NCBI GenBank assembly: GCA_016933055.1
Contig: JAFGBS010000009.1
Span: 270,001 to 302,000 of the forward strand
Direction: 5' to 3'
Length of the DNA: 32,000 nt
From: Promethearchaeota archaeon
GTDB lineage: Archaea; Asgardarchaeota; Lokiarchaeia; Sigyniarchaeales; Promethearchaeaceae
Shown here: piece after piece, positions 1 through 32,000 of the stretch
How positions within the stretch are numbered: the first letter of the stretch is position 1
How the letters are laid out: each line of letters begins with the position of its first letter
The notes under the pieces: generated by a model
What the model was told of the DNA's origin: nothing
Seen by the model: the letters and a program-made list of their open reading frames with translations, nothing else
The model's database searches: none
Made by a program: the position numbers and the translations under genes

Positions 1-391
1 TGTCATTAATGGCTAATTCAGGAGGGAAAAATCCAGAAGAAGTATCTTTACCAAAATAATGTAAGTTAGTTTCTCGATTTAACTGGATTTGACGTGCAAC
101 TTCTTTTTCGGGAATAATCGGTAATAAAGGATGGAATTTAGCAGTACCTATTATCTCAATGTTTCCTTTAAACGCTAATTTGCGGAATAATTGGAGGGTC
201 TCCTGATGATTCGATTGATCTAGTAACTCTAACAACACACCAGAGATATTAAATGTAGTTTTTATATGTGGATGGTTATCCAGCATCCGCAAGAGTGGGA
301 GATAACATGAATTATTAATACGATCCAGCACCTCACGATCTTGAGTGGGAGGTTGGTAGAGATGAAGTAAATTAGCCCAATATTTAATCAC
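1..391 (-). CDS. Glycoside hydrolase family 57 protein, N-terminal part (runs off window edge; not in ORF track)
   Basis: Manual translation from GTG at 391: VIKYWANLLHLYQPPTQDREVLDRINNSCYLPLL...GTAKFHPLLPII...SGFFPPELAIND. It has the GH57 HxYQP motif, the HP(L/I)LP motif and the catalytic-nucleophile motif FFPPELA. Confidence 0.88.
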   Translation of the reverse strand, partial: MIKYWANLLHLYQPPTQDREVLDRINNSCYLPLLRMLDNHPHIKTTFNISGVLLELLDQSNHQETLQLFRKLAFKGNIEIIGTAKFHPLLPIIPEKEVARQIQLNRETNLHYFGKDTSSGFFPPELAIND

Positions 392-534
392 TGAACATAC
401 ACCGAGAATTACACATTAAGTACTCATAATCTCACTAAATTCTCTCGATATATAATGATTTCTTTAGGTAAAAATTGCAAAAAATGGAAAAAGAGTTATA
501 TAAGTATATTTTTCATGGTTTAAAACAAATAATT

Positions 535-1875
535 TTAATCTAATTCGCTTAGTCCGAATGAAACATCCAAAATTTCTGAAAATAATTGGGGAGATATCGA
601 AAGGAAATATACAAACTTTTCTTGATCAAGATTGGACAACGATGTCTTATTTGATGCGTTATGTATGAGATTGGACGGTTGCATTAATCCAATTCGATCT
701 AAATTTTTAATTAATTTATGAAATTGGGACCTTTCAAAGACACAATCAATACTTTCACAAGCAATATTGTACATATACATTAATTCCCCATAAGAAATAT
801 AATATCGGTTCTGCGATTGGAAAAAGGAACATATATTATCTAATGCTAATCGATCTATAATTTCCGTGTCCGAAACGAATTCTGCTATGCTTATCTCATT
901 AATAGTGTATCCTTTAAGTTGGAATCGACACGCATCCTGGATCTGGCTTGTATCGGCAATGTATCCATTTGATTGGATGATTGGATATAATTCACGCAAA
1001 ACTTGAATGCATTTTTCTGGCACACAACAATCAAATTCACAGACCATGTCAGTGATATATCGAATTATATTGATTTCTATGGGGCTCTTGAATGCAAGTT
1101 CACAGCGATCGCTAATGATTCTCTCCAAGATTGAAGGTTTGTATGTAGAGAGTTGAATCTGGAAATCTGATTTATGAATTTCAGCAAGATATGGAGAACT
1201 TTTCAGCAGGTTAAAACTCGTCACTAAGGAACAAGATAGGGAAGCACATACACTTTTAAGTTTATTGATTAGAGTAGGTTGCATGTATTCCGTGGAGTCG
1301 AAAAAGAAGAAAAAAGTTGATTGCGGGGTTTTAGTTAGTGTTTTGGAAATTAAATGTGTTAATAAATTCATTTGGGTTACCATAGTTGCTTTCATTATGG
1401 GTCTTGGATCTATTTTATAGTCAAATGTGTTCGAGAGTGTATTAATTAGGAAAAACAAGATTTCTTCTGGTTTCTTTTTCTCACAATTCACGTAACAAGA
1501 TTGAATGGTTAAATTTGGTTCTTCTGCATTGTTTTTTAATCCATTTTGAGAAATCCCCAATTCTTGTATAACCTTTCTCGTAAGAGATGTTTTTCCTACT
1601 CCGTTTAGTCCATACAAAGACAAAATTAGTGGAAATTGATCATGGATAGAATCACTTAAAATGGATTTCAGAATATTGCGTTCTTTTTGTAACCCGATGA
1701 GATTAGGGGGTAAAAAATGAGGATCAAATAAAGCACGGGGCCCCATATATTCTAACCGGTAATGAGATTTTGACGACATATTGTATATTTCTGGAAACCT
1801 ATAAAAAGTGGTATAAAAATGATAGAATCTCAGTGGGCTTATGGTATACCGAATTTCCGAAAGTGAAATTTTCAA
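535..1875 (-). CDS. cdc6: Orc1/Cdc6-like AAA+ protein with C-terminal winged helix; degenerate Walker B. Likely true start is ATG at 1779.
   Basis: Walker A YGLNGVGKT; 'CYVNC' strand typical of Cdc6; 'QLSTYKPSILERIISDR' aligns with Cdc6 FxPYxxxELxxILxxR; wHTH-like C-terminus (ISYGELMYMY...FHKLIKNLDRIGLM). Confidence 0.75.
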   Translation of the reverse strand: MKISLSEIRYTISPLRFYHFYTTFYRFPEIYNMSSKSHYRLEYMGPRALFDPHFLPPNLIGLQKERNILKSILSDSIHDQFPLILSLYGLNGVGKTSLTRKVIQELGISQNGLKNNAEEPNLTIQSCYVNCEKKKPEEILFFLINTLSNTFDYKIDPRPIMKATMVTQMNLLTHLISKTLTKTPQSTFFFFFDSTEYMQPTLINKLKSVCASLSCSLVTSFNLLKSSPYLAEIHKSDFQIQLSTYKPSILERIISDRCELAFKSPIEINIIRYITDMVCEFDCCVPEKCIQVLRELYPIIQSNGYIADTSQIQDACRFQLKGYTINEISIAEFVSDTEIIDRLALDNICSFFQSQNRYYISYGELMYMYNIACESIDCVFERSQFHKLIKNLDRIGLMQPSNLIHNASNKTSLSNLDQEKFVYFLSISPQLFSEILDVSFGLSELD

Positions 1876-1963
1876 AAAGACAGACGAGTAGATGGAACAA
1901 GAATGTTAAAATTTGCCTTTTATTATAATAACCTTTTTGTATATACTTGGTATATAACATATA

Positions 1964-2215
1964 ATGAATCAAGGAAAAAAACTTATCACCCTTAAAATAG
2001 ATGAAGAAGATCTGAACAGATGGAATGCTTTTTGTAAAGAAAAAAATCTCAGTAGAACTGAACTTATTCGCCTTTCTGTTGGTGAATATATACAAGATAT
2101 CAAAAAGGATAAATTATTATTACATTACACACGAATTTTGACCACTAAAATAGAGCAAAACTTTGATGAAATAAAAGATATGTTACGGGAAAAGTTCACC
2201 CAAGAGGGTATATAA
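1964..2215 (+). CDS. Ribbon-helix-helix (CopG/MetJ-like) transcriptional regulator
   Basis: ITLKIDEEDLNRWNAFCKEKNLSRTELIRLSVGEYI matches the RHH strand-helix-helix pattern. Confidence 0.8.
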   Translation: MNQGKKLITLKIDEEDLNRWNAFCKEKNLSRTELIRLSVGEYIQDIKKDKLLLHYTRILTTKIEQNFDEIKDMLREKFTQEGI

Positions 2216-2303
2216 AGAGTATATACTAGCCTTTAAATCAAATCTAACTTTTTATGACTTAGACGTATTTATATGATACAGTAGGAAAAAAGGTAAAACA
2301 AAC

Positions 2304-3992
2304 ATGTCACAATTAGGTGGAGTACCGGTTATTATTTTAAAAGAAGGTACAGAATCAACTAAAGGTAAAGGAGCTCGAAGTAAGAATATTCAAGCCATTC
2401 AAGCAGTGGCTGAAGCCGTTAAAACCACTCTTGGCCCACGTGGAATGGATAAAATGCTTGTCGATAGTTTGGGTGATGTAACTATCACTAATGATGGAGC
2501 AACCATTCTTGATAAACTAGACGTGGACCATCCTGGTGCGAAAATGGCAGTAGAAATTGCCAAAAACCAAGATGATCAGGTTGGAGACGGAACAACTAGC
2601 GCTGTAATTGTAGCTGCTCAGCTCCTAATTGTAGCTGAAGAACTTATGGAACAAGGCGTTCATCCGAACACTATAGCAAATGGTTTTCGAAAAGCATTGA
2701 CCAAGACACTTGAAATAATTAATGAAATTGCCAAGGATACTGAGAACGACCCTAAAATTTTGAAGCAGTGCGCTATTACAACTATGAACTCTAAAGGGGT
2801 AGCAGGTCAAAAGGAATTCTTTGCTGACATAGCCGTAGATGTAATGCTTAAAGTCTATGAAGAAGGTAACACCTCTTATGAGTCAGTAAAGAACGTGGTA
2901 GTGCTCAAAAAAAAGGGAAAATCCCTAAAAGAAACTGAAGTAATTTCAGGAATTGTATTGGAAAAAGAGCCCGTACATCCTCTTATGCCTAAATTTATAA
3001 CCGGTGGTCTGAAAATAGCAACAATAGCTCATGCGTTTGAAATCAAAAAAACAGAATTTAGTTCCGAATTGCGAATAACCTCTGCAGATCAAATGCAGCA
3101 GTTTCTAGATAGAGAGGAAGAGGTTATGAAGAAATTTGCCGACAAACTGAAGGAAATGGGTGTTCAAGTTGTTATAAACCAAAAAGGTATAGAAGATACA
3201 GCCGCGCATTATCTCAACAAAGCTGGAATATTCGCAGTCAAATCAGTAACAAAATCGGATCTGGAGAAACTCGCACGCGCAACTGGTGCAAGTATAGTAG
3301 AAGATATTTTTACGATGGATGAAAGTGATCTTGGTTTTGCTGAAGAAATTGAATGCAAAAGTATTGCTGGTGATGATCTGATTTTCATCAGTGGATGCAA
3401 GGATCCAAAAACGCTCACAGTATTAATCCGGGGTGGAACTAACTCGGTTATTGAAGAAGCTGAACGCACTCTTCACGATGCTCTTTCGGTTATCGGGACT
3501 TTACTTGACAAAAAAAGATATGTCGGTGGGGGAGGGGCTGTGGAAATGGAAATCTCGGCGAGGTTATTGGACTTTTCTTCCCAAGAAAAAGGAAAAGAGC
3601 AACTGGCAATTGAATCCTTCGCCCGAAGCTTGGAATGTATTCCAATTACCTTAGCAGAAAATGCTGGTATTGAGCCCATAGATATAATTGCAAAGCTCCG
3701 TTCTAAACACGCTAAACCAGGCAATGATGGATGGGGTTTAGAGATCTATGAAGGGAAACCAAAGAATAATTACACTACTGGTGTAATTGAACCCGCTGCA
3801 AGTATCCAAACATTCATCAAATCTTCAACGGAGTTAGCAGTATTAATCTTACGAATTGATGAAATGATCAAGGCAAGGAAAACAGAAGGACCACCACCTG
3901 GTATGGGCGGAATGGGTGGAATGCCTCCTGGTATGGGTGGTATGGGCGGAATGGGTGGAATGCCCCCTGGTATGGGTGGAATGGATTACTAA
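2304..3992 (+). CDS. ths: Thermosome (group II chaperonin) subunit
   Basis: [34 protein letters not shown] and LAENAG motifs; alpha vs beta subunit not resolvable by eye. Confidence 0.97.
3894..3983 (+). repeat. Coding low-complexity repeat ([10 protein letters not shown])n forming the chaperonin C-terminal tail
   Basis: Three cctggtatggg(c/t)gg... units seen directly in the DNA. Confidence 0.9.
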
Positions 3993-4013
3993 AACAATAT
4001 CAAATGCCTATTA

Positions 4014-4049
4014 ATTTCTATTTTTATTTTTTTCTATTTTTTATTTTTC
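4014..4049 (+). terminator. T-rich archaeal terminator after thermosome gene
   Basis: Several oligo-T runs (tttttatttttttctattttttattttt) about 20-55 nt after the stop codon. Confidence 0.6.
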
Positions 4050-4101
4050 CCGTTAGTCAATTTGAAGACCATAGTCCATCTTCCTAATTTTATTCTATAG
4101 A

Positions 4102-4157
4102 CTACGCTAAAAGCCTATTTCTAAGAACCCTACCACGAAATAGGTCTTTTAGCGTAG
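4102..4157. repeat. Imperfect inverted repeat, 20-bp stem with one bulged T and 15-nt loop
   Basis: ctacgctaaaagcctatttc (4102-4121) vs gaaataggTcttttagcgtag (4137-4157). Confidence 0.85.
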
Positions 4158-4364
4158 GAGCACCTAAAACCCAAAGGTATGCTATTGTATCAATTCGGAG
4201 CAATATTACGATAGTAGAACGTTAAAACGCCTACATTTTTTACCGATCGGGTGGTATATATGTTGATTAGTCAAAAAAAATATTCAAAATTTAACGAGAT
4301 ATACTCATTTTTTATTACTGCGTTAACACAAGCGCATTTTTATCAATTATTCACACTTTAGAAT

Positions 4365-5246
4365 ATGGAGGATTTATGGAATGAGGTCACTGAAAAGGAC
4401 TTTTTCGAATCATGCTTAAAAAATTTCAGTTCACCAGAGCAAATTTTCTATATAACTGATAGTGGAGAATATTTAGCCTATTGGCCAAAAAATTATAGTG
4501 GGGAAAAAAAAACACTTCAAAGCAGAAATTCATTAATAGGAAGTTATACAGAGAAATTTACGGCAGATATTTTCAAATCATTGCTAAGAACCAATAAATT
4601 ATTTGTGATCCAAGGTGCAATTTGTGAACAAATTGGACTTACTTCTAAATCTCCAGCTGACGTTGCAATTTGCACAGTTAATAAAAAAATCTTAGAACCA
4701 GATGAAATTAAATTACTTATTGAAGTAAAAATGTCAATTGTGTGGAATTGGCAGTATTTTCCACAAAAACTATCAGATAATCTAATATGCATTGGGGATT
4801 ATATGAGTCATCAAGGGAATCCCGGTCTGTTAAGATCTGATAGTATGTTAAAAGCAATTGGAAAAAGCATTAATATAAGAGTAAGTGGGAATTCAGCTTC
4901 CAAAATCCCTATTCTAGTTTTAGGAAATACACCGATTGCTAATTCATATTACGATAAGGTAGATCATTTATGCAAATCAGGCGTAATTCAAGGTTTTTAC
5001 TCTTTAAACCCAACTCCAATCATTGATGATAATAGAAATATAAAATCAACTAAAGAGTTGGGATTTATTAGGATCGATTCAATCGATGAACTAAATGGAT
5101 TAATCGAAAATCTGCTGAATAAAGATAATGAATATTTTTCCAGCATGATAAATAAACAAGAGCTAGGCAGAATTATTGAATTAGCAAATAAAAAACCAAC
5201 TTACGAAGAAAAGGTTGAGGAATTTTTAAAACTAATCAGAAAATAA
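4365..5246 (+). CDS. Type II restriction endonuclease, PD-(D/E)xK fold
   Basis: SPADVAI...LLIEVKMS catalytic motif; immediately upstream of a DNA methyltransferase. Confidence 0.8.
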   Translation: MEDLWNEVTEKDFFESCLKNFSSPEQIFYITDSGEYLAYWPKNYSGEKKTLQSRNSLIGSYTEKFTADIFKSLLRTNKLFVIQGAICEQIGLTSKSPADVAICTVNKKILEPDEIKLLIEVKMSIVWNWQYFPQKLSDNLICIGDYMSHQGNPGLLRSDSMLKAIGKSINIRVSGNSASKIPILVLGNTPIANSYYDKVDHLCKSGVIQGFYSLNPTPIIDDNRNIKSTKELGFIRIDSIDELNGLIENLLNKDNEYFSSMINKQELGRIIELANKKPTYEEKVEEFLKLIRK

Positions 5247-5261
5247 AAATGTGAAATATTC

Positions 5262-6185
5262 ATGGCGGATGAAACTCAAAAAGAAACGAAAAGCTCTAAA
5301 ACCAGCGCATTTGGGGTATCAAAGAGAGAAAATCACGACTCATCTCAATTCTATGACTCAAATCTCTATAAAAGCTTAAAAAAACTCAAAAAAATCAAAT
5401 ATGTGGACAATTCTAAAATAATTCCTGATAATGTGCTAGATCATATTCATCTACATGATAGCCGAGATATGAGTTTAATTCCAGATGAATCTGTACATCT
5501 CATGATTACATCTCCACCGTATAACGTGACAAAAGAATATGATGAAGATTTAACATTAAATGAATATTTAGAACTGTTGAGCAAGGTTTTCAAAGAAACT
5601 TGGAGAGTGTTGGTTCCGGGGGGTCGCGTCGCTATCAACATCGCCAATGTCGGAAGAAAGCCCTATATCCCCCTACATGCTTATGTTGTTAATATTATGG
5701 ATGATATTGGATTTCATATGCGTGGTGAGTTGATCTGGGATAAAGGATCATCAGCGGGAGTATCCACAGCTTGGGGTTCCTTTGCTTCTGCTAGTGATCC
5801 ATGTTTAAGAGATGTGCATGAATACATCCTCATTTTCTCTAAAATTACAAATAAATTAGAGAAATTGGATAGGCAATCGACAATTGAAAAACCAGATTTT
5901 GTGGAGTGGTCTAAATCGATTTGGCGGTTTTCTGCTGTTAGTGCGAAAAAAGTAGGTCATCCAGCTCCATTTCCTGAAGAGCTACCATCCAGATTAATTC
6001 AATTCTATAGTTATAAAGGAGATGTTATACTAGATCCTTTCATTGGTAGCGGAACAACTGCAATAGCAGCATATAATTTGAATAGACATTATATTGGTTT
6101 TGACATTGCATCAGAATATGTAGATCTAGCGAAAATAAAACTTAAAGAGATTAAATCCAAGAAGAAAATAATTGATTTCATGTAA
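5262..6185 (+). CDS. Site-specific DNA amino-methyltransferase, beta class (N4-cytosine more likely than N6-adenine)
   Basis: Motif IV TSPPYN precedes motif I DPFIGSGTT (beta order); HPAPFPEELP motif; SPPY is typical of m4C enzymes. Confidence 0.92.
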   Translation: MADETQKETKSSKTSAFGVSKRENHDSSQFYDSNLYKSLKKLKKIKYVDNSKIIPDNVLDHIHLHDSRDMSLIPDESVHLMITSPPYNVTKEYDEDLTLNEYLELLSKVFKETWRVLVPGGRVAINIANVGRKPYIPLHAYVVNIMDDIGFHMRGELIWDKGSSAGVSTAWGSFASASDPCLRDVHEYILIFSKITNKLEKLDRQSTIEKPDFVEWSKSIWRFSAVSAKKVGHPAPFPEELPSRLIQFYSYKGDVILDPFIGSGTTAIAAYNLNRHYIGFDIASEYVDLAKIKLKEIKSKKKIIDFM

Positions 6186-6224
6186 AACCCCTTCTCTCTT
6201 CTTTTAAGAAAAATTAAGAAGATT

Positions 6225-6258
6225 AAGTGAAAAAGGCTTCCATAATTTTCACTTTTTT
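6225..6258 (+). terminator. Hairpin plus T-run after the R-M pair
   Basis: aagtgaaaa (6225-6233) / ttttcactt (6246-6254) followed by tttt. Confidence 0.45.
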
Positions 6259-6384
6259 AATTTTTGTTTGGTGTTCGCACAACCAAAGTTGGTTAGTAGT
6301 AAGTTTGGGGCATTCACCAAAATAGCTATGGGTTCATCTCCCAATAAAAACTATTAACCTACAGCACACTAGAAACTTAAATGC

Positions 6385-7923
6385 TTGATCTCGATCCACA
6401 ACTTGATTAGGGTGAAAATTCTACTTGATACGAATATCATTATAAAAAATGCAGAAGGAACACAATTCACTGATGAAATTCAGCAACTTTTAGACCTAAT
6501 AGTTACATTAGGGCACGAAATTTATACTCATCAAGCTACAAAAATTGATTTTGAACGTGACTTAGATGAGAAACATAAAGAAAAGATGCTTAAGACTCTT
6601 GGATCCCATCAAATTCTAGATATTCAGCTAGATTATCGAAAAGACGATTCTTTCAAACAGATTGTAGGAAAACCAAAAGTTGGCAGTAATAACGACGTTG
6701 ATAATAAATTATTATATTCTCTTTTTTCACAAAATGTTGATTTTCTGATTACAGATGATCTTGGGATTCATCGAAAGTCTGAGGAGCTAAAAATTGCTGA
6801 TTGTGTTCTCACTTCATTAGGAGCTCTTCATTTCTTTAATGTTCTTAAGAAAGGAGTAAAATATTATGTACCAAGTATTCAACATGTTCTATGTGCTTCA
6901 CTTAACTTATCTGATCCAATATTTGATAAATTGAAGAAGGATTATTTGGTGGAAAAATTTTCAATTTGGTGGAAAAAAATTGACGAGGAAGGAAGGAAAG
7001 CATTTGTATATCGTAAAAATGATGGATTCATTGGAGCTTTATTGATCTTAAAGAGAGAAAATGAATCAAACATGGAATTTACTCCATCTCTCCCAAAAAA
7101 AAGACGAGTTAAAATTTGCTCATTGATTGTATCTTCAACTGGAATGAAGATTGGTGAATTGTTAATTAAAATTGCTGTGGATCATGCAATTAAATATAAT
7201 ATCAAAGAAATCTATCTTACTCATTTTATTGATGAAATTGATTATCTTATTGACCTTATCAATAAATACGGCTTTAAAGAATGGGGAGTAAAGGTAGATG
7301 GGGAGAAACTATACCTTAAGTCTTTGCATAAAAAAGATATTTCTAGAAAAAACCTTACTCCTGAGTTACGAGCTCGAATCGCATCAAAATTTTATCCTTT
7401 CATCTATGATGGAAATTTAGCGAATAAGTTCATTGTTCCAATAAAACCACAATTTCATTCAGTTTTGTTCAAAGACTACTCTGGTCAGAAGACTATAGAT
7501 GAATTTTTTGGGGGAATTGACGTCCCAGGTAATACGATCAAAAAAGCTTATCTCTGTCTTTCTAATATCAAGAAAATAAAGAAAGGAGATATTCTTCTGT
7601 TCTATCTCTCAGGAGAAAAGAAATTAACCGCTTTGGGTGTTGTCGATGAAATCTATGTTAATCAACAAGATTCGAATGAGATTATTCGTAGAGTTAGTAA
7701 TCGAACGGTTTATTCTCAATCAGAAATCGAGGAAATGGCGAAAAAGAACGTGCTGGTAATAATATTTATTCATAAGTTCTACGCAAAGCCGACAAATCTC
7801 CCAGATTTGATAAAATGGGGAGTAATTAAAAGAGCACCACAATCAATAGGAGAAATCTCACACGATAGTTATATAAGACTGAAAGAGAATAAAGTAATCA
7901 ATGCAGATTTTACTCTCAATTAA
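6385..7923 (+). CDS. PIN-GNAT-EVE/PUA-like multidomain protein (start may be GTG at 6412)
   Basis: PIN: ILLDTNII...DNKLL...FLITDD. GNAT: VKICSLIV..GMKIGELLI...IYLT...KYGF. EVE/PUA-like: FIVPIKPQFH...KKAYLC...KGDILLFY...ALGVVD. Confidence 0.8.
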   Translation: MISIHNLIRVKILLDTNIIIKNAEGTQFTDEIQQLLDLIVTLGHEIYTHQATKIDFERDLDEKHKEKMLKTLGSHQILDIQLDYRKDDSFKQIVGKPKVGSNNDVDNKLLYSLFSQNVDFLITDDLGIHRKSEELKIADCVLTSLGALHFFNVLKKGVKYYVPSIQHVLCASLNLSDPIFDKLKKDYLVEKFSIWWKKIDEEGRKAFVYRKNDGFIGALLILKRENESNMEFTPSLPKKRRVKICSLIVSSTGMKIGELLIKIAVDHAIKYNIKEIYLTHFIDEIDYLIDLINKYGFKEWGVKVDGEKLYLKSLHKKDISRKNLTPELRARIASKFYPFIYDGNLANKFIVPIKPQFHSVLFKDYSGQKTIDEFFGGIDVPGNTIKKAYLCLSNIKKIKKGDILLFYLSGEKKLTALGVVDEIYVNQQDSNEIIRRVSNRTVYSQSEIEEMAKKNVLVIIFIHKFYAKPTNLPDLIKWGVIKRAPQSIGEISHDSYIRLKENKVINADFTLN

Positions 7924-8341
7924 GCCCAAGTATGTTCAATCTATATTCAATAAAACCAAACTATTTGAGTTCAGGAGAGTAATCCCAAAGCAACGATCCG
8001 TTGATAAAGTTATTATTTATTCCTCAAACCCAAAGAAGCGAATCGTGGGATATTTTATCATTGAAAAGATCATCAGTGAATCTCCTGAAGAAATTTGGGA
8101 CAAGTGTAAATTGCACGCAGGTATCGATAAAAAGGAATTCTTTAAGTATTTTCAAGGAAAAACTACAGCCCACGCTATCCAGATCAAGAAAGTAACTAAA
8201 TTTAGGAAGGAGATTGACCCAAAAGACGTAGATCCTCAATTTCGACCCCCTCAATCTTTCAGTTATGTTCAACCTGGTCAAGAATTATATCAAATTGCTG
8301 AAGAGTCTGCCCCACCTTCCGGATTAGATGCATATTTTTGA
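7901..8341 (+). CDS. ASCH domain protein
   Basis: ILLSIKPKY...KLFEFRR...IIYSSNP..RIVG...PPQSFSY signature; overlaps the upstream gene by 23 nt (translational coupling). Confidence 0.88.
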   Translation: MQILLSIKPKYVQSIFNKTKLFEFRRVIPKQRSVDKVIIYSSNPKKRIVGYFIIEKIISESPEEIWDKCKLHAGIDKKEFFKYFQGKTTAHAIQIKKVTKFRKEIDPKDVDPQFRPPQSFSYVQPGQELYQIAEESAPPSGLDAYF

Positions 8342-8470
8342 TGCAAAACAAACATTCATAAATAAATATCTATCTTTCAAATATAAATATCGATTTAGAT
8401 ATATAAGAGAAGAGGAGCGAACTCATAGAATATTTTATGAATTGTTGGTGCGCTTTATATCCAAATGTGA

Positions 8471-8878
8471 AAAATAAGGATATTAGAATTTCAGATTTGG
8501 AGCGAATTAAATACATGCATTTGTAAGAATCCGGATTATATTGATCCCAATGCGAATCAGATCAACCCCGAAAACCTTACCGTCTTAATTTCTGGACCGT
8601 TTTCTATCTACCATCAGCTTAAGGATATTGCCACGAAATACCGCGATAGTCTCAATCCGAAGAGTAAAGCAGCAAAAGAAGAAAAGAAAGAAAAAGAAGA
8701 AGAAGACTCCCAACAAGATCTAAAAAAATCAGAAATTTATCTCCAGAAGTTGTGGAGCTACCTTCAAATCGTTATAAATGATGGGAAGATCTATTACAGT
8801 CCTTATCCTGTTTATTATGAGAGCAATAAGCCCAAGACACAACACCTAATTGCCCAGGAAACACAAAATAGTTTTTAA
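8471..8878 (+). pseudogene. Startless 135-codon open frame, probable gene remnant (not in ORF track)
   Basis: Open from 8471 (after ATG TGA at 8465-8470) to TAA 8876-8878: KIRILEFQIWSELNTCICKNPDY...EEKKEKEEEDSQQDLKKSEIYLQKLWSYLQIVINDGKIYYSPYP...; coding-like composition but no ATG/GTG/TTG near its 5' end. Confidence 0.45.
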
Positions 8879-8974
8879 AAGCAGTCAAATGCAAAGATCG
8901 GTCTATTTTATCATTCTATTCCTAGAGCACTCCTCCAGGCACATTATTCTGTAATCAGTACGAAAGTAACCAAA

Positions 8975-9463
8975 GTGAAGTATCCAGACTATTTAGCGAA
9001 GTGTGAATTTGAAGAGTGGGAAGATTTTGATGAGGAATGGGAGATACGCAGACGGCTAGAGGACGGAGAAGGAGTTGGAAGGTCAATCTACTTAGAAAAT
9101 GACTATCCTCCTAACAAAGCATCAAAAGTTTACATTCATAATCAAGCTCGAACGATATTGAAGACAGCATTCGACATTATACCTCCAGACCAGTTTACTG
9201 TAAATCCAGATCTCAGGCAGCTATTTGGATATGTGTTAGAATATCAACCCCGATTCCTTGAGAGGTATTTAGAGGATATAATAGAGAAAAATGATATTGG
9301 AACCTTCGAGCCAGATTATAAAACATTCATGAAAGACCTTCAACCCTTGCTTGATATGGTGGTTATTCATGGATTTTGGGAAACGGCATTCCAGACCCAT
9401 GTTAGTATGCATCCCTACTACTATCATGATGTTATGAAAAATTATTTGATATCTAAAATCTAA
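8975..9463 (+). CDS. Hypothetical acidic protein
   Basis: 162-aa ORF with coding-like composition; no family recognised. Confidence 0.6.
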   Translation: MKYPDYLAKCEFEEWEDFDEEWEIRRRLEDGEGVGRSIYLENDYPPNKASKVYIHNQARTILKTAFDIIPPDQFTVNPDLRQLFGYVLEYQPRFLERYLEDIIEKNDIGTFEPDYKTFMKDLQPLLDMVVIHGFWETAFQTHVSMHPYYYHDVMKNYLISKI

Positions 9464-9477
9464 AGCAATTTTGAATA

Positions 9478-9502
9478 CTAAACAGTCCTCTAAACAGTCC
9501 TC
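9478..9502. repeat. Perfect 12-bp tandem duplication
   Basis: ctaaacagtcct ctaaacagtcct c (9478-9489, 9490-9501). Confidence 0.9.
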
Positions 9503-9535
9503 AAATCTTTAATTGTCATACTGCCTCTCATTTGT

Positions 9536-10258
9536 ATGGATAAGGATAGGGAAAGGAAAAAACATATCGTTGAACGGATATCAACCTTGATTGGTATCAT
9601 CTGGGTGTTTATCGGAGTAATTACAGGAGTAATTTTTCCTATGCTCTATATTATTCCTATGCTGTTTTCCTCTTGGATATTATTCGGGAGTTTTGGTGTG
9701 TTTTCTTGGGCTAATACATATTTGTTGATAGATTATCAGAATCCAAGAATTTTTGTAACATTGTATGTTGTTGAAGGGATTATATTCCTTGTTGGATTAA
9801 TGATTTTTTGCTCAAGCTTGGCTTATCTGGTTAAAGGGCGTTATAGAAAACAAAAATTGGTAACGAATGGCCCTTACAAATATATCAGACATCCTCAAAA
9901 CTTGGGAATTCTCTTAATGATTTTCCCATTTACTCTTCTGGTACCATTTTCACTTGATCCCGGAATTCGTTTTGGAGACTTTATGTCGTGGATCCTAATG
10001 GTTACATTAATGAGTATATCAGCAACGATTGAGGAAAAACTCCTTATTTCAAAAATTGGTCAAAATTATGTGACATATCGAACAAAAACCGGATTTTTCT
10101 TTCCAAAAATACGTAAAAAACTGGGAAGAGGGGATTTTATACTTTGGAAATATGTGTTACTCATTCTCGGAATTTATTGTTGTGTAACATTGATTTGTTT
10201 CGGGATAAACCAATTGCTGTTGAAATTGGATCTGGTGGGATTGGCTGGAGCATGGTAG
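9536..10258 (+). CDS. Isoprenylcysteine carboxyl methyltransferase / PEMT-family membrane methyltransferase
   Basis: LVTNGPYKYIRHPQNLG and EEKLL...Y..YR motifs; multiple hydrophobic helices. Confidence 0.85.
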   Translation: MDKDRERKKHIVERISTLIGIIWVFIGVITGVIFPMLYIIPMLFSSWILFGSFGVFSWANTYLLIDYQNPRIFVTLYVVEGIIFLVGLMIFCSSLAYLVKGRYRKQKLVTNGPYKYIRHPQNLGILLMIFPFTLLVPFSLDPGIRFGDFMSWILMVTLMSISATIEEKLLISKIGQNYVTYRTKTGFFFPKIRKKLGRGDFILWKYVLLILGIYCCVTLICFGINQLLLKLDLVGLAGAW

Positions 10259-10455
10259 ATAACATATGCACCAACACAAACTAGTCATCATAGGATGCTA
10301 TTTTACAACGTAACCAGAACCAACAGGTAATGGGGCACGCTAATGTATCAATCTACAACCGTGTAAGAACCAGATAACGAAACTAAGAAAGAAACGTTCA
10401 GTCTACCCCCCCTTTGCTTTATTTTATTACTTATTTAGACTCTGAAGATTTACAA

Positions 10456-10983
10456 TTATACGAAATTCATCATGAAATTCACAAATTTTTTACCCAGAAT
10501 TTTAATGCCTTGAATTGCAAATTCTCCTCGTGAAATCATTCCCGCCCTCATATTATGCCAAGCGTTCTGGATTTTGTCCCAATCGGTACTTAAATGGTCT
10601 TTCAGGTAGATTTCCAATTCATTGAGTTGATCCAGCGTCCCCAATATCGGCTCGATTTACGAGGTATAGGTTTTAATCAGTTCAAGATTCTCCGAAATAT
10701 CATCCAACTTATTATTTATTTCTCCTAATTTTCCACTTTCCGCTGCTTGAGAGGGAGTCATTTTCGTGTAGGATTGGGATTGTGAACCTCCGGATTTTTG
10801 TTCCTGTTCCATGTTTACTTTTATACCGCTATCTTGAACATTTTGGGATTGTTTCTGAAAATCTGTACTGGTTTGGGTTTGGGAGGTAGAAATAGGAGAA
10901 GGTGCACAATTGAAACAGTAATCACTATCCGGTGCAGCCAAATAGGTCTTACATTTTTTGCACATCTTCATGTTAGTCTTCAC
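10456..10983 (-). pseudogene. Zn-ribbon + low-complexity + helical protein interrupted by one in-frame TAA (ORF-track 10657..10983 plus 10456..10644)
   Basis: Junction reads ACC TCG TAA ATC GAG CCG ATA TTG GGG ACG in one frame: ...LELIKTYTS*IEPILGTLDQLNELEIYL..., a continuous amphipathic helix across the stop. Confidence 0.6.
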
Positions 10984-10992
10984 TTTGTTAAT

Positions 10993-11442
10993 TCATTGAG
11001 GTATACCACATTTATCGCAAAATGCCGCTTCAAACTTAATTTTCTCCCCACAATTGATACAGTGCTTTACTTCAATTGTTGGGGCTTGAACAACCACTTG
11101 TTGAGATTGTTGTTGTTCAGGTTTTCCTTCTTTTATTTTCGTCATATCTAGCTCATGTTTGGTTTTACACTTATTACATAAACCAGAATTTTGATCCAAG
11201 CAATTAGAACAGATAAATTCATCACAATTGTTACATTTACGAAGTTGATTCTTGAAAAACGATTTCTCACAGCGTTGACACTTTCTTCGTGATATATAGA
11301 GAGTAATAAAGGTAACAAAAAGCACGAAAGTACCGGCTCCTATATACATAAATGCAGGAAAACCATGAGTACCCATAATCATGAAAAATTTAATTATTCC
11401 AGCAAAACATATAGACAGAAAAATAAACAGTCCTTTTTTCAT
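10993..11442 (-). CDS. Membrane-anchored Zn-finger protein (two TM helices, CxxC clusters, C-terminal Zn ribbon)
   Basis: Two hydrophobic N-terminal segments; CQRC..CNNC..CSNC..CNKC; C-terminal CINC...CDKC. Confidence 0.75.
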   Translation of the reverse strand: MKKGLFIFLSICFAGIIKFFMIMGTHGFPAFMYIGAGTFVLFVTFITLYISRRKCQRCEKSFFKNQLRKCNNCDEFICSNCLDQNSGLCNKCKTKHELDMTKIKEGKPEQQQSQQVVVQAPTIEVKHCINCGEKIKFEAAFCDKCGIPQ

Positions 11443-11624
11443 ATATTTCCCTCCAAATTTGTAACAAGTTTCTTTTTTGTCTAATCAACATCTATTCTAC
11501 CCTTTCGGTTAAGTAGGTAATCCCTTTCACGTAAAACTATCGTAAAACAACGTCAAACTTATAAAATTGAAAATTTACGATACATCCGAACTCAATTGCA
11601 TTCTCACATCACAAACAATAGGAT

Positions 11625-11665
11625 TGTCTATCCGAGGTGGTTGATAGACCACCGATGGATAGGCG
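11625..11665 (+). other. Strong intergenic hairpin, candidate structured RNA
   Basis: tgtctatcc-GA-ggtggt-tgatag-accacc-GAT-ggataggcg; G-U pairs favour the + strand. Confidence 0.5.
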
Positions 11666-11933
11666 TAACAAAAGGCTACAAAAAGGTAACAACCCCCATG
11701 TTGCTTAAATACCCGATCAGATGTAATAAACAGATGTCCTTGGTGCGGGAACGTGATCCAAATGGAAGATCCAAAGCCGAATGCGTAGCATGAGGCATAG
11801 ATGCAAAACGTTTGATGGTACACCAAATGGATGGCACTTCTTACTATATACCCCCTATTCACCAACGTAAAATTTTTGGGTATCACGGAATAGATGTTGA
11901 TTAAGTAAAGGAAAAAAATAGACAATAGGGAGA

Positions 11934-12776
11934 CTATAGCGGAAAAAGTTCTTTATTCTTAAGGTGTTCTTGAAATTCCTTTACTTTTTCTTGGAACACA
12001 ATCATTGCTCGATCAATAATTTCTTTGATTGATATTGCCCCTGTGCTTTCTATAGTGAAAATATAACTATCTGGTTTAGCTTCGATGCTTACGGCTTCCA
12101 TAGGACAATTTCTCGCACACTCCTCACAGATAGTACATTCTTGCCAGTAATCTTTTACCATTTTGGCTTTTTTATTCGAAAAATCGATAATCTCCTCGGG
12201 ACATCGTCGTGCTGCAATGCATTGATCTATACAATCAGGGCATTTAGAGGAATCAATACTTACATTGGGAGTATATCCGAAACCAATTTGGGCAGGTTGC
12301 CACTTTGCATGATCTCGACCTTCTCCCAAACGAGCAAACGCTTCAAACACAAGAGAACTATTCTTTTGTAGCTTTGCGATAATGATATCATCATTGACTG
12401 GCTTGACAGCAGGATCTGTACTTTGAAGATCCCCACTCCGAACTATGTGTCCATCAAGATCTGCTTTGATACTACAAGTCAACTCAACTTGACAGAGAGT
12501 ACATCCTACTCCCCCACACGAACACTCATGTCGTAGATTATAATTTTTCAAGTCTGTAGTTAAAGGGATTAAACCTAATCGATGAGCAATAATCTCATCA
12601 AATAGAGGAGAATCATTTTCTAAAAAAATTACTTCGTCAATAGCCATGGTTGGTACTTCCGACAATACAACGCGACGAAAAGCATTCGCAAATTCTAAGG
12701 AAACTCCATCAAGTACAAATCTAACCATATCGATTTTGTCATTCTGCACTCTTTCAAAGACCGTAACTTTTACCAC
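11934..12776 (-). CDS. rpo3: DNA-directed RNA polymerase subunit Rpo3 (RpoD) with ferredoxin-like Fe-S domain
   Basis: ANAFRRVVLSEVPTMAI, DEIIAHRLGLIPL, G.GRDHAKWQP motifs; CTICEECARNCP; SD-like gaggt upstream of the GTG start. Confidence 0.96.
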   Translation of the reverse strand: MVKVTVFERVQNDKIDMVRFVLDGVSLEFANAFRRVVLSEVPTMAIDEVIFLENDSPLFDEIIAHRLGLIPLTTDLKNYNLRHECSCGGVGCTLCQVELTCSIKADLDGHIVRSGDLQSTDPAVKPVNDDIIIAKLQKNSSLVFEAFARLGEGRDHAKWQPAQIGFGYTPNVSIDSSKCPDCIDQCIAARRCPEEIIDFSNKKAKMVKDYWQECTICEECARNCPMEAVSIEAKPDSYIFTIESTGAISIKEIIDRAMIVFQEKVKEFQEHLKNKELFPL

Positions 12777-13138
12777 TTACATTTACCTCTTAGCAAACAC
12801 AAAACGAGTGATCTTGCTTTATTAGGCATTGAATTAAAATTTTTTGTCTTAATCGACTCCAGCAAGAGAACATTGAGATGGTATTCGTTTCCTACTTGCT
12901 GGCTGATAAATCAAAATAATAGAAATCATAATCAGATTTTGTCACTCATAGTCAAACTGATAACCAACTATACCTGTTCCCTAATTCAGTTTATTTTTAT
13001 TATTTTTGCTTTTAGATCCACTTTTTAGGTGCAATTCCTTAGATCCGACAGAAATAACATGGGAATATTACAGACTGATATAAACCTGAGAAAGGTTGTA
13101 CTTCATTGCTTAGAATAAGCTGATTTTCCAAATATTGT

Positions 13139-15196
13139 ATGACCTACACACAAAATTTCATCACCTACAGGAGTATTGAATCCCAGATGTCAGACTATTA
13201 TGAGAATTTATGTCCGTTTTGTGAGAACAATCTCCTTCTTTCTTTTTATTGCGAGGATTGCAATGCGGTCTTTTGCAATGATTGCGTTCATTATGCATTA
13301 ACTGATGAGTTGGTCTGTGCTTCTTGTGGGTCAAAGGAGATATCTATGGCTAACATGGCAGCGTTAGAGTGCAAACAATGTCATTCCCGGCATATAACTA
13401 CAGTACAAAAGCAGATTAAGACCTGTCCTAATTGCTCCAGTAATAGTGTAACAAAAATTGTAGATAAATTTGATCTATTAAGAAATCGCTTTAAACACAT
13501 CATCACCGCATCTAAACAATTCCTTACCCCCCTAGTATACGCTGTTGACACAATATCAATCCAAAAGGAAAAACTAATACGATTAAGGGAAGATAGCGTG
13601 CAAATTTGTCATTTTCCAAGATTGGAGATGGACATATTGCAACTTGTGAAATTATTCAAGGAGGGGAAACACTCTATTCAAACAAAAACCGGAGACTTTT
13701 TTCAACATATTAATCGAAATTTTAAAACATACTTCGAAATTGAAAAAACTCAACCGCGCTTGATTCCCGTACTTGAAGCAGAATTGGAATCCTTGGAAAA
13801 ATCTGCAGAACATATTCTTTCCTATGGTGATTACACTAATGAGAAATTAGAGGAAAAACTTTCCCAGATACGTACCAAAATTGACTTCATGAGTTCCTTA
13901 CAGCGCCTTTTTATGCGCTACATTTCTATTTTGAGTAACACAATGGAATATAATGAAAAAGCTGTTTTTGGTATCAGAGCTAAATTAGGTGATTCCAATC
14001 AAGCTGATACCGATGGGTTTGTGAAAAATGGAACTGTTTTATTAACCAATCGTAAACTATATTTTTTACAAGAAAAAGGGATTTTCAAGAAAAAAACACA
14101 TTTAGTGTTGATTCTCTCACTTGATGAATTGACACGACTTCGCCAAAAAGGATTTATTATCCCTAAATTGGTATTAGAGTTCGGTGAGAAACGGTATTGC
14201 TTCCAACTTGGAAAGAAAAATCTTGCCCAACTGGAAACTTACATCGAGAAAGCACGAGTTTTTGATAATAATAAAATTGACAAAGAGTTACTTTATGGTT
14301 TGAAACATATAGATGTAAGTATTCAAGAATTCCGGAATGCCTTAGAAAGTGCAATTATTTCGTTAATCGGATACAAAACTGCAATTTTAGAACAAGAGGA
14401 TCCATTTAGTACGAACCAATTTGATAGTTCACACTCAAGTCTAGAAAATCTCTATCAAACAAAAATTACTCAAGATTTCTCAGAATTTGCATCAAACGGA
14501 AACAAGCAAACTTCATACGGATTTACCTCTTCTAATAATCCATATCATCGACAATCCAACTATTCTTCTCAAGACATTCATAATCCAAATTTGACTACCC
14601 TCTATGATATATACCAAAAACGTGCAGTACCAGAACAGACACCGGAACCAGATCCTGCCATGCTACAGTATCATAAACATGGAACTATCTCTAATCCCTA
14701 TAATCTTAACCATGACAGATCTCAAGGCTTAAACTCAGGTTTTAAAGGACAATGTAATATAAATCCTCAACATTACCAATACATTGGAAAAGATAATCCC
14801 AATTTTTCGATGCCTACAAATCTTCCTAAAAATATTAAAACATCCTACCCGCTACGAACGAAAACTCACTCGGGTAGTATAATTAATAACTTAATGTCTG
14901 TTCTACCAGATGAATCCCCTCATATACCCCCGCCTCGGGAAATTCAGCAACAAAAGCATATCCCAGAAATTGACGTATCTACATTAGTTCCTGAGCAAGA
15001 ATATCCCGAAAAACTCTTACGCATGGAAGAACGCTACTCCTGGTTACAACGAAAACTCGACATCCTCAACAAACAACGGGATCAAGGAAAATTATCAGAG
15101 ATAGAATATTTGCGGTTATACGAGGAAGCCTACATGGAAATGTATCGTGTGGAGCGTCATATTGAAGAATTCAAAAAACTCAATTACAGATTTTAA
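13139..15196 (+). CDS. Multidomain protein: B-box-like/Zn-ribbon N-terminus, coiled coil, PH-like domain, low-complexity linker, C-terminal helical hairpin
   Basis: CPFC..FYCEDC..FCNDC plus three further CxxC pairs; PH/GRAM-like NGTVLLTNRKLYFLQEKG...KLVLEFGEKRYCF; N/Q/S/P-rich stretch; GKLSEIEYLRLY hairpin. Confidence 0.75.
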   Translation: MTYTQNFITYRSIESQMSDYYENLCPFCENNLLLSFYCEDCNAVFCNDCVHYALTDELVCASCGSKEISMANMAALECKQCHSRHITTVQKQIKTCPNCSSNSVTKIVDKFDLLRNRFKHIITASKQFLTPLVYAVDTISIQKEKLIRLREDSVQICHFPRLEMDILQLVKLFKEGKHSIQTKTGDFFQHINRNFKTYFEIEKTQPRLIPVLEAELESLEKSAEHILSYGDYTNEKLEEKLSQIRTKIDFMSSLQRLFMRYISILSNTMEYNEKAVFGIRAKLGDSNQADTDGFVKNGTVLLTNRKLYFLQEKGIFKKKTHLVLILSLDELTRLRQKGFIIPKLVLEFGEKRYCFQLGKKNLAQLETYIEKARVFDNNKIDKELLYGLKHIDVSIQEFRNALESAIISLIGYKTAILEQEDPFSTNQFDSSHSSLENLYQTKITQDFSEFASNGNKQTSYGFTSSNNPYHRQSNYSSQDIHNPNLTTLYDIYQKRAVPEQTPEPDPAMLQYHKHGTISNPYNLNHDRSQGLNSGFKGQCNINPQHYQYIGKDNPNFSMPTNLPKNIKTSYPLRTKTHSGSIINNLMSVLPDESPHIPPPREIQQQKHIPEIDVSTLVPEQEYPEKLLRMEERYSWLQRKLDILNKQRDQGKLSEIEYLRLYEEAYMEMYRVERHIEEFKKLNYRF

Positions 15197-15237
15197 TATA
15201 AGGTTCTCAATACGAATAAAATAAGAAGATAGAATGA

Positions 15238-15885
15238 TTATATATCAAGCTCTTTCTTTAGTTTTTCAATTTCTTTCTTGATTTTCTCCTTACTCTTGAT
15301 TTCAGGTTCTTCTTCCTCAAAATCAAAATCCAGTTCTGATTCTATACCTTCTGGAACTGCGGGCATCCCAGAAGCTTCAGTCATCAATAGTTCCGTTTCT
15401 AATTTCTGTAATTCCTCTTCCACATCAATTCCGAGATCGATTTCCAAGTCTCCAGCAAGTAAATCTCCCGCTTCCTCGATCTGCATGATTGATTCTTCTG
15501 CGCTATCCACTAATTCCATCGCCTTTTCTGGATTTACATTTGCAGCAATTTTTCCTAGTTCTGAACTACTAGCTTCAAGAGATCCAGTTACATCACTAAT
15601 AGTCTTCGCTTCATCAATTGCATCTAAATGACGTTCCAACTTCCCGATCATATTATAATATTTCTCAGATTTAAGCCGGTAAGTCTTCCATCGAATTAAC
15701 ATTTGTCGAGAAATATCCCGATTACCGGCTTTTAAAGCTTTCATTGCACGGAGACGTGCTTCTTGACTCTTTCGAGAGAATTCTTTGTTTTTCAGGTTTA
15801 GATGATGAATAGTTGTCTTAATTCTAGCCTGAGTCTCGACTTTATCAGCTTTTTTATTTTTGGGAAATAGTTTTTTGAAAACCAT
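15238..15885 (-). CDS. ESCRT-III Snf7-family protein (Vps20/32/60-like)
   Basis: N-terminal amphipathic MVFKKLF; basic helical hairpin (AMKALKAGNRDISRQMLIRWK); acidic second half with VEEELQKLE; MPAVP; C-terminal helix. Confidence 0.88.
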   Translation of the reverse strand: MVFKKLFPKNKKADKVETQARIKTTIHHLNLKNKEFSRKSQEARLRAMKALKAGNRDISRQMLIRWKTYRLKSEKYYNMIGKLERHLDAIDEAKTISDVTGSLEASSSELGKIAANVNPEKAMELVDSAEESIMQIEEAGDLLAGDLEIDLGIDVEEELQKLETELLMTEASGMPAVPEGIESELDFDFEEEEPEIKSKEKIKKEIEKLKKELDI

Positions 15886-16095
15886 GGTTTTTTTACCTTA
15901 TGTTGTACAATTAATCCAATTATTTTTAGTTTACCTATATCTATATGCTCTAGCTTTGATGAGCAGTATGTGAATAAAAAATTGAGTGGGGTCTACTTGT
16001 TAGTAATTTGTCGTCAGAAAGAATTATATAATAAGGTGATAATTCTAGCACGTTACCAATCGTTTAGGATGGGATTCATAAACTAATGTAGCTGC

Positions 16096-16103
16096 TAGGA
16101 GGT
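16096..16103 (+). promoter_or_regulatory. Shine-Dalgarno site of corA
   Basis: aggaggt ending about 7 nt before ATG at 16111. Confidence 0.65.
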
Positions 16104-16110
16104 ATTATAT

Positions 16111-17148
16111 ATGAAAGTCAATTATTTCTATATTGCTGATGAGGTTCATGGTCGACCTATTAGCGCGATACCTACCCGTGCAGAAATTGAGGAACTGGTT
16201 GATGATGGATTAAAAGATGAGTTCCATCCTGCAAAGATGAGTCAAAAATATCCATATTCTTTTATTGATATTACTTTGGAAAATCCTAAAGATGAGATTG
16301 AACAAAATCAAGAGGCACTTCGTCTAACACAATTATTAGACATTCCACAAGAAATTATAGAAGAAATAATTACTGATCAAAGACCTCGTGCAGACATATA
16401 TCCAGATTTCTTTTTAATTTTATTTAAATGCCTAACAGTCACTCAAGAAACCTCCACTATTACATTTCTTGAGCATCAAGTGGGGGTTATAATACGAGAA
16501 AATGTCATATTTTCGGTGCATAAAGTAATTCCCACCATGCCAATTATGCACGTATTTCGTCGATTTAACAAATATCCCACGAAGATAGCAAAAGGAGGGA
16601 TTTCCTTCTTTGTGAGTTCTTATTTGGACATCATGATTGATCAAATCTACGACGTTCTAGAAGTGTGGACAAAACAAATCAACTCCTATGAGAAAAAAAT
16701 TATTGAAAATCCCTCCAAAAGTATACTGTTGGATATTCTGGAAATGAGACACCGATTACTCGATTTAATAAAGATTTTACAAGCAGATCGTGAGATAGTT
16801 AACATCATTCGAAGCGGAACGAGTACTATTTTTTCCTTAGAGGATATTCCACCAGAATTGGACGACCATATTAAACATGTATTGGACGAATCTGATATTA
16901 TTAGAAATTTAATAACGGATCTATCTAATATGTATTATAATTCTCAATCTACTCGTTTGAACGAAACCATGAAACGCTTTACTTTTATAACCTCTTTATT
17001 TTTACTGCCAAGCCTTGTTGCAGGTATTTTTGGAATGAATTACATTGATAAATCAGGTACGAGTTGGGGATTTTTGGCTGTTATTGGTGGCATGATTTTA
17101 TCCGTATTAGCTCTATTCCTTTTTTTTAAGTATCGGAAAATGATTTAA
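16111..17148 (+). CDS. corA: CorA-family Mg2+/Co2+ transporter
   Basis: Two C-terminal TM helices with the GMN signature (AGIFGMNY); long stalk helix LNETMKRFT. Confidence 0.93.
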   Translation: MKVNYFYIADEVHGRPISAIPTRAEIEELVDDGLKDEFHPAKMSQKYPYSFIDITLENPKDEIEQNQEALRLTQLLDIPQEIIEEIITDQRPRADIYPDFFLILFKCLTVTQETSTITFLEHQVGVIIRENVIFSVHKVIPTMPIMHVFRRFNKYPTKIAKGGISFFVSSYLDIMIDQIYDVLEVWTKQINSYEKKIIENPSKSILLDILEMRHRLLDLIKILQADREIVNIIRSGTSTIFSLEDIPPELDDHIKHVLDESDIIRNLITDLSNMYYNSQSTRLNETMKRFTFITSLFLLPSLVAGIFGMNYIDKSGTSWGFLAVIGGMILSVLALFLFFKYRKMI

Positions 17149-17160
17149 AGAGTTGGTTTA

Positions 17161-17865
17161 GTGAAAATTTCTGAGTTAGTTCTTAAATTAGACATTCCTC
17201 GTTTAGATGAAGTATATTATCCCTTAGATGATAGCTACTTGTATATCGATTATCTAGAAACGCAAGATTTTACTCGAACTATAAACGAGTTATTTATTAA
17301 ATCCATTCCTATTCATATATTGGATTTAGGATGCGGCACTGGTATTCTGGGATTTTGCACTGTATATAAAATACTTACTCTGAAATTTGCCACACAAGTA
17401 GATCTAAGTTATGTGGATATTAATCCCATAGCCATTGAGACCGTAAAGTCTTTTGTAGATAAAAATTTCCATTTATTTGAGGAATTGGAGGACTTCTCTG
17501 AAAATTCCATAGATATTCATTATTATATATCGGATCTTTTTTCTGATGTTCCTTCTACTCGATTTGATCTTGTTGTTTTTAATCCGCCTTATCTTCCAAA
17601 CGATGAGGAGATTCACGAGAACCAAATTATCGATCAAGCTTTATATGGAGGATCTGAGGGGGTTTCTGTATCAATTGATTTTTTTAATCAAATCTCCCCT
17701 TACCTCTATCCTCACTCTAATATTTATTTCATCGCTTCTTCCTTAGGTGGGTTAAATACAATGGTCCCAAAACTTTCTCCCAATTTTAAAATTACTCTCC
17801 TTCAAAGTTTGCATATCTTTTTTGAAGATATATTATTGTTTCACGCCCGTCCCAAAATCTTCTAA
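17161..17865 (+). CDS. HemK2/Mtq2-like (release factor glutamine) methyltransferase
   Basis: VYYPLDDSYL N-terminal motif, LDLGCGTG SAM-binding motif, NPPY, GG.EG. Confidence 0.85.
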   Translation: MKISELVLKLDIPRLDEVYYPLDDSYLYIDYLETQDFTRTINELFIKSIPIHILDLGCGTGILGFCTVYKILTLKFATQVDLSYVDINPIAIETVKSFVDKNFHLFEELEDFSENSIDIHYYISDLFSDVPSTRFDLVVFNPPYLPNDEEIHENQIIDQALYGGSEGVSVSIDFFNQISPYLYPHSNIYFIASSLGGLNTMVPKLSPNFKITLLQSLHIFFEDILLFHARPKIF

Positions 17866-17984
17866 GAAATTATATCTATTGAGGTCTACAGTCTTTTAGA
17901 ATCCTTATCGGTATTTGAAACGACTTTTTAATCATTTTGATTTACATTAAATACTGTTCATTATTTTTCCTACATAGACTTCCT

Positions 17985-18278
17985 ATGCTTGAAATAACCA
18001 AGGAAGCGCAAGATTTCATTAAGAAATCTGGACACAATCAACCTGCTATTGTTGTATTCGAACGAACCTATAGTTCATGATGTGGTTCTCGAACTTATAC
18101 TAGTGTTCAAGTACACAATGAAACAGAATTGCGAGGATACGATGGATTGGAAGAAATTAAAAAGGAGGACGTGGAATTTTCTATTTTTATCGAATCCAAT
18201 CTTCATCCAAAACTCAAATTTGCATCCATAGATGTTCGTGGATATGGAGCATTTAAAAGATTAGCATTGATTGCGTAA
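17985..18278 (+). CDS. Probable selenoprotein, 97 aa, HesB/IscA-like small protein with UC motif (in-frame TGA at 18078-18080)
   Basis: MLEITKEAQDFIKKSGHNQPAIVVFERTYSS-U-CGSRTYTSVQVHNETELRGYDGLEEIKKEDVEFSIFIESNLHPKLKFASIDVRGYGAFKRLALIA*. The frame stays open for 65 codons after TGA, the TGA sits next to a Cys, and a SECIS-like hairpin follows. Confidence 0.85.
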
Positions 18279-18300
18279 AGCGTTTATGATAGGTAAAATC

Positions 18301-18354
18301 AGGCCAAATTGGATGATTGGTCAGTATAAAAGTGAGATTGATCATGACAGGTCT
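18301..18354 (+). promoter_or_regulatory. Eukaryote-like SECIS element in the 3' UTR of the selenoprotein gene
   Basis: Helix I AGGCC/GGUCU; core A-UGAU (18313-18317) / UGAC (18345-18348) with tandem G.A pairs; helix II UGGUCAGU/AUUGAUCA (8 bp); apical loop containing AAAA. Confidence 0.8.
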
Positions 18355-18431
18355 TGCAAAGACTTAACTGGCTTTAAGAATAAAAGAGAACTAAAATATA
18401 TCTATAAATGAATTAATGGTGAAATAAGAGA

Positions 18432-18881
18432 ATGAGTGATGACGAAGAAGTTAAAAAAATTCGCGAACAAAAAGAAGAATTATTAAAAAAAATGATTGCA
18501 GAACCTCAAATGCCACCGAACATACTTTATATCGATACGGTTGACCAGTTCAATGAACTAATTGAAACTTATAAAGATCAGATAATAATAATCGACTTTT
18601 GGGCCGAATGGTGTGGTCCATGTAAAATGTTTGGACCTATTTTCGAAGCAGCACAGAAAAAATGGGGACATGAAATTGTATTTGCTAAATTGGATACCGA
18701 AAAACTTCCAGGGGTAGCCCAACAGCTCCAAGTGATGGGAATTCCCATGGTAATGTTTATTAAAGGGAAAAAGGAGATTCATCGACAAGCAGGTGCTTTA
18801 CCTCGACAACACTTTGAGGACCTTTTGAAACGAGTAAAAGAAGCTGTAGATAGGGCGGAAAAAGGTTCTATGTATTCTTGA
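18432..18881 (+). CDS. trxA: Thioredoxin
   Basis: IDFWAEWCGPCKMFGP active site; cis-Pro motif GIP; SD-like ggtga upstream. Confidence 0.96.
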   Translation: MSDDEEVKKIREQKEELLKKMIAEPQMPPNILYIDTVDQFNELIETYKDQIIIIDFWAEWCGPCKMFGPIFEAAQKKWGHEIVFAKLDTEKLPGVAQQLQVMGIPMVMFIKGKKEIHRQAGALPRQHFEDLLKRVKEAVDRAEKGSMYS

Positions 18882-19728
18882 TTTGTATTTTTTTAAAAAA
18901 ATTCCATATTTCTCTTGGAAGTAATTGAAATAATCTCTTATTTTTCATATCTGTGCCAACACATGAATCAATATCCAAATTCCGAAGAAATTGTAATTTG
19001 GGAAAATTATCAATGTTCTTTTTCAAAAAACTCAAAGCTTTGGGCAGGATTTTGTTTTTGAATGGAAAAATTCCCGCAAGAAATTCCATAAAATGGCCTA
19101 AATACGGATTATTAACATATTCCGGGTTAAAGGTCAGCTTGACAATACCACTTTCGATCTGTGGTTGCGGATAAAAATCATAGGGAGAAACTCTCTTCAA
19201 ATCTTCAATCTGAAATAGTAATTGAGCAATGACACTTAATCTACCATATCCTTTTGCTTGCGGTAGGGATTGCATTCGTCTAATGAACTCTTCTTGGAGC
19301 ATAAGAATTATTATATCGGCTTTCTCTTTAGATTCTACAATTTTCTGGATAAGAGGACCTGAGATCTGATAAGGCACATTAGAAATGAGTTTAGAATGTT
19401 TTGGAAACGTAGTTTTAATTGCATCTTGGGTAATTATCGATATATTCTCATTGTGTACAAATTTCTCTCGCAAATATTTCGAGAGTTTGCGATCATTTTC
19501 TATTACTATTGTTTCCTTTGCATTCTGAATGATCTTTTGTGTCAAACATCCAAAACCCGGACCAATTTCCAAAACAACATCCCGATCTGCATCTAATGCT
19601 CCATACCGAATAATAAAATCTGCAACTTGTTCATTAATCAGAAAACATTGTCCTTGGTTTTTCCTTAGTGTAATTCCATATTGAGAAGATATGTTAAGTA
19701 TCTCTTCCTTAAGGGTACGAAATTCCAT
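18868..19728 (-). CDS. rsmA: 16S rRNA adenine dimethyltransferase RsmA/KsgA/Dim1
   Basis: KNQGQCFL, VLEIGPGFG, ISNVPYQIS, GYGRLSV, FYPQPQIES motifs; conserved cluster context. Confidence 0.95.
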   Translation of the reverse strand: MEFRTLKEEILNISSQYGITLRKNQGQCFLINEQVADFIIRYGALDADRDVVLEIGPGFGCLTQKIIQNAKETIVIENDRKLSKYLREKFVHNENISIITQDAIKTTFPKHSKLISNVPYQISGPLIQKIVESKEKADIIILMLQEEFIRRMQSLPQAKGYGRLSVIAQLLFQIEDLKRVSPYDFYPQPQIESGIVKLTFNPEYVNNPYLGHFMEFLAGIFPFKNKILPKALSFLKKNIDNFPKLQFLRNLDIDSCVGTDMKNKRLFQLLPREIWNFFKKIQIKNT

Positions 19729-19739
19729 AGAATTTCCCT

Positions 19740-20468
19740 TTAATACCGCTTTTGATACGATGTTTTCTTATAGGGCGGACGTTCTTGAGATTGCCGATTA
19801 TCTTGTTTTATCTGAGGTCTTTTCACAAACAAGTAATGTTTCTCTTCATCATCAATAATTTCATTCAGAATCCGTTTTGCGATTGAATTCTTTATGTTAT
19901 GCACACTTTTTATTCGTTCATCAAAATCTGCAACTGATTTAAATGGAGCCTTATTTCGTTGTTCAATGATTTCCCATAGTAATTTTTGACCTACTCCGGG
20001 TAATAAGCTAAGTTTATGCCTTTTTGTGGTGATTGGACCAGCTGTGTTTAAAAATTGAACATAATAATCCTCAGAATCTTCAATGTGGATTTCGATGGTA
20101 CTTGGTAATAGATCTTTTGCAGTCTGAGTTAATTTATGGTACGTGAGACGTTTACGTACTTTTCCTACCAAACTACCGGGTCCTAATACGATCTTATCTT
20201 GGAGTTTGATGTCTGCACCCCGCTTGTAAGATAATTCAAATAAGTTAAAATACGGAGTTTCAATGGCTTGAACCAGGGGGAACTGAGTACTTCGACCACT
20301 ACTCACATATCCGCGCTCAAGAATATCAAGGATATAAATCACTGTTCCCGTGGGTAAAGAAAATTCCTTGGGTTTACGATATTGCTGATTCCTAGTAGTT
20401 TTATAGTTTCTATTAGGGGATCTGTTGTTGTAGTATTTTTTCTTATCTGAGTATCTTTTTTCTGACAT
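19740..20468 (-). CDS. DUF655 family (predicted RNA-binding, HhH) protein with basic extensions
   Basis: YILDIL..G, VQAI....F.LFEL, FLNTAGPITTKRHKLSLLPGVG; canonical position between rpo4 and rsmA. Confidence 0.9.
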   Translation of the reverse strand: MSEKRYSDKKKYYNNRSPNRNYKTTRNQQYRKPKEFSLPTGTVIYILDILERGYVSSGRSTQFPLVQAIETPYFNLFELSYKRGADIKLQDKIVLGPGSLVGKVRKRLTYHKLTQTAKDLLPSTIEIHIEDSEDYYVQFLNTAGPITTKRHKLSLLPGVGQKLLWEIIEQRNKAPFKSVADFDERIKSVHNIKNSIAKRILNEIIDDEEKHYLFVKRPQIKQDNRQSQERPPYKKTSYQKRY

Positions 20469-20695
20469 AATTGTTCCCTTTATGTTCTCACTAATTGATT
20501 AGATAACGGAATGCACTATTGGAATCAAGTGATATTCCAAGAATTTTTGGACCTTCTAAAACTCGTTCAAATACACATTTCTAACCAGTTTCTTGCATCT
20601 CACTCCATAATGGTCCTATAAGACGATCAAAATTAGATTTGTCGTAGTATTCCAATTTCCTAGTGATTAAAACTATTTAATTTTATGCTCAGTAA

Positions 20696-21043
20696 TTATT
20701 TTGCAAGGTCATGCAATTTATTGATAATATCATTAAGTTCCTTGTTTCCTAACTTGGATGATTTAAGGTCTTTTTCGAAAATAACACGTAATTCTTCGAC
20801 CGTTCCTGGCATAATATTGATTACTTGAATTGCATGCTCCTCATCTAAGTCGTAGGTTTTCATTAGCATGCTTTTAATTTTTTCCACTTTTTTGTGATCT
20901 ACCTTAGAAAAGGTTCTTGCATAAATAAGACTACTTTCCTGAAATGAATCGAATTCTCCTTTTCTTTTTTTATGGAGATCTTCCAACACTTCCATTACTT
21001 CAGGTATTGACACAATTTTCTTTTCTAAGATTTTTCGAACCAT
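20696..21043 (-). CDS. rpo4: RNA polymerase subunit Rpo4 (RpoF)
   Basis: VSIPEV, YARTFSK, INIMPGTVEELRVIF motifs; follows rpl21e. Confidence 0.93.
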   Translation of the reverse strand: MVRKILEKKIVSIPEVMEVLEDLHKKRKGEFDSFQESSLIYARTFSKVDHKKVEKIKSMLMKTYDLDEEHAIQVINIMPGTVEELRVIFEKDLKSSKLGNKELNDIINKLHDLAK

Positions 21044-21051
21044 TCCTATTC

Positions 21052-21378
21052 CTACTTCTTTTTCGTGGGTTTATTTTGTTGGTGATAAGCATTCAACCTC
21101 AGGTGTTCTTTACCAATGATTAACATTTTTTCTTTATTTTGGTCTTTGATGGATACTTCGTAACATCGACCCCGTGTACCAATAATCGTGCCTGTTTTTC
21201 CATGAAATCGACGGTGTGGAAATCCTCGTTTCTGATAGGCGGGATCACCGATCACATCAACTTTGTCGCCCACTTTGTAATTAACAAGAAATCTACGTAA
21301 ACTTTTCAATCCTCGATCTCGTACATTTTTCCGAAATATACTTCGAGTCTTTACCCGATATCCATGATGTTTTACCAT
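21052..21378 (-). CDS. rpl21e: 50S ribosomal protein L21e
   Basis: GYRVKTR, YKVGDKVD, PHRRFHGKTG, K...I..EHL motifs. Confidence 0.97.
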   Translation of the reverse strand: MVKHHGYRVKTRSIFRKNVRDRGLKSLRRFLVNYKVGDKVDVIGDPAYQKRGFPHRRFHGKTGTIIGTRGRCYEVSIKDQNKEKMLIIGKEHLRLNAYHQQNKPTKKK

Positions 21379-21441
21379 CTCAACGTCACCAGACTTTATA
21401 TACAGATCTCCAATAATGCGTTTTGTATAAACTTTTTGGAT

Positions 21442-22836
21442 TCATCTATATTCAATATTCACAATATCCAGTTCGGCGCAGCGCAAATTCCTACCAAATA
21501 ATTCTGAAAGGGAAGGTTTGGTGCGTCCTTCATCTCCCGATATTAATTCTTTGATATACGTACCCCCCATCGCTTTGATGCGGGAAGAAAAATAGTACCG
21601 ATTCTTCCACTTAAATTCAATATCATATACCATCCGTTTTCGAGTTAGATCGGCTCTTCGATGAACTACCCGTAGCGGGGTTCTCTGTAGGATCGGATTT
21701 TCCAGGATTTTCTTTTTAATTGAAGCGAGTTTGCATTTAAAATCCCTTTTAGTTAATTTTGTCTCACTTTTGATAAGCACATAATAGGTCTTAGCTGTGG
21801 CTTCTCCACTTTGTTTCAGATTCTTAATTTCTGAACGAGGAACAAATACGAGATCAAAAATTTCTACTTTGTCTCCATTTTTTTTGTTAACTTCTTTTTG
21901 AATTCGGTGAAGATCTATACTTCTGATTCTGGGTTCTTTTAATTCGATTATGAATGGTCTTCCAGGTCCAATACAACGCGCATCAATGTCTTCTCTTCCC
22001 GCTCCATGGAATACCGATTGGTCTGAACGTGAAGACTGTAAGAATTCGGGACTAATTAACTCTTCTACACTAGTTGGATACTGTTTTCCTGTAAAATAAC
22101 ACTCTTCACAGCCTTTACCTCTACATTTTTTGTGCGGCCAGTGAGTTTGAGGGATTCCGCGAATAAGTTTCCTATATCTACCCTTTACACAAAGCGGATT
22201 AGATGTGACTTGAACTTTATATCGATCTCTATCGATGGAGATTTGAATATTCAACTGGGGTTGCTTAAATTCGACAAATTTGCCCCAAATTACTTCTAGT
22301 TTTTTACCAACCACTCGATTAAAATTTTTTTTCATTGATTCACCAGTATTAATCTCCAATTTCGCTCGAAACTCGTCTTCCTTGTCCACTATCTTTGCAT
22401 TTATACTTGTCCCGACTAAATAATTCTCAAATTCATAGTCCTTAGCATTATTGATAATCGTAGTTACCAGAGAATTTACTCTTTGGAAAAAATTATTGCA
22501 TAAATAACACACTTTATCAGTGGAATCCTGCCATTCTGGCTGGAATTTCTTCATTAATAATATTGCAGGCTTAAAATTCATTTTAGATGCGATTTCTTGT
22601 AATTTTTCCAAATTTTTCATAAATAAATCCTTATTACCTTGAGATTCATTCAATAAATCATTATATTCCAATAATAATGTAGTAAGAATGGAGTTTGCCC
22701 GTTCTTGATTGGAGAGTCCCGTTCCCAATAACGCAAATTGTCTTCCAAAACATTCAGCACATAAAGTATAATCAGAAATAATTCTTTTTGCGGTATTAAA
22801 AATTGAATACTGGGTTTCCATGCTGAAAGAGAACAT
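21442..22836 (-). CDS. pus10: tRNA pseudouridine(54/55) synthase Pus10
   Basis: N-terminal Zn site (CAEC...CYLC), GRYRKL.RGIPQT, HGAGREDIDAR catalytic motif, GGTYIKELISGD.GRT.PS. Confidence 0.96.
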   Translation of the reverse strand: MFSFSMETQYSIFNTAKRIISDYTLCAECFGRQFALLGTGLSNQERANSILTTLLLEYNDLLNESQGNKDLFMKNLEKLQEIASKMNFKPAILLMKKFQPEWQDSTDKVCYLCNNFFQRVNSLVTTIINNAKDYEFENYLVGTSINAKIVDKEDEFRAKLEINTGESMKKNFNRVVGKKLEVIWGKFVEFKQPQLNIQISIDRDRYKVQVTSNPLCVKGRYRKLIRGIPQTHWPHKKCRGKGCEECYFTGKQYPTSVEELISPEFLQSSRSDQSVFHGAGREDIDARCIGPGRPFIIELKEPRIRSIDLHRIQKEVNKKNGDKVEIFDLVFVPRSEIKNLKQSGEATAKTYYVLIKSETKLTKRDFKCKLASIKKKILENPILQRTPLRVVHRRADLTRKRMVYDIEFKWKNRYYFSSRIKAMGGTYIKELISGDEGRTKPSLSELFGRNLRCAELDIVNIEYR

Positions 22837-22910
22837 CCGGCTTATTATAAAATAGCATATAACCCAAAAGATTAAAGATTTTTCAATATTATTTTTAAAA
22901 GAACCCTATT

Positions 22911-24035
22911 ATGTCTAAAGAGATGAATTTTACATCTGAGAACAAGAAATGCCCACAATGTTCTCGGGAATTACCTAGTAATGCAAATTTCTGTCAAAAA
23001 TGTGGATATTCATTCAGTGAAGAATCTAGTCAATCTATTAGTAGTGCATCGGAATGGAGACAAGTAAAGAAAAGAATTAAACGGCAGCGGCAAGAAACAC
23101 AGTTGGAAGAAAAATCTATTGAACGTACCTGTCCTAATTGTAATGCAATCATAAAATCCACGGTATTGGAACAATGTCCGTTATGTATGAGTGAGCTTCC
23201 TCCATTACCCGAAATACAAAAAGATAATTTGGATAGAATGCTATTCACAGGCAAAAAATTAGTATCTGAGAAAGAACTTAAAATAGATAAAAATAAATGG
23301 AGTAGCGGTCGGGAAGTCTTCAATGTCATTCTAAACTCCCTCTTAATCTTCATATTCATAATTATGGCCCAGTTTATATTCCAAATTCAAGGAAGCTTAA
23401 GCGAAGAAAATGCACGCATAATATCTGGTGTAATCAGCTTAATTAGTATTGCGGCATTGGGGGTTTATCCCTTAATTTATATTGGTGTTAATCATTTAAA
23501 TTGGAATAAAATTGGATTCAAATCAGAGAATACTTTAATCCTTATCCTAATAGGACTTTTAACTGGTATTGGATTGTTTTTTGTGGAATACGGAATTGAG
23601 ATTATATTGGATTTTCTACCCTTCTACGATCCAGAATCTCTGTTAGGAATCTTGTTCAATGAACCTGTAAATTTAGTAGATCTCACCAGTATCAATTTTC
23701 CTATGCGTTATTTATTTTATTTCCTGCTATTAATCGCAGAGATTTTCGAACAATTTCTATTTCGTGGAGTTGTACATAATGGCATCCATGATGTTTTGAA
23801 GAAAAAAGACAAATCAAATCCCCGATTCAAAGCCGTATTATACACAACTTTAGTATATGGTCTTTTTTATCTTCTGTTTTATACTTCTGGGTATCTATTC
23901 TTAATAAATATAGGTTTATCGTTGGTTCTAGGCATCACTTACGAATTATCTAACCGAAATTTAACGATAATACTCTCTATGAAAACAATATACGTTGCAA
24001 TAAGCATACTTGCTCCTTTTATATCATTTTTATAA
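22911..24035 (+). CDS. Double Zn-ribbon + CPBP/Abi (Rce1-like) membrane protein, catalytic motifs degenerate
   Basis: CPQC..CQKC and CPNC..CPLC; multiple TM helices; FEQFLFRG resembles the CPBP EExxFRG motif. Confidence 0.7.
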   Translation: MSKEMNFTSENKKCPQCSRELPSNANFCQKCGYSFSEESSQSISSASEWRQVKKRIKRQRQETQLEEKSIERTCPNCNAIIKSTVLEQCPLCMSELPPLPEIQKDNLDRMLFTGKKLVSEKELKIDKNKWSSGREVFNVILNSLLIFIFIIMAQFIFQIQGSLSEENARIISGVISLISIAALGVYPLIYIGVNHLNWNKIGFKSENTLILILIGLLTGIGLFFVEYGIEIILDFLPFYDPESLLGILFNEPVNLVDLTSINFPMRYLFYFLLLIAEIFEQFLFRGVVHNGIHDVLKKKDKSNPRFKAVLYTTLVYGLFYLLFYTSGYLFLINIGLSLVLGITYELSNRNLTIILSMKTIYVAISILAPFISFL

Positions 24036-24108
24036 ATTATTTCTAAATCTTTTTTGGGATAAAAACAATACTTACTATGCACTAGATTGAATTATAGGTA
24101 TTAAAAAG

Positions 24109-24810
24109 ATGGCAAAAAGGGCAAGAGCTCAACCCAAAGTTATTTTTATTGAAGGAATACACGGAGTTGGTAAAAGTAGTGTATTTCATGGACTTAAGAG
24201 ACTCTATAGCCCAAATAACTTCAAATTCTATCCTGAACGCTTGCTAATGAAACCATTATTTCCCTTCGGTTCATCCGATATTCAGATTGCATTTCGATCT
24301 GAACTTCATTTCCTACAACAAATGATTGAGCGCAACAAACGTATTGGAACTGAACTAGCTAAAAAGAAAAAACCTATGGTGTGTGTATTAGACCGTTCTG
24401 CGTTAAGTGTAATCGTATACTCGAAATCTCTCGGTATCAAGGGTAAAGACCTTCAAGTCATTTTAGACCTTTTCCGCTCAGTGAATTGGTATGAAAACGT
24501 GATGATCTATTTATATGCAAAACCTGAAACATTATTATCAAGGATCACAAAACGTGGCAGTTTAGAACCCGATCGTCTTCAATGGAATGAGGACGATATT
24601 AACTATATAAAAAAATTAGAGAAACATTATTCAATTCAAATAAAAAAAATGGAAAATAAAATACAAATCATTAATATTGATACTGAGGGATTCAATTTAG
24701 AAGAGGTAATTTCTATGGCGAGGACCGAAATAGATAAACTCCTTCCAAAGCAAATACCTCCACCGGGTCAAAAAGTTCTCGATTCTTGGCTTTCATTAGA
24801 AAATCCTTAA
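24109..24810 (+). CDS. Deoxynucleoside kinase / thymidylate kinase-family P-loop kinase
   Basis: IFIEGIHGVGKSS P-loop, LDRS motif, IYLYAKPETLLSRITKRG lid region. Confidence 0.82.
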   Translation: MAKRARAQPKVIFIEGIHGVGKSSVFHGLKRLYSPNNFKFYPERLLMKPLFPFGSSDIQIAFRSELHFLQQMIERNKRIGTELAKKKKPMVCVLDRSALSVIVYSKSLGIKGKDLQVILDLFRSVNWYENVMIYLYAKPETLLSRITKRGSLEPDRLQWNEDDINYIKKLEKHYSIQIKKMENKIQIINIDTEGFNLEEVISMARTEIDKLLPKQIPPPGQKVLDSWLSLENP

Positions 24811-24893
24811 AGCAAGATTCTGGTAAAAAAAAATACTTAACAATATCGCCTACTTTTTTTTCATATCATACTTCGAGTTGAATTTTTATTTTT

Positions 24894-26312
24894 GTGGATA
24901 GATCATGGACACCTGATGTGAGAAACATCGCTCAACGCCTTAACCGTGCAATAAGGAAACAAGACTTCATTCAAGCCAAAATTCTAATTGATCAATTGAT
25001 CAACCAGAGGAGAAATGGAGTAAATCCTAATCTTCGTCAAGATGCTGCTATTGTGATAGATCACATAATTCAGAAATACGGTAAAGAGCAACCAACAGAT
25101 TTTCTCTCTGAAGATTGGCAAGGGGATTTTAAAGGAATTCGCAAGCGGCTAGTCATTTTATTTCAAACCAGAAACTTAGGGGAACTGAAAAAGCTACTGG
25201 AAAGAATGAATACTGTTGCTACTACGAATGCAGACTCTTCCGTTAGGATACAAGCTCTAAATATTCTTGCAGAGATTGCAAAATACAATGTGAAATTGGT
25301 GGATCTCTATGAACAGAAATATCTGCGAGTTTTTTTAGATGAAAAAAATCTCTCTATTCAGAAACTAGTAAATGAACTATTAGTACAAATCGACCCTGCA
25401 GAATATTATGGAAATTATGAACAGACCTTAGAAAAATTAAATCGTAGAGAAAAAAAGGTTAACATCACCGTGCGATATGATTTTCACAACGATTTTTTAC
25501 GATATAAAGTTCAAGTTCTTAATAATACGGAGGAAATTTTGTGGGATGTGAATTATCAGATAAATAAATATGAGAACAACTTAATTATCCGCCAAATTTA
25601 TCCAGACTTTTACGAAGTTTATGAAAATAATGTCATTTATCTTTCTATTCTTCGCCCTGGTGAAATGAAAGAGATTATTGTAACGGTGGAACCACGATCA
25701 CCTCAAATCTATCTGGAGGGAATGGTAAATTACAAAAAACAAAATGAAAATGATTACTATGCTATTCCCGCCCAAGATCTAATGGTGGATTTAATAGCAT
25801 GCTTACCCAAGTTCCAATTATTGGAAAAAAAGGTAGGTGTGAGTCATATTCGGGAATTTTTTGATTTTCATGTCAAATATAAAAGTTCCAACGTATTTGC
25901 ATTACCGAACTCGATTAGCCCTAAGTTAGCTTATAAGACAGGTAAGGAAATTCTAGAAAAGTTACATACGATACTGGCGTTAGATGTCATGGATGAAGAT
26001 CCATTTTTTGGGGAGGCATTGTTTTATGGGAAGACAGACGCAAATGAAGAAATTGTGGCTATATTACGCAGTTCTGAGGAAAACAAATCTCTGGAAATTA
26101 CCATTGGTACGAACAACAACACCCACTTAGTAGCAATACAAATCAGTTTTGATGATCAACTCCGTCAGAACTTAATTTTATGTCCTGAATTCTCACCACA
26201 TGATAAACTAATTGAGCTTAGATGCCCCCATTGTTTGAGTTCTTTTGATAAAATTCGAAACTGGTGTCCTTGGTGCGGTTTTGAACTCGATCCCAACTTT
26301 CTCCTCTCATAA
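24894..26312 (+). CDS. Helical-repeat + beta-sandwich + alpha/beta platform + Zn-ribbon protein (adaptin/coatomer ear-like)
   Basis: HEAT-like VRIQALNILAEIAK; Ig-like YKVQVLNN...LRPGE.K.I.V.V.P; platform-like ALFYGKT...LEITIGT; C-terminal CPHC...CPWC. Confidence 0.6.
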   Translation: MDRSWTPDVRNIAQRLNRAIRKQDFIQAKILIDQLINQRRNGVNPNLRQDAAIVIDHIIQKYGKEQPTDFLSEDWQGDFKGIRKRLVILFQTRNLGELKKLLERMNTVATTNADSSVRIQALNILAEIAKYNVKLVDLYEQKYLRVFLDEKNLSIQKLVNELLVQIDPAEYYGNYEQTLEKLNRREKKVNITVRYDFHNDFLRYKVQVLNNTEEILWDVNYQINKYENNLIIRQIYPDFYEVYENNVIYLSILRPGEMKEIIVTVEPRSPQIYLEGMVNYKKQNENDYYAIPAQDLMVDLIACLPKFQLLEKKVGVSHIREFFDFHVKYKSSNVFALPNSISPKLAYKTGKEILEKLHTILALDVMDEDPFFGEALFYGKTDANEEIVAILRSSEENKSLEITIGTNNNTHLVAIQISFDDQLRQNLILCPEFSPHDKLIELRCPHCLSSFDKIRNWCPWCGFELDPNFLLS

Positions 26313-26457
26313 TATGTGTGAAATGACCTACTTCACGATTTTCATGCTTAAGGAAAATCCTTGGTACCTTCCACAACACTAATCTCACAAAGGAATCTTA
26401 TGATCACTCGTTAATAATCTCTCATAGAAACCGTTAAATTGTTCTATTTACCATAAT

Positions 26458-28077
26458 TTGTTAGGTAGCATGAAATCCCAAGTTGATTTGGGGGTTCCTA
26501 TTCCTCCCCATAAGGCCCTAGTTACTAGGGTAATAAAACAAGTCACTAAAGAACAAAGAGAGAGAGCTTTACAAGAAACGGAATATAATGTTTTCTCATT
26601 TCCCTCAGATCTTCTCTTTCTTGATTTTCTTTCCGATAGTGGTACTACAACCATGACGGACCTTCAATGGTCTGCACTATTTCATGGGGATGAGTCATAT
26701 GGAAGAAATAAAGGATATTATGTATTACTCGATGCAATCCGGGATGTTTTTGAACGAGGGGATTCCCCGAAAAAATCTATTGAATTGTTGTTATCAGGTG
26801 TGGATGATGTAGAACGCTTAATGAATGAATTATATCTCGTACCTTATGAAGAGGGTTTTGTAAATGGAGGTATTCACCAATTAGATAGACCTAATGCTTT
26901 TATCGTACCACAAGGTAGATGCGCCGAATTTCTGTTATTTTCCACGATCTCAAAAATATTGCATAAAAGAGATTCGAACCTAGAATACTATATTCCAAAT
27001 AATGGTCATTTTGATACCACAGAGGCTAACATCGTCGCAAGTGGATTACATGCTGTCAATTTATTTGATAAAAACATAATCCTTGAAGAATTCCCCCTCG
27101 AGAGTGTGGAAATGTCAAATCCTTTCAAAGGAAACATGGATATTCGCTTATTAAAAGAATTCATTAAAGAAATTTCTCTTGAGCAAATTCCCCTCATATA
27201 TCTTACTATCACAAATAATACTGCTGCAGGACAACCAGTTTCTCTAAAAAATATACAAACGGTTTCGGAAATTTCACATGAAAATAATATACCATTGTTC
27301 TTTGATGCCTGCAGATTTGCAGAAAACGCCTATTTCATCAAATTATATGAATCTGATTATCGGTCATGGTCGATTAAAAAAATTATCCAAAAAATGTTTT
27401 CTTATGCAGATGGTTTTACAATTTCATTCAAAAAGGATGGATTAGCGAATATGGGGGGTGGATTGTTTTTCCGAGATAAAGGAGTATTTCAAACAAATTT
27501 TTCCGAAAACAGCGATATTGGTACTCAACTAAAGGTCACCCAAATCTTAACATTTGGTAACGATTCATATGGGGGATTAAGCGGACGAGATATAATGGCG
27601 CTTGCAGCAGGATTATATGAAGGTACAAAGGAATCCTATTTAGCAAATAGACTACGACAGACCCGATATTTTGCTAAGGAATTAGCAATACGAGAAATCC
27701 CAGTAATCTTGCCCCCAGGAGGGCATGCCGTATATATTGACATGAATCGGTTTTTTGAAGGAATTGATATGAAAATAGAAGATTATGGAGGTCTCGGATT
27801 TACTATAGAACTGATCCGACATTTTGGTGTGCGATCTTGTGAATTAGGTCCCTTTGCTTTTGAATGGGATCAAAAAACAAACGAACAAAGAGAAGGTATA
27901 TTAAATGTTGTTCGATTAGCTTTGCCTCGGAATGCGTATGAGACATCCCATATTGATTATGCGGTCGCAGCAATTGCTGAATTATACAAAAATCGAGAAA
28001 AGATTCCGAAAGTAGAAATAGCACGTGGTCGGAATTTACCCCTTCGTCATTTCCAAACTGGATTAAAACCAAAATAA
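26458..28077 (+). CDS. tnaA: Tryptophanase (PLP beta-eliminating lyase); likely start ATG at 26470
   Basis: DFLSDSGT, QGRCAE, HFDTT, FKGNMD, TNNTAAGQPVS, DACRFAENAYFI, SFKKDG (PLP Lys), YGGLSGRD, PPGGHAVYID. C-terminal LRHF indicates tryptophanase rather than tyrosine phenol-lyase (LRFF). Confidence 0.9.
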   Translation: MLGSMKSQVDLGVPIPPHKALVTRVIKQVTKEQRERALQETEYNVFSFPSDLLFLDFLSDSGTTTMTDLQWSALFHGDESYGRNKGYYVLLDAIRDVFERGDSPKKSIELLLSGVDDVERLMNELYLVPYEEGFVNGGIHQLDRPNAFIVPQGRCAEFLLFSTISKILHKRDSNLEYYIPNNGHFDTTEANIVASGLHAVNLFDKNIILEEFPLESVEMSNPFKGNMDIRLLKEFIKEISLEQIPLIYLTITNNTAAGQPVSLKNIQTVSEISHENNIPLFFDACRFAENAYFIKLYESDYRSWSIKKIIQKMFSYADGFTISFKKDGLANMGGGLFFRDKGVFQTNFSENSDIGTQLKVTQILTFGNDSYGGLSGRDIMALAAGLYEGTKESYLANRLRQTRYFAKELAIREIPVILPPGGHAVYIDMNRFFEGIDMKIEDYGGLGFTIELIRHFGVRSCELGPFAFEWDQKTNEQREGILNVVRLALPRNAYETSHIDYAVAAIAELYKNREKIPKVEIARGRNLPLRHFQTGLKPK

Positions 28078-28084
28078 GAGTTTT

Positions 28085-28381
28085 TTATTTTTCAACTGGT
28101 TGAGCTAAGATTTCCTCAATTTCCTTGATTTTTTCATGGACATTACGTCCTTTCTGAGTTAGCATAATTACTTTATCATAATCTTCATTTAATCGATACT
28201 TAATGAGTCCTTGGTTCAATAATTCTTTCTTAACCCGGTAATATTCATTCAGATAAGAACCCTTTTCCTTCAATGCTTGAAAGAAAATCGATTCTTCTGC
28301 TTCCGAATTTAATTCAGCTAAAATTTCCAAAGTTAATCCAAATCCTCTTTTGCGGTAATACTTAAAGAAATTGCTTTCCAT
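28085..28381 (-). CDS. Small winged-helix DNA-binding protein
   Basis: wHTH-like pattern ...YYRVKKELLNQGLI...VIMLTQKGRNV. Confidence 0.7.
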   Translation of the reverse strand: MESNFFKYYRKRGFGLTLEILAELNSEAEESIFFQALKEKGSYLNEYYRVKKELLNQGLIKYRLNEDYDKVIMLTQKGRNVHEKIKEIEEILAQPVEK

Positions 28382-28462
28382 ACTAACATGAAATTAAAGG
28401 ATTCTTAAAAAGGATTTCATAAGAACATAAAAACCCACGATTGATGAATCGAATCGAATTAT

Positions 28463-29656
28463 TTGATATTCGATTTATGCATTTGGAATTGTAAAATGAG
28501 GAATATCCTATTGAAAAAGATCATACTTTCACTGAATGACAAAATTCCAGAAGATTCAATTGATGATTTTGTCAATACGGCATTAGAAAATGGTATTACT
28601 GATTTTAAAGTAGAGAATCGACATTTTTATGAACAAATCTCTTCTATCGAGTATGTGAACATCTACTCCTGTGACTCAACATTACATCCTCAATTTCTCA
28701 TACTCAATAATCCCACCGAAGAAAGCATCGAAAATGAATTGGAAACTTCTGTACATTCTAATCATTTAGTCGGTATATGCCATGAGCTCGCTTCCAAAGA
28801 AGATGAACAAAACATAATTTCTCTCGCAAAAAAATTTCCTGATATTGCTTTTATTATTGCAGAACTTGGAAATAAAGAATGGAAGATCTTACCTTTTGAA
28901 AATCTAATAGCGGAACTTCTTTCTGTAGATATACTTTTATTTGCATCTGTCGAATCTGTTGAAGATTCTAAATTGATGACTAAGCTTCTTGAAGTAGGAG
29001 TAGATGGTATTATTTTCCATCCTCTTCAAGTGGATGAGATTCCAAAACTAAATTTTTTAACTAGAGTAACCCCAACCTTTGACTTAATTCAAGCAGAACT
29101 AGTTAGTATTAAACCCATCTCCAAGGCAGATAGAGTATGTGTCGATACTACCTCTATTTTACGAGAAAATGAGGGAATGTTAGTAGGGAGTACTGCAAAA
29201 GGCTTCGCTCTAATTCGTGCAGAAGTATCAGATAGTATTTTTACTTCTTCACGTCCCTTTCGAGTTAATGCTGGTGATGTTTCGGCATATATTATAGTAC
29301 CCTCTTTTGATGAAAAAGGGGATCTGAGTGTTAGAACTAAATATCTTTCGGAGATTAAAGGCGGAGATGACGTTATAGTTGTAAATTTACAAGGAAGGAT
29401 GCGAATTGTGACTGTGGGAAGAGCAAAAATTGAAACGCGCCCAATGTTACTGCTAAATTTCCAATTTCTTCATGGAAATGAAAAAGATGAATTTAATGTA
29501 ATTTTACAAAATGCAGAATCAGTAAATTTGTTGAAACCGGATGGAAATCCTATTTCAGTGACTAAAATTAGACGAGGAGACCGCATACTTTCTTATTTAG
29601 GTCCAAGTGCCACCCATTTTGGCACCCCTATAAAAGAAATGATAATAGAAAAATAG
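28463..29656 (+). CDS. aroB: 3-dehydroquinate synthase type II (archaeal); likely start ATG near 28497
   Basis: RVCVDT, GMLVGS, RPFRVNAG, YLSEI.GG, VGRAKIETRPMLL, LQNAE, HFG..I.E.I.EK motifs. Confidence 0.93.
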   Translation: MIFDLCIWNCKMRNILLKKIILSLNDKIPEDSIDDFVNTALENGITDFKVENRHFYEQISSIEYVNIYSCDSTLHPQFLILNNPTEESIENELETSVHSNHLVGICHELASKEDEQNIISLAKKFPDIAFIIAELGNKEWKILPFENLIAELLSVDILLFASVESVEDSKLMTKLLEVGVDGIIFHPLQVDEIPKLNFLTRVTPTFDLIQAELVSIKPISKADRVCVDTTSILRENEGMLVGSTAKGFALIRAEVSDSIFTSSRPFRVNAGDVSAYIIVPSFDEKGDLSVRTKYLSEIKGGDDVIVVNLQGRMRIVTVGRAKIETRPMLLLNFQFLHGNEKDEFNVILQNAESVNLLKPDGNPISVTKIRRGDRILSYLGPSATHFGTPIKEMIIEK

Positions 29657-29672
29657 AAAGTAAAAATATTAG

Positions 29673-31067
29673 TTATTTTCTAAGAGATTGAGCACGTTCT
29701 GATAAAGTTTTGTGCACATCATCTAAATCCCTCTCAACATATAGGAAAATTGGAATCCAAAGTAACACATTTAATACCCAGAATCCAATAGCTACCCACA
29801 TTGCCACACGCAATCCCAGTATTTGATTAATAGGATCATACACTGTGTTCACAAGATCCACAATCCATCCCGCCATTAACGGACCTAAACTCAACCCAAT
29901 TAAATCTAGCATTTGTGCTAAGCTTATCATAGTTGCTCTATTTTCTGGTAAATTAACATCTGCAAGTGTAGAAAACCAGTTTGGTTCTACTCCCTTATTA
30001 ATAAACATCAACAAAATTAAGGAAGCCAATGAAATCGCAGTTCTAGGATCAGAAAATAATTGGATCACATTCGCATCTGTGGGTGCTGAGAAATCAATCA
30101 GCATGAACACTATGAATAAAATTACCGGGACTGCATTACATAATAAGGCAATCAAAACTTTTGATTTCCGGTTTTTTCGGAATGAATTGTCTCCGATTTT
30201 TCCAAAAACTAAAGTCCCAATGATTCCAGCAAGGAAAGCAAATAGAACCAAATAAATTGCGAGTCCTTCTGGAATATTGTGGACTTTCTCTAAATACAGA
30301 AAAATCAGGAAAAATATAATACCAGATGGGATGCAATCGATAAAATTGACGATCAACCAAAAATTGCTTCTGGCATCCCATACTTTTCTGAAATCCCCTT
30401 TTTGAAGCTTAAAGACATATTGAGCCGCGCCAAGATCTTGTAATTCTACCTCCATAGCACCTCTTTGGGGTTCCTTAACAGCAATTAGGGTTAATCCTAC
30501 CGCAATGCTTAGTGCTCCACCCCCCAAATAAGCAAATCTCCACATTTCTGGGCTTGCTAACAATCCTCCCATAAACATACCGATTAGTTGACCCAAGGCG
30601 ATTCCTACAGAGATATAGGCAAATGACATGGTTCTTTTCGTAGGGGGGGTCAAATCCCCTACCATCGCAAAGATTGATGGTAATATTGCCCCGATTCCCA
30701 CACCGTTAAGAGAACGCGTAGCGAAGAAAAACCAATATCCTGTTTTCCCTGTAGGTGTAAAAAATGAAATTAATGAAAGGCTTCCATAAAGCATAGTCCC
30801 TATGAAACAGATCCATTTACGTGAAGTTCGATCAGAAAACACACCTGCGACTACCATAGCAATTCCGGAAAGGAATACAAAAACTGCTTGTAAAATCCCC
30901 ATGAAGCGAACAGAAATCAAGGATTCCGATCCAAAAAATTCTACTAAAAGAGTATCTAAAAATGGACTTAATAAACTTTGATCGATATATGAAAATACGA
31001 TAATAAAAAAGAACGCAAGAATTGTGAAAAACACCGTGGTTCTCGAAAATGTAGTGGTTCTTGTCAT
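29673..31067 (-). CDS. Major facilitator superfamily transporter (spinster-like)
   Basis: About 12 TM helices; motif-A-like GVFSDRTSRK; TRSLNGVG; ADVNLPENRAT. Confidence 0.9.
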   Translation of the reverse strand: MTRTTTFSRTTVFFTILAFFFIIVFSYIDQSLLSPFLDTLLVEFFGSESLISVRFMGILQAVFVFLSGIAMVVAGVFSDRTSRKWICFIGTMLYGSLSLISFFTPTGKTGYWFFFATRSLNGVGIGAILPSIFAMVGDLTPPTKRTMSFAYISVGIALGQLIGMFMGGLLASPEMWRFAYLGGGALSIAVGLTLIAVKEPQRGAMEVELQDLGAAQYVFKLQKGDFRKVWDARSNFWLIVNFIDCIPSGIIFFLIFLYLEKVHNIPEGLAIYLVLFAFLAGIIGTLVFGKIGDNSFRKNRKSKVLIALLCNAVPVILFIVFMLIDFSAPTDANVIQLFSDPRTAISLASLILLMFINKGVEPNWFSTLADVNLPENRATMISLAQMLDLIGLSLGPLMAGWIVDLVNTVYDPINQILGLRVAMWVAIGFWVLNVLLWIPIFLYVERDLDDVHKTLSERAQSLRK

Positions 31068-31118
31068 AATAGAGTATATTCTACCATATACTACTTAATT
31101 GTATTGATACAAGAGATC

Positions 31119-32000
31119 TTATTTTTTCTCTTTTCTCTTACTTGTATATCCAAGATCATCTAACACTTCCAGCATAGCTTCGTCATCAAAATCTTCGTAT
31201 TCATCTGCTGCAAATTGGTTAAAATTTAGACCATCCGGTACTGGGGGCTCCTCTTCAGAGCTAGTCACTTTTGTTGTGCCTATTTCTAGTGCTTCCACAT
31301 CATCCAATGGAATAGGAGGGACCTCGTTTTCATAAATTGGGAAATCTTGGTCTTCAATTCGAAAATGATAAGAGGAATGCGTAGAAGATGTTTCGGAAGC
31401 TTCTGGTTCAATATCTTGTCCTATCATATAATCTTCACTAATTGATACGATTCCTTTTGTGGAATCTTGATTGGTCGAAGATGGCACCTCATCTCCCTCC
31501 CATTCATCCAAGAAACTAAGCACATCTTGCATAGCGACAATATCATCACTCGCAGACACATCAGATTCAAACATTTGTGCTGCTTTTTCATCCATTTTCT
31601 CTTTTTTTACTTTTTCAGCTTCTAATTCAGCTCGAAGTTCTTCGGTGACTTTTCCTCCTGCAAGAATATAAGAAAATTTCTTACAACGGATTCGTAATAA
31701 CTCAAGATAATATCCTATACGTGCCAGATCGGTTAAACCCGCAAAAGTGAGATAATTACTGTCGATATGCATCAATATTGCATATCCTTCTTTACCTCGA
31801 ATCAGGATCTCCTTGAGATCACCATGATGGAGGTTTTGAACGAAATTAAGACCCACATCAATTAAGGCTGCAGAAGATGCCGCTAGTGGATCCACATCGA
31901 TATGATGAGATTTACTTGTTGCGATTTTCATGCCATTACGAGATAATATGGTTAGATTTTGCAGATCGCTTGTGCTTTCGATTCTAGCCAGTTCATTCAT
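31119..32000 (-). CDS. Roadblock/LC7 (MglB-like) domain protein with long acidic disordered tail; may be 5'-truncated at window edge
   Basis: ILSRNGMKIA...LAASSAALIDVG...LKEILIRGKEGYAILM...ARIGYYLELLR matches the roadblock fold; followed by about 180 acidic residues. Confidence 0.85.
   Translation of the reverse strand: MNELARIESTSDLQNLTILSRNGMKIATSKSHHIDVDPLAASSAALIDVGLNFVQNLHHGDLKEILIRGKEGYAILMHIDSNYLTFAGLTDLARIGYYLELLRIRCKKFSYILAGGKVTEELRAELEAEKVKKEKMDEKAAQMFESDVSASDDIVAMQDVLSFLDEWEGDEVPSSTNQDSTKGIVSISEDYMIGQDIEPEASETSSTHSSYHFRIEDQDFPIYENEVPPIPLDDVEALEIGTTKVTSSEEEPPVPDGLNFNQFAADEYEDFDDEAMLEVLDDLGYTSKRKEKK

Follow-up and report, generated by a model that had tools for sequence, protein, structure and literature searches.

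A UGA-containing gene of the CC/Se motif family, very probably encoding a selenoprotein, in a Promethearchaeota archaeon

A 32,000-nucleotide stretch of a Promethearchaeota archaeon genome (contig JAFGBS010000009.1, positions 270,001 to 302,000; hereafter the window) was analysed, and UGA codon 32 of a 97-codon frame was, on comparison with homologous sequences, very probably read as selenocysteine (Sec). The selenoprotein reading was adopted because the TGA was conserved, an orthologue pair carried Sec and Cys respectively, a SECIS element was conserved and the genome encoded Sec machinery. That the locus comprises a selenoprotein gene and its SECIS is held with very high confidence. The fuller explanation is held with high, slightly lower, confidence: 17985–18278 would be one gene for a 97-residue selenoprotein, in which the ribosome would decode UGA codon 32 as Sec under the direction of a Lokiarchaeota-type hairpin in the 3′ UTR. 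Decoding would use an archaeal/eukaryotic-type pathway (tRNA-Sec, PSTK, SepSecS, SelD and EFSec), and the vicinal Sec32–Cys33 pair would lie at the tip of a β-hairpin, the site of the first cluster-ligating Cys in A-type Fe-S carriers.

The interrupted frame and its homologues

The frame opened with ATG (17985–17987) and ran for 97 codons to TAA (18276–18278), and its 97-aa product read ...TYSS-U-CGS.... A single TGA was present, followed by TGT (Cys33) and then GGT. Standard ORF calling recovered the locus as three pieces only (Table 1). A reading made earlier from the letters of the DNA (the sequence-only reading) had placed the ATG at 17985, the TGA at codon 32 before TGT and the TAA at 18276–18278 in a 97-aa frame, and had taken the product for a real selenoprotein; every coordinate was confirmed, and the four lines of evidence above uphold its conclusion. 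The sequence of the stretch was identical in an independent assembly (depth 19) of the probable source run. A candidate archaeal TATA box, judged from its sequence and position, would point to an mRNA with a short leader or none.

Table 1. Features of the locus, in window coordinates
Feature	Position	Strand	Basis or remark
Methyltransferase, small domain, PF05175	17161-17865		Upstream neighbour
N-terminal piece ended by TGA	17937..18080	+	Standard ORF calling
ATTAAATA, possible archaeal TATA box	17947..17954	+	~31-38 nt 5′ of ATG; candidate from sequence
Probable selenoprotein gene, CC/Se motif family, predicted IscA-fold protein	17985..18278	+	Translation; 21 homologues of like architecture
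60-aa ORF, different frame (taken for spurious in the sequence-only reading)	18049..18231		Standard ORF calling
UGA codon 32, very probably Sec32, first residue of U-C-G at predicted β-hairpin tip	18078..18080	+	TGA at column in 21/21 loci
TGT, Cys33, vicinal partner of the proposed Sec32	18081..18083	+	Invariant in alignment A2
In-frame C-terminal piece	18129..18278	+	Standard ORF calling
Whole predicted SECIS with putative 5-bp lower helix	18301..18354	+	18301-18305 with 18350-18354; MFE fold of 18298-18358
Predicted SECIS core, Lokiarchaeota-type (eukaryote-like, type I)	18313..18347	+	Published lokiSECIS description, PMC4989117
AUGA	18313-18316	+	U18317 unpaired after AUGA
8-bp stem of predicted SECIS	18318-18325 with 18337-18344	+	
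11-nt apical loop AUAAAAGUGAG of predicted SECIS	18326-18336	+	A-rich
GA	18346-18347	+	U18345 unpaired before GA
Thioredoxin gene, WCGPC motif, PF00085 E 1e-23	18432..18881	+	Directly downstream; proposed redox partner

Against the orthologues L018 and L038, differences at the three codon positions numbered 7/4/19 before the TGA; after it they numbered 14/9/34 against L018 and 14/8/38 against L038, and the TGA codon itself was unaltered between the three genes. By this comparison, in which third-position changes predominate before and after the TGA, there is coding constraint in one frame on both sides of it.

Homologous genes were found at 21 loci, spread over 13 genomes of this archaeon's own family. 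Each of the 21 had one in-frame TGA, always at the same x-U-C-G column, with overall identity down to 22–41%, and U32, C33 and G34 were invariant in the alignment of these loci (A2). When the profile search was widened, 28 Asgard genomes yielded 50 matches, the majority with TGA; a genome-contig search with P0001 gave no confirmed relative. The orthologue L050 had TGC TGT where its close relatives had TGA TGT, so that the column held TGA or Cys, as the sequence-only reading had anticipated for homologues of a selenoprotein. The Sec-to-Cys orthologue in the set had a decayed SECIS core. Many remoter relatives, including P0015, P0036 and P0045–P0052, had CC at the Sec column, and the position of Cys33 was occupied by U, S or G in remoter relatives. 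Since the vicinal Cys is absent from some relatives, which read U-G or U-S, a vicinal selenenylsulfide is not a family-wide mechanism. Among the paralogues of the P. syntrophicum lineage (1–5 genes per genome) was a conserved G-U-U-G form, in which two candidate selenocysteines stand side by side, and P. syntrophicum MK-D1 itself had at least three paralogues.

Were the TGA a true stop, a 31-residue peptide gene or a pseudogene would occupy the locus, and what comes after it would be either untranslated or a short ORF of its own. The splitting of the region by standard ORF calling would fit this, as would the annotation of P. syntrophicum, in which a paralogue is present only as a 51-residue C-terminal fragment. 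TGA was also a normal stop in the genome, where it closed 421 of 2024 long frames and, in the window, the downstream thioredoxin gene, and public runs gave no expression data; neither the same study's two metatranscriptome runs nor the hot-spring DNA run had reads on the stretch. Termination at codon 32 is nevertheless very improbable, given a TGA fixed at one column of otherwise diverged genes, purifying selection that continues in the same frame past it, a Cys in its place in an orthologue, a SECIS that follows the full-length frame at most loci and a full-length sequence predicted to form one compact domain.

It is scarcely credible that the UGA specifies a standard amino acid (Trp or Cys) through near-cognate decoding or a variant code: W did stand at the Sec column in 11 predicted metagenomic homologues, but because TGA had been translated there under a TGA=W table, and TGA ends about a fifth of the genome's long frames, a tRNA-Sec with anticodon TCA and a probably full Sec pathway are found in the genome, and the genes carry SECIS elements. 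The sequence-only reading would have counted a non-Cys residue such as Trp at this column against a selenoprotein; as Trp does appear, but as mistranslated TGA, that test would misfire.

The candidate SECIS element and the Sec machinery

The predicted SECIS core began 34 nt 3′ of the stop codon and 235 nt 3′ of the UGA (Table 1). It had the published lokiSECIS features (PMC4989117), namely AUGA, a stem of ~9 positions, a loop of ~11 nt starting with adenines and ending in G, and GA; between the arms 18317–18325 and 18337–18345, 8 of the 9 positions were paired. A strict SECIS pattern gave 11 matches in 7.5 Mb (both strands), and this locus was the only one among them with an A-rich loop ending in G.

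An equivalent element lay 1–47 nt past the stop in 19 of the 21 homologue loci. Stem cells were paired in 86%, compared with 58% in shuffles, and 0 of 500 shuffles reached 86%. Compensatory changes were seen in all eight stem pairs (covariation score 0.86 vs 0.24 in shuffles, 0/500), and a register-slide control gave a sharp peak at register 0, the proposed register. The same control led us to reject an alternative register in which AUGA is canonically paired. Relative to the SECIS of orthologue L018, five pairs had changed and all were still paired, one of them by a double change.

Covariance models R1 and R2 were built from paralogue SECIS elements, with this locus and the orthologue nearest to it excluded. 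From this genome R1 recovered the VhuU SECIS and that of an MvhD/VhuD-like selenoprotein; it gave no match at the present element, neither at E <= 10 in the window nor at E <= 1 in the genome. R2 ranked this SECIS 12th of 27 matches in the window, at 9.5 bits (E 3.6). Models from other SECIS elements did not, then, single out this one; the 17 paralogue elements used for training were rather alike, so that R1 and R2 lean on their primary sequence. The best R2 match in the window (25599–25638, minus strand) was set down to chance, lying inside a long plus-strand ORF with no plausible upstream Sec gene. The MFE fold was no better than that of shuffles for the 3′ UTR (z -0.45) or the hairpin (z -0.72), and an Rfam scan of 17800–18600 gave no SECIS family, only a chance match to a CRISPR repeat (E 0.53). 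A loose genome-wide SECIS pattern combined with upstream TGA-containing ORFs was discarded because, at a genomic GC content of 35%, its output was too noisy.

The tRNA-Sec scored 66.1 bits, over the cut-off, and was called SeC with anticodon tca by ARAGORN. SepSecS (438 bits) and SelD (159.7 bits, with an in-frame TGA of its own) were also over their cut-offs. A PSTK-like protein (133 bits) and a SelB/EFSec-like GTPase (229.5 bits) were each the clear best match, scoring below the cut-offs of the models, which were made for other lineages. On these matches the genome has tRNA-Sec, SepSecS and a Sec-containing SelD, and PSTK and EFSec are probable; the expectation of the sequence-only reading that Sec is encoded in this group was thus borne out for tRNA-Sec, SepSecS and SelD.

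Predicted fold and proposed function

The family profile NF041239 matched the protein at 32.4 bits (E 7.1e-8) over positions 3–87 of its 91, below the curated cut-off of 40 bits, and matched 20 of the 21 Asgard members at E <= 0.01 (best 8.8e-12). A six-frame genome search with the same profile gave no Asgard match at the 40-bit cut-off. Close orthologues carried PF28096, flagged as weak. Because the NF041239 homology was significant though under the cut-off, this archaeal protein was treated as a divergent relative of the CC/Se motif family.

An IscA/HesB fold was confidently predicted for the protein. The AlphaFold model of the full-length sequence was one compact domain (pLDDT 91.5), and its nine best PDB matches were IscA, SufA, HI1723, AQ_1857 and DsrR structures (TM 0.53–0.63, Foldseek probability 0.99–1.0), the top entries including 1r94, 1s98, 2d2a, 1x0g, 2apn, 1nwb and 2k4z. 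Matching AlphaFold DB clusters were named IscA, ErpA, NfuA and ISCA1/2; a profile search of PDB sequences with alignment A2 gave no relevant match. The resemblance to HesB/IscA-like and CC/Se-motif proteins that the sequence-only reading had noted at the N-terminus was thus recovered by both profile and structure comparison.

A thioredoxin-coupled redox role is proposed tentatively. Sec32 and Cys33 would cycle between a selenol/thiol form and a vicinal selenenylsulfide, and the pair would pass reducing equivalents, or bound S/Se/metal species, to or from the neighbouring thioredoxin. Mammalian thioredoxin reductase has a G-C-U-G tail, and by analogy the Sec32–Cys33 pair may be likened to that tail reversed. 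At 9 of 26 loci the family gene had a thioredoxin gene beside it, in some cases in tandem and in others divergent. That the adjacency was confined to 9 loci, and that other paralogues lay near PP-loop ATPase and ferritin-like genes, speaks against this role.

A rather unlikely alternative is that the protein, though a real selenoprotein, is a carrier of iron, Fe-S or chalcogen (S/Se) and not a thioredoxin-coupled redox protein; either a cluster or metal would be bridged between the Sec-Cys hairpins of two protomers, or Sec would deliver to partner enzymes a species of the persulfide or perselenide type. The predicted fold, that of IscA, SufA and DsrR, would suit a carrier, and U32 fell on the cluster ligand Cys35 of E. 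coli IscA in the best, though weak, hhalign alignment (E 0.08). The genome had no canonical PF01521 A-type carrier, and 'RVYRGUCG' paralogues in related genomes stood beside PP-loop ATPases (ThiI/QueC/NAD-synthase type) and ferritin-like genes. The nearest Atlas clusters to the Cys homologue P0015, used as the query, were HesB/YadR/YfhF (scores 0.84–0.86, leads only). Against a carrier, the C-terminal CxC that completes the IscA cluster site was absent, the protein ending ...FKRLALIA and having no Cys besides C33, and PF01521 reached just 13 bits (E 0.12; cut-off 26.3). The thioredoxin adjacency, moreover, recurred in two other paralogue groups, and the PP-loop genes were convergent with the selenoprotein gene and so not co-transcribed with it.

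A broader joint reading, which we regard as doubtful, is that the P. syntrophicum lineage turned a bacterial-type CC-motif protein of IscA fold into a multi-paralogue selenoprotein set, including the G-U-U-G form, and that these would make up an undescribed chalcogen-based redox or relay system with thioredoxin, replacing the missing canonical A-type carriers. If this were true, the selenoprotein families would rise to eight in Asgard archaea and to twelve in archaea as a whole, and a vicinal diselenide would be known from nature.

Comparison with known selenoproteins and A-type carriers

Seven Asgard selenoprotein families were listed by Huang 2024 (PMC11227280) and 11 archaeal families in a 2026 review (PMC13188914), and this family was in neither list. 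A literature search on Asgard IscA-like selenoproteins and adjacent Sec-Sec motifs gave nothing relevant. The Lokiarchaeota families named in the sequence-only reading (SPS/SelD, HdrA, VhuD, VhuU and Prx-like) agreed with those of Mariotti 2016 (PMC4989117), and its suggestion of an uncatalogued Asgard family stood in so far as the family is not in the Asgard or archaeal surveys, but the family itself was already catalogued in bacteria (NF041239, PF28096). The evidence supports a known protein family, with bacterial selenoproteins, that is absent from published archaeal selenoprotein lists. If confirmed, the archaeal selenoprotein catalogue would be incomplete even in its best-studied lineage (surveys of 2016 and 2024, review of 2026). 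The same family is mis-annotated in the first cultured Asgard archaeon, which would allow a direct test by 75Se labelling or mass spectrometry. The genes would also provide a further, independently evolving set of eukaryote-like SECIS elements bearing on the passage from the archaeal to the eukaryotic Sec-insertion system, and they carry a warning for annotation, since public protein sets show these genes either in pieces or with the Sec residue wrongly given as Trp.

The A-type carriers IscA, SufA and ErpA (PF01521) and the Cys-less DsrR share the predicted fold, with U32 at about the place of IscA Cys35. The protein differs from the A-type carriers in that sequence similarity is not significant, the C-terminal C-G-C ligands are missing and a Sec-Cys pair would replace the single Cys.

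The HesB-like selenoprotein (TIGR01911, HesB_rel_seleno) occurs in bacteria and Methanococcales, e.g. M. maripaludis MMJJ_08070 (PMC11097638). It too is a small protein of IscA/HesB fold, and its one Sec falls where IscA has the first of its conserved Cys. The motif reported for it is U-x-G-P (PMC13188914); L018 and L038 have U-C-G-P, whereas the present gene has U-C-G-S. TIGR01911 matched neither the protein (NCBIfam, E up to 10) nor the locus, while a control genome was over the cut-off, and NF041239 found nothing in M. jannaschii, used as a control; the two are thus separate sequence families. The methanococcal HesB-like genes have a GAA_A-type archaeal SECIS, in contrast to the AUGA/GA type predicted here (PMC4989117).

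The lokiSECIS elements of the VhuU, HdrA-VhuD and Prx-like genes (PMC4989117, PMC11227280) resemble the present element in having AUGA, a 9-position stem with the first position unpaired, an 11-nt loop that is A-rich at its start and ends in AG, GA after the stem, and a location in the 3′ UTR near the stop. Unlike those, it would serve a gene family not previously tied to a lokiSECIS, and its primary sequence is far enough from those of the paralogues' elements to account for its low score in their model.

The CC/Se motif family (NF041239 'Moor_selen_rel', PF28096 CC_Se_fam) is listed among the selenoprotein families of bacteria, having first been predicted in Moorella thermoacetica, as a hypothetical protein (PMC13188914). 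Compared with the bacterial members, the present gene has an archaeal host and a predicted eukaryote-like SECIS in the 3′ UTR in place of the bacterial in-frame SECIS. The family motif is given as CxxU in the review (PMC13188914), against U-C-G here, the bacterial members being compared by description only. The protein shares with the family a length of ~95 aa and a match across the entire profile, and the vicinal CC of the family would be U-C here, with Sec in the place of the first Cys.

An in-frame UGA very probably read as selenocysteine

The sequence was re-read across the frame proposed by the sequence-only reading, and its start, stop, 97-residue length and TGA at codon 32 before TGT were borne out (see the table of features). 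Standard ORF calling recovered only two in-frame pieces of the gene (17937..18080; 18129..18278), plus a 60-codon ORF in another frame (18049..18231). When the run that is probably the source was assembled separately, the same gene sequence was obtained at depth 19. Genes for a CorA transporter and a small-domain methyltransferase lay on its 5′ side and a canonical thioredoxin gene on its 3′ side. A Snf7/ESCRT-III family gene (15238–15885, minus strand; PF03357, E 5e-15) was located 2 kb upstream, consistent with an Asgard origin of the window.

Features of the selenoprotein locus and related elements
Feature	Position or sequence	Strand	Remark
Selenoprotein gene	ATG 17985; TAA 18276-18278	+	97 residues with TGA as Sec (...TYSS-U-CGS...)
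In-frame TGA, codon 32	18078-18080	+	the sole one; followed by TGT, GGT and 65 further open codons to TAA
SECIS AUGA	18313-18316	+	begins 34 nt past the stop codon
SECIS stem arms	UUGGUCAGU and AUUGAUCAU		paired at all but one of 9 positions (8 of 9), the first being U-U
SECIS apical loop	AUAAAAGUGAG		
SECIS GA	18346-18347	+	
SECIS-like element (model R1)	G000:C11:166474-166531	-	just 3′ of VhuU (...IRCYDPULSCAAH)
SECIS-like element (model R1)	G000:C11:129062-129121	-	just 3′ of a MvhD/VhuD-like gene (...FMCWKUGYGAGD)
SECIS-like element (model R1)	G000:C5:34840-34924	+	long apical insertion
L034 (locus in related genome G142)	G142:C1:1666328-1666618		family gene

The U-to-C reading was searched in six frames against 400 genomes from the same phylum and had 21 matches in 13 genomes, all within one taxonomic family; 12 of the 13 other genomes of that family had a match to the window protein. 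Each match contained exactly one in-frame TGA, located at the same column in 21/21 and within a (S/G)-U-C-G motif of the translated matches. U32, C33, G34, G86 and L93 were invariant in the protein alignment of the product and its homologues, where identity to the window's protein fell to 22–41%. Against TGA TGT in its close relatives L031 and L035, the metagenomic orthologue L050 had TGC TGT, by sequence a classical Sec/Cys pair, and CC occupied the Sec column in many more distant relatives; TGA or Cys at this column was what the sequence-only reading had proposed to look for. Comparison of the window gene with L018 (same genus) and L038 (metagenomic) revealed 7/4/19 differences at codon positions 1/2/3 upstream of the TGA and 14/9/34 downstream, the TGA itself being unchanged. 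Judged by these codon positions, the frame is evolving as coding sequence on both sides of the TGA.

TGA terminated 421 of 2024 long frames in the genome, including the neighbouring thioredoxin gene, and is not reassigned there. The genome encoded Sec machinery, on which the proposal depended: tRNA-Sec (66 bits, anticodon TCA), SepSecS (438 bits), a PSTK-like kinase (133 bits), SelD with its own in-frame TGA, and a SelB/EFSec-like GTPase (229.5 bits, the next GTPase scoring clearly lower).

Trp at the Sec column had been named beforehand as a sign against selenocysteine. W was seen in 11 full-length predicted proteins (66–72% identity), but their translation was flagged “with_TGA=W” and the underlying codons were TGA TGT, indicating further Sec genes to which a wrong translation table had been applied. 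Elsewhere the database entries were 32-residue N-terminal pieces ending at the TGA or 51–61-residue C-terminal pieces. The sole annotation of the L034 gene in the Promethearchaeum syntrophicum record was one of these, the 51-residue “hypothetical protein” DSAG12_04220, which corresponds to the C terminus of the L034 product; G142 had three family members, all with TGA. The conserved TGA, the Sec/Cys pair, the SECIS element and the Sec machinery support the proposed selenoprotein, and the window gene is very probably decoded with Sec.

The predicted SECIS element

The Lokiarchaeota SECIS consists of AUGA, a 9-bp stem and GA, with an 11-nt apical loop that starts with adenines and ends in G, usually preceded by A (PMC4989117). 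The window element fits this description exactly. The structural pattern alone occurred 11 times on both strands of the 3.76-Mb genome, and only the window's occurrence had an A-rich loop ending in G. An equivalent element was found 1–47 nt past the stop in 19 of 21 homologous loci, with stem sequences quite different from locus to locus and AUGA, three loop adenines and GA invariant. Paired stem cells in the SECIS alignment amounted to 86% versus 58% in shuffles (0/500 as high), changes on both sides were seen in all 8 stem pairs, and pairing was only 26–47% when the 3′ arm was slid by 1–3 columns as a register control. The position beside AUGA was unpaired in 16/19 sequences, which is the expectation for a site flanking a kink-turn core. 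Five stem pairs differed between the window and L018, and all five still paired.

Covariance models (R1 and R2) were built from the paralogues' elements, leaving out the window locus and L018. The top hits of R1 in the window genome were the VhuU and MvhD/VhuD-like SECIS, indicating that the family's elements share a class with the SECIS of established selenoprotein genes. R1 gave no hit at the window's own SECIS, R2 did not single it out (9.5 bits, E 3.6), thermodynamic folding alone of the region was no better than shuffles and Rfam had no match there; the call at this locus thus rests on the rule-based match, its position and conservation in orthologues. In the 3′ flank of L050:117-422 the downstream hairpin was kept and the 5′ core was TTGA in place of ATGA, which looks like a SECIS decaying after Sec-to-Cys replacement.

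Family, fold and wider forms

The sole NCBIfam match was NF041239, “CC/Se motif family (seleno)protein” (E 7e-8; 32.4 bits, below the 40-bit cut-off; profile positions 3–87 of 91), which matched 20 of 21 members. Close orthologues carried the precomputed Pfam label PF28096 (CC_Se_fam), flagged weak. The window protein had no match to TIGR01911, the established HesB-like selenoprotein model, and reached only E 0.12 with PF01521, the A-type Fe-S carrier family. A confident AlphaFold2 model based on the protein alignment (pLDDT 91.5, pTM 0.79) placed U32 and C33 between two long strands. Its nine best PDB matches were all of the IscA family (IscA, SufA, HI1723, AQ_1857 and DsrR; TM 0.53–0.63), its AlphaFold DB matches were IscA, ErpA, NfuA and ISCA1/2, and in the best profile alignment with E. 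coli IscA, itself statistically weak, U32 fell on Cys35 and G34 on Gly37. The likeness to HesB/IscA and CC/Se-motif proteins seen in the sequence-only reading is thus upheld. Unlike A-type carriers, the protein is missing the C-terminal C-G-C ligands, so it has an IscA-like scaffold yet is by definition no A-type carrier. HesB-like selenoproteins have the motif U-x-G-P (PMC13188914) and orthologues of the window gene read U-C-G-P, which suggests, at the level of motifs, that the two are distant cousins.

Mariotti 2016 described five Lokiarchaeota selenoprotein families, and a SECIS-based search gave no further candidates (PMC4989117). Huang 2024, relying on homology to known families across >400 Asgard genomes, listed seven: SelD, FrhA/VhuU, HdrA, FrhD/VhuD, Prx-like, AhpF-N and DsbA-like (PMC11227280). 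A 2026 review listed 11 archaeal families and included NF041239 without an archaeal mark (PMC13188914). No Asgard IscA-like selenoprotein was found in the open-access literature searched, and within those limits the family seems not to have been reported from archaea. The gene itself is of a known kind, a selenoprotein of a catalogued family with a described SECIS type; of the suggested “uncatalogued Asgard family”, the absence from Asgard and archaeal lists stands and “uncatalogued” does not. Its importance is mainly that dedicated surveys missed the family, that it is present and mis-annotated in a cultured Asgard archaeon, and that related genomes carry a striking paralogue with two Sec codons.

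That paralogous subfamily (L052–L060) had two adjacent in-frame TGA codons, G-U-U-G versus G-U-C-G of the single-Sec form, and was conserved at nine loci in eight related genomes (G132, G134, G136, G137, G138, G140, G141 and G142); the window's own genome had no copy. The metagenome contig L051:92-403 read GGA TGA TGA GGG. Most copies had an AUGA/GA SECIS-like hairpin 18–54 nt past the end of the matched region, and the codons imply a natural vicinal Sec-Sec pair.

In more distant relatives from other Asgard families (L039, L047, L062, L063 and L065) the TGA was kept and the next residue varied (U-S-G, U-C-G, U-G-G, U-G-T and U-S-G), with AUGA/GA hairpins 3′ of L062 and L065, indicating that Sec use in this fold reaches beyond one taxonomic family. 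Flanking the “RVYRGUCG” paralogues (L019, L020, L022, L024 and L026) was a consistently convergent PP-loop ATPase gene (~290–300 residues; weak QueC, NAD synthase, ThiI and ATP_bind_3 matches), with a ferritin-like gene nearby in three loci. This neighbourhood gives a hint of a role in handling sulfur, selenium or iron.

Inferred function

Of the 26 loci examined, 9 placed a thioredoxin gene next to that of the family, and these loci together span at least five genera; the thioredoxin gene was in tandem in the window's genus and one genome of another family, and divergent in two further paralogue groups. Some relatives had a U-G, U-S or single-C motif, indicating that the first motif position is the essential one. 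The function we tentatively prefer would be a selenenylsulfide/selenol-thiol couple exchanging with thioredoxin. Its main rival, a metal, Fe-S or chalcogen carrier, is somewhat less likely; it draws on the IscA-type fold, on Sec at a cluster-ligand position, on the PP-loop ATPase and ferritin-like genes beside another set of paralogues, and on the finding of no PF01521 gene (E ≤ 0.01) in the 91%-complete genome, in which the selenoprotein may therefore be the only IscA-fold protein. As to the selenenylsulfide/selenol-thiol couple, mammalian thioredoxin reductase carries a Gly-Cys-Sec-Gly redox tail, which the invariant vicinal Sec-Cys-Gly of this family recalls.

Follow-up and report, generated by a model that had tools for sequence, protein, structure and literature searches.

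The window analyzed here, a 32,000-nucleotide stretch of DNA from a Promethearchaeota archaeon (G000:C17:270001-302000), contains a very small gene with an in-frame TGA upstream of a thioredoxin gene. This arrangement raises the question of whether the small gene encodes a selenoprotein and, if so, whether the thioredoxin acts on it. A first-pass annotation had described a gene with a UC motif, a SECIS element, and a WCGPC thioredoxin as co-oriented and adjacent, with the SECIS located in a 153-nt spacer; translation, a parse of the SECIS, and matches to TIGR01068 and PF00085 bear out this description. We propose that the small protein is a selenoprotein that would be recycled by the adjacent thioredoxin, a reading to which we assign a probability of roughly 55%. 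The first two features of the locus are:

17985-18278, plus strand: selenoprotein gene, 97 aa, IscA/HesB fold, U32-C33 motif; a relative of the CC/Se-motif family
18078-18080, plus strand: in-frame TGA decoded as selenocysteine (U32); an invariant column in the homologue alignment

Once the TGA is read as selenocysteine, the frame is uninterrupted over its 97 residues, and the Sec residue falls in the motif T-Y-S-S-U-C-G-S. The gene is currently unannotated, and standard ORF calling cuts it into two pieces. In f1, the taxonomic family to which the genome of the window belongs, all 21 hits (a count that includes the copy in the window) contain a single in-frame TGA at one shared column, followed by C-G. 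The initial search recovered one to three homologues in each of 12 of the 13 other f1 genomes. A profile search against 400 genomes of the phylum found the family in 27 genomes; f1 genomes contain up to five copies each, some with two TGAs and some with none (Cys). More than 40 homologues preserve both halves of the gene in a single frame and have either TGA or Cys in the column of the Sec codon. The variants at this site in the wider family are C-C, U-C, U-U, U-S, and U-G; close homologues carry U-C-G-P, and in distant members Cys33 is replaced, i.e., the vicinal cysteine is not universal. A library of 1.84 billion representatives yielded 48 matching proteins in all, in which the site reads W-C (the TGA called under code 4), C-C, or W-W, or the protein is a fragment ended by the TGA. 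Database homologues bear the Pfam label PF28096. A metagenome scan with the selenoprotein sequence returned spurious hits only, at 56% GC.

The genome encodes the machinery to decode selenocysteine. A tRNA-Sec is located on the same contig as the selenoprotein gene, and searches recovered SepSecS (343 bits), SelD (160 bits, with one in-frame TGA of its own), and an EFsec-like factor (229 bits, slightly below the cut-off for bacterial SelB). Because the TGA is conserved in 21 of 21 hits, Cys and U-U forms occur elsewhere in the family, and the Sec machinery is present, we conclude that the 97-aa gene encodes a genuine selenoprotein; short of proteomics, we consider the decoding of the TGA as Sec settled.

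A paralogous subfamily has two consecutive in-frame TGAs (L158:5983-6315, on the reverse strand of G009:C1:68844-81149, and also L159 and L160). Its motif is K-G-U-U-G, with vicinal Sec-Sec, and a Loki-type SECIS is located 27-34 nt past the stop of each of these genes. The database representatives of this subfamily read G-W-W-G as a result of code-4 gene calls.

The spacer between the two genes (18279-18431) contains a putative SECIS element that begins 22 nt past the stop codon of the selenoprotein gene. All of its parts are on the plus strand:

18301-18374: Loki-type (eukaryote-like) SECIS, 74 nt, recognized by pattern parse, by an MFE fold with the same helices, and by covariation
18301-06 and 18369-74: outer helix
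18313-16: AUGA
18317-25 and 18337-45: helix composed of U.U plus 8 bp
18326-36: 11-nt loop, AUAAAAGUGAG
18346-47: GA
18349-65: inserted extra hairpin

Of 21 homologous 3' regions, 18 have the same architecture past the stop codon. In the alignment of these elements, 94% of the cells are paired and each of the eight helix pairs exhibits double (compensatory) changes, compared to at most 55% paired cells in a control with slid partner columns; the aligned elements were chosen by a pairing scan, a choice that favors high pairing and covariation. Given the shared architecture and the compensatory changes in 8/8 pairs, we regard the element as a real SECIS. Over both strands of the 3.76-Mb genome (7.5 Mb), a strict SECIS pattern had 16 hits, three of which are directly 3' of selenoprotein ORFs (a VhuU-like gene, HdrA+VhuD, and the gene in the window). 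Covariance model R1 matches 18310-18349 in a whole-genome search (150 of 7901 candidates scored), and model R2, which was built without this genus, gives the element 11.4 bits (E 1.5, rank 3 in the window). In a scan of 17800-19000 against Rfam, no SECIS family matched, and the hits returned were chance hits. The fold energy of the whole spacer is uninformative (z -0.45), and that of the 78-nt element alone has a z of -1.3. The best window hit of R2, at 25599-25639 on the minus strand (16.8 bits, E 0.08), lies antisense in a 472-aa ORF (24894-26312) and was set aside as probably due to chance.

The SECIS elements described from Lokiarchaeota by Mariotti et al. 2016 (PMC4989117) have an AUGA, a 9-bp stem, an 11-nt loop that is A-rich at its start and has a G at its end, and then a GA. 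The element in the window shares the AUGA, the nine-position stem, the GA after the stem, the 11-nt A-rich loop (here ending in AG), and the position near the stop codon. However, a further hairpin is inserted past the 3' GA, before the 3' strand of the outer helix, and the next cistron follows with no oligo-T ahead of it; among the 16 other parsed loci outside the genus, 13 have an oligo-T. The first-pass annotation had considered an intercistronic position unusual for a eukaryote-like element. It is less so, since a single SECIS serves both genes of HdrA-VhuD pairs in Lokiarchaeota (PMC4989117), as it does in this genome. The relevant genes are on contig G000:C11 near 129109 and 166519 and comprise an HdrA-VhuD pair, with one Sec each and a single common SECIS 24 nt past VhuD, and a VhuU-like D-P-U-x-x-C gene with its own SECIS.

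The remaining features concern the thioredoxin gene and its transcription:

18402-18409, plus strand: TATA-like box CTATAAAT, -30 to -23 from the trx ATG; a possible leaderless trx promoter
18418-18422, plus strand: GGTGA, a Shine-Dalgarno-like motif at -14 from the trx ATG
18432-18881, plus strand: thioredoxin, 149 aa, WCGPC at 18609-18623, N-terminal extension of ~35 aa; TIGR01068, PF00085
18888-18894, plus strand: T7 run, a candidate archaeal terminator for the pair, 7 nt past the trx stop

The thioredoxin gene starts exactly 153 nt downstream of the selenoprotein gene on the same strand. The protein scores 99.4 bits against TIGR01068 (cut-off 96.8) and 83.6 bits against PF00085 (E 1e-23), and its active site is W60-C-G-P-C64. 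The genome has four Trx-like genes, among which this is the best canonical one; the others are ~28% identical to it. Upstream, the pair is flanked by CorA and a small methyltransferase, and downstream by a convergent KsgA-type rRNA dimethylase and DUF655. The last 14 nt of the thioredoxin gene (18868-18881) overlap the 3' end of the dimethylase gene, and the T7 run falls within the dimethylase coding region. An apparent Sec-containing thioredoxin in G007 was rejected, as its TGA is located upstream of the real start codon.

The TATA-like stretch and the ggtga motif noted earlier in front of trxA are both present, and both agree with genome-wide peaks. Before ATGs across the genome, GGTGA is enriched at -14 to -9, and TTTA[AT]A peaks at -30 to -26, a position typical of leaderless genes; the thioredoxin gene has TATAAAT at -29 to -23. 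The two signals cannot serve the same mRNA, and we therefore infer a read-through bicistronic transcript that would use the Shine-Dalgarno motif, possibly alongside a leaderless trx transcript. No T5+ run is present in 18279-18431. A T5+ run is located 24-48 nt past the SECIS GA in 13 of 18 homologous loci; the five loci without one, which include the window and its congener, are all closely trailed by a co-oriented gene, and the locus in G020, which was parsed separately, has no T run past its SECIS either. Judged from these signals, in this genus both genes probably share one transcript with the SECIS between the cistrons. A scan for bacterial-type promoters and terminators was set aside as not relevant in archaea.

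AlphaFold2, run on the 21-sequence alignment, returned a model with a pLDDT of 91.4, in which U32-C33 forms the turn between strands 20-31 and 34-45, at the exposed tip of a beta-hairpin. The nine best chains in a Foldseek search are all IscA, SufA, HesB-like, or DsrR (1r94_A, E 5e-4). An independent structure search against 48,161 chains gave IscA (Z 9.6, rmsd 2.8 over 88 residues), SufA (9.2), IscA (8.5), and DsrR (8.5), with the first unrelated chain at Z 3.7. The selenoprotein thus models as an IscA/SufA fold, in which Sec32 may correspond to the first IscA cysteine.

The sole sequence-family hit of the selenoprotein is NF041239 (32.4 bits, below the curated cut-off of 40 bits; E 7e-8, alignment 2-94). 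This family also matches 20 of the 21 relatives at E<=0.01 (best 9e-12), and by these scores the protein is a related, sub-threshold branch of it. NF041239, the CC/Se motif family, is a computational prediction from Moorella thermoacetica with no known function (PMC13188914). Both groups are small proteins (~90-100 aa) with a vicinal Cys/Sec pair. In contrast to NF041239, the protein in the window is archaeal and falls below the cut-off, and its gene uses a eukaryote-like SECIS in the 3'-UTR rather than a bacterial in-frame one. The selenoprotein has the fold of the HesB-like selenoproteins (TIGR01911) and of IscA/SufA (PF01521). Its Sec is in a Gly-rich turn, and the U-C-G-P of the close homologues resembles U-x-G-P, the motif given for HesB-like proteins; however, neither HMM matches. 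TIGR01911 had no hit to the selenoprotein at E<=0.1 and missed the gene in a whole-genome search as well, and the selenoprotein had no hit in Pfam, PF01521 included. A search of PDB sequences found nothing. U32 and C33 are the only Cys/Sec residues of the protein, which ends in ...FKRLALIA and has no C-terminal Cys-x-Cys; with no cysteine besides C33, it lacks the cluster site that A-type carriers build from three cysteines.

The fold suggests a different role, in which the selenoprotein would be a carrier of a metal, of Fe-S, or of selenium or sulfur. Two Sec-Cys pairs, one from each subunit of a homodimer, would ligate a cluster or soft metal(loid), as cysteines do in A-type carriers, and the thioredoxin would be a mere neighbor or would only keep the ligands reduced. 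Several observations beyond the IscA/SufA/DsrR fold agree with this role. The ESM Atlas clusters nearest to a natural Cys homologue carry PF01521, although these are weak leads; the C-terminus of distant members is a C-C or S-C-C tail, which recalls the C-terminal cysteines of IscA; a search of the genome with PF01521 was empty at E<=0.01; the genes of another paralogue clade converge with that of a conserved PP-loop ATPase (ThiI/QueC-like); and CopZ/2Fe-2S-type selenoproteins with U-C and C-U pairs are on record (PMC13188914). However, with no cysteine beyond C33 each monomer offers only two ligands, the carrier models PF01521 and TIGR01911 do not match, and a pure carrier role leaves the conserved adjacency to thioredoxin, described below, unexplained. 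We consider a carrier function, the main alternative, rather unlikely.

The PP-loop ATPase, of ~290 aa, was observed in three genera (L151:6398-7258, L152:6384-7286, and L153:4992-5861), convergent with a paralogue clade that is not adjacent to thioredoxin. Its Pfam matches, to QueC, ThiI, and tRNA_Me_trans, are weak and hint at a sulfur- or selenium-transfer context.

Conservation of the gene neighborhood had been proposed as a check on the pairing. We used the thioredoxin as the tblastn query against the homologous loci and searched five further genomes. A thioredoxin orthologue adjoins a member of the selenoprotein family in 10 of 13 f1 genomes and, outside f1, in one genome from a second family, in three arrangements, and is not adjacent in three genomes. 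The adjacent orthologues are 40-77% identical and align from the first residues, N-terminal extension included. By arrangement, the genomes are:

Tandem thioredoxin and selenoprotein: G000 (the genome of the window) and G001, both of its genus, g1; G020 (family f4, motif U-S-G)
Divergent, 170-250 nt apart: G004, G011, G009, G006, G010, G012, G013
Thioredoxin 2 kb away on the same strand: G008
Thioredoxin not adjacent to a family member: G003, G005, G007

In each genome the thioredoxin adjoins just one of up to five paralogues. The copy in G003 is not adjacent to thioredoxin, yet its SECIS most resembles the one in the window. In genera g4-g6 the pair is part of a block that contains two RagA-like GTPases, an HTH regulator, the thioredoxin, the selenoprotein, a TPR protein, a kinase, an unknown protein, and TIM; because these pairs are in one conserved synteny block, the seven divergent cases are not independent, and the count is inflated. 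Thioredoxin is the sole neighbor common to the window and the divergent block, and the pair has therefore survived at least one change of context and orientation. In a tree of the short selenoproteins, the Trx-divergent paralogues of g4 and g6 group together (support 89/82), and the g5 copy and the gene in the window are unplaced relative to this clade. Since the adjacency is conserved across genomes and arrangements, a functional link between the selenoprotein family and thioredoxin is probable. The check thus has a positive outcome, and the interpretation given in the first-pass annotation is supported in part.

Two further observations concern these neighborhoods. Two tandem Gtr1/RagA-like GTPase genes are located beside the pair in g5 and g6 (L154:2793-4621 and L155:2882-4774); in g4 a single copy was detected. 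In G003, a family-like ORF (L064:941-1183, minus strand) is divergent from a second thioredoxin paralogue (~1501-1836, plus strand); the match is very weak (E 0.13), and the ORF may be a remote Cys-form member of the family.

The adjacency could also be without functional meaning, i.e., a product of inherited synteny and chance, with the two genes independently transcribed and unrelated in function. The TATA-like box at leaderless distance before trx would fit independent transcription, the conserved synteny block explains seven of the adjacent cases, and three genomes lack the adjacency. However, the pair occurs in three arrangements and contexts (in tandem in g1, again in tandem in f4, and divergently oriented in g4-g6), and adjacency by chance is estimated at ~0.25% per genome or less, assuming 1-5 family genes, one thioredoxin orthologue, and about 4000 genes. 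We therefore regard a meaningless adjacency as improbable. That the TGA is a true stop, which would leave a 31-aa peptide or a pseudogene and a hairpin formed by chance or acting as a terminator, would agree with the split made by ORF calling, the element's fold-energy z of only -1.3, and the E of 1.5 from the leave-genus-out covariance model, but is almost certainly wrong given the two halves that share one frame, and a column with either TGA or Cys, in >40 homologues, the confident full-length structure model, the Sec machinery in the genome, and the covariation of the SECIS.

We thus return to recycling of the selenoprotein by thioredoxin. In the mechanism we envision, the UGA at 18078-80 is recoded by the Loki-type SECIS that begins 22 nt past the stop, and Sec32 would be the reactive center, with Cys33 as the likely resolving residue. 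Once oxidized, or after passing on a bound group, Sec32 would be linked to Cys33, or to a partner, in a selenenylsulfide; reduction of this bond by the adjacent thioredoxin would reset the selenoprotein, and the thioredoxin would itself be served by a TrxR-like enzyme encoded elsewhere in the genome (316 bits). Both genes would be expressed from a shared transcript with an intercistronic SECIS, and trx may have a leaderless promoter as well. The gene, its Sec codon, the SECIS, the fold, the identity of the thioredoxin, and the conserved adjacency are established; the role of thioredoxin as the reductant, the Se-S switch, and the co-transcription are what we infer.

A comparable redox center is the C-terminal Gly-Cys-Sec-Gly of mammalian thioredoxin reductase, whose vicinal pair can form an eight-membered selenenylsulfide ring that exchanges with thioredoxin. 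The selenoprotein likewise has a vicinal Cys/Sec pair, and the proposed vicinal Se-S switch of the IscA-fold selenoproteins would be chemically like this GCUG tail. However, the order is reversed (Sec-Cys), the pair is located at the hairpin tip of an unrelated small fold, and electrons presumably flow from thioredoxin to the selenoprotein, with a separate gene for the TrxR-like enzyme.

In favor of recycling by thioredoxin we counted the conservation of the TGA, the Sec machinery, the SECIS covariation, the location of U32-C33 at a hairpin tip, the adjacency, and the TrxR-like gene, and also the lack of oligo-T between the genes, the T7 run after trx, and the Shine-Dalgarno motif at -14. Against it we counted the lost adjacency in G003, G005, and G007, the count inflated by synteny, the restriction to one paralogue, the replacement of Cys33 in distant members, and a tree that leaves the orthology of the gene in the window with the Trx-divergent clade undecided. 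In addition, the thioredoxin is the best canonical one of the genome and therefore could be a housekeeping gene that is merely nearby.

Surveys of Asgard selenoproteomes list only SelD, FrhA/VhuU, HdrA, FrhD/VhuD, and Prx-like, AhpF-N-like, and DsbA-like proteins (PMC4989117; PMC11227280), and the family counts are seven in Asgard archaea (PMC11227280) and 11 in all archaea (PMC13188914). The selenoprotein family described here is absent from the archaeal family lists of PMC11227280 and PMC13188914. As far as the surveyed literature shows, neither the family nor its pairing with thioredoxin has been described for archaea. The kinds of components, a small redox selenoprotein and a lokiSECIS, are already known; here they are combined next to a thioredoxin.

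The expansion of IscA-fold selenoproteins spans U-C, U-U, U-S, and C-C forms, with up to five per genome. We suggest tentatively, and with more doubt than confidence, that this Asgard-specific expansion is a new thioredoxin-recycled class for redox or transfer reactions with a vicinal Se-S (or Se-Se) switch, in this genus with an intercistronic SECIS. The unlisted family is widespread, being present in 12 of the 13 other f1 genomes with one to five copies each, and it adds many new examples of eukaryote-like SECIS elements, vicinal Sec-Sec genes among them. The spacer without a terminator is a natural setting for the question of whether such a SECIS acts within a polycistronic mRNA, and the conserved thioredoxin neighbor suggests, for a protein with no assigned function, a redox role that lends itself to direct testing.

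Follow-up and report, generated by a model that had tools for sequence, protein, structure and literature searches.

The region between positions 18301 and 18374 (plus strand) of the window, which is the whole stretch of 32,000 nucleotides that was analysed, very probably represents the SECIS element of the gene located at 17985 to 18278, folded in the form of a three-way junction and responsible for the recoding of the UGA codon at position 18078, as judged from sequence comparisons. The element is the decisive evidence for the annotation of this locus, indicating that gene callers had divided a single selenoprotein gene into two. Since this class of SECIS has been known since 2016, the main use of the present copy is that of annotation evidence. 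Only the three-way architecture is potentially new. The architecture itself is probable, and its novelty is uncertain.

The host gene (17985 to 18278, plus strand) encodes a UC-motif selenoprotein of 97 amino acids when TGA is translated as U, MLEITKEAQDF...YSS-U-CGS...RLALIA, and ends with a TAA stop codon at 18276 to 18278. Its UGA at 18078 to 18080, which should be read as selenocysteine at residue 32, is positioned 235 nt upstream of the AUGA of the SECIS element. The product reached 32 bits with the model NF041239, which is under the cut-off of 40, and the sequence suggests that the protein is a weakly related relative of the CC/Se motif family. In the accessible parts of the respective publications, the host gene family is missing both from the 2024 list of seven Asgard selenoprotein families and from a 2026 review.

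When 400 genomes of the phylum were searched in six frames, 21 homologues from 13 genomes were obtained, all of them from one Lokiarchaeal family, the Promethearchaeaceae. These 13 genomes are the host genome plus 12 of the 13 scored relatives in the genome family f1, which includes Candidatus Harpocratesius repetitus (G134; Promethearchaeaceae, Lokiarchaeia). Each of the 21 homologues possesses exactly one in-frame TGA, always in the same alignment column and surrounded by the motif [YF]xx-U-CG, and the C-terminal half past the UGA is conserved as protein up to the end, GW[SA]xF[KR]RL. Eleven further full-length proteins, 66-72% identical, came from metagenomes. They were listed with W at the UGA position because the gene callers used a TGA = W code, and a TGA was present in all 12 metagenomic contigs that were read; nine of the related proteins are encoded there. 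No Cys form of the family was found among the genomic and metagenomic homologues. A search of the genome contigs with the query P0001 yielded no related loci, and five distant partial matches of this query to metagenome contigs were left out of the analysis. Seven of the 21 family genes terminate with TGA at the expected place, and an internal TGA was absent from the other conserved genes checked in the host genome. This indicates use of the standard code with a site-specific reading of the UGA. A genome-wide reassignment of TGA could be ruled out since TGA also serves as an ordinary stop codon and the other conserved genes are free of it internally.

A thioredoxin gene (WCGPC) is located downstream of the selenoprotein gene and the SECIS element, at 18432 to 18881 (plus strand). 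A thioredoxin gene is also the next gene on two metagenomic contigs of close orthologues (L048, 846 to 1289, and L049, 693 to 1136), so that this gene order is conserved within the genus-level group. Two other loci, L058 and L059, encode the same protein (P0003), and their sequences diverge completely about 14 nt past the stop codon. L059 is without a SECIS element, L058 ends too early to tell, and the divergence is likely an assembly chimera.

The core of the element was described from the letters alone in a first-pass annotation, and the sequence that it gave is exact at 18301 to 18354: A18301-GGCC-aaauugg-A18313-UGAU-UGGUCAGU(18318-25)-auaaaagugag(18326-36)-AUUGAUCA(18337-44)-UGAC-a-GGUCU(18350-54). 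The distance of 23 nt between the TAA stop and the start of the element was also given correctly, and the AUGA starts 35 nt downstream of the stop. This AUGA (18313 to 18316), the putative 5' half of a non-Watson-Crick core with tandem G.A pairs, is invariant in 19 elements of the host gene family and 17 elements of a sister family. It is followed by U18317 opposite U18345, a ninth stem position that is mostly non-Watson-Crick in the homologues (U.U, A.G, A.A, or C.U). Helix II is composed of the 5' strand UGGUCAGU (18318 to 18325) and the 3' strand AUUGAUCA (18337 to 18344), both with compensatory changes in the close orthologues as well as in the family set. Between them is the apical loop AUAAAAGUGAG (18326 to 18336), with 11 nt, an A-rich start with four A among the first five positions, an AAA that is invariant in the alignments, and a final AG. 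The GA at 18346 to 18347, which would complete the tandem G.A core on the 3' side, does not vary in the family alignment and is followed by C18348. Most elements have GAC past the stem, whereas one paralogue group has GAU.

The same motif is located 4 to 50 nt past the stop codon in 19 of the 21 homologues, always as AUGA, a non-canonical position, eight pairs, a loop of 10 to 13 nt (17 nt in one case), a second non-canonical position, and GA. In 13 of these 19 elements, the spacing of 38 nt is identical to that of the window copy. The AUGA/GA quartet, the 8-bp helix II, and the A-rich loop of 11 nt of the first-pass annotation were found here far beyond chance. Covariation in orthologous untranslated regions, which that annotation had named as a check, was also found. 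In a sequence-only MAFFT alignment of 17 family elements that excluded the host genus, standard pairs occupied 93.2% of the helix II cells compared to 68.6% in shuffled and 23-55% in slid alignments, double changes occurred in all eight pairs, and the covariation score was 0.747 versus 0.266, with none of 500 shuffles as high. Nine close orthologues, six of them on metagenomic contigs, contain all eight pairs in every sequence, with seven compensatory pairs according to RNAalifold. The two homologues without the motif, L029 (G132) and L030 (G135), have kept the UGA, and a canonical AUGA...GA element was not found within 900 nt. The 3' region of L029 contains a hairpin with a GC loop, UUGGG-cagcc-CCCAA, flanked by UUGGUC/GACCAA. 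A divergent core or an assembly error may be the reason in both cases.

Scanning the genome with a loose pattern produced 144 matches, mostly chance, and the pattern was therefore tightened to ATGA-N-8 perfect pairs-9..13 nt A-rich loop-N-GA. This strict pattern matched six times in 7.5 Mb (both strands of the genome), compared to one to four times in shuffled genomes, which is a rate of 8e-7 per nt. Three of the six matches are directly behind UGA-containing open reading frames, those of VhuU, VhuD, and the host gene, and the other three are in coding or unrelated sequence and chance-like. At the strict rate, about 0.002 motif-bearing homologues would be expected instead of the 19 observed, with the reservation that the homologue finder had been slightly less stringent than this pattern. 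A plain minimum free energy of the region was no better than that of shuffles (z of -0.28), which is to be expected for a short, AU-rich k-turn element.

Two covariance models were used to relate the window copy to elements of other selenoprotein genes. Model R1 was trained solely on elements of the host gene family from other genera, and model R2 was built solely from sister-family elements. In the host genome, R1 identified the element of VhuU with 26.5 bits, where the stop codon of VhuU is the UGA of the AUGA. In the sister family, which is without the host gene, R1 reached 34-42 bits behind PrxL (HAD-UU-AD), VhuD (VAG-U-YEGECDY), and other UGA-containing reading frames. These sister-family elements are textbook lokiSECIS with nine positions, an 11-nt loop xAAAAUUxUAG, and 97.8% pairing. 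R2 placed 18311 to 18348 at the top rank in the window, gapless and fully paired, with 17.2 bits and an E-value of 0.12 per 64 kb, which is not significant genome-wide. Scaled to one strand of the 153-nt spacer, the E-value is about 3e-4. With 150 candidates scored in the whole genome, R2 had one weak, unrelated match. R1 gave the window copy 8.6 bits (E of 6.6 in the window), so that R1 does not provide an independent detection. With so short a motif and stems of freely variable sequence, the identification is built on position together with comparative data, and these place the window copy in one class with the elements of VhuD, VhuU, and PrxL.

Several other loci came up in these searches. 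In the window, R1 also matched 25600 to 25638 on the minus strand with 16 bits and an AUGA...AUAAACUU...GA appearance. This candidate was judged to be chance, because its upstream frames are filled with stop codons and the plus strand is apparently coding. The best R1 match in the host genome, with 31 bits, was an orphan SECIS-like element (G000:C5:34850-34913, plus strand; L040:1501-1564), in which a 7-bp stem with a long apical region is set between AUGA and GA-C and the flanks are complementary. It is positioned in a gap of about 740 nt between a divergent class-V aminotransferase-like gene and the gene for an ArsR-like regulator, and no UGA-containing reading frame was found upstream of it; this site could be a decoy or a regulatory SECIS. 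Three sister-family loci, L088, L090, and L091 (G260, G268, and G257), possess small zinc-ribbon reading frames (CxxC...CxxC) about 50 nt upstream of position 1501, which end with RFK-UGA and an immediate second stop, and a strong lokiSECIS is located 16 codons downstream. They may represent a family of proteins with a C-terminal selenocysteine outside the published Asgard lists. In L074 (G219:C65), a membrane-like reading frame with GGDG-U-GCLVISS just before a 38.5-bit SECIS match, upstream of 220 to 257 (minus strand), is a possible unlisted selenoprotein.

The host genome (3.76 Mb on 36 contigs, about 34% GC) contains the Sec machinery: a tRNA-Sec with 66 bits, a SelD gene that itself carries an in-frame TGA (HG-U-SCK), and SepSecS with 343 bits. 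A PSTK-like gene (133 bits, E of 1e-38) and a SelB-like gene (229 bits, E of 1e-67) are also present, both below the NCBIfam equivalog cut-off. Only two L7Ae-fold (PF01248) genes were identified, as expected for L7Ae and L30e, which leaves no obvious SBP2.

The base of the element is different from that of the first-pass annotation, which had closed the core with a helix I of five pairs, AGGCC/GGUCU. This helix can be drawn here but is not conserved, and its GGUCU belongs to another hairpin. Over the 19 homologues, the mean score for a simple lower stem was 0.6 compared to 3.0 in flank shuffles; the stem is confined to the host genus and does no better than chance in the sister family (3.4 versus 3.2). 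Instead, a hairpin begins 1 to 4 nt past the GA in nearly every element, with a score of 8.4 in the family set versus 3.6 in shuffles and 10.2 versus 3.9 in the sister family, and an outer helix joins the 5' flank to the sequence past this hairpin. In the window copy, hairpin 3 is AGGUCUU-GCA-AAGACUU (18349 to 18365), located between the GA-C and helix I on the 3' strand and obtained from RNAalifold and the orthologue alignment. The 5' strand of helix I, AGGCCA (18301 to 18306), pairs with the 3' strand, UGGCUU (18369 to 18374). The former agrees with orthologue complementarity and fold energy and the latter with the minimum free energy and centroid folds, the junction finder, and fold energy. 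The whole element from 18301 to 18374 appears as a three-way junction in the minimum free energy and centroid folds, with -15.9 kcal/mol compared to -8.7 kcal/mol for the fold of the first-pass annotation.

When full-length elements of all paralogue groups were analyzed together by MAFFT and RNAalifold, the subgroups were misaligned and helix II alone was recovered, so the junction was tested by a purpose-written finder with shuffle and decoy controls. The three-way junction was present in 18 of the 19 homologues, in the VhuD and VhuU elements of the host genome, and in most of the sister-family elements checked. The mean junction score was 20.2, whereas flank shuffles averaged 4.9 and a set of 711 natural ATGA decoys 5.5 (99th percentile of the decoys, 19.8). 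None of 100 flank shuffles attained the 23.1 of the window copy, and among the 711 decoys the proportion that did so was 0.28%. Since the finder demands perfect pairing, these values support hairpin 3 and helix I by means of controls and sequence diversity and not as a formal covariation statistic. The diversity is considerable. Helix I of orthologues is AAGCC/GGCUU or CCGCG(UU)/(AA)CGCGG, and the helices of the paralogue groups are unrelated yet complementary, for instance CUCAGAG/UUCUGAG, AAAAUCC/GGAUUUU, and AAACUCAAU/AUUGAGUUU. By our own count, the loop of hairpin 3 contains GC, often as UGCA, in about 29 of 34 elements, and CUUGCAAAG recurs behind the VhuD and SelD genes of the host genome, with the hairpin at SelD recognized as the same by eye. 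A consistent complementarity of the hairpin 3 loop with the 5' linker or the apical loop, as in a pseudoknot, was not seen by eye. In many homologues (L021 to L028), runs of 6 to 10 T are located directly 3' of the closing helix, which fits archaeal transcription termination right past the SECIS; no T run of this kind separates the window copy from the thioredoxin gene. The accessible main texts by Mariotti (2016), Huang (2024), and Sun (2021) and that of the 2026 review do not speak of a third helix or of a junction in SECIS elements, and a full-text literature search for "SECIS" together with "three-way junction" found no mention.

The element could nevertheless be a functional SECIS of the simple two-helix form, with AGGCC/GGUCU as helix I and with hairpin 3 and the outer helix being irrelevant or used otherwise, for instance as a terminator. 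The five pairs can be drawn here, four of them in the same-genus orthologue, and published Asgard SECIS models show a plain lower stem in the accessible parts of these publications. This possibility is nevertheless unlikely. The lower stem is absent from 17 of the 19 homologues and does not exceed chance in the sister family, its fold is less stable than the three-way one by 7 kcal/mol, GGUCUU/AAGACU is a separate hairpin according to RNAalifold, and equivalent hairpins with unrelated stem sequences follow the GA in nearly all elements. A terminator function of hairpin 3 would not agree with its enclosure by helix I, nor with the oligo-T runs, which come past helix I.

Alternatively, a structured element of the untranslated or intergenic region may have nothing to do with selenocysteine decoding, with the UGA handled otherwise or the reading frame truly split. 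It might stabilise the mRNA, regulate the thioredoxin gene downstream, be a small RNA, or provide an L7Ae k-turn site. Many k-turns are bound by archaeal L7Ae, the site is in a 153-nt spacer before the thioredoxin gene in a recurrent gene order, and one SECIS-like element in the host genome is without an upstream UGA-containing reading frame. That orphan on C5, however, is a match of R1 and not of the strict pattern; apart from it and the three chance-like strict matches, the motif in the host genome is found behind UGA-containing reading frames. In the relatives, the motif follows the host gene family whatever gene is downstream, and it is also present behind VhuD, VhuU, and PrxL, while the UGA column is invariant and the sequence downstream of it conserved as protein. 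An element unrelated to selenocysteine is thus very unlikely. Least probable of all is that AT-rich intergenic DNA happens to form such a hairpin by chance, for which one could cite the folding energy, no better than that of shuffles, and the many genome-wide matches of loose scans. Given the rarity of the strict pattern, its occurrence at 19 of 21 homologues, and the compensatory changes, the comparative sequence data effectively refute this explanation.

With a SECIS of the three-way form as the preferred explanation, the recoding event may be envisaged as follows. The AUGA (18313 to 18316) and the GA (18346 to 18347) in the 3' untranslated region of the mRNA would form a kink-turn-type core with tandem sheared G.A pairs, which would bear helix II (U.U plus eight pairs) and the A-rich loop of 11 nt. 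This core would be set into a three-way junction, closed by helix I (18301-06/18369-74) and with hairpin 3 (18349 to 18365, GCA loop) opposite the kink. The folded element may recruit the archaeal Sec-specific elongation factor with Sec-tRNA(Sec), either directly or via a putative k-turn-binding adaptor, and a ribosome arriving at the UGA at 18078 would insert selenocysteine and not terminate. Whereas sequence, position, conservation, covariation, and co-occurrence with conserved UGA codons and the Sec machinery were observed, the scheme infers how the G.A pairs are arranged, which protein binds, and that the UGA is recoded.

A further-reaching proposal is a tentative one, more open to doubt than the assignment of the element itself. 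LokiSECIS elements might generally be k-junction-type three-way junctions and not two-helix hairpins, hairpin 3 with its UGCA or GCN loop might be required by a predicted archaeal SECIS-binding factor, the eukaryotic SECIS might have originated by loss of the third helix, and the host gene might represent an eighth Asgard selenoprotein family. If the junction were needed for function, this would provide a better search model for Asgard SECIS elements, a revised picture of the descent of the eukaryotic SECIS from an archaeal one, and an RNA bait for the missing archaeal SECIS-binding protein.

Comparison with known SECIS elements shows which parts of the window copy are already familiar. According to the accessible text of Mariotti et al. 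2016 (PMC4989117), lokiSECIS elements possess an AUGA before the stem, a stem of nine positions, an 11-nt loop with adenine-rich first five nucleotides and a last G usually preceded by A, and GA, rarely AA, past the stem. The Asgard eSECIS-like type I model in the accessible text of Huang et al. 2024 (PMC11227280) allows a stem of 7 to 15 bp with at most two mismatches and a loop of 8 to 20 nt. The window copy agrees with every verbal criterion of both, with its AUGA at 18313 to 18316, nine stem positions (U.U plus eight pairs), an adenine-first loop of 11 nt ending with AG, and the GA at 18346 to 18347. It agrees likewise in its location in the 3' untranslated region a few tens of nucleotides past the stop codon, and in belonging to a Lokiarchaeal host that possesses Sec machinery of the archaeal/eukaryal type and no obvious SBP2. 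Its geometry is that of the published lokiSECIS, so that the class is already known. The first-pass annotation was right to assign the element to the AUGA...A-rich loop...GA type reported for Lokiarchaeota, and its suggestion of an intermediate form describes nothing new, since nine stem positions and an 11-nt loop are the published geometry. Differences are the loop sequence, AUAAAAGUGAG compared to the common xxAAAUUxUAG or xxAAACUUxGG, the host gene with its UC motif and CC/Se-like product outside the seven Asgard families of 2024, as far as accessible, and the base, which is here a three-way junction with a conserved GC-loop hairpin that does not appear in the accessible published main texts.

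The AUGA_GA quartet, the unpaired adenines in the apical loop, the site in the 3' untranslated region, and the presumed action at a distance are shared with the eukaryotic SECIS (RF00031). Helix II is shorter, however, with 8 to 9 instead of roughly 12 to 15 positions, and the internal loop is not closed directly by helix I. A cmscan of 17900 to 18500 with Rfam at E<=10 found no SECIS family and a chance CRISPR-DR as the sole match, in a release (15) that presumably includes the eukaryotic SECIS_1 model. A strict membership in the eukaryotic family thus fails. This is not exceptional, since all lokiSECIS elements fail the archaeal, eukaryotic, and bacterial models in the accessible text of Mariotti et al. 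2016 (PMC4989117).

The distinction from euryarchaeal and bacterial forms made in the first-pass annotation was borne out. With the SECIS of Methanococcales and Methanopyrus, the window copy shares the 3' untranslated site and a presumed archaeal SelB-dependent recoding, and the VhuD versions of that form also carry AUGA...GA/AA. The euryarchaeal element, however, is GC-rich with two stems and a GAA_A bulge, whereas the stems here are AU-rich; no GAA_A-bulged two-stem structure was found in the untranslated region, and a pattern scan of 18279 to 18431 with the eaSECIS-like model of Huang 2024 gave no match. A bacterial in-frame hairpin was not seen either, as the fold of 18078 to 18140 past the UGA was no better than that of shuffles (z of 0.05) and there was no Rfam match.

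Outside the SECIS elements, the closest architecture may be the k-junction, as in the TPP riboswitch, in which a k-turn core carries a third helix in the strand opposite the kink or bulge, coaxial with the C helix (Wang, Daldrop, Huang, Lilley 2014, PMC4005666). Hairpin 3 follows the GA-C on the 3' strand, opposite the putative kink, so that the topology of the secondary structure would fit. Counting the AUGA, about 6 to 14 nt separate helix I from the G.A pairs on the 5' side here, in contrast to a linker of 3 to 4 nt in the k-junction, and function and family are unrelated. The resemblance is therefore best regarded as an analogy in topology.
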